NCBI GenBank assembly: GCA_002104905.1 | Contig: MCFE01000113.1 | Span: 1 to 64,000 of the forward strand | Source of the DNA: Basidiobolus meristosporus CBS 931.73 | Lineage: Eukaryota > Fungi > Basidiobolomycota | Direction: 5' to 3' | Length of the DNA: 64,000 nucleotides | In this document: piece by piece, positions 1-64,000 of the stretch | Layout: every line of letters begins with the position of its first letter | How positions within the stretch are numbered: the stretch's first letter is position 1 | Made by a program: the position numbers and the translations under genes | Notes under the pieces: generated by a model | What the model was told of the DNA's origin: nothing | Seen by the model: the letters and a program-made list of their open reading frames with translations, nothing else | Databases searched by the model: none

Positions 1-1108
1 TCCAGCATAGCGAGCAAGGACGTGACTGTCATTGGAGAGGGCACCCATCAACCAATAAGCATACGTTTGCAGGACGGCATCCAGAAAACCGTAGAATAGG
101 TACAAGACAAACTTGCCTCCCCACCCGGGGCCGTTGATGAAATCAATATCTTTAGGATGATCTTCCCGTGTGTATTGCACCTGAAGACCAAGGCCACCGC
201 CCCAGATAATCAGGGTTAGAATAGTTACCAGGGCTAGTCCATACAAGGCGCGAGTGCGACGGTGAAGTTTGGGATTATCAAGCAACAGGCCCACCCCATA
301 GGCACCAATCATTTGAGCACCCCAGTAGAAGGCACTGTTGAAGGAGCGGGTACGGACATTGAATAGAACACCATTCACAGCACCGAACTGATATGAGTAG
401 AACCAGTTGGAAGTGACGCACAAGGGTAGGAGCAGGAGCATGTTCTTGTTCTTGAATAGCTTCAGGATCTCAATAATCTCGCCACCCTACATTCTCGAAT
501 TTGGAGACTTGCACGCGGGAGCCATCTTCACGTACCACCTTCTCGGGAGGGATTAGACCCAAGCCGAGCAGAGCGCCAATAACCATAAGGGCCATCAACA
601 CATAGTACGTAGCGGTGCTCACCTGGCCAGCTGAGGAATGGAAGTTGAGGCCAAAGGGAATGAATGAACCGAGAACAGCACCCATGTTGAAAATAATCCA
701 GAAGATTCCGACCGCGCGGCCTTTTTGGTTTTCGGAAGGATAAGACATCATGATTGTGCCTTGAGCAGTCCAGAACATGCCAGCACCAATACCTAGAATT
801 GCGCTGGCAACAATGACAAAGGTAGGCTCCTTGGTGTTGCTATAGTATACAAGAGAACCGGAGTAGAGTGCGTACGTAAGACCACCACTGACCATAGTCC
901 AACGCCCACCAAGGACATTATGGATAGCCCCGCCGAACACGCCAAATACTGAGAAGCAAGCATAAAGAGCGACATTGCCATTCTTGGTAGTGTTGTCATC
1001 CATCTGTCCCCCGGCACCTAAACTGTTGATTACATTGTACATACCAGGGCAGCAGAAACATGCAAAGCCAACTAATATGACCTGCATCATAGGAGAATTG
1101 AGCCTCAT
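1..1108 (-). CDS. UNC-93-like / DUF895 MFS membrane transporter; runs off the left edge; apparent frameshift near 478-482
   Basis: Starts MRLNSPMMQVILVGFACFCCPGMYNVINSLGAGG and has multiple TM helices. After FENVGW the reading continues in another frame as EIIEILKLFKNKNMLLLLPLCVTSNWFYSYQF...FNVRTRSFNSAFYWGAQMIGA...FYGFLDAVLQTYAYWLMGALSND, all typical of fungal UNC-93-like proteins. Confidence 0.85.
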
Positions 1109-2599
1109 TGCGTAGATGTTTTGGATGGTCAATCTTGGAACACAGGAAGGCTTATTTATATGGAGAATTGGCCACACCGTACCGGTGGTACAATGTAAAT
1201 ATAACCATTTCGGCAAAGTGCTGAGTATACCATTTGGGAAATTCTATCTGATGGATTCGCATGTGTTACGCCGAAGTACACGAGTTTATCTGACCCGGTT
1301 GGAGACGTAGGATTAACTCACAAATACTAGGAATTCAAGTTCGATACTAGTACGATTCTTATCAGGCTCTTGTGGGCCACCTGTATTTACGTTTGGCTAT
1401 AACCATATTGTTTCTTCACACTCGGCATATATGCCGACTGCTCAAATTCTCTGATTGTGGAAGCGGACAAATAAAACACAAACTAATATACACTTGCACA
1501 GGTAACTCCTATTTGCATAGTCACATTTATCCAGGTAGTAGATGCTATTGTACAATAATGGCTGTGGGGCCCAGTGGTCAATGAATAATAGGAAGGTTGT
1601 ACTTGTTGCCTGCCCCAGGATTTATGGCATTGTTTGCCTCGGATCTGGTGTGAAGTTTGGTAGTGGTATGGAAAACAGTGAATGGTTTCTTGAGTGATTA
1701 TATACTACCGAACATATGCTCTGATCATACTGGAATCACAAATAGAATCGAGAATTAATTTGATCGCCCCATGCACGGTCGATGGTGGAGCTCCAGTACT
1801 ATCATGCGCAATGACTTGAGGCTCGTTGGAAATCCTGATTCCTTCGCGGAGCTTCAATCATGAGTCTCCGAATCATCGATACGATCATCAGAAATACACT
1901 ACCAAGAGGTTTCGGTGATGAATCATGGAGTGATTAACTGGGAATCGATAGCAAAACAACCACCTTTGGCTTCCCCGATAAACTTCATCACGTAGCCTAA
2001 TAGACCAGCAGCCAACCGCCCATTGAAAGCAGCCAGAAAAGTCCAAAACCTTCTACTGACTCTCACAGTCAACAATGTAGGATAAAATAGGATTGGTGTC
2101 AGTAGTATTCTATGCTTTTTGATATCAGCTCTCAGATTTTGTTCTAGAATGTTATGGAGAAATGGATGCAGAGTGTTGGCTTCTTCAGGTCAATTTTGGC
2201 TATCTCACTCATAACTTCAATTTGCATATGAATGAAGCATGTGGAATTGAGAATTTCGATGGGTTTGGGGCTATTAGAAGAACGCATGACATTGATGCTT
2301 CTCCCTGATATTTGTTCTTGCGTGCCTCGAGCTCGACACACAAAAATTGGTGCCCATTTTGGCATCTCATCCCATAACTGCTTATAGCCGACTTTATCAT
2401 ATATAATCCTTTCATGAATTTCGTGGCAACTCATACTTACCTGGCAGGGGCAGTTCGTGATCAAGTAGGCGGACTGTTCGTTTTAGAACTTGAGCATAGC
2501 ACAGCGTCTCAGGGTCTTTGACGCGAACATCCTTAGGGGTGTCTCGACTGTTAAATTTTTGTTTGTGGGAAGTGAGCGCCATGCGCCGCCTCCTGCCTA

Positions 2600-3459
2600 T
2601 CTCTATCAAACTATAAATAATTTGCTCTGTTACCTATCACCGGGCCTATTGCTCGATTATGATACCGCGAAAGGTGGTGATGCTTACTCTTTCCATCAGG
2701 ACATTAATGATTGGCTCGGAGCCAAATGGCCAGCCAACAAGCTTATGATGGGAATGCCATTCTATGGTCGCTCACTAACTGCCACTGTTGATATGAATGC
2801 CAATCCTAGCAGCATCTGTGCTATAAGTGTGACACCAAAGGGTGACTCCTATGTCACCAATGAGCCCAACTTATTCCGCAATGAAGGAGCATTCTATACT
2901 GGCACCTAGAAATGGAAATGATACTCTCCAATCTGGCCCTACTACCCCCGTCAATGGCTGGAGTCGTTACTGGAATAACACCACACGGACCCCCTGGTTG
3001 TTCAGAGCCAATGACAAGCAATTCATTTCTTACGATGACCCTCAATCACTCAAGATCAAGGTTGATTACACCCGGCAATCTGGCCTCCGTGGTGTAATGT
3101 AATGGGACATAAGTCATGACTCCAACAATGAGCTTCTCAATATTTTTCAAGGAGTCGAGTGCACTGGCTGGGGATGCCCATTGCCTACTGCTCCATCAGA
3201 TCCCACATCCACAGTGCAACCTACCTCGACCGTCACTAGTAAGACCTCCACTATCCCATCTGTTGCCTCCAGTTCTTTTACCACTTCGGGATCGCCCAGT
3301 CCCACCTCAGGTCTTGGAAATTGCAGTGCCGCTACCGTATACAATGGAGCCCAAACGGTGGTGTACAAGAGCCACCTCTGGCAAGCCAAGTGGTGGTCCT
3401 CGAATGATACCCCTGTCAGCGATAGTCAAAATGTTGGGACCGGCCTTGGTGCTTGTTGA
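2600..3459 (+). pseudogene. 5'-truncated GH18 chitinase with Ser/Thr linker and C-terminal CBM5/12-type chitin-binding domain
   Basis: GH18 C-terminal motifs KLMMGMPFYGRS, WSRYWNNTTRTPWLF and FISYDDPQSLKIKVDY...GLRGVM*WD. In-frame TAA at 3100-3102 and a frameshift near 2880-2900. The catalytic DxxDxDxE half is absent. Ends in YNGAQTVVYKSHLWQAKWWSSNDTP. The 5' boundary is approximate. Confidence 0.85.
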
Positions 3460-4331
3460 TTAATTTGCTCTTGATTGTTCTATACATCCAGTTTACCAGT
3501 TTTGCATACCAGAATAGGCCCTCGGAACGCCGAATGTCATAATTGAACCACACCAAGACCTAAGAACGGTGAATGAAGTATAACAAGAAATTATCAGCAT
3601 GATGCGGACAAAGCAAGTGCTATTTGGAATGAGATTGGTAAGTCTAGCCATACAAAGCCCGATAACTAGTCATCATCACATTGTGACGAGAAACTGGAAG
3701 GAATTCTAGCGGCATCATATTATTTATGTATATGAAGTACATATTATAAGTCATCCTAATGATTTTATTCATGGCAATATCAGTACATCCCTTAAACGAT
3801 CATCAATGAGTAGTACCAGTACCTGCCACATTAACATCTCACAGCCTTTGCATCTTGATAGCTTGTTGAAAATAGGGAAGCAGCTTCATTGGGATACTGA
3901 CAGTATTGCTAGTAGGAAACAGTCAGAGTATATGTGCAACTGTACCATGTGTACAGTAGTAATTTTATGACATTATACTCAGTTAAAGAAGATATCATTC
4001 AGATTTGAAAATTGTAACCCTACCAATTTTGTGAATGTGTTTTAGGATGCATATGATATCATACTTGCTAGAATGTCCCAAGTGGTCGACTAAAAGCTCA
4101 GTTTAATCTTTAGCAGTTGCTAAAATAGCATAATGTGTATATTCGCATAAGCACCATCACAGCATTACTTTAGTTGAATGAGCGTTGCAAGAAAGTTAGT
4201 TAGAGCGTATGCATCTACATTCATGCCCCAAATAAATGTGAGCACTGTTTTCTAATACAATTCATTTCATAAATTATCAATAGTCAAGTCTACATTTATT
4301 CTTGAAAATATACATTGGTTCAGTTGGCTAC

Positions 4332-6839
4332 TTAGAAGATGAAATAGTTTTGAGCCATGGGCAACTCAGAGGCAGGAGGACAGATCATATGGACACCGTC
4401 AGCATACACTTCATAAGTCTCAGGATCAACCGTAATCTTGGGAGTAAGGCCATTGTGCTTCATGTCGGACTTCTTGATGCCACGGCACTTTTTAACGGCA
4501 ACTGCTTGCTTATGAAGGTTGTACTTGGCAATGACACCAGAGTCAATAGACGCTTGGCTGACAAGTGCAAGAGCGTGAACGCCTCTGCCAACGGCTCCAT
4601 ACATTTCACGGCCTACAACTGGTTGGGTAGTAGGAATGGAGGCATTAGCATCGCCAATGTTAGCCCAAGCAATCACACCACCCTTGATGATGAGTTCAGG
4701 CTTGGTACCGAAGAAAGCGGGATTGTACATGACGAGATCGGCATACTTGCCAACCTCGATAGATCCAATCACATGGGAACAACCATGGGCGATAGCAGGG
4801 TTGATGGTGTATTTGGAAACATAACGCATGGCGCGGAAGTTATCGTTGTTGGGAGTACCCTTCTCCTCGGGACCCGCCAAATGGCCACGTTGGACCTTGT
4901 TCTTGTGGGCGGTCTTCCAGGTTCTGGAGACAACCTCTCCGATACGTCCCATAGCTTGGGCATCTGAAGAGATGACAGAGATGGCACCAATATCGTGAAG
5001 GACATCTTCAGCGGCGATGGTTTCTGCACGGATTCTGGATTCAGCAAAGGCAACATCCTCAGGAATACGCTTGTCAAGATGATGGCAGACCATCAACATA
5101 TCAACGTGCTCGTCCAAGGTGTTGTTGCAGTAGGGACGGGTTGGGTTGGTGGATGATGGAAGGACTGACTCTTCACCACAGACACGGATGATATCAGGAG
5201 CGTGGCCACCACCAGCACCTTCAGAGTGATAGGTGTGGATGGTACGTTGTTTGAAAGCAGCAATTGAGGCTTCAACGTAGCCAGCTTCGTTCAAGGTATC
5301 AGTGTGAATTGTGGCTTGGACGTCGAATTCTTCGCATACGTCCAAACAGTTGTCAATGGCAGCAGGTGTGGATCCCCAGTCCTCGTGAAGCTTAAGACCA
5401 AGAACACCAGCTCTGACTTGTTCACGAAGGGCCTCGGCATCGGAGCAGTTACCCTTACCGGTGAGGCCTATGTTCATAGGTAAATTATCCGTGCTTTGAA
5501 GCATGAATTCGACGTGTTTGGCGCCAGGAGTACAAGTGGTGGCATTGGTACCAGTGTTAGGGCCAGTTCCACCTCCAATCAAGGTGGTGATACCACTGCT
5601 CAAGGCTTCTTCAATCAGCTGAGGGCAAATGAAGTGGACGTGGGTATCAATGGCACCAGCAGTGAAGATGTGTCCTTCACCAGCCAAAGCTTCGGTAGAA
5701 GCCCCAACCACCATACCAGGGGTAACATTGTCCATGACATCGGGATTACCGGCTTTACCGATACCTACAATCATGGAATCCTTGATACCAATATCAGCCT
5801 TGATGATACCAGTGTGATCCAAGATGACACAGTTGGTAATGACCAAATCGAGGCAATCCTCGTCGGAAACGGCGGTTTTTTGGCCCATACCCTCACGAAG
5901 AACCTTACCACCACCGAATTTACATTCGTCACCATACACAGTAAAATCTTTCTCGATCTCAATCATGAGGTCAGTGTCTCCAAGACGCACCTTGTCACCA
6001 ACCGTAGGCCCGAACATGTCAACATAGGTGGAGTGTTCCAGGCTGAACGGAGCTGGAGCTGGAAGAGGGGCCTGCTCGCAGTGTTGGAAATTGAGCTTTT
6101 TGCAACGTTCAATGATCTCAGGGACCTTGGAACGATCAACAGGCCCAGTGGCAATGTTGTTTCCACCAGTGATGATCTTGTCACCACCAATGTCGACCAA
6201 AGAGACAGTCTTGGATTCTCCGGGTTCGAAACGGACAGCAGTACCGGCAGCAATGTCTAAACGGCGACCGTAAGCAAGACCACGGTCGAAGCACAACTCG
6301 GCATTGGTCTCGACGAAGTGAAAGTGAGAGCCAACTTGGACGGGTCTATCCCCATTGTTGGTAACAACAAGAGCGACACGTTCTCTGTTGGGGACAAGAA
6401 CAATCTTTTCAGTACGAAGCTCCAAGGCTCCAGGGAGTGCCTTTTTATCGATGGGGGCGGCGGCAGGGAAGATGTCCATGGAGGGGATAGGCAAGAAGGA
6501 TCCGTAGAGGGCCAGCTCAAGGTTGCCATCATCAGTACAGATAGGATCGTGGATGGTAACCAAGAAAGTACCCTCGGTAAAGGTGCCTTCAATTTGTACC
6601 TCGTGAAGAGTGGCCATAACAGCAGGGAGAACCTGTCTTCTACCCAAGAACTGACGGCCAAGGTCCATGATTTCAGCAACGGAGTGTTTGCCATCTCTCA
6701 TGAATTCCAAAGCTTGGGAGGCGATGAGAGCAGTGGCTTCACTGTGATTAAGCTGGATACCTCTGGCAAGACGCATCTGAGCCAAGTATCCCACTTGGTG
6801 AAGCATGAGCTTGTCCATTTCTCTGGGCACGAGACGCAT
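4332..6839 (-). CDS. URE1: Urease, single-chain eukaryotic gamma-beta-alpha fusion, intronless (ORF open upstream to ATG 6938)
   Basis: Canonical start [11 protein letters not shown] at 6839. Ni-site motifs [49 protein letters not shown] and [14 protein letters not shown]-terminus [10 protein letters not shown]. Confidence 0.97.
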
Positions 6840-6922
6840 GTTGGATGAAGATCTGCTGTGGAAGGATTGAAGAGTAGTGGTGTGGAAAGGGCTTTTGAAT
6901 AACAGCCTGCTAAAACGCTTGG

Positions 6923-6930
6923 TATTTATA
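6923..6930 (-). promoter_or_regulatory. TATA-box candidate for urease
   Basis: TATAAATA on the minus strand about 85 nt upstream of ATG 6839, followed by a pyrimidine-rich leader. Confidence 0.4.
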
Positions 6931-8788
6931 GCAAGCATGCGGATTCGAAAACATCCCTATCATGATTGCCAAATGAACGTCCACGACACATCTTCACTTA
7001 TCTGTTGTCAAGCACTCTATAGAAATATACTTTTTTCGGTGCTACTTCATACGGAACTTGCCCGTTCTAAGATGGAATCAATAAGCCCAGGATGGAAATT
7101 CTTGATTCTAGATTGCAATGATGTCCATGATTATCCCAGATTGTGAAGGCAATGCGTAGGTTTCGAAATGGCTCAGTAAGTGCGGCTTTGGAGGATATTG
7201 TAGGCTGAGAAGGAAACTACAGACAGCCTAACGTGTACTACACCATGATGTATGTCATGCCGGAGTAACGTGTGCTTACTCTAGTGTCAAATGGGTCCGT
7301 GCTAGGTTGCAAGCCCTGACACTCCGATTTTGGATTGATTAGGCCCAAAGTAGATCTCGCTATGTAAACCTCCTTCTCCCTTACCAATTATGGATGCACT
7401 CCCCGGGAAATGAATTCTAAGGCCATTTTCTAGAATCATATCGAGTCTGTAAGTTGCAGGTTAAAGCCGCGCCTTCGAACCCGGCTAGTTAGCAGAGCCA
7501 TCCTGATGCATACCACAATGGGATTCGTGGGTCTTGATACCTAGCACTGAGGTAATGTACGCTTCTTGGGCTGTTTTGGTGTAGGTCTATTCTATTATGG
7601 TATCTAGACTTGACCTCAAACTGTCAGTAGGGAAATAAGTAGCGGCTCTTGATAAAGGAAGTAGGCGTCATTTTGGATTGGAGTATTCCATAGATATTTT
7701 AGACGTTATAAGAATCAAGATTGCTCCGTTGTGTACGTGGTTTGTTAACTCAGTGCGTATAAAGAACCGTTTTCATAGCTGATTAAGTCGGAAGAAGTAT
7801 TGAGTTGAAGATTAACTTAACACTAATAGCTCGCATGCTTGGTCATAGCATAATGGTGATGGAACTTGACCAAGCGGGATTAATTCATCCCAAGTCTAGC
7901 AATAGGCATCAGTATTGATAAATGCCTCTATACCGGCCCAGAATAGCTGAGTAGAAGCGAATGGGTGCTCTCTAACTTTGGACAGCCGTATATCGTGTGC
8001 TTGACAATTATATATAGAAGCTTGCAATGGGGAGGGGCGTGAAAAGCCATTGGGCTGTTGTGCTAATTATTGGTGTTTCGATATCAACAACACCACACAT
8101 TCTTCATATTCTATAGCACTTCCATTCTCCCACTAGTACTAAATTCATTTCTTCAAGCTCTACAATTCTGTCAAATTGGCAAAAATATCCTCGATGACCC
8201 CCAACTACTTAAGATTGAATGATCCAATATGTACGGTACAGTGTGGTGGCTGTTGTCAACATATATAGGCCTATTGTATTACTCCTCTGCAAATGCATAT
8301 TTCCAGTGCTGGAATATAATGGAAGTACCATGGAGACTTGAGGGCAACATGGTGAGAATCAGGTTTATTTTCAATGGATCCCATCGTATTAGATGATTTA
8401 TTATTATTATTGTGCACAGAAAATTCGGGTTGCAAAATGTATCTGGGGTCATTCCTGACACGAAATAGTCAATCTGTTGTGGAGCCTGATGGAGAACTGG
8501 TGTCAGGTTGGTGGGCTTTTGAACGCTAGTTGCTTTCCAACTCGTACTCTGAAACACGATGATTAAGAAATTCGCTCTCTTGATCATGACCAGTATTACA
8601 GTCCTTTGAGATGAGATGCAGTAGATTATGAACAAACTACGGGATATGTGCCATTCTAACACAACTATAGATGCAGGTGAAGGGTTGGCAATGGTGAAAT
8701 TACATTTCATTCTGGCTGGGTTTAGATTGCATGTAAGATTCTAGCGCATGATTATGTTCATAGCTTGATTTCTAATCCAGTGACCGAG

Positions 8789-8841
8789 TACATAATTAAT
8801 ATTTTATTAGTTAGCTACATAATTAATATTTTATTAGTTAG
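8789..8841. repeat. Two-copy 27-bp AT-rich tandem duplication
   Basis: tacataattaatattttattagttag occurs twice back to back. Confidence 0.8.
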
Positions 8842-9673
8842 TTTTATACATTCATGTGACTGTCTTTCCTAGATCATTTCAGTAAATCTTTATAATGAGC
8901 GCTATCAAATAATCCATGAACTAGCCATTTCACAGTTGCTCAGTTGATCAACAAGTATCGTGTGGCCCGATTCCATACAAGAGTTTTGATCAGACAGTGC
9001 CAATGTGGCAGTTCGGATATTCAGTCCATTCTGGCTCACTAACAAGGAGGTTATAGAAACTAACTGGCTGCTGGCTCATTTCAATTAATATCATTCTACT
9101 ACCCCTTTCGTCCGAGTTGTATCCAATTGATATTGAGCTGTGGTGTCAAGAGCCTTGGTCATCTCAACGCTCTACATACTATTACCAGATTTGCTCTTCG
9201 AGGACCATCAACTTGGAAGTCTGCGACTACTCATTGCCCGGATCAACGGTACACTCGGCGCTCTTCACTGTAAATACAACCTGGTTCGAATTCTTGGAGT
9301 CACGAAGTATGCACAGTAAAATACCCGACTACCGTGGGATACCATGTTATTGTCAAATTGGAATTTCGATGGTTTTGCGTAGAATGGAATTTCCTTTGGG
9401 AAACTCGATGACTATCGTGGTCCTAATCAGGTACTGATGGATGTACTCCTGGGGTAGAATAGTCATGGATTTCTAGTATTTCCCAACAGCCATATAATGT
9501 TAGTAATATCATGCTCTGTGTAATTCAGGATGTGGGAAATCCATCAATTAAATTTGAGCTTACCTAGTCTAATTTCATCAATGGTGTGTTCCTGGGCAAA
9601 TCACTCGGATTGTTATATTTATGCAGGTCAAGACACCTCTTAGCCTTGACTCGACTTCCTCGCTGCAAACACA

Positions 9674-11103
9674 ATGACATACCAGTCCATTATCCGGCAA
9701 GAAAGCAGCTTCAAGTACTGGTAAAGAACTTTTTTGAAACGGATTAGCTTCCCCCAGAACCTTTGCTCAAATACGATATCTAGGGCACCTGTGGCCTACA
9801 CTAGGCTTCTAATTTATACAGGTAAGTTCCCTTCGCGCGTATCAATGTTGTAATCTAGCGAATGCTACTTTGGTGATATATCTCATTTACTCATACCCTC
9901 TCCCTGAGAACAGGTGTTATGGTGACTAGAACCATGATTCGAGGAATCTTTGGTCGCTTGCCTAAAGGCCAAACGCTACATGAGGGCATCACAATTGCCT
10001 TTTTGAGACTCGTTATGGGTGGCCGCATCCTTAGCGTAATGCAAGCAAGAAAAATGCTTCTCTTGACGAATAAAATGGTCGAGGCTCGCACTGGGACCTT
10101 GTCCCAAAGCTCAAAGGACATGTGGGCCAATAAAGTGTCAGGTAAAGGTTGGGAAGGGTACTGGATCCCTTTCAAAGACCAAATTCACCACCAGGTGCCC
10201 GAAAAGAGTCAGGATCACGTAACCGATATCGGGGTCGGATGCGACGTGGTCTTTTTAGCAATCCATGGTAAGTTTGTTGGTCACATTAGGAATCTACCTA
10301 GCAGTTACTAAGAAGACAGTGACTTTCCAGGCGGCGGAATGGTCATGGGGAATGCACTTATGTTCCTACAATGCTATAAAAGCTGGATGAAGGTTATTCA
10401 GAAGAAGCATGGTCTCAAGGTTGGTTTCCTATCTGTGGAATACAGTAAGTGAAACCCCATTGACTCGCGATTTTGCTCCTTTTCTCATCCTTTGTCTACA
10501 GCCTTGTCGCCCGAAGCACCATACCCAACTGCTTTGAACGAATGCGTGGCTGCATATCAACACCTTGTTGACACCCTTGGTATTGATCCTAAACGGATCC
10601 TAATGTGTGGTGACTCTGCTGGGGGTAATCTCTGTGTTGCCGCAGCCCTTAAGATTCGCGACACCCTTCCCACCACTCCTTTACCAGCAGGCCAGATTCT
10701 CTTCTCCCCATGGATGATGTGCTCGCTTCCAGTCACAGATTCCCCCGACGACTACATCACCTCCTCAGGTGGTGGTCTGTTTGTTAAATGCTACATCCAA
10801 AACTCAGCCGAGGCGTCGACTTCCATCTACACTAGCCCACTACGAGCATCGACGCTTGATGGCTTGCCGCCTCAATTGATCTTCATTGGAGGTGTGGAGA
10901 CATTAAGACCCTCTATTGAGCGGTATGTAGCCAAGGCAAAATCCGAAGGAGTAGATGTCCGTACCGTGTTGAAGGAAGAGAAGCCGCACGACTATGCACT
11001 GATAGCGGAAGTAGGAGGCCACGAAGGAGTCCGTGAAGCGAATGAAGCCATTGCCACATTTGTACTCGAAGCGAGAGAACGCTATGTTGGCGCTCGCGAA
11101 TAA
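9674..11103 (+). CDS. HSL-family alpha/beta hydrolase (Say1/Mug180-like lipase/esterase); 5' end uncertain
   Basis: HGGG is rebuilt across an intron of about 10268-10330 (ATC CAT G|GC GGC GGA). VEYTLSPEAPYP spans intron 10445-10501. Also GDSAGG nucleophile elbow and catalytic HDY. An upstream intron at 9822-9913 is likely. The frame from ATG 9674 has an in-frame TAA at 9722. Confidence 0.85.
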
Positions 11104-11756
11104 TTTTGCTCTACACCAAAAATAATATTGGATAAATCGGATTTTACCGAGCAAATCCAGTAGCTATGGTATCCAAATGTACGTCAAGAACGTTTCAGTA
11201 GGTGTCTATACTTGCAGCTCAAAGCTGAACATAGTAATCGTATCCTCAGCCATCCATCTAGCTGAATCGTAGGTGGGAGTAACAAGATTAGCAAATAAAT
11301 CTGCTATTTTGTATATGGCAATGTGGATGGGAGTAACTGGGCAAGAACGCATAGCACAGTAGCCAAACAAGAAACGTGTATTTGCTATGCATCCATTTCG
11401 TGAATCTCCAAATTCTCCGCTGTCACTCCAGCTTGTATCAGAAAGGGGCATCAGGTTGGTTTGGGGAATTATTGAACTTCCCACATCCTCATATGCACCC
11501 CAGGGCTCCTCGTCGGATTGAGTTAGCCACAGTAATTAATCAAAAGCTGGAAAAAGGTAATTTGCCTTAATGTACACGAGCTTGATCGGAAGTCTCATCA
11601 CGCGGGCATTAACTGATGTAGCTTGTTACATCAGCTTGTGAAAGAGGAGAAGGTGCATGGATGAAGATGCTATTTAAAGGCCAAAGCGAACGAACTACTT
11701 GATCGAAGTACCTTGTACTTTGTAATCTCTTCTCCCAACTTATCGTTCTCTCAACA

Positions 11757-12802
11757 ATGGAAACTGCTAGAAGTGCATCTTCAAGAATTGAAGATTTAAT
11801 CTCTAAGACTGCTTCCCCGTTGAAACCTGTTATTCCAGTCATCGCTCGATTCCTACTTGTTGTCACCTTCTTCGAAGACTCTCTTCGCATCATCACCCAG
11901 TGGGCCGATCAGCTGACATACCTTGAAAACTATCGTGGTTTCTACCATGGCGCTAACCATGCTTTCCTTGGACTCAACGTATTTGTAAGTCAGCTCTATA
12001 TCTCATGTCCGTTGATACCCACGGCCCACTATGCCACCAAAGAATGCAGATGCATATCCCAATCAATTGGCTGCGCTGGGGGGGGGGGAAGAAGGAGAAG
12101 TGGCAAGTGGAGGGGGATGATGTTGACAACAGCAAATGTGGTATCCAACTCCAATGATGTATACGACTGTGCTAACCTCATCGCCTCGCTGTATATTTGT
12201 AGATTATGTGCGCCGGCTCAGCGATGGTGATAATGAGAAAGCGTACTGAATACGCCGTGGGCGGCTTGTTTGGCGTAGTGATCTCGCAGACCATCGGATA
12301 CGGCCTCTTCTTTGACTTCAACTTCTTCCTGCGCAATGTCAGCATTCTTGGTGGACTGCTGATGCTATTGGCAGACTCCATCAACAGCCAGAACGACAAG
12401 CGCAAAACCGTGTTCCCAGGACTCCCAACCATCAGCTATACCAACCGGAGCACCTACATCCAGCTTGCTGGGCGCATCCTCTTGATCTTCCTCTTCATGT
12501 CCTTTGTGTTCGCTGGTGAGATGACCCCCCTCAGAGTCGCCGCTTCAGCCATCGGACTTGTTGCCAGCGCCATGGTTGTCATCGGCTTCAAGGCCAAGTT
12601 CTCAGCGCTCTTCCTCGTGCTCTTCCTCTCTGTGTTTAATGTGATCATCAACAACTGGTGGACCATCCATCACAACCATCCAACCCGCGACTTTGTCATG
12701 TACGACTTCTTCCAGACCTTGAGCATCATGGGCGGTTTACTGCTGTTGGTTAACTTGGGACCAGGAGGAATATCTGTCGATGAAAAGAAAAAGAACTACT
12801 AG
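11757..12802 (+). CDS. ERV29: SURF4/Erv29 ER cargo receptor, copy A (intron 11985-12202)
   Basis: ARFLLVVTFFEDSLRI, YDFFQTLSIMGGLLLLV and the C-terminal dilysine ER-retrieval signal DEKKKNY. GTAAGT...TAG intron joins F|I in frame. Confidence 0.93.
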
Positions 12803-13491
12803 TGGGGCCAAAACGGAGGAAATTAGAAGTCATACCTAGTACCTAGTACTAATCTTAACCACATCCATTAACCTGTCACGAAATCGAGTCATCCCCCACT
12901 CATAGAATTATTTTATAAGAAGCTCATTGTACTTCCATGTTATTTAAAACCTAATAAAACTAGTCCAAATATATCATAAACATCAATACAAGCATGATCA
13001 TTGTGTCGCCAAGCAGCTCAATAAAGTATTATTCAACGACCATGAAAATGGGATGTACCAAAGTATGTCGTAAACATCAGTAGAAGTATGATCGTGGTGG
13101 CGCCAAGTAACCCAATTTGACCGTTGATGCACTAATTTGAAGACTGCGGAGGTACTTCATAGATCTTGAAGTGCCAATTCAAGGCTTCTTGGCCAAGGTT
13201 CAAGTGAACTGAACAGATCAGCTTTTAAACAAGCTTAAAAATCTTCGATCGGGAAAATACTTCTTTGCTGCATATATCCCTTAGATTCTACTGGATTCGG
13301 AACCTACTGCACTGGAGGTAGTAAGAGTCAGGTGAAGTTTAATATGTGGGGAAGTAGATGGATTGAATAACGAATATGCATGATAACAATGATGTTGAAC
13401 CGGAAAGTTTACGTATCCCAATATAAAAATCATTGAATCCCTCCACACAAGAACAAACAACTTGGCTTCTCATCTTTCCTTCTACTCAAAT

Positions 13492-14539
13492 ATGATTCAA
13501 TCTGCTCGCAACTTGTCTGCCAGAATCGAGAATCTAATTTCCAAAACCGCCACCCCATTAAAACCGGCCATTCCAATCATCGCCCGATTCCTACTTGTTG
13601 TCACCTTCTTTGAAGACTCTCTTCGTATTATCGCTCAATGGGCCGATCAGCTGACATACCTTGAAAACTATCGTGGTTTCTACCATGGCGCTAACCATGC
13701 TTTCCTTGGACTCAACGTATTTGTAAGTCAGCTCTATATCTCATGTCCGTTGATACCCATGGCCCACTATGCCACCAAAGAATGCAGATGCATATCCCAA
13801 TCAATTGGCTGCGCTGGGGGGGGGGAAGAAGGAGAAGTGGCAAGTGGAGGGGGATGATGTTGACAACAGCAAATGTGGTATCCAACTCCAATGATGTATA
13901 CGACTGTGCTAACCTCATCGCCTCGCTGTATATTTGTAGATTATGTGCGCCGGCTCAGCGATGGTGATAATGAGAAAGCGTACTGAATACGCCGTGGGCG
14001 GCTTGTTTGGCGTAGTGATCTCGCAGACCATCGGATACGGCCTCTTCTTTGACTTCAACTTCTTCCTGCGCAATGTCAGCATTCTTGGTGGACTGCTGAT
14101 GCTATTGGCAGACTCCATCAACAGCCAGAACGACAAGCGCAAAACCGTGTTCCCAGGACTCCCAACCATCAGCTATACCAACCGGAGCACCTACATCCAG
14201 CTTGCTGGGCGCATCCTCTTGATCTTCCTCTTCATGTCCTTTGTGTTCGCTGGTGAGATGACCCCCCTCAGAGTCGCCGCTTCAGCCATCGGACTTGTTG
14301 CCAGCGCCATGGTTGTCATCGGCTTCAAGGCCAAGTTCTCAGCGCTCTTCCTCGTGCTCTTCCTCTCTGTGTTTAATGTGATCATCAACAACTGGTGGAC
14401 CATCCATCACAACCATCCAACCCGCGACTTTGTCATGTACGACTTCTTCCAGACCTTGAGCATCATGGGCGGTTTGCTGCTGTTGGTTAACTTGGGACCA
14501 GGAGGAATATCTGTCGATGAAAAGAAAAAGAACTACTAG
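13492..14539 (+). CDS. ERV29: SURF4/Erv29 ER cargo receptor, copy B (intron 13723-13939)
   Basis: Same motifs as copy A. The N-terminus MIQSARNLSARIENLISK is diverged; the remainder is near identical. Confidence 0.9.
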
Positions 14540-14954
14540 GATCAATCCGACAAACTAATTTATAGAGTATTTAAAGAGAATAATTTCAACACATAGATAT
14601 ATATATCAAGTAATAAATAAAGGATACTTAGTTGTGACTCGATAATTCCGAGCACATCACGCAAAACCATTGTCACACTAAAATGCACACCGCAAATGAA
14701 GAGCGAACCTGTACGGAGCTTGAATGTCGGTTGCAAGTGATTAGTTGGACGCATCGGCCCATCACATCCAAAATTAGTAAGTTCATGGGAAGTTATCCGA
14801 AGTAGGCATTGCTTTATATCAAAAAAGAAATTTCACCGAGCCACGGTAAGAGTACAATAATGACAATAAAACTGACCAATACTCTTCGCCCACTGTATCT
14901 CCCGGTTGGGTATATCTATCTGGCCATCCAGTCTTACAAGTACGCTACATATTC

Positions 14955-16355
14955 ATGAGTCTGGAGAAACAGCTTGCGAAGATTATCTCCCGCCGAGATG
15001 CCCTTTCTCTGACCAGAAGTCTGGTAGTATCACCAAAGGATAGCGTCGACTTCTCCTCAAATGACTATTTGGGACTTTCGTGCAATCCCAAGCTTCAGGC
15101 CATGTTCAGAGACGAGCTAAATAGCCATATGTCGGCCTTGGGGGCTACCGGTTCCCGCCTTCTGGACGGAAATTCCGAGTTTGCTGAAAGGTTGGAGCAA
15201 GAGATCGCCGAGTTTCACTTGGCCGAAGATGCGCTTTTGTTTAACTCTGGATATGACGCAAATCTAAGTATGTTTGCTACTTTGCCGCAACCTGGTGATG
15301 TGGTTCTTTTTGACGAGTACATTCACGCCAGCGTTCATGATGGCATGAGGGCCTCACGCACCAAACGCCGTCTTTCCTTCAGACACAACGATGTCAAGCA
15401 TCTGGAGGAACTACTGGGCCGGATAGAAATGGACGTCAATGTCTTTGTGGCGGTAGAGGGGGTTTACTCCATGGACGGCGATTTGGCGCGCTTGAAAGAA
15501 ATTGTGCAGTTGAAAAAAATAAGGCCATTTTACATCATTGTTGATGAGGTATGGAATTTCGGTTGATTGGATCCGGGCCTGTTATTCAACCGGTTTTGTT
15601 CCCCACATCAGGCTCATTCAACCGGCTTGTTCGGGGATCAGGGGCGTGGCTATGTCAACGAGCTTGGCCTCGAGGAGGAGGTGTTTGCTCGGCTGCATAC
15701 CTTTGGCAAAGCCATGGGTGCGCATGGAGGTATGTCTGAATGCAATCGAAATCGTGAGCCAGCTAATTAACAGCAACGACTAGCGGTGGTATTAGGGTCC
15801 ACTCTGCTCAAGAAGTACCTTATCAATTATGCTCGTCCATTGATTTATTCTACCTTCATGCCTCATCACAGTCTGGTGGCCATTCAATGCTCCTACCGAA
15901 TCCTGCGCGAGGATGGAGAAAAGGTAAGCATGGGATGAAGGTCAGCTGTCGCCACTTGGTACTCACTCACGTCTGCAGCTTCAGCGCCAAGTCAGATCGC
16001 TGATACGAAGATTTCGTCAAAACGTCGCGATTCCAAAGGAGCTCCTCTTGGACTCGGAGAGCTCTATCCAAGGAATCATCGTGCCAGGTAAGATGCAGCA
16101 CCATTACCCGCAGGCTCAACCACGTTGGTAAATCCCCGAGATTTAGGCAACGACCGGTGCAAACAATTCAGCCAGTACTTGAATGCCAAGGGATTCAACG
16201 TTAAACCCATTAGATCGCCAACAGTCCCAGCTGGTCGGGAACGAGTTAGGATATGTATACATGCGCATAACACCAAACATGAGATCGATGCTCTTTTGAA
16301 AGAAGTCGAAACCTATTTCCGCGGCGAATCAACTACCATCCACGCCAAATTATAA
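14955..16355 (+). CDS. bioF: 8-amino-7-oxononanoate (KAPA) synthase, PLP-dependent, biotin pathway; 4 introns
   Basis: DFSSNDYLGL, GSRLLDG, LLFNSGYDAN, HASVHDG, VEGVYSMDGD, IVDE|AHSTG, HTFGKA and PTVPAGRERVRICIHA. Introns 15549-15611, 15730-15783, 15924-15978 and 16088-16146 all restore the frame. Confidence 0.93.
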
Positions 16356-16555
16356 ACCATGGCTTATTCCCAGCCAAATACCAAAGCACCTCGTAGTATT
16401 TTTTATTATTGTCATATGTCTGCATTAAACGAGGGCTTTCATAAAAACAACGGACTTAGAAGCTGAAGAGCTGGAAAGTTCCTCGCCAGTGTCTTGCAAT
16501 TTCTATGTACTGTTACATCAAGAGTATACGGGTGCTTGCTTCATCTCTATATTGG

Positions 16556-17575
16556 TTAAAGTTGCGTGTTGAAAGCGCTGATCCGATCGATAAACTCTTC
16601 GGTGGTGGTTTTACAAACCAAAGGTTCCTTCTTTCCGGAGAACATCTTTTCGTAAATGTAGTACGCTTCATTCGACTACCGAACGTAAATAATGGTTACC
16701 TACTGCACTGCTGTCAGAAAAATGCGCACTGCTCATACCTCTTCATCGAAATACTGAAGTCTAATCCAGGGCTCCTCCTCAGCCTGTCTTTGTAACTGAG
16801 CCAGAGTGGATTTTCTAAGAGTTGCGGTCTGGTTTGAATCGGCATTTCTTACTTGAACCTAAAAGGAGGCTGGGTCAGTAAGGTAAGTACAGAGAGGACG
16901 CAACACGGCTCAAGGCACCTGAACAGCTTTAGCTTTGACTTCCTCGACTTGCAAGTCCTTATTTTCCTCGTCCAGAACCTTCTTATTGGCCACCTTGATC
17001 TTCTCATCGATCTTGTCAAGGTACTTTAAACTCGGGCGGAACTGAACAGCCCCGCGTACTGGAGACATGTACAACGCACCTATGAGAGTCATTGAGGGAA
17101 TGGAAGCTGAGTTAAGCTGCAGCACGGTCAGAAAAACTCAAAGGCGATTACCGTTTCTAAAGGCGCCGACCATGTAATTCGTCTGAGCAGGAACCAGGGA
17201 AGAGGAGAGTGTCTGCTTATTCATCAAAGAAGCTTTGTTCTGTTTTGTTCCCATTCGCTCGTCCAAGATGGTTTTGAAAGGATCATCGTTTACACCCAAG
17301 CCCAACTCCTCGCCTTTCTCACGATTGTATGTGGGGGCGTTTGTCTCGAGAGGAATGTCGAGCTCGAATATCTGAGATTTTGGCTTAATACGAGCTTGGG
17401 TTGGCCCAGTATTTTTACCAAAGCTGTGGGTGCGAATTGGATATTGAAAAAGGTATAAATGTTGGGCCAATTGTTGCGATAAGTATACATCAATCTCTTG
17501 AACAACCTCGTCCTCCTCCATGTTCTCGGACGCGACGTTGTCTACATCCATGTGCTCGCTCTTTACTTCACTCAT
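16556..17575 (-). CDS. RPC37: RNA polymerase III subunit Rpc37/RPC5 (Sin-like); 3 introns
   Basis: DEVVQEIDVYLSQQL...LYLFQYP, ARIKPKS, YMVGAFRNG|ALYMSPVRGAVQFRPSLKYLD and EEEPWIRLQY. Introns 17151-17079, 16918-16859 and 16738-16676; stop TAA 16558-16556. Confidence 0.88.
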
Positions 17576-18356
17576 TCTTACACTATAAACAAGGCTCTGT
17601 ACAAACACTCACTAATATGGCGCCACCACAGTGTAAAATGAAAAAGAATTTTTTTTTCCGGCATTGATGCTCATGTATCCTCAATCCTCATCCACATGAA
17701 TTCGAATCATGTATATCCACATGCTTATCTTAAACATCAATTTTATCTCACCAAACACCCATCCACCCATTCACCCCACCATCACACTTGACTCATCTCT
17801 CGGCACTGGTTATCGAAGCAAGCATCTAATTTCGGGGAAAATTAATGAAGCAAAGCTTCTCTGAAACCAGCAAGGGGCTCTGGGAAGCCAACATATTGCA
17901 CCCGACAGAACCAGGGTTAATAATGTACAGCTGCCCCTGAGAAAGCAAATCCTGGCCAACCGTGTGCTGCGTAGCGTATGCTGAACCATGTCCAGCCCAT
18001 GATTGTTCAGATATAATGAACAAGAACGAGGAGAGGTTTCATCTGCCTGGACAAGAGGTTACATAATCCGGTTGTGAGCCAGGATTATTTATTGTTTGAA
18101 ATAGGGTTTCAACGCATAACGGACGATCTTGGCTCCCGTCGAAGCAAGCTCTAATTCGCACCCCTTTCTGCCCATTCTTATGAATGGCATCTGATCGGTG
18201 GATGAATTACTGCATGTATTGTTGCACTTCAAATGTGCTTCAATTCAAGGATCACATTGACGGCCCCAGAAGGATATATAACTGGGCGATGGCCAGAGAG
18301 AAAGCCTCGATTTACCCTACGCGCCCTCTCCTATACCACCAAATCCTGTCTCCACC

Positions 18357-19670
18357 ATGGGTTGTTGTGTCAGTCAAGAGAACATCGAGGAAAGGCGGAA
18401 GAACGATGAGATCGAGAACCAAATAAAGAAGGACAAAATCTCTTTGCGGAACGAGATTAAAATGCTTCTCCTAGGTAAATCAGCAGTCCTTTCTCTACCC
18501 TGTGACTGGTAATAAACATTCAAACTAGGCGCCGGTGAGTCGGGAAAGAGTACCATCTTGAAGCAAATGAAGCTTATCCACGACGGCGGGTACACAGCGG
18601 GCGAGCGAGAATCGTACCGAGAGATCATCTTCTCCAACACCATTCAATCCATGAGAGTGATCCTTGTTGCCATGGACAAAATGAGCATCCAGCTGGCTAA
18701 TCCGGAAAACGCCTCTCACGTCCAAGTGATCATGGATTTGCCCACAAGCTTCATGCTGCCACCTGAGGGCGGTCTATTTCCCTTGGAGGTCTCTGATGCC
18801 ATCAAGGTCTTATGGCTGGATGATGGGGTTCAGAGTTGCTTCCAGCGGTCCAGAGAATACCAATTGAACGACTCGGCGAAATAGTAAGTGGTGCTCTTAC
18901 CGATCTTATGAACGTATTGCTAAACTTGTCTTTTGCTTGAAGCTACTTCGACTCGATTGACCGCATATCCCAGCCAGAGTATATCCCAGACGATCAGGAT
19001 GTGCTGCGGTCCCGTGTGAAGACAACAGGGATCACTGAAACTACCTTCAGAATAGGCGAGCTTGTATACCGTATGCTGGACGTTGGTGGCCAACGCTCAG
19101 AACGAAAGAAGTGGATCCACTGCTTCGAAAATGTCACAGCCATTGTATTCATGGTCGCCATAAGTGAGTATGACCAAACTTTAGCTGAAGACGAGTCTGT
19201 GGTAAGCAATGAAACCTTCCCACTGGTTTACCCCGCACACTCCTGACCTGGCTTTCCAACAGAATCGTATGCAGGAGTCATTAACGTTGTTCGACTCTAT
19301 CTGCAATTCCCGGTGGTTTGTGCGAACCTCCATCATCTTATTCCTCAATAAGATTGATTTGTTCAAAGAGAAACTCGCTATCTCTCCGCTGAGCAACTTC
19401 TTTCCTGACTTTGAGGGTACGCGTCGTTCAATTGGCCCATCCCACCGCACAACATGGCTCGGTTCTAATTCTATTAATGTAGGTCCGTCCAATTATGATG
19501 CCGCATGTGACTACATAATGGAGCGGTTTATGTCACTGAACAAGACAGATCTCAAGCAGCTCTACGCGCACTTGACCTGTGCTACAGACACTGCGCAGAT
19601 AAAATTTGTGATGGCTGCGGTGAACGACATCGTGGTTCAGGGGAACCTTCGGGACTGTGGCCTGTTATAG
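18357..19670 (+). CDS. Heterotrimeric G protein alpha subunit, group I (Gi-like); 4 introns
   Basis: MGCC lipidation start, LLLG|AGESGKST P-loop, [31 protein letters not shown] and TCATDT. C-terminus LRDCGLL has Cys at -4. Introns 18475-18528, 18884-18942, 19202-19262 and 19417-19482. Confidence 0.96.
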
Positions 19671-19831
19671 AATCTCACTTCATTGTGCATCCCCACCACA
19701 TTAATAGAACATTAATATCATTTTAGTGTAAATATATGCTATAAATCAATAATCTTGAGTAAATGCGGTTTATGATGCAGATTAATTATGTACATTGATG
19801 AGCTGAGCTATTCAGCTTTGTGATGCCAGAT

Positions 19832-21421
19832 TCAAGAGTTGATGGATATCTGCATGGAAAACTTGTGAACGTTTCGTTTGACGCCCCCTTTGCCGCCAGC
19901 CCTTCGCTTTGAAGGGGTGTGAATTACTTTGGCAAACTGAGGGGAAGATCTGTATGTAAGGTGTTCGAATGTTCTAGAGTAGGGTGAGATAGTGTGGTTG
20001 GAGTTCATTAATGACGCAAGCTGCGCTGCCACTGCGTTTTCCGAAGGCTGTAGGGTCACTTCCCCCTCCGGTTCGTCAGCGACACTTGGCTCACTTGAGT
20101 AATCAAACTCCTGGCTGAATGTTGGACTGGTCGGTGCTGTGTATGAGATGGGGGAGTCGCGAAGGGGTTCGAATGGTGGAGTCGAGTACTTTACCCTTCT
20201 CTTACGGGTGGCTCCACGTGAGATCCTCCCATCGGAGTATTTCTCCGGACCCAGAAAATCGGGTAATGACATAGTAGAGGGAATGGAGGTGAATCTAGGT
20301 CTTCTGTTCGGTGTTCCACAGAGACTATGTGAATGGTAGATAAACGGACGAGGCTTGGGGTTTGGGTTATTGAAGAGTTCGTCCGACATGAATAGCTTTT
20401 TCAGGCCTTGCTCTTGATGCAATCCGCTTAAACTGTGACATGCCTCTGCGGTAGGCGTGAGGCATCCAGACTCATAGCCCTCATCACTGCAATCATCGTT
20501 ACCTCTCCATTTCGTATGATATGAATTGGACGAAAGCGAAGTGGCTACCGAGTAGTCGCTCTCGCTGCTGTAGGAAGAGTACGACCGGTAGCGTGATCGT
20601 CTGATATCTGCGGTCAGATCCGGCAATGGCTGTGTATCAAACGTAGGTTTGGCTGGCTCCTCCGGTGGTATGCTCTCAGGTTTGGGCTGGCTCTTCTTGT
20701 TTAGGAATTTCTGGGACAACTCGTGAACCATGGTAGGCATTTGCTCTTGCATCATCCTACGCATCTGTGTCTCGATTTCCCGTTGCAGGAAATTACGGAT
20801 TGCGGGGACGTTGTCGAATGTAGAGCTTACTTCCACGTTTTCTAGTGGGTCGTTCTTGAATACCAGAGTTACGCCCTTGTGTTTGTCCACCACCAGGACG
20901 ATGATTCCTCGAAGTCTCAGGTTTCGTAGACTGAGCTTCATAGGGACCACAAGAGGTTGATCGGCAGCCAGGATATTCCACCTAGACCCGATAGAACCGA
21001 ATATCGATTCGTTTTGCATGGCATTGACCGGGTTTGCCTAGGTACATCAATATAAATTATACAGTCGGGTTAAGGGCATTTACTGAAGTTACGCACTTGA
21101 ACTTTGGTCTGCAGAGCGACGTAAGCATCCCCGGCATACACCAACTTGAAAATGCCTCGGAATTTGTCTTCTGCTAATTCCCCGATTTCTAGGATTTCCA
21201 ACTCCGGAGGCTATTGAAGAGGTGAAACTGGTTAGTAAAGGGCCAGTATAACGAAGTACGGTAGGGATGTTTACCTTCGTTCCCAAATGGAGCTCGCTCA
21301 CCTCTATGCGACCAACGATGTTGGCAGGCTTGGAGCCTTTGTTCAGGGCAACAGTAAGGAGCTTCTTCGCCTCATCCAAGAATTCCTGGTTGAATTCGGC
21401 CCAGTTAAATTTAAAGGCCAT
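19832..21421 (-). CDS. MDM34: ERMES subunit Mdm34 (N-terminal SMP domain, disordered C-terminus); 2 introns
   Basis: MAFKFNW start, LGTK|[26 protein letters not shown]|[18 protein letters not shown] and [25 protein letters not shown]. Introns 21274-21211 and 21096-21038. Confidence 0.93.
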
Positions 21422-22125
21422 TAGAGTTAACGTGACAAATAAGAGGGGCGACTATTAACCCAAGCGAAATCCAATATTTAAAGGAAGGAGAGAAAATTGA
21501 CGGTTTCAAATCGCGTTCAATTCGGGTAGGTTGGATGTTTTATATCAAGTGGGGAACGGATTTGGTTTGGGGAATGGAGATCGCTGTACCTGCTACGCAA
21601 TGCCATTCATAGATTGGATTTCCTTTAAACGGCAAAATGGGAATTTTTTCTCGCCATCCATTCAATTGGACCAAGGGGGCTTCTCCTCGGTTGTCTCACG
21701 TGAACTTCCTGGGTGTTCCTTGCTTTGGTACGACTGGGGCTTCCAATGAAATCCCGCCATCCTCCCGAGTATGATTCTCTTCTCGACGGATTGCGGAGCC
21801 GTGATTTTGCAAAACTTTTCTCCAAACTCCATGAGGTTGGTGGTCCGTAGCATCTGCGTGAAATCGGAGGTGCCATGGATTGCGCCCCATTTCGCGTAGT
21901 ATGGGGAATGTCCACCCAATCGGTGCATGCAATAGGGTGGCAGCCTGGAGTGGCACGAATATAACGTAAATGGTCAAAATGCATGGTAAAGTGTGTTTAT
22001 TAAATCAATCATAGGGATTGGTTCGACAAATGGGTGCTTCCATGTCAAATCGTCAATCCGCTTAGATTGGAGTTAGGTAGGGTATGTTGTTGAGTTTCCT
22101 AGTATTCGTTGGCATTGTCACCGGT

Positions 22126-24852
22126 TTAGTAGCCACCGCCTTTCTGGCCAACTTTGTCCGAAATCAAATCTCCGTTGCCTTTACTGCCTCCGCCTGCGGA
22201 ACCGTAGCCATTATCACCATTGCCGCCTTTGCCTCCACCACCTACTGAGCCATACCCATTGTTGCCTTTATCACTCTTCCCTCCACCACCAGCGGAACCG
22301 TAACCGCTGTCACCGCCGCTTCCCTTGCCTCCACCTCTTATGGATCCATTGCCGTTGTTGCCTTTACCTCCGCTGCCAACTGAGCCATAGCCATTGTCAC
22401 CCTTACCGCCCTTGCCTCCACTACCCACAGAACCATTGTCACCTTTGACTCCACCGCCAACTGATCCATAGCCGTTGTCCCCATTGCCATGGTCTCCGTT
22501 ACCGCCTTTACCTCCACCTCCAACTGAGCTATAGCCGTTATCGCCTTTAACGTGATCTCCTTTAGCACCTTTACCGCCACCACCTACGGATCCATAGCCG
22601 TTGTCACCTTTACCGTGACCGCCTTTGTCGCCTTTACCATGATCACCTTTACCGCCATCACCTACAGAGCCGTAGCCGTTGTCGCCTTTACCGTGGCCGC
22701 CTTTGCCGCCACCACCCACGGATCCATAGCCGTTGTCACCTTTACCGCCGCCGCCTACAGAGCCGTAGCCGTTGTCACCTTTACCGTGGCCGCCTTTGTC
22801 GCCTTTACCATGATCACCTTTGCCACCACCACCTACAGAGCCGTAGTCGTTGTCGCCTTTACCGTGACCACCTTTGCCACCACCACCTACAGAACCGTAG
22901 TCGTTGTCACCTTTACCGTGACCACCTTTACCGCCGCCACCTACAGAGCCGTAGCCGTTGTCGCCTTTACCGTGACCACCTTTACCACCACCACCTACAG
23001 AGCCGTAGCCGTTGTCGCCTTTATCGTGACCACCTTTGCCACCTTTGCCACCACCACCTACAGAGCCGTAGCCGTTGTCGTCTTTATCGTGACCACCTTT
23101 GCCACCTTTGCCACCACCACCTACAGAACCGTAGTCGTTGTCGCCTTTACCGTGACCACCTTTACCGCCACCACCTACAGAGCCGTAGCCGTTGTCGCCT
23201 TTATCGTGACCACCTTTGCCACCTTTGCCACCACCACCTACAGAACCGTAGTCGTTGTCGCCTTTACCGTGACCACCTTTACCACCACCACCTACAGAGC
23301 CGTAGCCGTTGTCGCCTTTACCGTGGCCACCTTTACCGCCACCACCTACAGAGCCGTAGCCGTTGTCGCCTTTACCGTGGCCACCTTTACCGCCACCACC
23401 TACAGAGCCGTAGCCGTTGTCGCCTTTACCGTGGCCACCTTTACCGCCACCACCTACAGAGCCGTAGCCGTTGTCGCCTTTACCGTGGCCACCTTTACCG
23501 CCACCACCTACAGAGCCGTAGCCGTTGTCGTCTTTATCGTGACCACCTTTGCCACCTTTGCCACCACCACCTACAGAACCGTAGTCGTTGTCGCCTTTAC
23601 CGTGACCACCTTTACCGCCACCACCTACAGAACCGTAGTCGTTGTCGCCTTTACCGTGACCACCTTTACCGCCACCACCTACAGAGCCGTAGCCGTTGTC
23701 GCCTTTATCGTGACTACCTTTGCCACCTTTGCCACCACCACCTACAGAGCCGTAGCCGTTGTCGCCTTTACCGTGGCCACCTTTACCACCACCACCTACA
23801 GAGCCGTAGCCGTTGTCGCCTTTATCGTGACCACCTTTGCCACCTTTGCCACCACCACCTACAGAGCCGTAGCCGTTGTCGCCTTTACCGTGACCACCTT
23901 TACCGCCACCACCTACAGAGCCGTAGCCGTTGTCGCCTTTATCGTGACCACCTTTGCCACCACCACCTACAGAGCCGTAGTCGTTGTCGCCTTTACCGTG
24001 ACCACCTTTGCCACCACCACCTACAGAACCGTAGTCGTTGTCACCTTTACCGTGACCACCTTTACCGCCGCCACCTACAGAGCCGTAGCCGTTGTCGCCT
24101 TTACCGTGACCACCTTTACCACCACCACCTACAGAGCCGTAGCCGTTGTCGCCTTTACCGTGACCACCTTTACCGCCACCACCTACAGAGCCGTAGCCGT
24201 TGTCGCCTTTATCGTGACCACCTTTGCCACCTTTGCCACCACCACCTACAGAGCCGTAGTCGTTGCCGCCTTTACCGTGACCACCTTTGCCACCACCACC
24301 TACAGAACCGTAGTCGTTGTCACCTTTACCGTGACCACCTTTACCGCCACCACCTACAGAGCCGTAGTCGTTGTCGCCTTTACCGTGACCACCTTTACCA
24401 CCACCACCTACAGAGCCGTAGCCGTTGTCACCTTTACCATGATCACCTTTGCTACCCTTGCCTCCACCGCCTACAGAGCCGTAGTCGTTGTCACCTTTAC
24501 TGTGACCACCTTTACCGCCGCCACCTACCGAGCCATAGCCGTTGTCACCTTTACCACCGCCACCAGTCGATGGCTTATGGCAATCATTTTCGTCGCATTG
24601 AAAACCGAGCTCCTTTGCACTCCTAACCAGTGTGGGACAGTCTTGCTTATTGGGTTGAGACAAACTGGATGGGAATTTCGAAACATCAATAGTATCACAG
24701 GATTTTCCTTGAGCAGATACACCGTATGCGCCCAATCCCGAGACGACCCCTTTACAGTATTCGCGGCATAATTTCGGATCCGGAATGCTCACAGTACCAA
24801 CGACAGTCAAGCATGAGATGACCAAAAGCGCTTTTAATGCAGAGACCTTCAT
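22126..24852 (-). CDS. Secreted Gly/Lys/His/Tyr-rich repeat protein 1 (908 aa): signal peptide + six-Cys domain + about 43 repeats
   Basis: MKVSALKALLVISCLTVVGTVS signal-like N-terminus, then a C-x3-C-x18-C-x19-C-x13-C-x4-C domain, then GGGGKGGHGKGDN(G/D)YGSV units. Single uninterrupted ORF. Confidence 0.85.
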   Translation of the reverse strand: MKVSALKALLVISCLTVVGTVSIPDPKLCREYCKGVVSGLGAYGVSAQGKSCDTIDVSKFPSSLSQPNKQDCPTLVRSAKELGFQCDENDCHKPSTGGGGKGDNGYGSVGGGGKGGHSKGDNDYGSVGGGGKGSKGDHGKGDNGYGSVGGGGKGGHGKGDNDYGSVGGGGKGGHGKGDNDYGSVGGGGKGGHGKGGNDYGSVGGGGKGGKGGHDKGDNGYGSVGGGGKGGHGKGDNGYGSVGGGGKGGHGKGDNGYGSVGGGGKGGHGKGDNDYGSVGGGGKGGHGKGDNDYGSVGGGGKGGHDKGDNGYGSVGGGGKGGHGKGDNGYGSVGGGGKGGKGGHDKGDNGYGSVGGGGKGGHGKGDNGYGSVGGGGKGGKGSHDKGDNGYGSVGGGGKGGHGKGDNDYGSVGGGGKGGHGKGDNDYGSVGGGGKGGKGGHDKDDNGYGSVGGGGKGGHGKGDNGYGSVGGGGKGGHGKGDNGYGSVGGGGKGGHGKGDNGYGSVGGGGKGGHGKGDNGYGSVGGGGKGGHGKGDNDYGSVGGGGKGGKGGHDKGDNGYGSVGGGGKGGHGKGDNDYGSVGGGGKGGKGGHDKDDNGYGSVGGGGKGGKGGHDKGDNGYGSVGGGGKGGHGKGDNGYGSVGGGGKGGHGKGDNDYGSVGGGGKGGHGKGDNDYGSVGGGGKGDHGKGDKGGHGKGDNGYGSVGGGGKGDNGYGSVGGGGKGGHGKGDNGYGSVGDGGKGDHGKGDKGGHGKGDNGYGSVGGGGKGAKGDHVKGDNGYSSVGGGGKGGNGDHGNGDNGYGSVGGGVKGDNGSVGSGGKGGKGDNGYGSVGSGGKGNNGNGSIRGGGKGSGGDSGYGSAGGGGKSDKGNNGYGSVGGGGKGGNGDNGYGSAGGGSKGNGDLISDKVGQKGGGY
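22160..24562 (-). repeat. Coding tandem array, 54-bp unit (63-bp variants with an extra GKG)
   Basis: Plus-strand unit approximately acctacagagccgtagccgttgtcgcctttaccgtggccacctttaccgccacc. Units are homogeneous centrally and degenerate at the ends; array boundaries are approximate. Confidence 0.95.
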
Positions 24853-24859
24853 CCTGATG

Positions 24860-25480
24860 AAGTAGATTAAAGAGGAAAGTTTAGAAAAGTTGGCTAGTGT
24901 GACGGAAGTCAATAAGAAGCACAATTATGAAAGTTGAAGCGAAGGTGATGTGATGAACTGAAATGCTAACTTGTCTTTCTTGCAAGAAAGTTCTGGCTGA
25001 TTTATAGCTGTCAGTTGGGTTTATTTGTTACACCGAAATCTTGTGCTCCTGGATGCCTGCCCCGTAAATGATTCCCAGTTCATTTAGTGCATTGCGTGAG
25101 CATGATACTTCTTCTGGTGTAGAGCATCGGTCACTTGTCCATTTATGGCTAGAATTGAAGACTGCATATATCAGAGTTAAACCCTTCATCTTATCCACAC
25201 CTCGTAGAGCACTGCGTCCAACTATCCAACCATGCCCCCAGACTGACATTATCAAGGAGGGATTGATCATTTGTCACAGGAAATTAATTGGTTTGTCAGA
25301 ATGGATCAGTGGATGGGCGGTTGGGTGGCTATTATTAGATCTTGCTAGCGGATGATGAGAAAGGTAAAAAGCGACAGGGACAAATGAGCAATTAGGTAGC
25401 AGAATAGGGGACCTCGAGATGTGGATTAGATTGTGTCGGCCAGGCAGAATTTTTCTTTCATTATCGCCAAGACTTTTGCA
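24860..25480 (-). promoter_or_regulatory. Upstream region of repeat gene 1, homologous to about 28990-29560 and 30130-30690
   Basis: Shared blocks such as gtgatgaactga..atgct..cttgtctttcttg, ttgtcacaggaaatt and ggctattattagat. TATAAA on minus at 25001-25006. Boundaries approximate. Confidence 0.6.
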
Positions 25481-25635
25481 AGAACCACTAGCACCAAGGC
25501 TTGTGTGCGCATGGTGATGGGCCAATCTTCGCTTGTCAGGCTGATAAGCCGAGATACCGCTCGGGCTACGAAATGCTGTTTCGTACGGATCCTAGATTTA
25601 ACAGCTCTTTAACTACGAACTACTAGATGTCATTC

Positions 25636-25659
25636 ATTTGGATTTGGATTTGGATTTGG
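25636..25659. repeat. (ATTTGG)4 microsatellite
   Basis: Four perfect hexamers. Confidence 0.8.
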
Positions 25660-25930
25660 ATTCAATAACTACACCCTCCCTGTAACAAACTATGCAAGAT
25701 CCATCGAGAAATTTGTGGTTTACCCGAGATTTATTCGAGATTCCTATGAATAATGGACCATGAATACCATTCGTTTCTTAATACCTTGTAAAGTTCAATC
25801 CACCCCCGAAGCACTTAATGCATGCGTATACCCATCAGGCTGTTTCATATGCTGAATGCCAATAAACCCCGTGCCACAAATGCAACAAACCAAATTATCG
25901 TCTCCGAAAGGATTAACCACCATTCTCACT

Positions 25931-26801
25931 ATGAGCGTGTGCCTAAGAAACAATTCTTTCGAGGCTTTTCAAGAGGTCGTGAAAAAGTCGGGGAGTATTA
26001 TCGCCTTGACCGGTGCTGGCGCTTCTGCTGAGAGCGGTGTCCCAACCTTTCGCGGTGCTGGCGGTTTGTGGCGGACTTTTGAAGCCACTTCTCTGGCGAC
26101 TCCAGAGGCCTTCCGTTCAAATCCAGCTCGGGTCTGGGAATTTTATCATTATCGGTAGAGTGACTTGTACTCAAGTGCCTTACGATGCAACCTCTGAATT
26201 AATCGCTCTGCTCCCAAGACGAGAGCTAGTTCGGCAAAAGTCTCCCAACGCTGGCCATTTGGCGCTTGCCAAGTTCGAAAATATCGCCGAGAGCCTAGGA
26301 AAGAGGTTTACTCTATTCACTCAAAACGTTGACGGCCTTCATCTACAAGCCGGCTCGAAAAATGTCGTCGAGATGCACGGGGATCTGTTCAAAACTCGGT
26401 GTACCCGCTGTCACGAGGTTAAAGAGAACCGTGACAGTCCTATCGTATCAGCCTTGGCTGGTACCGAGCTCTTGAGCACCGACTCGAATATTCCCTTGGA
26501 GCAATTGCCGCGTTGTACGAAGTGCTCTTCTCTCTTGCGGCCTCACATAGTTTGGTTCGGTGAAAACCTCGATCAAAAGGATATGAATACAATCTTCGCA
26601 GAACTTGAAAGATGTGATCTTTTGATGGTAATTGGCACATCAGGTATCGTATATCCAGCTGCAGGCTTTGCCAGTCAAGTTTTGGCCAACGGAGGGCAGG
26701 TTGCCGAGTTCAACACTGAGCTCTCCGATTCTCTGTACCAATTTGCCTTTTCGGGGCCTTGTGGAAGCACACTTCCCCAGGCATTGGATATTGAGATCTA
26801 G
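25931..26801 (+). CDS. Class III sirtuin (SIRT5/CobB-like NAD-dependent deacylase); intron 26155-26218; start uncertain
   Basis: [25 protein letters not shown]|RE (the Tyr/Arg pair associated with desuccinylase specificity), [14 protein letters not shown]...CTKC zinc site, RPHIVWFGE and [12 protein letters not shown]. Confidence 0.93.
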
Positions 26802-27738
26802 TAATAAACTACCATTAGTCTTTATTTCAGCCAACAATCGGATCCTTCTCTATTCTCCCCTAAAGATGATCAATGTACTTCAGAGATGAAATGCTTGTTA
26901 ATAACTATAATAACGTATTCTGCTTATCCCCCAAGCTTGGATGCATCCCAAGCGAAGCTAGAAGCCTGGTATATGGCGCATAATTGATATCGGTCATCAT
27001 TTCTTCTGTTAACCTTTGGAGATTAATCACATAGTATCTAGTGATCTCCACAAGCCATTTCAATAACCCCCCCCCCATGAATCAGATAATGATCCAACAT
27101 TAGAATGATCATTTATCTGCAAATATTGCAAAATTGGTAACTCTCTAGATTCTTCATGAAGTGTGGGCTGACTGCAAGTCTTTTTCAACCTTATAATAGC
27201 TGTCATTTGTTGGTTCCGCCCATGCCAAAGCTCTCAATTTAGTATTCGTCTCATAAAAGCTTGGTACTTAACTGACAAGTGCCTCTATAACTGAAATGTT
27301 ATCTCAAATAGGTATAATATAATCACATCCAATTCAGTTATGTACCTAGGAGTCCTGAAGCAAGTGGGAGCGGGGGCTTGGAGCTGAACCAGGGCCATTG
27401 TAATCAACTAGTATGTATTTTCAAAATTCCACAGCAAAACATCATAGATCCATGATTTTACAGGGACAAATCCATGTTACTGCACAAATACCACCTAGAA
27501 TGCGTAAGCAATGAAGGTAATACTTCCTGCAATGCATTATACGCCAAAACAAAGGCAACGGAAAAACTTCAATGGTTCATATTCCGAGGTCCAATTGATC
27601 ATTAACAAGAGTCACTACGGGATATTAAAATGTAGTTGCGCTAGATTCATGTGGCTTTCATCTTATGCTGAGTTATCGGTGTTGAGGTTCAGTCTTTGCC
27701 ATTCTGATTCGCGTTGACCGAAATCAATCTTTCGTTGC

Positions 27739-27838
27739 CTAGGCAGGGCTACCACCTTCATTAGATCCGTTACCACCACTGCCGCTTTTATTTCCGCCCC
27801 CATTGGATCCGTATTGTTGCCGCCACGGCCACCATTGC
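27739..27838 (-). pseudogene. Gly-rich repeat fragment downstream of repeat gene 2 (possible lost terminal exon)
   Basis: Reads SNGGRGGN then, after a 1-nt shift, YGSNGGGNKSGSGGNGSNEGGSPA*. Preceded by an acgtag acceptor-like site. Confidence 0.45.
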
Positions 27839-27969
27839 TACGTTAAATCAAGTGTTTATTTTCAACACGACGCAATGACACAGCGTAGACATGTGACTGC
27901 GCGGGATTGAAATCCATGTACTTGGGCAATTCCCAGTTAGTTAACATTGCAAGTGAATGATGTTTAACA

Positions 27970-28968
27970 TCAATATTGGGCATTAGGGACGGGGTTATCA
28001 CCGCTACCTTTCTGGTAGCCTTTGTCACCCTTGCCGCCTCCAGATACAGAGCCTTTTTCGTTGTTCCCTTTACCACCTTTGCCACTCTTACCTCCACCGC
28101 TGGCCGAGTCATAGCCATGGCCTCCTTTTCCACTTTTACCGCCTTTTCCTTCGCCAACTACAGAGGCGTATCCGTGGTCGCCCCTAACGTGGTCTTCCTT
28201 TCCTTTTTTTCCTCCACCACGAACTGAGCCATAGCTATGGTCTCCTTTTCTACCTTTTCTGCCGCCGCCTACCGAGGCGTATCCATGGCCGCCTCCACCG
28301 AGGTCCCCCTTCCCTTCTTTTCCCCCGCCACCAGCTGAGCCATAGCCGTGATCGTCTCTACCATGATCTCCTTTTCCCCCACCACCTACCGAGCTATAAC
28401 CATGATCTCCTTTTTCACCTTTTCCGCCTTTTCCCTCACCAACTACAGGGCCATATCCGTGGTCGCCTCTGCCACGGTCTTCCTCTCCGCTGTTGCCTCC
28501 GCTGCCTACAGAGCCGTAATCTTGATCTCTTCCACCATGGTCTCCCTTTCGATCTTTTTCTCCACCACCAATGGAGCCATAACCATGGCCATCTTTCCTG
28601 CCTTGACCTCCACCGCCTCTAGTACTGTAGCCATGGTCGCCTTTACCATGACCTCCCCTACCGCCATTGCCCCCACCACCTGTCAATGGCTTATGACAGT
28701 CGCGTTCATCGCATTCGAAGCCAAGCTCTTTGGCACTCCTAACCAACGTATGACAGTCTTGCTTGTCAGGTTGAGACCATCCGGATGGAAATCTCGATAC
28801 ATCAATCGTATCGCATGATCTTCCGTGAGCGGATACACCGTAGGTACTCAGTCTCGCCACAACACCGTGGCAGTATTCGCGGCATCTTTTGGGGTCTGGG
28901 ACACTCAGAGTTGCCACAACAGCAATGCATGAGAAGGCCAAGATTGATTGCGATGCGGCGATCTTCAT
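27970..28968 (-). CDS. Secreted Gly-rich repeat protein 2 (332 aa), paralog of 22126-24852
   Basis: Signal-like MKIAASQSILAFSCIAVVATLS, then the same six-Cys domain (VPDPKRCREYC...SCDTIDVS...QDC.TLVRSAKELGF.CDE.DCHKP), then about 12 diverged GGGxKG..GDHGY(G/S/A)S units. Confidence 0.85.
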   Translation of the reverse strand: MKIAASQSILAFSCIAVVATLSVPDPKRCREYCHGVVARLSTYGVSAHGRSCDTIDVSRFPSGWSQPDKQDCHTLVRSAKELGFECDERDCHKPLTGGGGNGGRGGHGKGDHGYSTRGGGGQGRKDGHGYGSIGGGEKDRKGDHGGRDQDYGSVGSGGNSGEEDRGRGDHGYGPVVGEGKGGKGEKGDHGYSSVGGGGKGDHGRDDHGYGSAGGGGKEGKGDLGGGGHGYASVGGGRKGRKGDHSYGSVRGGGKKGKEDHVRGDHGYASVVGEGKGGKSGKGGHGYDSASGGGKSGKGGKGNNEKGSVSGGGKGDKGYQKGSGDNPVPNAQY

Positions 28969-29919
28969 TCTTTCTGATGAGATTGATTAGTTGGAAGAAG
29001 AGATAAAAAATTCAAATGTTGCGACTCAGGCCGAAATGTAGCAAAAAGGTGAAGACGAATGGTCGGGTGGATGTGATATGGTGTGATGAACTGATATGCT
29101 AGCTTGTCTTTCTTGCCAGGCTCCGTTGACGCTTTTATCGCCATCATCTCTGCTTATGTGATACACTGTAATTGCGAAATCATGGACTCCTGCCCCATAC
29201 ATGATCCCCGTTCGTGTTGTATATCGTGTGATCATGTTACTTCTTTTGGTGGGGTGCATCGGTCACCTAGCCATTTATGGCTGGAATGAAGGACTCCATG
29301 TATCAGCAATTAACCCCTCATCCTGCCCACACCTTGTAAGGTTAGCAGTGTACTTGTCTATCCAAGCATGCTCACATTCTGGCTAAATGAAGGGGATTAT
29401 GGGTTAGTCACCAGTAATTAATTGGGTGTGAAACAATTGATGTATGGGCTAGTGGTTTGATGCTTATGCATGGCTATTATTAGATTTCGCCGGCGGAAAG
29501 CGAGGAGCGGAAATAGTGATGGCAAGCGAGGAATGAACTGGTGGAATTGGTGATCTGGAGACAAGTAATGGAATATCTTTATGGGGTAGAAATGTATTCC
29601 GTCATCATTTTGGGACTCGTTCAATTCTGGGCTCAACAGTCAGCCAGTTGTTATCTTGCCAGGAACTGCTGTTATTACATTTGCTTAGTGTTAGCCCAAT
29701 ATTCATTTGAGTGGTGAAAGTCCAGAATCTGAAGAGGGGCCGCGCTATTAGATTTCGTCTGATTTGAATTCAATATTTAAGCACTTTCTACAATATCGCT
29801 CGTATTGCATACAACAAGCCGATTTACCACCTCCGTAAGGATATGCTTTTATTCCCATTACGGGTATGTACACAAAAGTAATGAAGCTTGTGCCAAAGCC
29901 AAGCATGGTGAAGAGTTTT

Positions 29920-30114
29920 TCAACCACTGCAGAGGCACTTCACTTTGAAATTGGCGCCAATATAGTAGTCGCCGCCCTTCTGGTCTACCTTGATCGAAAT
30001 CGAACCTTCAACGCAATTATACCTTCCCCTCCCACTGCACCATCCTGAGACAATCCCTTGACAATATTCGCGGCATAATTTAGGATCCAGGACTCTCGCA
30101 GCACCAGTGACGGT
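29920..30114 (-). pseudogene. Third family member lacking ATG and most of the signal peptide; encodes a different small six-Cys C-terminus
   Basis: Open frame TVTGAARVLDPKLCREYCQGIVSGWCSGRGRYNCVEGSISIKVDQKGGDYYIGANFKVKCLCSG*. DNA matches gene 1 through GATCC.AAATTATGCCGCGAATA.TGT, then diverges. No in-frame ATG before the next upstream stop. Confidence 0.6.
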
Positions 30115-31159
30115 TTTTTTGATTGAAAATTGGATAGCGTGATAGAAGTCAAAAAGAAGCGCAAGTATAAAGGTTGAGGGAAAAGCAATGTAGTAAACTG
30201 AAGTGCTTACTTGTCTTTATCTCAAGATGGCTCTAGATGATTTCTAGCTGGGCTTGTTTGTTACACCAAGATCATCTGTTTCCGGACTACGGCCCCATAG
30301 ATTGAGTCTTAGTTCATTCCGGTTAATGTGTGCACATGATGCTTTTGGTGAAGATTATCAATTGCTTAACCATTCAGTTGGAATCAAAAACTGCATAAAT
30401 CAGAGATGGATTATTCATCTTACTCACACCACATACATCTGTCAAGGCCTGCCCCCCCTCAACTGACAATACTACAGAGGGACTGGTTATTTGTCACAGG
30501 AAATTTAATAGGATTGATTCTTGGGTTGGTGGTTGGATATGGACGGCCACTATTAGGTGATGAGAAAGATGAAAAGTGGTAGGGATAAATACGTGGTTAA
30601 CTAATAGAACAGGGGGTATGGATATGAAGATTAGAATATATTGGTGAGGCAAAGATTCCCTTTGATAATTTCCAAGGATTGTAAGCCATATCTATTTAAT
30701 GGACTATTGTTTTATATTTACATGGCCTAAGCCCGGAATCCGCTTACCAAGTCTCTAGTGATTGAACGGCAATTGGTTTGGGCTCTGGAATTAATCATCA
30801 TGCAAAATGAATTGAAAAGTAGGATGTTTATCTGATGGCTTGTCTCTTAATTATGATCAAGTTCAAACCATCCTGGATAACTTGATGAATCATTAGGCCT
30901 TTCCATTCACACCATTTGAAGGGTAATAAGATTGGTATTGAATACTCAAGGATGGGCTGTCATTCCTTCCATAGATGCACTTTGGGTGCTAATATTATCA
31001 CCTGGATTTAGGAATAATCTGCTAATATTAGCAGTTGCTTAATACAAGATTGAGACCTTCTTGACACTGTCTAATCTATACTAGTTGTTTAGGAGATAAA
31101 ACATTTGGTTGGAGGATACATATCTTATTGACCTCATGGCGCTTATAAATACTGATTAC

Positions 31160-31491
31160 TGTTGTAAGAGTCTTGGAGATATTGGAAGTGATTGGGAGAA
31201 CAAGTAGATTATGTGGTTTTCACTTAATGATTTATTGAATGTAAAAGTAGTATTTATACTTTTACCTGGTCTTGGCATTACAAACACGTAGAATAGGTTA
31301 AGGAAGGTCCCAAGAACATGTGTGCAAAGTTTGAGGCTGTTTGGACAACTTTGAGAATTATCATGTTCTGGGTAAATATTCTAAGTAAATCCTGACAAGG
31401 AATTTGGTCAGTATTCTCTAGGATTTGAAGGTAATGATCTAAGTGACTAAGTTAGGTGAATATTTAGGTGGAATTACGAATTTTTACAACA
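31160..31491 (-). mobile_element. Solo copia LTR with 5-bp TSD ATTAC
   Basis: TGTTG...CAACA termini; reverse complement of the 349-bp LTR with a short internal deletion; ATTAC at 31155-31159 and 31492-31496. Confidence 0.9.
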
Positions 31492-31680
31492 ATTACTAGT
31501 GGGTAAAACCAACTAGAAACCACTTAAATAATAACAATCATAGCAAAATATGAAAATGTCAACGCCATAAGTTAACACAAAGTTGCACAAGCTATACACA
31601 TTACATCAAGGCCTCCTATAACCATTTTACAGTTCCATTGAGAGTACAGTTGAATGCCACTACTTTGAGCAAGTTAGAAT

Positions 31681-34600
31681 TGTTGTAAAAATTTGTATTT
31701 CCACCTGAATATTCACCTAACTTAGTCACTTAGATCATCACCTTCAAATCCTAGAGAATACTGACCAAATTCCTTGTTGGGATTTACTTAGAATATTTTC
31801 ACCAAAATACCAGGTACCCAGAACATGAAAATTCTCAAAGTTGTCCAAACAGCCCCAAACTTTGCACACATGTTCTTGGGACCTTCCTTAACCTATTCTA
31901 CATGCTTGTAATGCCAAGATCAGGTAAAAGTATAAATATTACTTTTACATTCAATAAATCATTAAGTGAAAACCACATAATCTACTTGTTCTCCCAATCA
32001 CTTCCAATATCTCCAAGACTCTTACAACAGGTTATGAGTCCCGAGCTGTCACTCTCTGCAATGTCTACTACTGCTATTACTAAAATTTTTCCCTCTGCTG
32101 AAAAGTTGGATGGATCTAACTACCAAGTGTGGAAGGTGAAGATGAAGATGCTGCTACAAGAAAGAGGCCTTTGGGATATTGTCATGGGAGAAGAATGCCC
32201 TCCTAAAAATGTGGGAGAGGAAGCCTTAAAGTATCAGAAGAAAGAACAAAGTGCCTTTAACTGCATTTGCCTTAATGTCAAGGACAAATTGCTAATTCAA
32301 TGCTCAAGAGCAAAAACAGCAAAGAATGCCTGGAAAGCATTGGAAGACACCTACCAGTCATGTTCAGCTGCCAAGAAAATGTATCTGAGAAGAAAATTCT
32401 TTACTACAAAGATGCTGCTAGGAGAAGAAATGAAAAATCTAATTAACAGAATTACTCTGCTGGTAGTTGAGATGGAATCAGTGGGTGTACCAACTACTGA
32501 TGAGGATGTGATAGTTACCATCCTGAATAGCCTGACAGACAAGTTTCAGGGCCTTGTATCAGCCCTAGAGTCCAGAACTGAAGATTTGACCTTAAATTAT
32601 GTATATGGAAGGCTCCTGGATGAAGAATTAAGAAAATCAAGCACCAATAAGAAGGAAGAAGAAAATGCTTTAATAAGCAATGATAACCAACAAAGGAGGT
32701 ACCCAAGACCCTACAAAGGCAACAGCAACCTGTTTTGTAACTACTGCAAAAGGAAAGGACACACATCAGACCGATGTCTCAAAAAGAAAGATAATTAGCA
32801 AAAGAAGCCTGAATATGGAAATGCTGCAACAACTGAAGATGGACTATTCATATCTGCACTAAATATGACCACAAACAAGGATTCTCAGATGTGGTATATT
32901 GACTCTGGAGCTTCTCAACACTTTACACACCAAAAAGAACTTTTTACCCAATATCAAGAAATTCCAATTAAGAAGGTTTTCATGGGTGACAATAGAACAC
33001 TTGATGCAGTGGGAGAAGGAACTATCCAAGTAAACCTTAGAAGCAGTGAAGGAAGCCATACACTGACCTTTAAAGAAGTACTCTATGTACCAGAAATAGC
33101 CAAGAACCTACTCTCTGTAACCAAGGCCACAGCAGAAGGACTCAGTTTCAGTTTTGACAATTCTGGATGCAGGATCACTGATCATAATGGTGCTCATATA
33201 GCTTCAGGCATCAGAGATCAGAATCTATACAAGTTGACTTATATTCCATCATATCTGGAAGCCAATATAAGTAACTTAAATGAAGAAACACCAATGCTTT
33301 GGCACAGGAGATTTGGACACATCAATTTTGATTATTTGCGTAAAATGATCAAAGATCAGCTAATTTCTGGAGTGAAAATTGATCCCCCAGCTATTTTGGA
33401 GCACTGTGAAGCCTGCATATATGGGAAACAAGCCAGACAACCGTTCAAGAGCTCTGGGTTAATCAAAACTAAGAAAAAATTAGATCTAATTCACTCAGAT
33501 CTGTGTGGACCTATGCAAAATTTATCCTTAGGCGGGATGAAGTATTTAATCACTTTTATTGATGATTATACAAGATACACATGGGTCTACTTCATGGAGA
33601 GAAAGGAAGAAGCTCTGTCTAAGCTCAGGGAGTTTAAAGCCATGGTGGAGAGAGAAACTGGTGAAAAAATTCAAGAAAATACGCTCTGACAATGGTGGAG
33701 AATATACCTCCAAACTGTTCATCCACTTCTGCAAAATTCATGGGATAAAGCAAGAGACTACTGTACCATACTCCCCATAGCAAAATGGAGTAGCAGAACA
33801 AGCTAACAGATCAATAATTGATATGGCAAGATCTATGATCCATGATCAAAAATTATCCTATGATTTTTGGGTGGAATCAGTTGCCACTGCTGTATGCCTT
33901 AAAAATAGGAGTTATAACAGAATACTTCGTGATTCTACTCCATTTGAAGCATGGTATGGATACAGACCAAGTGCAGAACATCTAAGAATATTTGGGTGTA
34001 CAGCATATGCCAAAAAACTGGCCGGAAATCAGTCAAAATTTGAGCCAAAAAGTGTAAAATGCATATTTTTGGGCTACTGCAATGAGAGTAAGGTATACAG
34101 ACTCTACAATACCAAAGCAAAGAAGCTGATCAAGTCCAGGGATGTGTTGTTTGATGAAAATTCAAAATTTTCACAAAAAATGACATCAGATGATGACAAA
34201 AATTTGATCTCAAGTCCACCAATTGTCAGGATTGAATCAGAGCAAAACAATGAAAATTTTTTCACTCCAGAGGACTCTACAACCATGGTTCAGCCAGAAT
34301 CAGTGCCCAGGAATATCCCAGAAGTGATCATTCCAGTATCAAATGCCCGGAGATCCAATTGGACAAGAAATAGCCCAAATTATTATATCAATGAGGGTAC
34401 AAACTTAGCCTATGCCTATTCAGTCCATATTGATGAGCCCCAGACTGTAAAAGAGGCCCTAAATAGCCCTCAGACAAAGTTTTGGAGATCTGCAATGACT
34501 GAGGAATATTGGGCCCTGATGGAAAATCAAACTTGGGACTTAGTCAAATTACCAATCAACTAAAAATCAATTGGATGCAGATGGGTCTTCAAGACAAAAT

Positions 34601-36365
34601 ACAAGGCTGATGGTACAATTGAAAGATACAAAGCAAGACTTGTAGCCAAAGGATACTCTCAAACAAAAGGACTTGACTATATTGAGAGTTTTGCACCGGT
34701 AGCCAAGTTTAATTCCATCAGATTAATATGGCTATTGCAGCCAAATATAAGTTTTTTATTCATCAAATGGATGTAAAAACTGCATTTTTGAATGGAGAAC
34801 TTGATGAGGATGTGTATATGGACTAGCCTGATGGGTTTGTTAACCAAGATAACCCCCATTTGGTCTGCAAGCTTAAAAAGTCACTATATGGTCTCAAACA
34901 ATCACCAAGAGCCTGGAATTGCAAGATAGATTCTTATTTGGAATCTTTGAGTTTCAAAAGGAGTAATGCTGACTATAGTATATATTATAAGCCAGATAGA
35001 GCAAATCCAGTTCTATTAGCTCTATATGTGGATGATCTTATTATAGCCGCCAATAACCTAGAAACATTGGAAGAGACTAAATCCAGCCTATCTAAGGAGT
35101 TCAAGATATCCAATCTAGGAGAACTTAGTTACTACTTAGGGATTAAGTTCTCCATAGACAGAAGTACCCAGACTATTACCCTAAGCCAATCCAAGTATAT
35201 TCAAGATATACTAAAGAAGTACAAAATGGAAGACTGTGAACCGGCAGCTACCCCAATGGAGACAAACCTTAACTTGGTCAAAACTCAACCAAATCAAGAG
35301 AGCTTGGTGCCATTTGAAAGCCCTGACTTTCCTTATCAATCTATGGTTGGCAGTCTGATGTATATCATGCTTGGAACACGTCCAGATATCTCATATTCAG
35401 TGGGAGTTGTCAGCCAACATAATCAGAACTATGGATCTGATCATATTGCAGCAGTTAAGCGGATTTTTAGATACCTAAAAGGAACTGCTGATATCTGCTT
35501 AAGATATACTTATAAGGATTCAGAACAGGATCTTGTGGGATACTCTGATGCTGATTGGGGACAAAATTTAGAAGACAGAAGATCCACCACAGGATACACC
35601 TTTCTTTACTGTAAAGGAGCAATTTCATGGAATTCAAGAAAGCAACCAACTGTAGCACTTTCCACCACAGAGGCAGAGTATATGGCAGCCTGTGAAGCTA
35701 CAAAAGAAGCAATGTGGTTAAGAAAGCTGTTTACAGATTTAGGCCTAGGTCAAAAAACGCCTATTACTTTATTTCAAGATAATCAAGGATGTATACAATT
35801 AGGTAGAAATCCAACTTTTCATGCTAGAACCAAGCACATAGATATTAGACATCATTTCATACGTGAAGCTATAGAGAATAACTTAGTTAGCTTAGTATAC
35901 TGTCCTACAGATGAAATGATTGCAGACATATTTACCAAACCATTAGCTAGAGACAAGTTTGAATATCTTAGGTCAAAATTAGGACTAGTCAGTATGAACA
36001 TTTAGCTGAGTGGGAGTGTTGTAAAAATTTGTATTTCCACCTAAATATTCACCTAACTTGGTCACTTAGATCATCACCTTCAAATCCTAAAGAATACTGA
36101 CCAAATTCCTTGTTGGGATTTACTTAGAATATTTTCACCAAAATACCAGGTACCCAGAACATGAAAATTCTCAAAGTTGTCCAAACAGCCCCAAACTTTG
36201 CACACATGTTCTTGGGACCTTCCTTAACCTATTCTACATGTTTGTAATGCCAAGATCAGGTAAAAGTATAAATACTACTTTTACATTCAATAAATCATTA
36301 AGTGAAAACCACATAATCTACTTGTTCTCCCAATCACTTCCAATATCTCCAAGACTCTTACAACA
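31681..36365 (+). mobile_element. Full-length Ty1/copia LTR retrotransposon 1 (LTRs 31681-32029 and 36017-36365; TSD AGAAT)
   Basis: 349-bp LTRs with 5 transition mismatches. PBS GGTTATGAGTCCC at 32030, PPT GAGTGGGAG before the 3' LTR, AGAAT on both flanks. Confidence 0.97.
32061..36005 (+). pseudogene. gag-pol of element 1, disrupted
   Basis: Copia domain order: Gag, CNYCKRKGHTSDRC knuckle, WYIDSGASQH protease, LWHRRFGH and integrase, LYVDDL RT, YSDADW RNase H. Nonsense codons near 32796, 33778, 34561 and 34824; frameshifts near 33675 and 34725. Confidence 0.93.
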
Positions 36366-36801
36366 AGAATGGCCATAGTAATGTAGGAGTTTGGGGCATA
36401 TTGCAGGTGATTGGGAAGATCTATAGACAATGAGTGAAGCAACCAAGTTTGGTATACTTTGGTGTAATAAAAGCTTAGAACACATAAAAGATTATATGCT
36501 GTATGTTGTATCTCCTATCTGACCATGTGCTTAGAGACATATGTTCTATTGGCACCAAAAAATATTACTTTGATAAGTAAAATAGCTGCCAATTGCAGAT
36601 TACGTTTCCTGTGGCACTATTATCCACCAACTCTAGTACTGGCTGATATAGGTGTTGTGTATCCACATATAAGATTCAAAGTTATTTCCTTGTCTCATTG
36701 CATCATGTGTTCTATTATCTCCTATGAAAGTCTTGTTAAGTGGAATGCATTCATATATAATTCATAGGAAGTAACCTCAATGAATAAGCAATTGAGATAT
36801 A

Positions 36802-37145
36802 TGTTGTATGAGTCTTGGAGATACTGGAAGTGATTAGGAGAGCAAGTAGAATATATGATTTTCACTTTATGATTTATTGAATGTGAAAGTTGAATTAATA
36901 CTTTAACAGGGTCTTAGCAAAGCAAGCACATAGATCAGACTTAGAAAAGTCTCAAAAGCATGTGTACAAAGTCTGGGACTGCTTGGAAAACTTTGAGATT
37001 TCTGATTTTCTGGGTACCATATATTTTGGTGCAAATATTCCAAGTAAATCCTAACAAGGAATTTGGTCAGGATTCTCCGAGATTTGAAAGTAATGATCTA
37101 AGTGACCAAGGTGAATATTTAGGTGTAAATGCAAAGTTTACAACA
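36802..37145 (-). mobile_element. Degenerate copia LTR
   Basis: TGTTG...CAACA ends and clear but diverged similarity to the family LTR; no matching TSD seen. Confidence 0.75.
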
Positions 37146-37351
37146 TCCAATACTCATATAACAATATTTGCAACTATACGCTGTATTGTACGGAAATTGG
37201 CTTGAATTATGGCTTCTAACCTGCGTATTTCATGGTGCTATATTCTTTGAAATAGTATGGCTTTAGATGCTATCAGCACCTGCCAGTCTGTCCAAGTTAC
37301 CTCAATTGCTTTGCACTACTCCCCAAGCATTGATTGTTGCTAGATCTATAA

Positions 37352-37698
37352 TGTTGTAAGAGTTTTGGGGATATTGCAAGTGATTGGGAGAACGAGAAGA
37401 TTATGCGGTTCTCACTTAATGATTTATTGAATGTCAAAGTAGTGTTTATACTTTACATAGTCTTGGCCAAAAAAACACGTAGCATATATTTAGGAAGGTT
37501 TTAAGAACATGTGTGCTAAGTTTGGGGCTGTTTGGACAACATTGTGATATTTCATGTTTTGGGTATCTGATGTTTTTGGTGAAAATATTCTAGGTATATC
37601 CCGACAAGGAATCTGGTGAATATTCTCTAAGATTTGAAGGTAACAATCTGTGACTAAGCTAGGTGAATATTTAGGTGGAATTACAAATTCTTACAACA
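37352..37698 (-). mobile_element. Degenerate copia LTR (a further forward LTR fragment at about 37734-37790)
   Basis: 347 bp, TGTTGTAAGAG...CTTACAACA, colinear with the family LTR; no matching TSD. Confidence 0.8.
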
Positions 37699-38641
37699 AA
37701 AAGTACCATATTTGCTTTATGGTAGGTCCTATATGTTGTAAAAATTTAGAATTCCACCTAAATATTCACCTAGCTTAGTTACATATCGTTACAATATATA
37801 TATAAATATATAGCCACCATCGAACTTCCCTTCTTAATACCACAAGTCACCTTTAAGCTTGTACTGGCGCTTTGCTTAGAATTCTGACAAAATATAGAGG
37901 AGCAGCAAATATGATCATCCACTTGCCAGTTGAAATTGATTGATGAATTATGGATTTGATGGCAACTCAGGAATAACTGATCATCTTTGCTGGATCTTTT
38001 GCCAGCATTCTAATCAACAGCGCTTTTGGAAAAGGTCTGGTCAGCTGCTATAGTTATATATGTAATATACTTCCAACACTGCACTATGATACATAATAAA
38101 CACGTGATGCTGCATTCCAATGTAGCAAGGGCTAGTCAAGGGACAACATTCCAGTGTTGGTGCCAAAGGACTGAAACATCCATTCCCAATTCGAACCAGG
38201 TAACTGAAGAAGTGAGCGCTGCATGAAATCAATTGCACACTACAATGAATGTAACAAATACATTGAAAACAATCGGGTTCTGTGGTCTGGTCCATCATTT
38301 TGGAGAATAGCTATGAAACATGGCGTTGCGGCTCTGAGAAACATCCACGTTTCTTCAGCAGAGGAGCAAACGCCAAATTTGGGCCCATGACGGAAAACTT
38401 GGAACATTTGTATCATGCGCTATATACCATACCAGCGTCATCCACAAAGATTCGAAGTCCTTGAATCGGTAGATCATGCTGGGTGTGCATTTCATGGAGA
38501 CATAGGAGGTGACTGCATCCAACAGCCTGAACGAGGAGCGGCAGGTACAAATCCCAACTGAATATAAGGAAGATGCTCCCCTTCTTGGTCCCTTCGATCG
38601 CTCTATTGAGACTGTACAGCCGCTTCATCTCTTTGTATAAG

Positions 38642-39097
38642 ATGTGCCGGACTCCATGCTGCTGGTATCTCTGCCTGATCTTCACGCTTCTCTTCCACAC
38701 CAGTCTGGTGAACTCCCAAGTACCAGTCCAGCCGAGTAGTCTATCTAGTCTGACCTCAAGCTCCAGTACTGCCGGGAGTTTCCTGAACCCAACTCCAACC
38801 ACTGCCCAGCAAACTGGCGCAAATGTAGCCCCTCCAGCTCCACCACCACCACCACCACTGATTACCGAAACCACCACGATCATCGTGTTGCCAACCATAT
38901 CGAGCACCAACACCAGTCCCACACACAGAGGACCAATCCATACTCGCTCGGAATTGAAGTCATCAACCCATACAGCCAGCGCGATTCGTGTTGATACTAC
39001 GTCCCCACCACGTGCCTGGAGTGGTTGTCGAACGAACCAACCTCATGCCTATTTGGGGCTAATTCTTACGAGTTGGATCTACACCATGCTTCGATGA
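38642..39097 (+). CDS. Small secreted Ser/Thr/Pro-rich protein, possibly GPI-anchored or cell-surface
   Basis: Hydrophobic N-terminus WYLCLIFTLLFHTSLVNSQ, S/T/P-rich body with a poly-Pro run, hydrophobic C-terminus AYLGLILTSWIYTML. Confidence 0.65.
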   Translation: MCRTPCCWYLCLIFTLLFHTSLVNSQVPVQPSSLSSLTSSSSTAGSFLNPTPTTAQQTGANVAPPAPPPPPPLITETTTIIVLPTISSTNTSPTHRGPIHTRSELKSSTHTASAIRVDTTSPPRAWSGCRTNQPHAYLGLILTSWIYTMLR

Positions 39098-39231
39098 CTC
39101 TTGCCAACAGCCCTCATCCACCCCTACATACACCTACACATACCACACGCCTAATAAATACTGCTGGCAAATGAGATTCGATGAACCTATGATTTTTATT
39201 GCCGTTAAATAAATGGTACACAGGGGGGAGT

Positions 39232-40250
39232 TTATTGTTGGGAACGAGCGAAAGCAGCCTTCTTTTGCTCGACCTTGTTGCGGCGTTGCTTGAGGTTGAG
39301 CTTGACTTTGTGGTAACGCTTGGTCTTCTCTCCTTGAGCGGGCTTCTTCTTCTCGGTGGGCTTGAAGGTAGGATCCTCGCGAATCTTTTGGTGGGCGGCC
39401 TCGTACATCTCTTCGACGTTATCTTCGTTGAGGCCAGCTTCGAGGTACTTGGCGAATTGACGCTTGTACTTGTCCTCATCTTCTTCGGCGAGGTAGCTCA
39501 TGTACTCGGCAACGTGGCCACCATAAAGGTAGCTACGGAGAACTTCAGAGTCCAAAGACTTGGATTCAGCATCATAACCAGGGAAACGGTTCTCGGAGTG
39601 GGGAATGAAGATGCCACCATCGGAGGCACCCTTAAGGGCGGCGAAGACACGGGAACCGGTGGTGGTGCGCTTCAAACCAACATCGAGGAAGGCCTTGAAA
39701 GGACGAGGAGCATCCTCAAGCTCTTCAACAAGAGAGATGGTGCCATCGGCTTCCTCAACACCTTGGTACTTGTCAGCAAGGCCAAGCTTGGTCAAGACAC
39801 GACGAGCTACGAGGAGACCGGTGCAGTAGGCAGCGGAGTAGTTGGTCAAACCAACCTTGACACCGTATCTGGGCAACTCATGGGAGTAGGCGGAGGCCAA
39901 GACGAAGTCACCTTGGATCTTGGCGTAGACGATTTGGCAGATGACGTCGGTGTTGGTGAAACGAACGACCAGTCTGTATTTGGGGGAGTTGTATTTGTTC
40001 TTGGCTTGGACAACAAGTCTCTTACGAGCGTAGTAGTCGGTCTTTCCCTCTGAAACAACCGTGTTAACCCAGCGATATCCCGCGCGGTACATCCACTAGC
40101 ACATACCTCTTCTTCTTCTGTACTTCACTTGGAAGCGCTTGAAGTAAGCTTTATTCTTGACGAGTTTGACGAAAGGCTAGGCAAATCCCAGTTAGAACCA
40201 ATCTATCGCGGCAAGGGGTGCATCCATCGACACCCGTAGACACTTACCAT
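39232..40250 (-). CDS. RPL5: 60S ribosomal protein L5 (uL18); 2 introns
   Basis: M|PFVKLVKNKAYFKRFQVKYRRRR|EGKTDYYARKRL, KYNSPKYRLVVRFTN and ASDGGIFIPHSENRFPGY. Introns 40247-40177 and 40106-40050. Confidence 0.98.
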
Positions 40251-40856
40251 ATTAAGATCAAAGACACCGAGGAGCAAGGAAAGATCCTGGCGCCACCGAT
40301 CAAACAAATTTATATGATGGATGCGGTTTTTTTCATTTCCCTCACCTGTTGATCTATGGGGTGTCGAGGGATCCGATGCAATTCCGTGTAAATCCCAGAT
40401 GGAACATATTTAATACATTGATCCCATCACCCCGTCTGTGGAATGGGTGAGATGCGGGCCAAGATTTTCCCGTAGGACTGCTTCTATGTTGACAATTCGA
40501 TACGGTACCTGCAGCCTCGCAGCAGTGGGATTGTTCGATATGTTTGAGGTTCTAACTGAACATGAAAAACGTCCTGCTTGCATACACCCTGAGCCTCCAC
40601 CGATCTTTTAAAAGCGTGATGCTGGCTAGCCTCTTCTCCCCTTTAGCCGCATACATTTCTTCGTCTTCGTTTTGAATTGTGTTTACCTTAGCTGTTAGGT
40701 ATGTGGTATTTTGAGGGTGCGTACTGGTGCTGAAGTCATAACCCTGATATCTCTCTTAGTGAACGCCATCGCGGATATTCCTTGTATCATACTCATCGCA
40801 ACTAATTCCAAGTACCCTCATTCCAAAGCCCACCGTGGTGCTCTCCTGAATTACCC

Positions 40857-41842
40857 ATGAATGCTCTAAAGCAGGCTTTTTGGAAGCCAAAGCAACCAGA
40901 GAGTATCCCGGAAACCAGTGCGACTTTCCCCCCTCCAGTTTCCTATCTCAGTCGCAACAAATCCTCTGGCGAGCTCGAGGCTCCCAGAGGTCGCACCAAT
41001 CCCACATCCCATAAGGGCTTCTCAACTCTCAACAGCCCCCTCACAAATCCCTTGTCAGCCGCAACCAACTCGAAGAGTTCCCCGTCTTTACCTATCAAGG
41101 GAAACACTCAGGATGGAGAAGATTTTTCGACCTGGGTGCCGTACAAAGCCACAGACAAGGACAATCCCTCAGTAATCACACTAGCAGACAAGTATGTGCA
41201 ACAGGCGATACAGTGCCATGAACACAATCAATTGGAAAAAGCCGCCCACTTCTTTAGGCTTGCCGCTTGTCAAGGATCACCTGTTGGGTTGTTCCTCTAT
41301 GGGATATCGTTGAGGCATGGATGGGTAATGTCAGTTTTCGGGATATATAACATTGGTCGAAAATGGGTAAAGATGAGGGAATACTTGGCTTGCCTATACA
41401 CATGAACCAATATTCTGTGGGATTCACTCAACCAACTCTTTCTTGACTCTAGGGATGTAAAGTGAATCCACAAGTGGCATTTCAATGCCTTCAGAAGGCT
41501 GCAGAGTATGCGGTGTTTGACTTGAACAACCTCACGAACAACACAAACCTCTCGGCGGCCAAGCATGAGTTGGTTCTGGCGATATACGAGCTGGGTGTGT
41601 GTTTTCAGCATGGCTGGGGTGTGTCCAAAAACAAGTCCACCGCTGTGTACTATTTCGAAATCGCTGCCAATTTGGGGGATCCAGACGCCCAGAATGATCT
41701 GGCTTTTTGCTACCTTCACGGACACGGGGTAAGAAAAAACCGCCATAAAGCAGCCAAATATTACCGGATGGCCCACGCCCAAGGGATGGGAGTGGTTGGA
41801 AACAGTTGGATATTTAAAGCAAAGTATGACAATTCTTTTTAG
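40857..41842 (+). CDS. Sel1-like repeat protein (DSF2/Nif1-like); intron 41325-41452
   Basis: LFLYGISLRHGW|GCKVNPQVAFQCLQKAA, IYELGVCFQHGWGVSKN and AQNDLAFCYLHGHGVRKNRHKAAKYYRMA. Confidence 0.9.
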
Positions 41843-42069
41843 TATAGACTGGCTAGAGGACCTCCTTGGATTACTTCATTTTTGTACACTTGTCTTGCCC
41901 CCTATGTATCTTGTTTACTCCATCTTATCCTAGAACGGACTGTTATATCCGTCAACAAACATGTAAAGTTGTCTTTGGTATACATCGCCAAGTTATTGTA
42001 AGAAGATCAGTTGCCAACTGAGCAATAGTGGAATTGGCCAAATGGACTTTATCACCAGCGGAGCAAATT

Positions 42070-42822
42070 CTATTCATTATGTAGCAGTTCTTGGTCGAAA
42101 AGATAAAGTCCAAGTTGATCACGGCCAACACGCTGCAATTGCGTGGTGTAGTGAGCTAGTTCTGATACCATCTGCACCTCCTGAGTCAAGAAGTTTGATC
42201 TAAGGCGAAACGTCAGCGCATTTCAAGTGAAAATAGTGCCTTTGTACGCTTACTTAATAAAATTGACTAGTGCGGGATCCTCTACCTGGAGACCATGGAT
42301 TGAGGTCGCGATTAAGGACTGATTCACCTCTTTTTTTAACGAAAGGCTAGCCTCTGTCTAGCGGGTCAACCAAAAGTTATTCAGCAAGCATTTTACGTGC
42401 CACTTTACCAAATACGCTGTATGCGGACTCCCATTCGGCTTTCGGTGACGCAATGGGAGCCAGTTGAACAACACCACCTCGCTTGTTCTGGTAATCAATA
42501 ATCTTCCAGGCATCTTCGTACTCCTAGTCAATCCCATGGTTTGCGTAAATTTTATGAAGTTTTGTATGCCAGGACAAAGAAAAGTAACCTTGTCCGAGAT
42601 TTTCTTGAAGTATTTTTCCAAGCCCTATGAAAGAAGGTGTGGGTTGAGTTATTGTTCTAGTGCTGAAGTGGTTACCTCCGCGCTAACCGGTAACGCAACG
42701 TCACAGCCTCCAAAGTATGCCGAGGCAGACAGATGAATGTAGTGAGAAGTATACTTGAGAACTATTTGCTGATTAAGCAAGTCCTCTGAAGCGGTGGCAA
42801 AGTTCTGCTTGGCGAGCGACAT
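42070..42822 (-). CDS. Ferritin subunit lacking the ferroxidase centre (L-like), 171 aa, 5 exons; not in the ORF track
   Basis: Exons 42822-42688, 42624-42589, 42523-42409, 42353-42254 and 42199-42070; GT-AG introns of 63, 65, 55 and 54 nt. Spliced product MSLAKQNFATASEDLLNQQIVLKYTSHYIHLSASAYFGGCDVALPGLEKYFKKISDKEYEDAWKIIDYQNKRGGVVQLAPIASPKAEWESAYSVFEASLSLKKEVNQSLIATSIHGLQVEDPALVNFIKSNFLTQEVQMVSELAHYTTQLQRVGRDQLGLYLFDQELLHNE aligns without gaps to the neighbouring ferritin. Confidence 0.88.
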
Positions 42823-43310
42823 GGTTTCCAGAGATCTTATTCGTGGTGAGAGCTGGTTGAGTCAACCCAGCCTTTTAAGCAGCAGTATGATGACGGAGCC
42901 CCCATCCAAATCCCAGTCCTCATATTCAGACTTTCCCATATATGGCAATAGTTGGTCACTTTGTTTTATATATCACAATAATAAGCTGCGTTCCATCAGG
43001 TGAGAGAATCCGTTTTGCAGGAGTTGAATGGGATAGAGAAGTGCGGGACGTCACTGGTCAACCTAATGCGCAAAGAATCCCCATCGCCTATTCACCGGAA
43101 TACCATGGGGATCGCATTTCTTGGGAAATGATAGGTGGAGACTCAGCACTCCCTGGCCAAGCCACTAGAATGTGTGCTACTCAATCCATCGTTAGACATG
43201 CCGATGAAATTTGGTGGTTGGGATTAAGAAACCTGAGAGCCCTCGGTAGCATATAAAGCATTCCTAGGTTCCTTCAGACCTCATTTTCACTCCTCTTGCT
43301 GATCATCAAT
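42823..43310. promoter_or_regulatory. 488-bp divergent (bidirectional) promoter between the two ferritin genes
   Basis: Both ATGs face outward. TATAAAG near 43252 ahead of the plus-strand gene. Confidence 0.6.
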
Positions 43311-43841
43311 ATGTCTCTTGCCAAACAAAACTTTGCCACCGCTTCCGAGGAAGGTATCAACAACCAGATCAACATGGAGTTCACGGCCATGTACACCTAC
43401 ACCTCCATGGCCGCCTACTTCGACAGGGACAACGTCGCGTTGCCTGGCCTAGCGAAATTTTTCCGGGATAGTGCGGAAGAAGAGCGTGAGCATGCACAGA
43501 AACTGATTGACTACCAAAACCAAAGAGGTGGCCGGGTCAACCTTCAGTCGATCCCAAACCCCTCGTGTGAATGGCAGTCTGCGCAGAATGCTGTGGAGGC
43601 AGCCTTGCAGCTCGAGAAAGATGTCAACAAATCCTTGCTGAACCTTCACAACATCTCAGCAGAAAATGGGGACCCGCAGTTCTGCGATTTCATCGAAACC
43701 CACTACCTCACTGAGCAGGTCGAATCCATCAAGAAGATCTCCGACCTGGTGACTCAGCTGAAGCGTGTGGGTGGAGACGGCCTGGGTCTCTATCTTTGGG
43801 ATCGCGAGCTGCTCCATCACGGCACCGCCACTGGTAATTAG
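43311..43841 (+). CDS. Ferritin, H-type with intact ferroxidase centre, intronless, 176 aa
   Basis: NQINMEF..MYTY, AEEEREHAQKLIDYQNQRGG, LQLEKDVN and DFIETHYLTEQVESIK. E23, Y30, E57, E58, H61, E102 and Q136 correspond to human H-chain E27, Y34, E61, E62, H65, E107 and Q141. Confidence 0.97.
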   Translation: MSLAKQNFATASEEGINNQINMEFTAMYTYTSMAAYFDRDNVALPGLAKFFRDSAEEEREHAQKLIDYQNQRGGRVNLQSIPNPSCEWQSAQNAVEAALQLEKDVNKSLLNLHNISAENGDPQFCDFIETHYLTEQVESIKKISDLVTQLKRVGGDGLGLYLWDRELLHHGTATGN

Positions 43842-44565
43842 TGGCTGGTATGATCAATCGCCCTTTTCATATTAGTATGGATTACTAGCTAGCACTGATC
43901 ATTGAGTGTATATATGTTACTATCCGAAATAAACTAACCCTTTCCGCAACATATCAAGAGAGACCTTGTTGGGAAGATGTGCGCTATCGTAGGCAGCGTG
44001 GCATTTTTGGGCCCAGTGACGCCCTTGTTGTGTGTGGGGCCCCGCACAATTTCCCATTGATAAGGTCTCAGATGGCATCTGATTCATTCCTCTGCTTACA
44101 CAAAGCCAATAGAAGCACCCTGTTGAGAATGATTCATGGCAAAGTAAAGGGGCCCCACAAAATTATTATTGGTTGGACGGGTGCATTAACGAGCGACAGG
44201 GCTGATATGCACCATTCAGGACATGTTGACGAGCATGGATTTACTGACCCACTTCACAACCACCCATGTCTCACGAGGGAATGAGGCCGATCAGGTGGAC
44301 ATTCTGGGCACCAATCTCACTTGCGCCATAAAACCCGCGCCTGCACACAGCATCAAGTACTAGAGATAATTAATGTATTAATAGTTATCATCAATATTAA
44401 TCCCCTCGGTTCTGAGGAATGTATGAAGAAGGTGGGTGGACGCACAATGTTAGTAGATTATTCACTGATTCCTTGGGGAGGTTTAGCCAAATTTAGGATG
44501 AATTACATGTGGGGAGGTTTAGGTCTAACATTCATGGATTTACCGGCGGTATGTATGGATGGTGA

Positions 44566-45959
44566 TTAACACTCGTTGTGGCTCTTCTTGGGATGGGTGT
44601 ATGCTAAGCGGTTAGGTAATGTTAGACTGCGGCGGATGTTGTTGGTGATTGGGATGGAGCCAATGATCGTGGGCTCGCACTGGGGATGATGTTGGTAGAT
44701 CACCAACTTGGGCTTCAACTTCTCATGCTCGACAAGGGCGATCTTGAACGTGGCAAGCTCCATCGGCTTGGTCTTATGAATGAGATGCTTCTTCCCTAAC
44801 GACAAGGTGCGGATCAACTGACGGTTCAGCGAGGGCGATGCACTGGTTTTACTCCGTTTTAGAGCTTTCACGTCTGACTGGGTATCTATCTCTAGGGTGG
44901 GCTTCTTGACCGGTATGGGAGGTAGCTCTTTTTGTCTACCAAGCGCATGACGAGCCATGCTCAGACGATCATGGTTTTTGATCAAGCTGGCAACCACGGC
45001 TTGAGAAATCTTGTATTCCTCCGGGCTCAGCTCATGGATCGGGTGGGCCAGAATACAAGGTTGAAATACGCAAGCGAGATTGGTCGTATTCATCAGTGTT
45101 TGCTCCGCTTGCTCGGCGAAGAATGCGAGTAGATCCAGGATGTAGATCAACAAGGCTTGGTGTGCATGTGGTAGATACACCATGGATGCCTGGAATGCTT
45201 TAACTAGCCTCTCTTCGTCCATACGGTACTCATCTACACCCGCTGTCAGTTACACTGGATCGACAATCAGCAGCTTTTGAGGTTGTTCAGGCTTACCATA
45301 GACTTTCCTGAACAGGAAGTACAGCTGGTGGATGATCACCGGTTCTGGTAGACTGTTCAAGTATCGCCGAAGAAGATTGGCTGCATCATGGACCGTGTAA
45401 CTCTCGAAAGTCACATCTCTTCCGAAATCCGGCGCCAGGTCAAAGAGAGCCTGAATCTCATTCACTCGCTTGGCTGAGCCGTTCACACGAAAAATCCCTT
45501 TGGTGGCCTGAGCTGAGCGAACAGTTGGTGGGCGAAGTCATGGGACGGCTCAGAAGTGACGATCCACATACCATGTTTCCGCAGGAACTCGCCACACTTT
45601 ATAATGACAATGGGCATCGTATAGCATAAATAGCCCTCATTTGGTCTGATGTTGATCTTGATTCCCGCGTATCGTATAGAGGATGCGATGGGTGCGCCAA
45701 AGATCGATCTAGGAATCTCTTTAGGGTAAAAGGCTGGGGGCCGGTTAGAGTGGATTTGGTCGATGTGAGGTCGATGGGTCCTACCTTTTTTCGTCCCCCC
45801 TCTTCTGATGGTGAGCTTCCTGGCCGACAGGGTTTTCGTTCTGGTGACCACGTTCTTCCAGCGCTCCTTGATGGTCGGTTTGACCGTTTCGTTTTTCCGG
45901 ACGAAAAATCGGGTAAGCTGCTCCCAATGGGAGCGTTTGGGCCTCTCTTCAGGGGACAT
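44566..45959 (-). CDS. RhoGAP-domain protein; 2 introns; start uncertain
   Basis: IFGAPI, MPIVIIKCGEFLRKH|AQATKGIFRVNGSAKR (arginine finger), VHDAANLLRRYLNSLPEPVI and MNTTNLACVFQPCIL. Introns 45571-45513 and 45296-45234. Confidence 0.9.
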
Positions 45960-46677
45960 ATATCGGCAGCTTGATGATATACGATACTGCCACCGAGCGA
46001 ATGATATCTGGTTTCCGGGGAAGAATTTTACGAACGCACTTTCAGTAACAAAGGTTGTCGCGGGAATGTAGGGAGGCAAAGGTGAAAAGAACAATGCAAG
46101 CAGCGACGTCTCTTTTCTTTGGTGCGCAGATGGAGCGACCAAAAAGAAGGGGGTACATGCCACTCGTGGCCGATTATATTGCCCACGTTCCTTAGACCTA
46201 TCAATGTTTGTAACTGATGATTGCAACCATTGGAGTGAATGAAACTCCCGTTTACATCGTTTGAGTCTTGAGAGGGTAGGTTGGTCCTGAGATTCATTTG
46301 TTGGCCAATCACTCTTGAAATCATGTAGGAAGTGACGGACACGCATTACGGCGATCATGTCAGAATGAAGATCTTCGTATGCAGGTGATACACTTGGGTG
46401 CTAGATTAATGTTGGCAATGCAAGATGACGATTTCCATGTTCATTTATTGCTCACATTTGCACACAATTAATGATAGTAAGATATTAGGCGGTAGTCATA
46501 CGAGAGTCAATGGAGTTATACAAAGGCCAACTGGATCAAGAAAAAATGGTTCGCAGGCGCTCATTTTTTCCCAAAGAAGTTGAAGGTAAATAGCGATGAT
46601 CGCCCAGGGGATTGGGCCGATATTGAGGAGCTTGATGAAGACCGAGCCAGGGTAGGGGCTTCGGTCACAGCAGCGAT

Positions 46678-49600
46678 TCAGCGAGACATCATCTTGTGCA
46701 TTTCTTCCTGCAGTTGGTTGATGAGCTTGATCATCTGGCTATTTTCATCACGAAGGCTCTCCACTGTCTGGTTGAGTTCGACAATCTCGTGCTTGTGGTG
46801 AGCAATTTGAATTTCCAAGTCTTCGTTAGTAGCCTTTAGCTTGCTCCCTTCACTGCGTAGCAAACGCTCGCTTTCCTCGGACTCTCGTCGCTGGATGGTT
46901 TCAAGTGCGGCCAAGTCATCCTCATACCGCTTCTTCAGCTGCTCCAACTCTTGCTTCTGCAAATCAGTCAGGCTGTCCAGCTTCTGTTTCATATCCTGGA
47001 TCTCTTTATCTTTGCTTTCAAGCTGGCTGGCGTAGTGGGCATCCATTTGCTCCATGTCACTTTCATGCTTTTGTGTGATGGCGCTCATCTGATCCTGAAT
47101 ATCAGCGAAACCAGCGACCTCTTCCTTCAAACTGGAATGCGCCTTACGTTCTTCTTCGAGCGCTTCTTCAGATTTCACCAGTTTCTCATTCAACTGTTGC
47201 TCAACTGATTGGGTAGCAATCTGAGAAAATTGTTATAAATCAAGGCATCAATACCATGTGAAACGGTTCCAACTTACTGCGATCTCTTCCTGCAAACTGG
47301 TTTTGACTCTAGAAACCTCCTCCTCCTTGGCGGCGATCTCGGACTGGTGATTAGTGCGGATTTGCTCCAACTCCAGAATATGTTTATCTGTGAGATTTAC
47401 CAGTTGCATCCGAATTTCCTAAATCCAATATATGAATTCCTAGGCTTGCTACAACGAAGTAACAATCTATGTGAATACCTCGACCTCCCTCTTCAAGGTG
47501 GCTCTTTCTTCTTCCACACTAGATAGTGAAACCTTCAGGGCCTCGACCTCTTTGATCTTCACATTGAACTGCTCCTCAAACGACTCGTTTGCCTGACTCA
47601 ATTCGGTATCATACTTGGCCTTCATGGAGTCTAGCTCTGAGGTGCTGCTCTGTCGAAGGGTTTCCAGTTCTTGATGGATAGCATCCAATTCGGCAGCTTT
47701 GGTGGTTGCTTCTTCCATTACAGCATTTACCTTTTGAAGCTCGGCATCATGATCAGCCTGTAACTTCTCAAATTCGGACTTGTGCTTGTTTTGAATGTCT
47801 TCTAGGGCCTGTGCTACGGAGTCATCGATCTTGGCCTGTAAATGCAAACTGTCAGTAAGTCTTTGAAAACTTCTGTTGTTCTCACAATTACCTGAAGGGA
47901 GTGCTCGGCGTTCTTGGTGGATTCCTCGTACTCTTTCAAGGTAGACTCATGCTGAGTACGAAGCGATTGGATCTCAGCACTGAGAGAGCCGATCTCTACC
48001 AGGTTAGCCTCACGCTCCCCACGAAGCTTGGCAAGTTCTCCTTTGGCTTCATCCAACTCCTGTTTCAACAGAGAAATCTCGCCACTATGACTTTCGCTCA
48101 AGCTTCGAATCTTGTCCTCATGCGAACTGATAAGCGATGCGATTTCAGAATCACCAAGTTGGACCTTTCTTACGAGCTCCTCGGTTTCGAGCTTGATTTT
48201 TGCAATCGACTCCTCATATTGCCTATGTAATTGCTCCAGCTCCTCGATATGCTGAGCTTTAACATTTTCCAACTCTTTACCAACACGGGCCATTTCAGTT
48301 TCCAGTTCAGTATCTGGCAGTGATTTTTCTTGTAGAGATTCCATCTCGTTTCGCAAAGCATTGAGCTCCTCCTCATGAGTGTTTTCCATAGATTTCACCT
48401 TGTTGGCAAGCTCTTCGTTACTTTGCGATAACTCACTTCGTTGTGTCTCAGCAGTCCCCAATGCAGCTTGATGCTCGGCTTGAAGGGTCGCTACCGCTTC
48501 AGCATGCTTCTCGTTAAGTTGGCTAATTGACAATTCTACCTCTGCATTTCGAGTAGCAATCTGCCCCTCATTTTGCTGAGAGGCCTGTAGTTTTTCCAAT
48601 TCACCCGTGAGGGCTGTCACCTCACTCTGATGCGAGTCACGAAGGGCCTCCAGTTGACGCTCATATTTCTCCTTAAGTGAACTCAACCCAGCTTCACGTT
48701 CCTCAGCTCGTTTGATCATTTCACTCTTTTCACGTTGGACTTCATCAAGAGATGTACGATGGTTAACAGCTAAAAGCTCCAAATCTTCGGCATGTTTCTC
48801 TCTCAGCTGGCTCATCTCATCGGTAAGCCTTTGTATCTCCATTTCGTAGGAGTCTTGGGAATCGCGGTTAGTAGCCTGCGTGTTCTTCAATGACTCCATC
48901 TCCTCGGTCAGCTTTTGAAGATCGTTCTGATGCTCAGAAATAAGCAAGTTCAGCTGCTCTTGAAGCAAATCTTTAACCTGGCTGAGCTCTAGGGCAACAG
49001 CATTCAATTTTTCGGACATTTCTTCTTTCTCCTGCGCTGTCTCCGATAGAGAGGCTTGACTGGCTGTACGCATGGCTTCCAATTCAGCCTCGTTCTGCGC
49101 TTTGGCGGATTCCAACAAGGAAGTCAGTCTAGCAACTTCGGCTTCAGCTGATTTAAGCTCCTCAGCCCCGGCGGATCTAGAGCTTTCAAGTTCCTTTAAT
49201 CTTTCGCTCAACTCATTCATCTCTTTCTCATGGGCTTCCTTAAAGGATCCTATTTCAGCTTGATGGGCCAGTTTCATAGATTCCAAATTGGTGGTTTGCG
49301 TCTGTTCCATGGGCTCGATTTCCCTCGCATGGGTGCTACGAAGTGCCTCAAGCTCCTCAGCGTGCTGAATTTCCAATACCTCTAACTTCTCTCTCAAGGC
49401 TGAGATTTCCGATTCTTTACTGCTTCGATCAAGTTCATGCTCCGCCACCGAGCTCTTCAAAGATTCCAACTCGGTGGAGATCATAGCAACGTTGTTCTGG
49501 TGACTTTCTTGGGCAGCCTGCAGCTCTTGCGAATGCTCCTCCCTCAACCTCTCCAATTCTGAGGAATTCGCTTGGAATTTCTCCGCCAGTTGCTCCTTCT

Positions 49601-52136
49601 CGGCCACCATGGAAGCAAAGGTGGCTTCCTGCTCCTCACGGAGAAGATCTATCTCCTTACTGTGCTGCTCTTGGAGAAGGCGAATCTCTTCAGCATGCTT
49701 GGATTTAGTGTTTTCCAATTCTTCTGGCAGGCTTTTGAGTTGGTCAAGGTCCACATCTGGATCAGATGCCGATTGCGATTCCTTTAGTATCTCAAGGTCT
49801 TGCCCTAATTTCTCTATCTCAGAAGCGTGAGCTTGGCGTAATTGCGCAAGTTCCTCGGCATTTGATGCTTTGAGAGTATCCAACTCTTTGATGTTTTCTT
49901 CCAACTGCTGAGTCAGTTTCTCAATCGATGCTTGGGCTATAGCAAGGGCTTCGTCATGCTGGGAACGAATGGTTTCCAATTCGTGAGTATGGTTAACCTT
50001 GAGCGCCTCAACCTCACTGTTTAGTTCCTCGATGGCCGATTCATGGGCTATCTTGAGGGAGTCAATTTCATCACTTTGCAATGATCTGGTGGTTTCCAGT
50101 TCGTTGAGTTGCATGGCCTTTAATTCTTCAATCTTGTCGTTGAGTTTCAAGACTTCAGACCGATGATTCTCATTTAAGCTTGTCATTTCCTCAGAGTGCG
50201 ACTGCTTCAATTCCTCTATGTTGTCCAAAGAAGTCTGGTGGTCTTTGTTTTTCTCCTCCAGTTCTTTGAGCTCCGTTTCATGCTCTGATTTTAGGCCTTG
50301 GATTGCTTCCTGATGCTCCTCTATGACTGCTTGTAGCTTGCTTGTGGCCGCATCAATCTCACTTTGGTGTTGTGTTTTCAATTCCTCCACTGCCTCACGA
50401 TGAGAGTTGGTCAGCTCTTCAACCTCCAGGCTGTGCTGCTTTTGGAGTTCCTCAATCTGATTGTCGAGCTCCTCCAAAGCTTGGGATTGGTATGAACTGA
50501 GCTTCTCCGAAGTTTCGAGCTCGTGTGTGGTGCGGAGGTCATCCAATTCTTGAATATGCTGTTGTTTTAAAGTTTCCAGATCCTTCTTCAGCCCTTCAAT
50601 GAGCAAGTCTCTTTGCTCAATGTCACCACTAGAGATCTGGGCTTCGAGCTCCTCTCTGAGCTGTTGAAGCTCCTCAACATGCTTTGATTTGATATTAGCG
50701 ATCTCTTCCTCAAGTGTGTGAATGCTGTCCTGATGCTTCGCCTCAATGGAGGTAAGGTTTTCCTCATGCTGCGTGTGGATTCCTTCTAACTCTTGGGAAT
50801 GTGACGCTTTTAAGGCAGCTAACTCTTCATCGAATCGTTCCTGCGCTGCCTTAGACTCATTTTGGAGTTGCTCAAGCGCATTCTTATCCTCAGTGTTCTT
50901 GCTTTGCTCCAGGGCATTCATCTCTTCCTGGTGGGCATCCTTTAATGCTAGGATTTCTTGCTGGTGTTGCTCCTTCAATTCCTGAAGGGTCTGCGAATGC
51001 TCGTTGTGTATGCTATCTAACTCGGATTTCAAGGTCTGCACCTCTTGGGACAAAGCATTGATCTCGCTTTCTTTCGCGAGAATAGCCTCTTCGTGAGTGC
51101 TCTTCAAGGTATTCAATTCAGTATCATGCCCCTGTTTCAGATTCTCCATTTCCTCAATGTGGCTGTTTTGGAGGGACTCGATTTCCTCTCTGACTACATC
51201 CTCGGTAGGGGCATCGACATTGGCGCTTGGCTCGATGACTTTTTCCTTCAATGCCTGCAGTTCGGATTCTCGGTTCTGGAGAAGCTCCTCTTTTTCCGCT
51301 AGCGTTTTGGTGACTTCGTCGTACTTCAGCCGCAACTCCTCCAGCTCGGTGGTTAGTTTTCCAGCTGAGCCGACCGCACTTCTTGTCGTGGTACCTACAG
51401 GCTTCTTTTCAAATGCGGCCACGCGGTCGGCTACTCGACTTCTGGCGGAGTTGGTTGTCGAGGCGGAGCCAGCTGGTGGTGCTTTTTTAACCGAAGGAGT
51501 GGAGGGGGTCGTCGCAGTACTGGTACGGGCGAGAGGTCTGGTCGCGGGGGTTGCTGGTGTCTTTTGAGCCAGAGTGCTCTTCGCCAAGGTGGGAGATTTT
51601 GTTGCGGAGGTCACAGGCCTTGCAGTCCCTTTGGCGGTGACAGGAGTTGTTACACTAGGCTTAGTCGTGGCGGTTGAGGCTCGCGAGATGGGAGTTGTTG
51701 CTCCTCGACTTACGGTTGGCTTGGTCGTAGTTGGGGAGCGAACTGAAGAAGCCGAGGGTTTGGTGGCGCCCATAGATTCCCGCTTAGCCCGAGTAGAGGT
51801 TGGGACTTTAGTAACCACAGGAGGCATGGAACGTCTTTTGGACGGATCCACAGTTTTTTTGGTAGAGCTGGTGGAGGTTGAAGAAAGCCTGGAGGCAGGT
51901 CTAGAGGTTTTCTCAGCCTCACTTACAGGAGTCTCTTGTCCCTCCAAGTTACCTTCCGAAGCGGTCTTTTCGTTGGATTGAGGTGGCTTGTTTTCCGACT
52001 CTGAGTCATCGCTGATAGGCTGGGGTTTCAATGGGCTGTCAAGAAGACCATCTTGAAGCTCGGCTTGGGAAGCTTCAAATTCAGCCCTAGTTGTGGTGGG
52101 GCAAGGAGTTGGGGGTTCAACAGTCATGGTATCCAT
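46678..52136 (-). CDS. Giant coiled-coil protein (about 1760 aa) with a basic S/T/P/K-rich N-terminal region; 3 introns
   Basis: Exons 52136-47892, 47835-47479, 47418-47278 and 47220-46678 all splice in frame. About 280 aa of low-complexity basic sequence, then an acidic E/L/Q/K/H-rich helical rod. No family assignment is supportable. Confidence 0.85.
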
Positions 52137-53404
52137 TTGGTCTACAGAGAGAAGAAAAACAGGTCAGTAAAGCAAAAGTGGGCAGGATAGATAAGGACAT
52201 GAGCCCACCTCAGATTAGGGAAGCCTAAGAATTAAAGTGGTACTATACAGATACAGACACAGGGGAACCTGCTAATGGATTGAGTAGGTTAGTTCGAATA
52301 GTCCGGCTTTAGACAGAGAAGCAAGAATCCCTAGGGCGATGGTGGACTAGTATTAATGCTCAGAGTGTACGGGGCCTGAAGGGGTCAACCAAGTCGGGTA
52401 TGTCCATAATCTATTTTAGCTTAGCCAATCGTGGGTTGATCTCTATATTATCCCTTAATGCCAAACCAAACTTTAGCGGGCAATTTGCAACACCCAAAGT
52501 GATTTGGTTCACCTTGATTGGCATGATAGCAGATGCCTTAGACTCCTTATTTTGTACTTGTGCTACTGGTTTGCGTCGCACCTCATTGAAAATTTTTGAT
52601 TGTTTCGCCCAAAATCCGATATATATTGGTGGAGTGGTGTGTGAAATGATTGCAATTTGGGATGTTGCTTCAAATTCCCCTTCACCGATATCACCAATGC
52701 GAAGCATGTTGCCAGACTCCCCTTGTAATGGAAATTGGTGTTAGCTGTTGCATCTTACCATACCAACCTATTACTGGCTGATTCCACAGGTTCTGGGCCT
52801 TAGGCGAGGGATTAATTTGTCCAGTGCTTTCTCCATACCTTGATTCATCCGTTTCCATCATGCTGGCTGTAGATTTTCCCTCAACTTCTTTGCTAATGGA
52901 GTCTCTGAATTCAATGTGTTTGTTATGGCTTCTCCCACCTCCATAAATAATTACAACTGAGAATTTGAAGGAAAAACACCAGCTAAATGCCAGCACCATA
53001 TCACTTGAATACAAGCAGAATACTTGTAACTTATCAGATGAATTCTGAGTATGAGGTTTTTCATTGGGATGTTAAAGGGAAGATTTTTGTGTACACAGTA
53101 GTTCTCTCAGTTCCACTAGCCCATAGAAAATTCAAGTATGGTTCCATATTGATAATCCTGAGATAAATTGCAGTAATAGCTATTGGTAAGATATATTTCA
53201 CAATCTGAATGCAACCCAGCCTCTTGGCCTGCCTCTAAGGTAGAGTCACCATCTTACTTTGGGTACTACTGCTTCCAAATAAATATAAATAGATATAGCT
53301 ATATTTGTAAACTATGCTTCAGACCAACTAGTTGAGCAACTAATCTGAGAGGATATTTAGGCACTAATACAGAATCTACAACACTATCACTAAATATTGA
53401 CATT

Positions 53405-56400
53405 TGTTGTAAAAGTCTGTAGCTACTCCTAGGTATTCACTTAGCCTAGGCACTTAGATTCTTACCTACAAGCTGTATAGACTTATGACCAAATTCCTTG
53501 CTGAGATTTACTTGGAACTGTTGTAAAAATTTGTATTTCCACCTAAATATTCACCTAACTTAGTCACTTAGATCATCACCTTCAAATCCTAGAGAATACT
53601 GACCAAATTCCTTGTCGGGATTTACTTAGAATATTTTCACCAAAATACCAGGTACCCAGAACATGAAAATTTGATAAGTTGTCCAAACAGCCCCAAACTT
53701 TGCACACAAGTACTTGGGACCTTCCTTAACCTATTCTATGTGTTTGTAATGCCAAGACCAGGTAAAAGTATAAATACTACTTTTACATTCAATAAATCAT
53801 TAAGTGAAAACCACATAATCTACTTGTTCTCCAAATCACTTCCAATATCTCCAAGACTCTTACAACAGGTTATGAGCCCCGAGCTGTCACTCTCTGCAAT
53901 GTCTACTACTGCTATTACTGGAATTTTTCCCTCTGCTGAAAAGTTGGATGGATCTAACTACCAAGTGTGGAAGGTGAAGATGAAGATGCTGCTGCAAGAA
54001 AGAGGCCTTTGGGATATTGTCATGGGAGAAGAATGTCCTCCTAAAAATGTGGGAGAGGAAGCCTTAAAGTATTAGAAGAAAGAACAAAGTGCCTTTAACT
54101 GCATTTGCCTTAATGTCAAGGACAAATTGCTAATTCAATGCTCAAGAGCAAAAACGGCAAAGAATGCCTGGAAAGCATTAGAAGACACCTACCAGTCATG
54201 TTCAGCTGCCAAGAAAATGTATCTGAGAAGAAAATTCTTTACTACAAAGATGCTGCCAGGAGAAGAAATGAAAAATCTAATTAACAGAATAACCCTGCTG
54301 GTAGATGAGATGGAATCTGTGGGCGTACCAACTACTGATGAGGATGTGATAGTTACCATCCTGAATAGCCTGACAGACGAGTTTCAGGGCCTTGTATCAG
54401 CCCTAGAGTCCAGAACTGAAGATTTGACCTTAAATTACATATATGGAAGGCTCCTGGATGAAGAATTAAGAAAATCAAGCGCCAATAAGAAGGAAGAAGA
54501 AAATGCTTTAATAAGCAATGATAACCAACAAAGGAGGTACCCAAGACCCTACAAAGGCAACAGCAACCTATTTTGCAACTACTGCAAAAGGAAAGGACAC
54601 ACATCAGACCGGTGTTTCAATAAGAGAGATTATCAGCAAAAGAAGCCTGAATATGGAAATGCTGCAACAACTGAAGATAGACTATTCATATCTGCACTAA
54701 ATATGACCACAATCAAGGATTCTCAGACGTGGTATATTGACTCTGGAGCTTCTCAACACTTTACACACCAAAAAGAACTTTTTACCCAATATCAAGAAAT
54801 TCCAATTAAGAAGGTTTTCATGGGTGTCAATAGAACACTTGATGCAGTGGGAGAAGGAACTATCCAAGTAAACCTTAGAAGCAGTGAAGGAAGCCATACA
54901 CTGACCTTTAAAGAAGTACTCTATGTACCAGAAATAGCCAAGAACCTACTCTCTGTAAGCAAGGCCACAGCAGAAGGACTCAGTTTCAGTTTTGACAATT
55001 CTGGATGCAGGATCACTGATCAAAGTGGTGCTCATATTGCTTTGGGCATCAGAGATCAGAATCTATACAAGTTGACTTATATTCCATCATATCTGGAAGC
55101 CAATATAAGTAACTTAAATGAAGAAACACCAATGCTTTGGCACAGGAGATTTGGGCACATCAATTTTGATTATTTGCGCAAAATGATCAAAGATCAGCTA
55201 ATTTCTGGAGTGAAAATTGATCCCCCAGCTAATTTGGAGCACTGTGAAGCCTGCATATATGGGAAACAAGCCAGACAACCGTTCAAGAGCTCTGGGTTAA
55301 TCAAACTAAGAAAAAATTAGATCTAATTCACTCAGATCTGTGTGGACCTATGCAAAATTTATCCTTAGGCGGGATGAAGTATTTAATCACTTTTATTGAT
55401 GATTATGCAAGATACACATGGGTCTACTTCATGGAGAGAAAGGAAGAAGCTCTGTCTAAGTTCAGGGAGTTTAAAGCCATGATGGAGAGAGAAACTGGTG
55501 AAAAAATCAAGAAAATACGCTCTGACAATGGTGGAGAATATACCTCAAAACTCTTCATCCACTTCTGCAAAATTCATGGGATAAAGCAAGAGACTACTGT
55601 ACCATACTCCCCACAGCAAAATGGAGTAGCAGAACAAGCTAACAGATCAATAATTGATATGGCAAGATCTATGATCCATGATCAAAAAATATCCTATGAT
55701 TTTTGGGCGGAATCAGTTGCCACTGCTGTATACCTTAAAAATAGGAGTTATAACAGAATACTTCGTGATTCTACTCCATTTGAAGCATGGTATGGATACA
55801 GACCAAGTGCAGAACATCTAAGAATATTTGGGTGCACAGCATATGCCAAAAAACTGGCCGGAAATCCGTCATAATTTGAGCCAAAAAGTGTAAAATGCAT
55901 ATTTTTGGGCTACTGCAATGAGAGTAAGGCATACAGACTCTACAATACCAAAGCAAAGAAGCTTATCAAGTCCAGGGATGTGTTGTTTGATGAAAATTCA
56001 AAATTTTCACAAAAAATGACATCAGATGATGACAAAAATTTGATCTCAAGTCCACCAATTGTCAGGATTGAATCAGAGCAAAACAATGAAAATTTTTTCA
56101 CTCCAGAGGACTCTACAACCATGGTTCAGCCAGAATCACTGCCCAGGAATATCCCAGAAGTGATCATTCCAGTATCAAATGCCTGGAGATCAAATCGGAC
56201 AAGAAATAGCCCAAATTACTATATTAATGAGGTTACAAACTTAGCCTATGCCTATTCAGTCCATATTGATGAACCCCAGACTGTAAAAGAGGCCCTAAAT
56301 AGCCCTCAGACAAAGTTTTGGAGATCTGCAATGACTGAGGAATATCAGGCTCTGATGGAAAATCAAACTTGGGACTTAGTCAAATTACCAATCAACCAAA

Positions 56401-58018
56401 AATCAATTGGATGCAGATGGGTCTTCAAGACAAAATACAAGGCTGATGGTACAATTGAAAGATACAAAGCAAGACTTGTAGCCAAAGGATACTCTCAAAC
56501 AAAAGGACTTGACTATACTGAGACCTTTGCACCGGTAGCCAAGTTTAATTCCATCAGATTAATATTGGCTATTGCAGCCAAATATAAGTTTTTTATTCAT
56601 CAAATGGATGTAAAAACTGCATTTTGAATGGAGAACTTGATGAGGACGTGTATATGGACCAGCCTGATGGGTTTGTTGACCAAGATAACCCCCATTTGGT
56701 CTGCAAGCTTAAAAAGTCACTATATGGTCTCAAACAATCACCAAGAGCCTGGAATTGCAAAATAGATTCATATTTGAAATCTTTGAGTTTCAAAAGGAGT
56801 AATGCTGACTATAGTATATACTATAAGCCAGATAGAGCAAATCCAGTTCTATTAGCTCTATATGTGGATGATCTTATTATAGCGGCCAATAACCTAGAAA
56901 CATTGGAAGAGACTAAATCCAGCCTATCTAAGGAGTTCAAGATGTCCGATCTAGGAGAACTCAGTTACTACTTAGGGATTAAGTTCTCCATAGACAGAAG
57001 TACCCAGACTATTTCCCTAAGCCAATCCAAGTATATTCAAGATATACTAAAGAGTACAAAATGGAAGACTGTAAACCAGCAGCTACCCCAATGGAGAAAA
57101 ACCTTAACTTGGTCAAAACTCAACCAAATCAAGAGAGCTTGGTGCCATCTGAAAGCCCTGACTTTCCTTAAAACGCCTATTACTTTATTTCAAGATAATC
57201 AAGGATGTATACAATAGGTAGAAATCCAACTTTTCATGCTAGAACCAAGCACATAGATATTAGACATCATTTCATACGTGAAGCTATAGAGAATAACTTA
57301 GTTGGCTTAGTTTACTGTTCTACAGATGAAATGATTGCAGACATATTTACCAAACCATTAGCTAGAGACAAGTTTGAATATCTTAGGTCAAAATTAGGAC
57401 TAGTCAGTATGAACATTTAGCTGAGTGGGAGTGTTGTAAAAATTTGTATTTCCACCTAAATATTCACCTAACTTAGTCACTTAGATCATCACCTTCAAAT
57501 CCTAGAGAATACTGACCAAATTCCTTGTCGGGATTTACTTAGAATATTTTCACCAAAATACCAGGTACCCAGAACATGAAAATTTGATAAGTTGTCCAAA
57601 CAGCCCCAAACTTTGCACACATGTACTTGGGACCTTCCTTAACCTATTCTATGTGTTTGTAATGCCAAGACCAGGTAAAAGTATAAATACTACTTTTACA
57701 TTCAATAAATCATTAAGTGAAAAACACATAATCTACTTGTTCTCCAAATCACTTCCAATATCTCCAAGACTCTTACAACAGGAACATCTTTCATCAAAAT
57801 ACCAGGTACCCAAAACATACTATATCTCAAAGTGCTTAAACAGCCTCAATCCTTGCACACTTGCTGTTGGGATCTTTCTAAGTATACTACATGTTTGTTT
57901 TGCCAAGAGCATGTAAAAGTATCAACACTAATTCTGCATTCAATATATTACTGAGTTAAAAATACAGAATCTACTTGCTCTCCCAGTCACTTCCAATATA
58001 TCCAAGACCCTTACAACA
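53405..58018 (+). mobile_element. Old copia LTR (53405-53518 joined to 57786-58018) split by insertion of element 2
   Basis: The left flank is a diverged LTR 5' part ending gatttacttGGAAC. The right flank resumes atctttcatcaaaataccaggtaccc and ends ccttacaaca, followed by a decayed PBS and gag start. Confidence 0.85.
53519..57780 (+). mobile_element. Ty1/copia LTR retrotransposon 2 (LTRs 53519-53867 and 57432-57780; TSD GGAAC), about 420-bp deletion in RT/RNase H
   Basis: 349-bp LTRs with 2 mismatches, PBS GGTTATGAGCCC at 53868, same gag-pol as element 1 with different stops and frameshifts. Deletion junction near 57168; 4262 bp versus 4685 bp. Confidence 0.97.
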
Positions 58019-58229
58019 GATTATGAGGTCTGAGGTATCCCTCTCTGGAGTGTCTACTTGTGCTATTCCTGAAATTTTTCCTCTGCTTAAAAGTTGGATG
58101 GTGAGAACTACTGATGAACATGTGAGAGGTACCCTCCTCCACAGCCTGACAGGCAATTTACAGGGCCTTGTGTTGGCCATAGCATCCAGAACTGACAATT
58201 CAACTTCTAGTAATGTATTCGGTGTAGTG

Positions 58230-59330
58230 AAAATTTGTGATTACACCAATAGAGCCACCTAGCTTAGTCACTAGGATCAGTTCCTACAGATCTTAGAGAT
58301 CACTGACTAAATTCATTGTTGGGATTTACTTCAAATGTTTGCCCCAAATCATCAGGTACACAGAACATGAAGACCTGTGAAGTTGGCCAAAAAGCCCCAA
58401 ATCTTGATCACACATTCTCAGGACCTTCCTAAACATATTTTGCATGTTCCTTATGCTAAGACCATGTAAAATTATATATACTACACATAAATTCCAAAAA
58501 TTGTCAATTGAAAATCACACATTTTACTTTTTCTCTCAACCACTTCCAATATCTCCTGACTCATTCAACAGGTTATGAGCCCCAAGCTGACACTCTCTGC
58601 AATACCTATTACTGCTATTACTGGAATTTTCCCCTCTGCTGAAAAGTTGGATGAATCTATCTACCAAGTCTTAAAGGAAAAGATGAAGATGCCACTACAG
58701 GAAAGAGGCCCAAGGGTGAATGCTATGAGAGAAGAATCTCCTCCTAAAACTGTAGAAGAAATCTCAAAGTACCAGATGAAAGAACAAAGTGCCATTATTT
58801 GCAATTGCCCCAATGTTAAAGACAAAAAGTTAACTCAATGCTTGAGAGAAAAATGACAATGAATACTTGGGAGGCAGTAGAATGCACCTACCAGTCATGT
58901 TCAGCTACCAACGTATTGTATATTGGGCAAAATTTGTTTACCTCAAAGATGCTCTCAGGAGATGCTACAAAAAATCTATTCAACAGAATTTTCTGTTGGT
59001 TGATAAGATTGATTAAGTGAACATTTATACTACTGATCATGATGTAGTAGTTTCCATCTTGAATAGCTTGACAGATGAGCTTCAGGGACTTGTAACAACC
59101 CCAGAGTCCAGAACTGAAGATTAGGTGTTAACTTACACATAAGGAACACTCCTGGATGAAGAATTAAGTAAATCAAGCACCAATAGGAAGGGAAAAGAAA
59201 ATGCTTTAACAGATAGTATTAATTATCAAAGGAGGTACTTAAGACCCCTTGAAGTCAATGGTGAGCTTTCTTGTAGCTACTGCAAAGAGAAAGTGCACAC
59301 ATCAAACCAGTGCTTTGAAAAATGAGACCT
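58230..59330 (+). mobile_element. Degenerate copia relic (LTR, PBS and gag)
   Basis: LTR-like sequence ending tcattcaaca, then GGTTATGAGCCCC and MSPKLTLSAIPITAITGIFPSAEKLD with many stops. Boundaries approximate. Confidence 0.8.
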
Positions 59331-60199
59331 ATGAAAAATAATGGTGATGATCCTGTTAAAGGCCACTTTTCCTGATTGCCAAGTGAATACAAATGACATG
59401 GCTCTAGACAATTCCAGGCATCAGAAGAGTTCTTGATGACATCACTACAAGCTAATAATAGCCAAAGAAGCTCATGGAAGGTTCTAAAAGGCACAGCACA
59501 TCAAACAATCAGGGATCAGAGGTGTAAAACCTGTGTAACAAAGAAATACCATATAGGGTACTGAAATGGCAGGAATGGTACACAGACCTAGGTTGTATGT
59601 TGCAGGTACTGACATGGGCACTCAACCAATGTAGATACACCTGGTGATTGCCAAGTTAATAACATTTGGGATAACTAATGTTGCTAACAAATCTGGGTAA
59701 ACATCATATGGGGGTAATGCTAACAACTTGTGCAAAGAATAATTGGACAATAATGATAAGATAAAATATGAATAAGTGCATCATAATAGCTATATGAATG
59801 AGCTTGTTGGTGGGAGGTATGACTACCCTACTACATTGTGATCAACTGGATAGCACTATCATGGTAGGTAAAATCCAGTTTTTGGATATGTTTCTTCATT
59901 GGAAATGATATAAATGTGTATCACACTATAAACTACACTGGCACTGAACATTTTGGTTATCATTACCCCAATTTGACAGAGTGCTAATGATTGAGTGATC
60001 TAAGAGTATTCTCAAGCTGTGAGCCCACAACTGGTTCATTGACCTTACACAAGCTACCTAATTTGCCATTGAATATCCCATTCTGCTTACTGAGCAAGTA
60101 AATCCCTGATTTTAGTGATTGGTCAAGGTGTCATAGCTCACATACAACCAATTGAGTAGATACAAAACAGATCAAATAGCTCCACTTGAGTAACAGATG

Positions 60200-60900
60200 A
60201 TATATAAGTATGCAGAGTGTTCTTTTATAGGGATTCTGTCTCAGGTGCAAGACCTTCTACAGGGCAGAGGCACTGTTATTCTGGCAAATACAAGACACAC
60301 TGTGTGAAGTTTCAAGCACTGTCTGACATGGAGGGTAACTTTTCTGGTTCAGTGGGTCATTTGCTGCAAGTAGGCATTACAATGCACTCTGGGTGGAGAA
60401 TCATCCAGAATTCAGTTGAGGGGAGAAATGTATGGCAGTATGAGATTGTATAGAAGAGGATTGTCAGAAATTAGGATGTAGTACAGCCTAAATGAAGCCA
60501 AGGAATGGTGTGCTTAGCAGGAAGCAGAGCTCTGCAATAAGATATTTAATCATTTCAGGGTGAGAGTAAAGCATACATTTGATATCTAAAGAGATTTGTC
60601 ATATTGGCAGGTAAATACAGAGGAAAGTCTTTCATAGATGAAAACAGCGCAATAGGTAAAATAGTCAAAATGCTTATTAATGCCTGGTATATTCATATTA
60701 AAACACACCCACTGAGAGAAATGTATCTGGAGCATTATGAAGACTGAATAAAGCAAGAAAAGCACTATTCTGGGCAACATTAGTAAGTCAAGTAAAATTA
60801 CAATTGACTGTATCCTACCACTGGCATGTTGGTAGAGATCATAGTGCCAGATTGATCAGACACTATAAATAGGCTGGCAATATATGGCACTATTTGAATG
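60200..60900 (+). mobile_element. PIF/Harbinger-like DDE transposase relic, copy A
   Basis: RPSTGQRHCYSGKYKTHCVKFQALSDMEG resembles the DDE_Tnp_4 core; colinear with the reverse complement of 62230-63060. Boundaries approximate. Confidence 0.7.
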
Positions 60901-61529
60901 GGGCAAGTCTGATACATATCCAGCTCATCCAGTCCTTGCATTTGCATTATTGCATATGTATATGAATACTGATTGGAGCCTGCACGAGCAATATTAGGTA
61001 GTGAATACTCCATGATATCTTGCCAATTCTTTCAAGTTTCTCTAGTATCTCAAAGGGTGCATTTAGATTGAAATGCCCCATATACAACTTTGTAATTAGT
61101 ATAAGGATATTATTGAAGAGAAAGTGCTTTACTCCCAGTGGAAAGCTTTTGCTCCAACAAATTCACTCTATTGTACATATCTCCAGTTTTTGTTAATTAC
61201 ATATTTATGAGAGTGCTTATAGCTTGCCACCTGGCTGCAATTGCATGCGCACTTTTGTATACTCTCTCTATGGGAGGATGATGTTCCTAGTGTTGGTGTT
61301 TGGATTAAAATGCTGTATGTGAGTTATGAAATGAGTCCCTTGAATCCCACACACTCAACAAGTGCAGGGTCCATTTTGCCTAGCTAAGCTATCTATATTG
61401 CCAATGCTGGGGTATCTCCAATGAAGATAATAACAAAAGCTTTAACATAAGGGACATTTGCTAGTTTCGCATTGAATAGCATACAATGTTCATCCATCAT
61501 TGGATACAGGCACATTCATTGTATGATCA

Positions 61530-62130
61530 AGTGAGGACCACATGATCTATTTGTTCTCACAACTACTTCCAACATCTCCAAGACTCTTACAATAGGTTAT
61601 GAGCCCCAAGCTAGTACTCTCTGCAATTGCCACTACTGCTATTATTGGAATTTTTCCCTCTGCCAAAAAGACGGATGGCTCTAACTACAAAGTGTGGCAT
61701 GTGGAGATATGAATACAACTATTTTTTCATGGGAGAAGAATGCCCTGCTAAATATGTGGGACAGGAAGCGTTGAAGTACTAGAGGAAAGAATATAGTGCC
61801 TTTGACTGAATTTGTCTAAATGTTAAAGACAAGTTAATAATTAAATGCTATAGAGCAAAACAGCAAAGAATGCCTAGAAGGCATTAGAAGACACATTCAG
61901 TCATATTCACTGCTAAGAAAACTCTTCTTGTACAAATATTTTTACTACACAGATACCGCAAGAAAAAGAAATAAAAATCCAATTAACAGAATTGCCCTGT
62001 ATGTGGATAAGATGGAATCTGTGAGTGTACCAACCACTGATAAAGATGTGACAGTTACCATCCAAAATAGTCTGACAGAAAGGCTTCAGGGCCTTGTATT
62101 AGCAATAGAGTCCAGAACTAAGATATGACC
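61530..62130 (+). mobile_element. Degenerate copia relic (LTR end, PBS, gag)
   Basis: ctccaagactcttacaata then GGTTATGAGCCCC and a decayed gag (KMESVSVPTTDKDVTVTI). Boundaries approximate. Confidence 0.75.
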
Positions 62131-62229
62131 TCAGGTCAAGTATATGGAATCCCTATGAAAAATTATTGTGATGATCCCATCAAAAGGCTGCCCCAAATTT
62201 AAAGGCCCATGACCAAGAGGTATAAGACT

Positions 62230-63060
62230 TGTTCTGTTGAATAGTGCCACATAGTGCCAGCCTGTATATAGTGCCAGATTGATTTGGCACTTTACAACAC
62301 CATCTGGCACTCTAATTTCTACCACTGTGCCAGTGATAGGATACAGTTACTGGTATTATTACTCAATCTTACTTACGTTGCTCAGAACTGTGCTTCTCTT
62401 GCTTTATTCACTCTTCAAAAATCTCCAGACACATTTCTCTCAGTGGATATCTTCCTGTATGAATATACCAGGCATCAATCAGTATCTTAACTACTTTACC
62501 TATTCTGCTGCTTTCTCCTATGTATGACTTTCCTCTGTATTTACCATCTAATAGGCTGAATCTACTTAGTTATCCAAATATATGCTCTACTCTCACTCTG
62601 AAATGATCAAATATCTCATGGTAGAGCTTTGGCATCCTATTAAGCACACCACTCCTTGGCTTCATTTAAGCTTTACTACATCCTAATTTCTGACAATCCT
62701 CTCTCATATGAGCTCATTCTACATTACACTTCTCCCCTCTGCTGAATTCTGAATGATTCTCCACCCAGAGTGCTTTATTATGCTTACTTCCAGCAAATAG
62801 TCCTTTAAACCAGATGATGCTACCCTCAATGTCAGACAGTGCTTGAAACTTCATACAGTGTTCCTTGTGTTTGCCATAATGAAAGTGCCTCTGCCCTCTG
62901 GGAGGTCTGTAAATCCTGACTGGGAGGTATCCAAATACTCCTGCTATGGAATCTATTGCTGAACACTCTGGGATATAGAAGTCTATTGGAGCTTCTGAAC
63001 CTAGTATTCCAAGCTTGGCCTTGGCCATTCATACCCTCTGCAAGGTGGTTCTTCATTGCT
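62230..63060 (-). mobile_element. PIF/Harbinger-like DDE transposase relic, copy B
   Basis: IDSIAGVFGYLPVRIYRPPRGQRHFHYGKHKEHCMKFQALSDIEG, later FRVRVEHIFG, and clustered AGTGCCA/TGGCACT motifs at 62240-62340. Boundaries approximate. Confidence 0.72.
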
Positions 63061-64000
63061 GTCAGCTGGGAATGAAAGCTTCTAGGACTTCTGTTGCCAT
63101 GTATGGTGGGATGAGACTTTGTAGGGCAGTAGTTCTTGCAATAGCAGAGAAGCTTAACAAGGGATCCCCCTGAGTAGATTAAGGTAGATGGTCTGCAGTA
63201 CTTGGTATAGATTTCTTCTAATGTGTCAAAGGAAATCCAGTGATAATGATGGATTGATGAGAAAAGACCATTCAGAAGAGTAAGTTAAATCAGAATTTGT
63301 ATGTGATAAAACAGATGTGACAAAAATCAATTTGGCGCAATCAACTTAACTTATCTGATTTTCTGTGCATTATGATTAAATCTCCAACAATTGCAATGTA
63401 TCCCATTATTATGTTGCAAAAGCATCCTCAAACAGTGACTTAGTGACTTTATTGATCATTTACTCACAAGTCTATAATAAAATAGGAAATCTGCAATTGA
63501 TGCAATTTGGTCCATGTCAGTACAATCCAAGATGCATCATGCATAATATATGGAAATTCTACAATCAGATTAGTTTTCCTATATATCTCACATAAGACAA
63601 AGTTGATGCCAATATATTATGGTACAAGTATTCAAATCCATCACTAAGGTCCCTATACCAAGTCTCAACTCATTGTTAGTACAGCCCAGATAAAACCCAT
63701 CCCCAGCTCACAAGCTTAGTCTGATCCAGAAAAGTCAATATTGGATTTGTTTGAGTTCTGGCCAAATGATTTTAGTATGGCCCAAGTGTCTATGATGAGC
63801 TTTCACATAGATATATTGGCACTAATCATTGATCTATCAGAACTAGATACCTCAGAGAGCTGACAGAGATGGAAGAGTCTGAGTAGAGAGCTGTGGCATG
63901 AGTTTTACATCAAGATCCCAGCCAATATATGTAAGAAGACATAAAACAAGACAAGTACCCTATGAGAAACTATTGAGATGAACCTGTCAAAAGGCCATCA

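What the first reader, a model, noticed from the sequence alone, without database searches (positions are those of the whole stretch)
42070..43841. Head-to-head ferritin pair: an intact H-type gene and a hidden, spliced subunit with a dismantled ferroxidase centre (candidate fungal H/L ferritin system)
Seen in sequence: the minus strand carries a five-exon ferritin (171 aa) that aligns without gaps to the plus-strand ferritin 488 bp away. Its first 13 residues are identical although several codons differ synonymously (TCT/TCG, CTT/CTC, AAA/AAG, CAA/CAG, TCC/TCA). All four introns restore the frame and there are no stops, which argues for a maintained gene. At the ferroxidase positions (human H numbering) it has E27K, Y34H, E61K, H65D, E107K and Q141E, with only E62 kept. 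The three-fold-channel acids D131 and E134 become N and K. Structural motifs (VALPGL, DYQNxRGG, DP, LGLYLxDxELL) are kept. Established knowledge: animal ferritins are heteropolymers of catalytic H and non-catalytic L chains; L replaces the metal site with a Lys-Glu salt bridge; and the Drosophila heavy- and light-chain-homologue genes are arranged head-to-head. Inference: this fungus may have independently evolved a co-regulated catalytic plus non-catalytic ferritin heteropolymer. The vertebrate L nucleation cluster (57/60/61/64) is only partly acidic here (K,D,K,E), so it is not simply a vertebrate-type L chain. I am not aware of such a pair being described in fungi, but I cannot search the literature.
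Basis: partly seen in the sequence, partly recalled or inferred. Interest (0 to 1): 0.9.

Follow-up and report, generated by a model that had tools for sequence, protein, structure and literature searches.

The report
Fungal ferritin pair, one subunit catalytically dead
In the fungus Basidiobolus, a normal iron-storage (ferritin) gene sits head-to-head with a spliced, expressed and conserved sister gene that has lost its iron-oxidising site, so this fungus probably builds two-subunit ferritin much as animals do, but by a separate evolutionary route.

Summary
The window is Basidiobolus meristosporus CBS 931.73, contig MCFE01000113.1.

- **The pair:** an intronless 176-aa H-type ferritin (+, 43311-43841) lies 488 bp from a five-exon, 171-aa ferritin (-, 42822-42070). 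Four GT..AG introns restore the frame.
- **What is lost:** the minus-strand protein has replaced E27, Y34, E61, H65, E107 and Q141, and the three-fold-channel acids D131 and E134.
- **Real and maintained:**
  - GenBank already holds its first 147 aa, across all four introns.
  - An RNA contig from a close relative splices introns 1 and 2 exactly.
  - B. ranarum has a 171-aa orthologue (74% identical) with the same intron positions, the same core losses and the same head-to-head, syntenic pairing.
  - Synonymous sites are saturated, while pN is 0.157.
- **Internal control:** a duplicated locus in the same genome, noted earlier by this scan as s1-209764, keeps H but carries a wrecked copy of this gene.
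- **Origin:** probably not a fresh copy of its neighbour. It shares three of four intron positions, and K134, with a second ferritin class of Mucoromycota.
- **Untested:** co-assembly with H, co-regulation and loss of activity are inferred only. It is not a vertebrate-type L chain.

No paper in the library describes such a pair in fungi.

The parts
42070..42822 (-). Ferroxidase-dead ferritin gene ('L-like', class-b-like): 5 exons, 171 aa
   Evidence: Gene model. The public partial protein ORX98469.1/P0123 equals residues 1-147. The orthologue is P0124.
42688..42822 (-). Exon 1 (ATG at 42822; residues 1-45)
   Evidence: Covered by the spliced RNA contig of run X1.
42625..42687 (-). Intron 1, 63 nt, GT..AG, phase 0
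   Evidence: Removed exactly in the X1 contig. Same position in B. ranarum, Umbelopsis_b and Apophysomyces_b.
42589..42624 (-). Exon 2 (12 codons)
42524..42588 (-). Intron 2, 65 nt, GT..AG, phase 0
   Evidence: Removed exactly in the X1 contig. Shared with B. ranarum only.
42409..42523 (-). Exon 3 (115 nt)
   Evidence: Partly covered by the X1 contig.
42354..42408 (-). Intron 3, 55 nt, GT..AG, phase 1
   Evidence: Implied by the public proteins P0123 and P0124. Position shared with class-b genes. No read evidence.
42254..42353 (-). Exon 4 (100 nt)
42200..42253 (-). Intron 4, 54 nt, GT..AG, phase 2
   Evidence: Implied by P0123 and P0124. Position shared with class-b genes. No read evidence.
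42070..42199 (-). Exon 5 (helix D end, helix E, stop TAG at 42072-42070)
   Evidence: The C-terminus is matched by B. ranarum P0124.
42823..43310 (.). 488-bp divergent intergenic region (presumed promoters of both genes)
42858..42864 (.). TGAGTCA (AP-1/bZIP-type site), 36-42 nt upstream of the L-like ATG, conserved in B. ranarum
   Evidence: That it is a binding site is inference.
43142..43180 (.). Conserved block holding an 18-nt exact match to B. ranarum (43154-43171) with the palindrome TGGC-CAA-GCCA; about 157 nt upstream of the H ATG and 331 nt from the L-like ATG
   Evidence: Longest common substring is 18, against a mean of 8.7 and a maximum of 12 in 200 shuffles, and 5-8 in orthologous introns. 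The core is also kept in paralogous locus L010.
43251..43259 (+). TATA-like ATATAAAGC, about 60 nt upstream of the H ATG, conserved in B. ranarum and L010
43311..43841 (+). Intronless canonical H-type ferritin, 176 aa (P0001)
   Evidence: Pfam PF00210 at 136.7 bits. All ferroxidase and channel residues are intact. Transcript contig present in X1.

Best explanation
The minus-strand gene is a functional, spliced and selectively maintained ferritin subunit. It keeps the ferritin fold and the segments that build the cage, but it has lost the canonical di-iron ferroxidase centre and the acidic three-fold iron-entry residues.

**Shown**
- The gene structure.
- Splicing of introns 1 and 2 in RNA.
- Conservation of the gene, its introns, its core site losses and its head-to-head partner across two Basidiobolus species.
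- Purifying selection.
- A confident ferritin-fold model.

**Inferred**
- It cannot oxidise Fe(II) on its own. The two lysines (27, 107) and two glutamates (62, 141) now at the former metal site probably pair as salt bridges.
- It has the same short N-terminus as H with no targeting extension, so it is made in the same compartment. There it co-assembles with the catalytic H subunit encoded 488 bp away into mixed 24-mers. H supplies oxidation and iron entry, and this subunit tunes stability, iron flux or turnover.

It most likely descends from an old second ferritin lineage of early-diverging fungi rather than from a recent copy of its neighbour.
For: - **Gene model:** frame-restoring GT..AG introns and a gapless alignment to H. 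The public partial protein equals residues 1-147.
- **RNA:** a contig from a close relative (about 97.7% identical) removes introns 1 and 2 at exactly the modelled borders, and an H contig is in the same run.
- **B. ranarum locus L005:** RhoGAP, then H(-) head-to-head with the 171-aa orthologue(+), then Sel1 and RPL5. This is the window's gene order. The intron positions and phases are identical.
- **Selection:**
  - pN/pS is 0.157/0.842 for this gene and 0.027/0.885 for H.
  - Differences by codon position are 42/16/99.
  - Orthologous introns share no more than 7 nt in a row.
- **Site losses shared by both species:** K27, H34, K107, E141 and K134. There are 53 fixed H-to-L switches against 70 columns invariant in all four proteins. 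The invariant columns cluster in the N-terminus, the AB loop, the end of helix B with the BC loop, and the DE turn with helix E.
- **Fold:** AlphaFold2 pLDDT 88.5 with five helices. TM-score is 0.93 and rmsd 1.3 A to H ferritins.
- **Control:** the duplicated locus L010 keeps H (173/176 aa identical) but has lost this gene's start codon, a splice donor and the reading frame.
Against: - No protein-level evidence of any kind was available: no co-assembly, no activity, no iron response.
- Introns 3 and 4 have no read support here, only two independent annotations.
- The RNA run is from a relative, not from the sequenced strain, and its type is only guessed as RNA.
- The subunit is not enriched in inner-surface carboxylates. 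Nucleation positions 57/60/61/64 read K, D, K, E (K, D, E, E in B. ranarum), so it is not a nucleation-specialised L chain.
- K134 at the three-fold channel could hinder iron entry in mixed cages.
- The best-conserved promoter block persists where this gene is dead, so shared regulation is unproven.
- B. ranarum has three further H genes with no such partner, so H clearly works without a linked partner.
Confidence: 0.55

Rival explanations
1. The subunit works on its own, as a homopolymeric cage or smaller oligomer, in a role other than iron oxidation. Examples are a stress chaperone in the manner of brine-shrimp artemin, or a store or buffer for another cargo. On this reading the linkage to H is historical.
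For: - Loss of both the ferroxidase site and the three-fold-channel acids removes everything needed for iron uptake. That goes further than vertebrate L chains.
- It evolves about six times faster than H at non-synonymous sites.
- Related class-b genes in Umbelopsis and Apophysomyces are not next to another ferritin gene.
Against: - The pairing and orientation are conserved between two species whose synonymous sites are saturated.
- The segments that build the two-fold and four-fold contacts remain nearly identical to those of H.
- There is no C-terminal extension and no cysteine enrichment of the artemin kind: 171 aa with 0-1 Cys.
Confidence: 0.25
2. The subunit is still catalytic or metal-binding through a remodelled site. 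Candidate ligands are the fixed histidines at positions 31 and 34 together with E62 and D/Q65. It would handle iron or another metal differently from H.
For: M31H and Y34H are fixed in both species, and E62 is retained. New residues conserved under purifying selection could form a site.
Against: - Two of the replacements are lysines pointing into the old site (E27K, E107K), which disfavours cation binding.
- Position 65 is not fixed (D versus Q), nor is position 61 (K versus E).
Confidence: 0.12
3. It is a decaying duplicate (pseudogene) that happens still to be open.
For: It evolves much faster than H. A second copy in the same genome has indeed decayed.
Against: - The ORF is intact and all eight splice sites are kept in two species with saturated synonymous divergence.
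- pN is 0.157 against pS 0.842, and differences are strongly biased to the third codon position.
- A spliced transcript exists.
- The decayed copy shows what real decay looks like here: start codon lost and five frame-breaking deletions at only about 18% divergence.
Confidence: 0.03

Closest known systems
Vertebrate ferritin L chain (FTL) in H/L heteropolymers
   Same: A ferritin-fold subunit of about 19-20 kDa that has lost the di-iron ferroxidase ligands and has charged residues in the old site. It coexists with a catalytic H subunit in the same compartment.
   Different: - Independent origin: it nests among fungal ferritins.
- A different substitution set. E62 is kept and E107 becomes K, so the classical K62-E107 salt bridge (established knowledge) cannot form as such.
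- The nucleation cluster is not acidic-enriched.
- The three-fold-channel acids D131 and E134, which L chains keep, are lost here.
Insect ferritin Fer1HCH / Fer2LCH
   Same: A catalytic and a non-catalytic subunit gene are arranged head-to-head. That arrangement in Drosophila is established knowledge, and the insect heteropolymer structure is cited in PMC11719527.
   Different: Insect subunits are secreted and carry signal peptides. Both fungal proteins start with the same short cytosolic-type N-terminus. There is no orthology.
Second ('class b') ferritins of Mucoromycota, e.g. Umbelopsis P0137, Apophysomyces P0148, Geosiphon P0089, Mortierella P0080
   Same: - Three of four intron positions and phases are shared with P0137 and P0148.
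- K or R at position 134, with D131 usually lost.
- Shared local motifs.
- Sister position in the tree, with support 89/66.
- Some members have partly lost ferroxidase ligands.
   Different: - Most class-b members keep all ferroxidase ligands, and even the degenerate ones keep E27, Y34 and E107.
- The Basidiobolus protein sits on a long stem (about 1 substitution per site).
- Class-b genes examined in Umbelopsis and Apophysomyces are not paired with another ferritin gene.
Artemin (Artemia ferritin homologue, chaperone)
   Same: A ferritin-fold protein without a working ferroxidase centre.
   Different: Artemin has a cavity-filling C-terminal extension and many cysteines (established knowledge). 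This protein has 171 aa, no extension and 0-1 Cys.

Membership tests
Eukaryotic maxi-ferritin (Pfam PF00210) | Significant match to the Ferritin profile | tested here: met
   P0123 scores 75.9 bits and P0124 80.1 bits, against a 24.5-bit cut-off.
Eukaryotic maxi-ferritin (Pfam PF00210) | Four-helix bundle plus a short fifth helix E | tested here: met
   AlphaFold2 model of P0124: helices at 10-37, 45-71, 91-118, 122-153 and 158-170, pLDDT 88.5. TM-score 0.93 to solved ferritins.
Eukaryotic maxi-ferritin (Pfam PF00210) | Assembly into a 24-subunit cage | not testable with these tools
   There is only indirect support: the loop and helix-E segments are conserved with H.
H-type (catalytic) ferritin | Ferroxidase ligands E27, E62, H65, E107, Q141 and Y34 present | tested here: not met
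   Only E62 is kept. The pattern is K H K E D K Q E in B. meristosporus and K H E E Q K R E in B. ranarum.
Vertebrate L chain | Descent from the vertebrate L lineage | tested here: not met
   It groups with fungal ferritins. The best solved relatives are H-type, invertebrate and plant ferritins.
Vertebrate L chain | K62-E107 salt bridge and acidic nucleation cluster at 57/60/61/64 | tested here: not met
   E62 is kept and 107 is K. The cluster reads K, D, K, E (K, D, E, E in B. ranarum).
Vertebrate L chain | Co-assembles with H in one shell | not testable with these tools
   Needs co-expression or native mass spectrometry.
Insect LCH-type subunit | Head-to-head gene arrangement with the H-type gene | tested here: met
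   Window and B. ranarum L005.
Insect LCH-type subunit | Signal peptide / secretion | tested here: not met
   The N-terminus is identical to that of H for 13 residues, with no extension or hydrophobic leader. This is by inspection of the sequences; no predictor was run.
Fungal class-b ferritin (defined here from the tree) | Shared intron positions and phases | tested here: met
   Three of four are shared (alignment columns 48 phase 0, 99 phase 1, 132 phase 2) with P0137 and P0148. None is shared with the class-a Phycomyces gene. Only one class-a gene was examined.
Fungal class-b ferritin (defined here from the tree) | Basic residue at position 134 | tested here: met
   K134 in both Basidiobolus proteins. 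Every class-b row has K or R there, and every class-a row has E.
Fungal class-b ferritin (defined here from the tree) | Monophyly with class b in a tree | tested here: inconclusive
   It is sister to class b with support 89/66 or 80/20. A clade with the Basidiobolus H genes is not rejected (AU p = 0.335).
Artemin-like chaperone | C-terminal cavity-filling extension, cysteine-rich | tested here: not met
   171 aa, ending where H ends; 1 Cys (B. meristosporus) or 0 Cys (B. ranarum).

The most novel reading that the evidence does not exclude
Early-diverging fungi carry an old second ferritin lineage. It first lost the acidic three-fold iron-entry residues and then, several times independently, lost its ferroxidase ligands: partly in Umbelopsis, Apophysomyces and Geosiphon, and almost completely in Basidiobolus. 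Neoconidiobolus has a similarly dead ferritin in tandem with a canonical one. On this reading, fungal ferritin shells are catalytic/non-catalytic heteropolymers that arose convergently with the animal H/L system, and Basidiobolus keeps the two genes as a conserved divergent pair.
Probability: 0.35. Interest if true: 0.75.

Novelty: new variant of a known kind. Interest (0 to 1): 0.6.

Why it matters
Division of labour between catalytic and non-catalytic ferritin subunits is textbook for vertebrates and insects. [quoted passage not shown] None of the library searches found a fungal H/L-type distinction.

A conserved, expressed, ferroxidase-dead partner in Basidiobolus would be an independent origin of the two-subunit design. 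Its substitution chemistry differs from the animal one, with lysines at 27 and 107 and a closed three-fold channel. That offers a natural experiment on what a non-catalytic subunit is actually for. Basidiobolus is also an occasional human and animal pathogen for which iron handling is relevant.

The claim is directly testable with two small recombinant proteins.

Tried and rejected
- **Pfam on single exon pieces:** uninformative. Two of my references were one base out of frame, and the pieces are too short anyway. I repeated the scan on the whole proteins.
- **Other B. ranarum H loci (L002-L004):** tblastn found no L-like partner. The partner lies only at the syntenic locus L005.
- **More relatives:**
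  - A word-based search with P0124 found only the two Basidiobolus proteins above 50% identity.
  - An exhaustive HMMER search of 1.84 billion representatives did the same; the next hit is 47%.
  - A scan of JGI metagenome contigs gave only generic ferritins of 48% or less.
- **Tree placement:** the long stem leaves it unresolved. Neither a clade with the Basidiobolus H genes (AU p = 0.335) nor one with Neoconidiobolus gene 2 (p = 0.162) is rejected.
- **dN/dS proper:** it could not be computed because pS exceeds 0.75 (saturated). I report pN, pS and codon-position counts instead.
- **Iron-responsive-element-like or other RNA:** an Rfam scan of 41800-44200 gave one chance-level hit, E = 0.41.
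- **The 18-nt conserved block as proof of a shared bidirectional promoter:** rejected as proof, because its core persists upstream of H at L010 where the partner gene is dead.
- **N-terminal identity as a sign of gene conversion:** rejected. The same MSLAKQNF start is found in Phycomyces and Umbelopsis ferritins.
- **Read support for introns 3 and 4:** not obtainable. Only one read-laying run was allowed, and the single run's contig ended inside exon 3.
Full report
**What is there**

The window is the first 64 kb of contig MCFE01000113.1 of Basidiobolus meristosporus CBS 931.73 (GCA_002104905.1). On the plus strand, 43311-43841 is an intronless 176-aa ferritin (P0001). It matches Pfam Ferritin at 136.7 bits and has every ferroxidase and three-fold-channel residue of a catalytic H chain.

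The exons are 42822-42688, 42624-42589, 42523-42409, 42353-42254 and 42199-42070. The introns are 63, 65, 55 and 54 nt, all GT..AG. The CDS is 516 nt and encodes 171 aa. The protein aligns to H without a gap (83/171 identical), and the two start codons are 488 bp apart.

**Is it a real gene?** Four lines of evidence say yes.

- GenBank already holds ORX98469.1, 'soma ferritin, partial', 147 aa. It is exactly residues 1-147 of this model and therefore uses all four introns. The public model merely stops 24 codons early.
- The one public run that held this stretch (X1, 2015, type guessed as RNA, a relative about 2-4.5% diverged) has a 222-nt contig. That contig joins 42522 to 42588 and 42623 to 42687, which removes introns 2 and 1 exactly as modelled. 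Its two listed differences fall on third codon positions and are synonymous. An H contig is in the same run, with 14 of its 16 listed differences at third positions.
- B. ranarum encodes a 171-aa orthologue (KAK9712835.1, P0124, 74% identical) with four introns at identical positions and phases.
- That orthologue sits head-to-head with an intronless H gene in the same neighbourhood as in the window: RhoGAP, H, L-like, Sel1-repeat gene, ribosomal protein L5.

**Selection**

Between the two species, synonymous sites are saturated (pS 0.84 for this gene, 0.89 for H). Orthologous introns share no more than 7 identical bases in a row. Non-synonymous divergence is nevertheless 0.157 for this gene and 0.027 for H. 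Differences by codon position are 42/16/99 for this gene and 12/3/92 for H. The gene therefore evolves about six times faster than H but is clearly under purifying selection.

The same genome supplies a control. It is about 82% identical over 4.5 kb, and its H copy is intact (173/176 aa). The copy of this gene there has lost its ATG and the donor of intron 3, and it carries five frame-breaking deletions. That is what decay looks like in this genome, and the window's copy shows none of it.

**What has been kept and what has changed**

Comparing the H and L-like proteins of both species over 171 columns:

- 70 columns are invariant in all four proteins.
- 53 columns are fixed differences between H and L-like.
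- 42 columns vary only within L-like.
- 4 columns vary only within H.

The invariant columns cluster in the N-terminus, the AB loop (VALPGL), the end of helix B with the start of the long BC loop (IDYQN.RGG), the EW.SA turn, and the DE turn with helix E (LGLYL.D.EL). From general knowledge of ferritin structure, these are the parts that make the two-fold and four-fold contacts.

The fixed differences include E27K, Y34H, E107K, Q141E and E134K. Positions 61, 65, 131 and 140 are changed but not fixed. The loss of the catalytic site therefore predates the split of the two species.

An AlphaFold2 model of the B. ranarum protein is a standard ferritin subunit (pLDDT 88.5, five helices). It superposes on solved H ferritins at TM-score 0.93 and rmsd 1.3 A. 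Both proteins are acidic (pI 5.4 against 4.9 for H). The L-like protein has no N- or C-terminal extension and at most one cysteine.

**Where it came from**

The L-like pair forms a fully supported clade on a long stem of about one substitution per site. With a Neoconidiobolus sequence added, it is sister to a clade of second ferritins of Mucoromycota that I call class b. That clade includes Mortierella, Endogone, Glomeromycotina, Umbelopsis and Apophysomyces copies. Support is only 89/66, and a clade with the Basidiobolus H genes is not rejected (AU p = 0.335).

Two independent characters favour the class-b link.

- Three of the four introns lie at the same alignment column and phase as in the Umbelopsis and Apophysomyces class-b genes. 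None matches the one class-a gene examined, from Phycomyces.
- Every class-b protein has K or R at position 134, where class a has E.

I therefore read the gene as the Basidiobolus member of an old second lineage, not as a recent copy of its intronless neighbour. This is an inference of moderate strength, because only one class-a gene structure was checked. The identical 13-residue N-terminus is a family-wide feature, not gene conversion.

**Breadth**

No other protein above 50% identity to the L-like subunit exists in the word-indexed search, in an exhaustive HMMER search of 1.84 billion cluster representatives, or in JGI metagenome contigs.

Ferroxidase-site erosion is nonetheless not unique to Basidiobolus.

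- Class-b proteins of Umbelopsis (E62N, H65S, Q141R), Apophysomyces (E61Q, E62Q, H65R, Q141R) and Geosiphon (H65R, Q141R) are partly degenerate.
- Neoconidiobolus thromboides has two tandem intronless ferritin genes. One is canonical. The other reads S, F, E, E, L, D, E, Y at the eight ferroxidase-centre columns and H, K at positions 131/134.

**Regulation**

The intergenic regions of the two species align poorly, apart from a few blocks.

- A 39-nt block at 43142-43180 holds an 18-nt exact match that includes the palindrome TGGC-CAA-GCCA. Shuffled sequences give a longest shared substring of 8.7 on average and 12 at most.
- A TATA-like element lies about 60 nt before the H start.
- A TGAGTCA site lies about 40 nt before the L-like start.

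The palindromic core is also kept upstream of H at L010, where the partner gene is dead. It is therefore at least an H-promoter element and cannot by itself prove shared control. An Rfam scan found no structured RNA element.

**How it most likely works**

*Shown:* this is a maintained, spliced, transcribed ferritin-fold subunit without the canonical catalytic and iron-entry residues, genetically paired with a catalytic one in two species.

*Inferred:*

- The two lysines and two glutamates now in the old metal site neutralise each other, as the K62-E107 bridge does in mammalian L chains (established knowledge).
- The subunit is made in the same compartment as H.
- It enters mixed shells with H, where it modulates stability or iron traffic.

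I put this at about 0.55. The main rival is a stand-alone, non-oxidising role (0.25). It is favoured by the loss of the three-fold acids, which vertebrate L chains keep, and by the lack of extra nucleation carboxylates. A remodelled metal site using H31, H34 and E62 is possible (0.12). A decaying duplicate is effectively excluded (0.03).

**Comparison with what is known, and novelty**

The gene works like an L or LCH subunit but is a member of neither family. It has a fungal origin, a different substitution chemistry and no signal peptide. It is a ferritin by profile and by fold.

The library searches found nothing on catalytic versus non-catalytic ferritin subunits in fungi. Reviews say only that ferritin occurs in some early-diverging fungi and that its function there is unknown (PMC4133162, PMC10616654). 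The library lacks most subscription journals, so an older biochemical report cannot be excluded.

I rate it a new variant of a known kind, with interest 0.6.

Noticed in passing
L010:4867-5503 (GCA_002104905.1 MCFE01000029.1): A duplicated copy of the whole locus (RPL5, Sel1, ferritin pair, RhoGAP), about 82% identical. It keeps an intact H gene (ORY05024.1) but carries an unannotated, broken copy of the L-like gene: start codon lost, the intron-3 donor deleted, and five frame-breaking deletions.
   Followed up: yes
L008:1069-1599 and L008:3001-3525 (Neoconidiobolus thromboides MU626332.1): Two tandem, same-strand, intronless ferritin genes 1.4 kb apart. One is canonical (P0010). The other is a very divergent ferritin with a dismantled ferroxidase site and H/K at positions 131/134. 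This is a second case of a catalytic gene linked to a dead one in a zygomycete-grade fungus.
   Followed up: partly
P0137, P0144 (Umbelopsis), P0148 (Apophysomyces), P0089 (Geosiphon), P0153, P0164: A second ferritin class in Mucoromycota lacks the acidic three-fold-channel residues throughout, and in some genera has partly lost ferroxidase ligands (for example E62N/H65S/Q141R). The Umbelopsis and Apophysomyces genes are not next to another ferritin gene.
   Followed up: partly
L002, L003, L004 (B. ranarum): Three further H-type ferritin genes with no L-like partner nearby; the two with a complete called model (L002, L003) are intronless. Those two lie downstream of a cyclin gene, which suggests segmental duplication of H alone.
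   Followed up: partly
window 42070-42145: The public gene model (ORX98469.1) ends at 42145 and is flagged partial. The reading frame runs on for 24 more codons to a TAG at 42072-42070, matching the full-length B. ranarum protein.
   Followed up: yes
window 42482-42829 and 43300-43673: The contigs of run X1 differ from the window by about 2.3% (L-like) and 4.5% (H). They are much closer to the window than to the paralogous locus L010 (82%). The run therefore comes from another strain or a close species, or from an unassembled allele.
   Followed up: no
window 42070-42822 versus 43311-43841: Third-position GC is 0.68 in H but 0.51 in the L-like gene (0.40 versus 0.34 in B. ranarum). This suggests stronger codon bias, and possibly higher expression, for H.
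   Followed up: no
window 41184-41830 and 44968-45704: The flanking genes are a Sel1-repeat protein (173 aa) and a RhoGAP-domain protein (205 aa), and a ribosomal protein L5 gene overlaps window 39311-40769 and runs further upstream. This order is conserved in B. ranarum and in the paralogous locus.
   Followed up: partly
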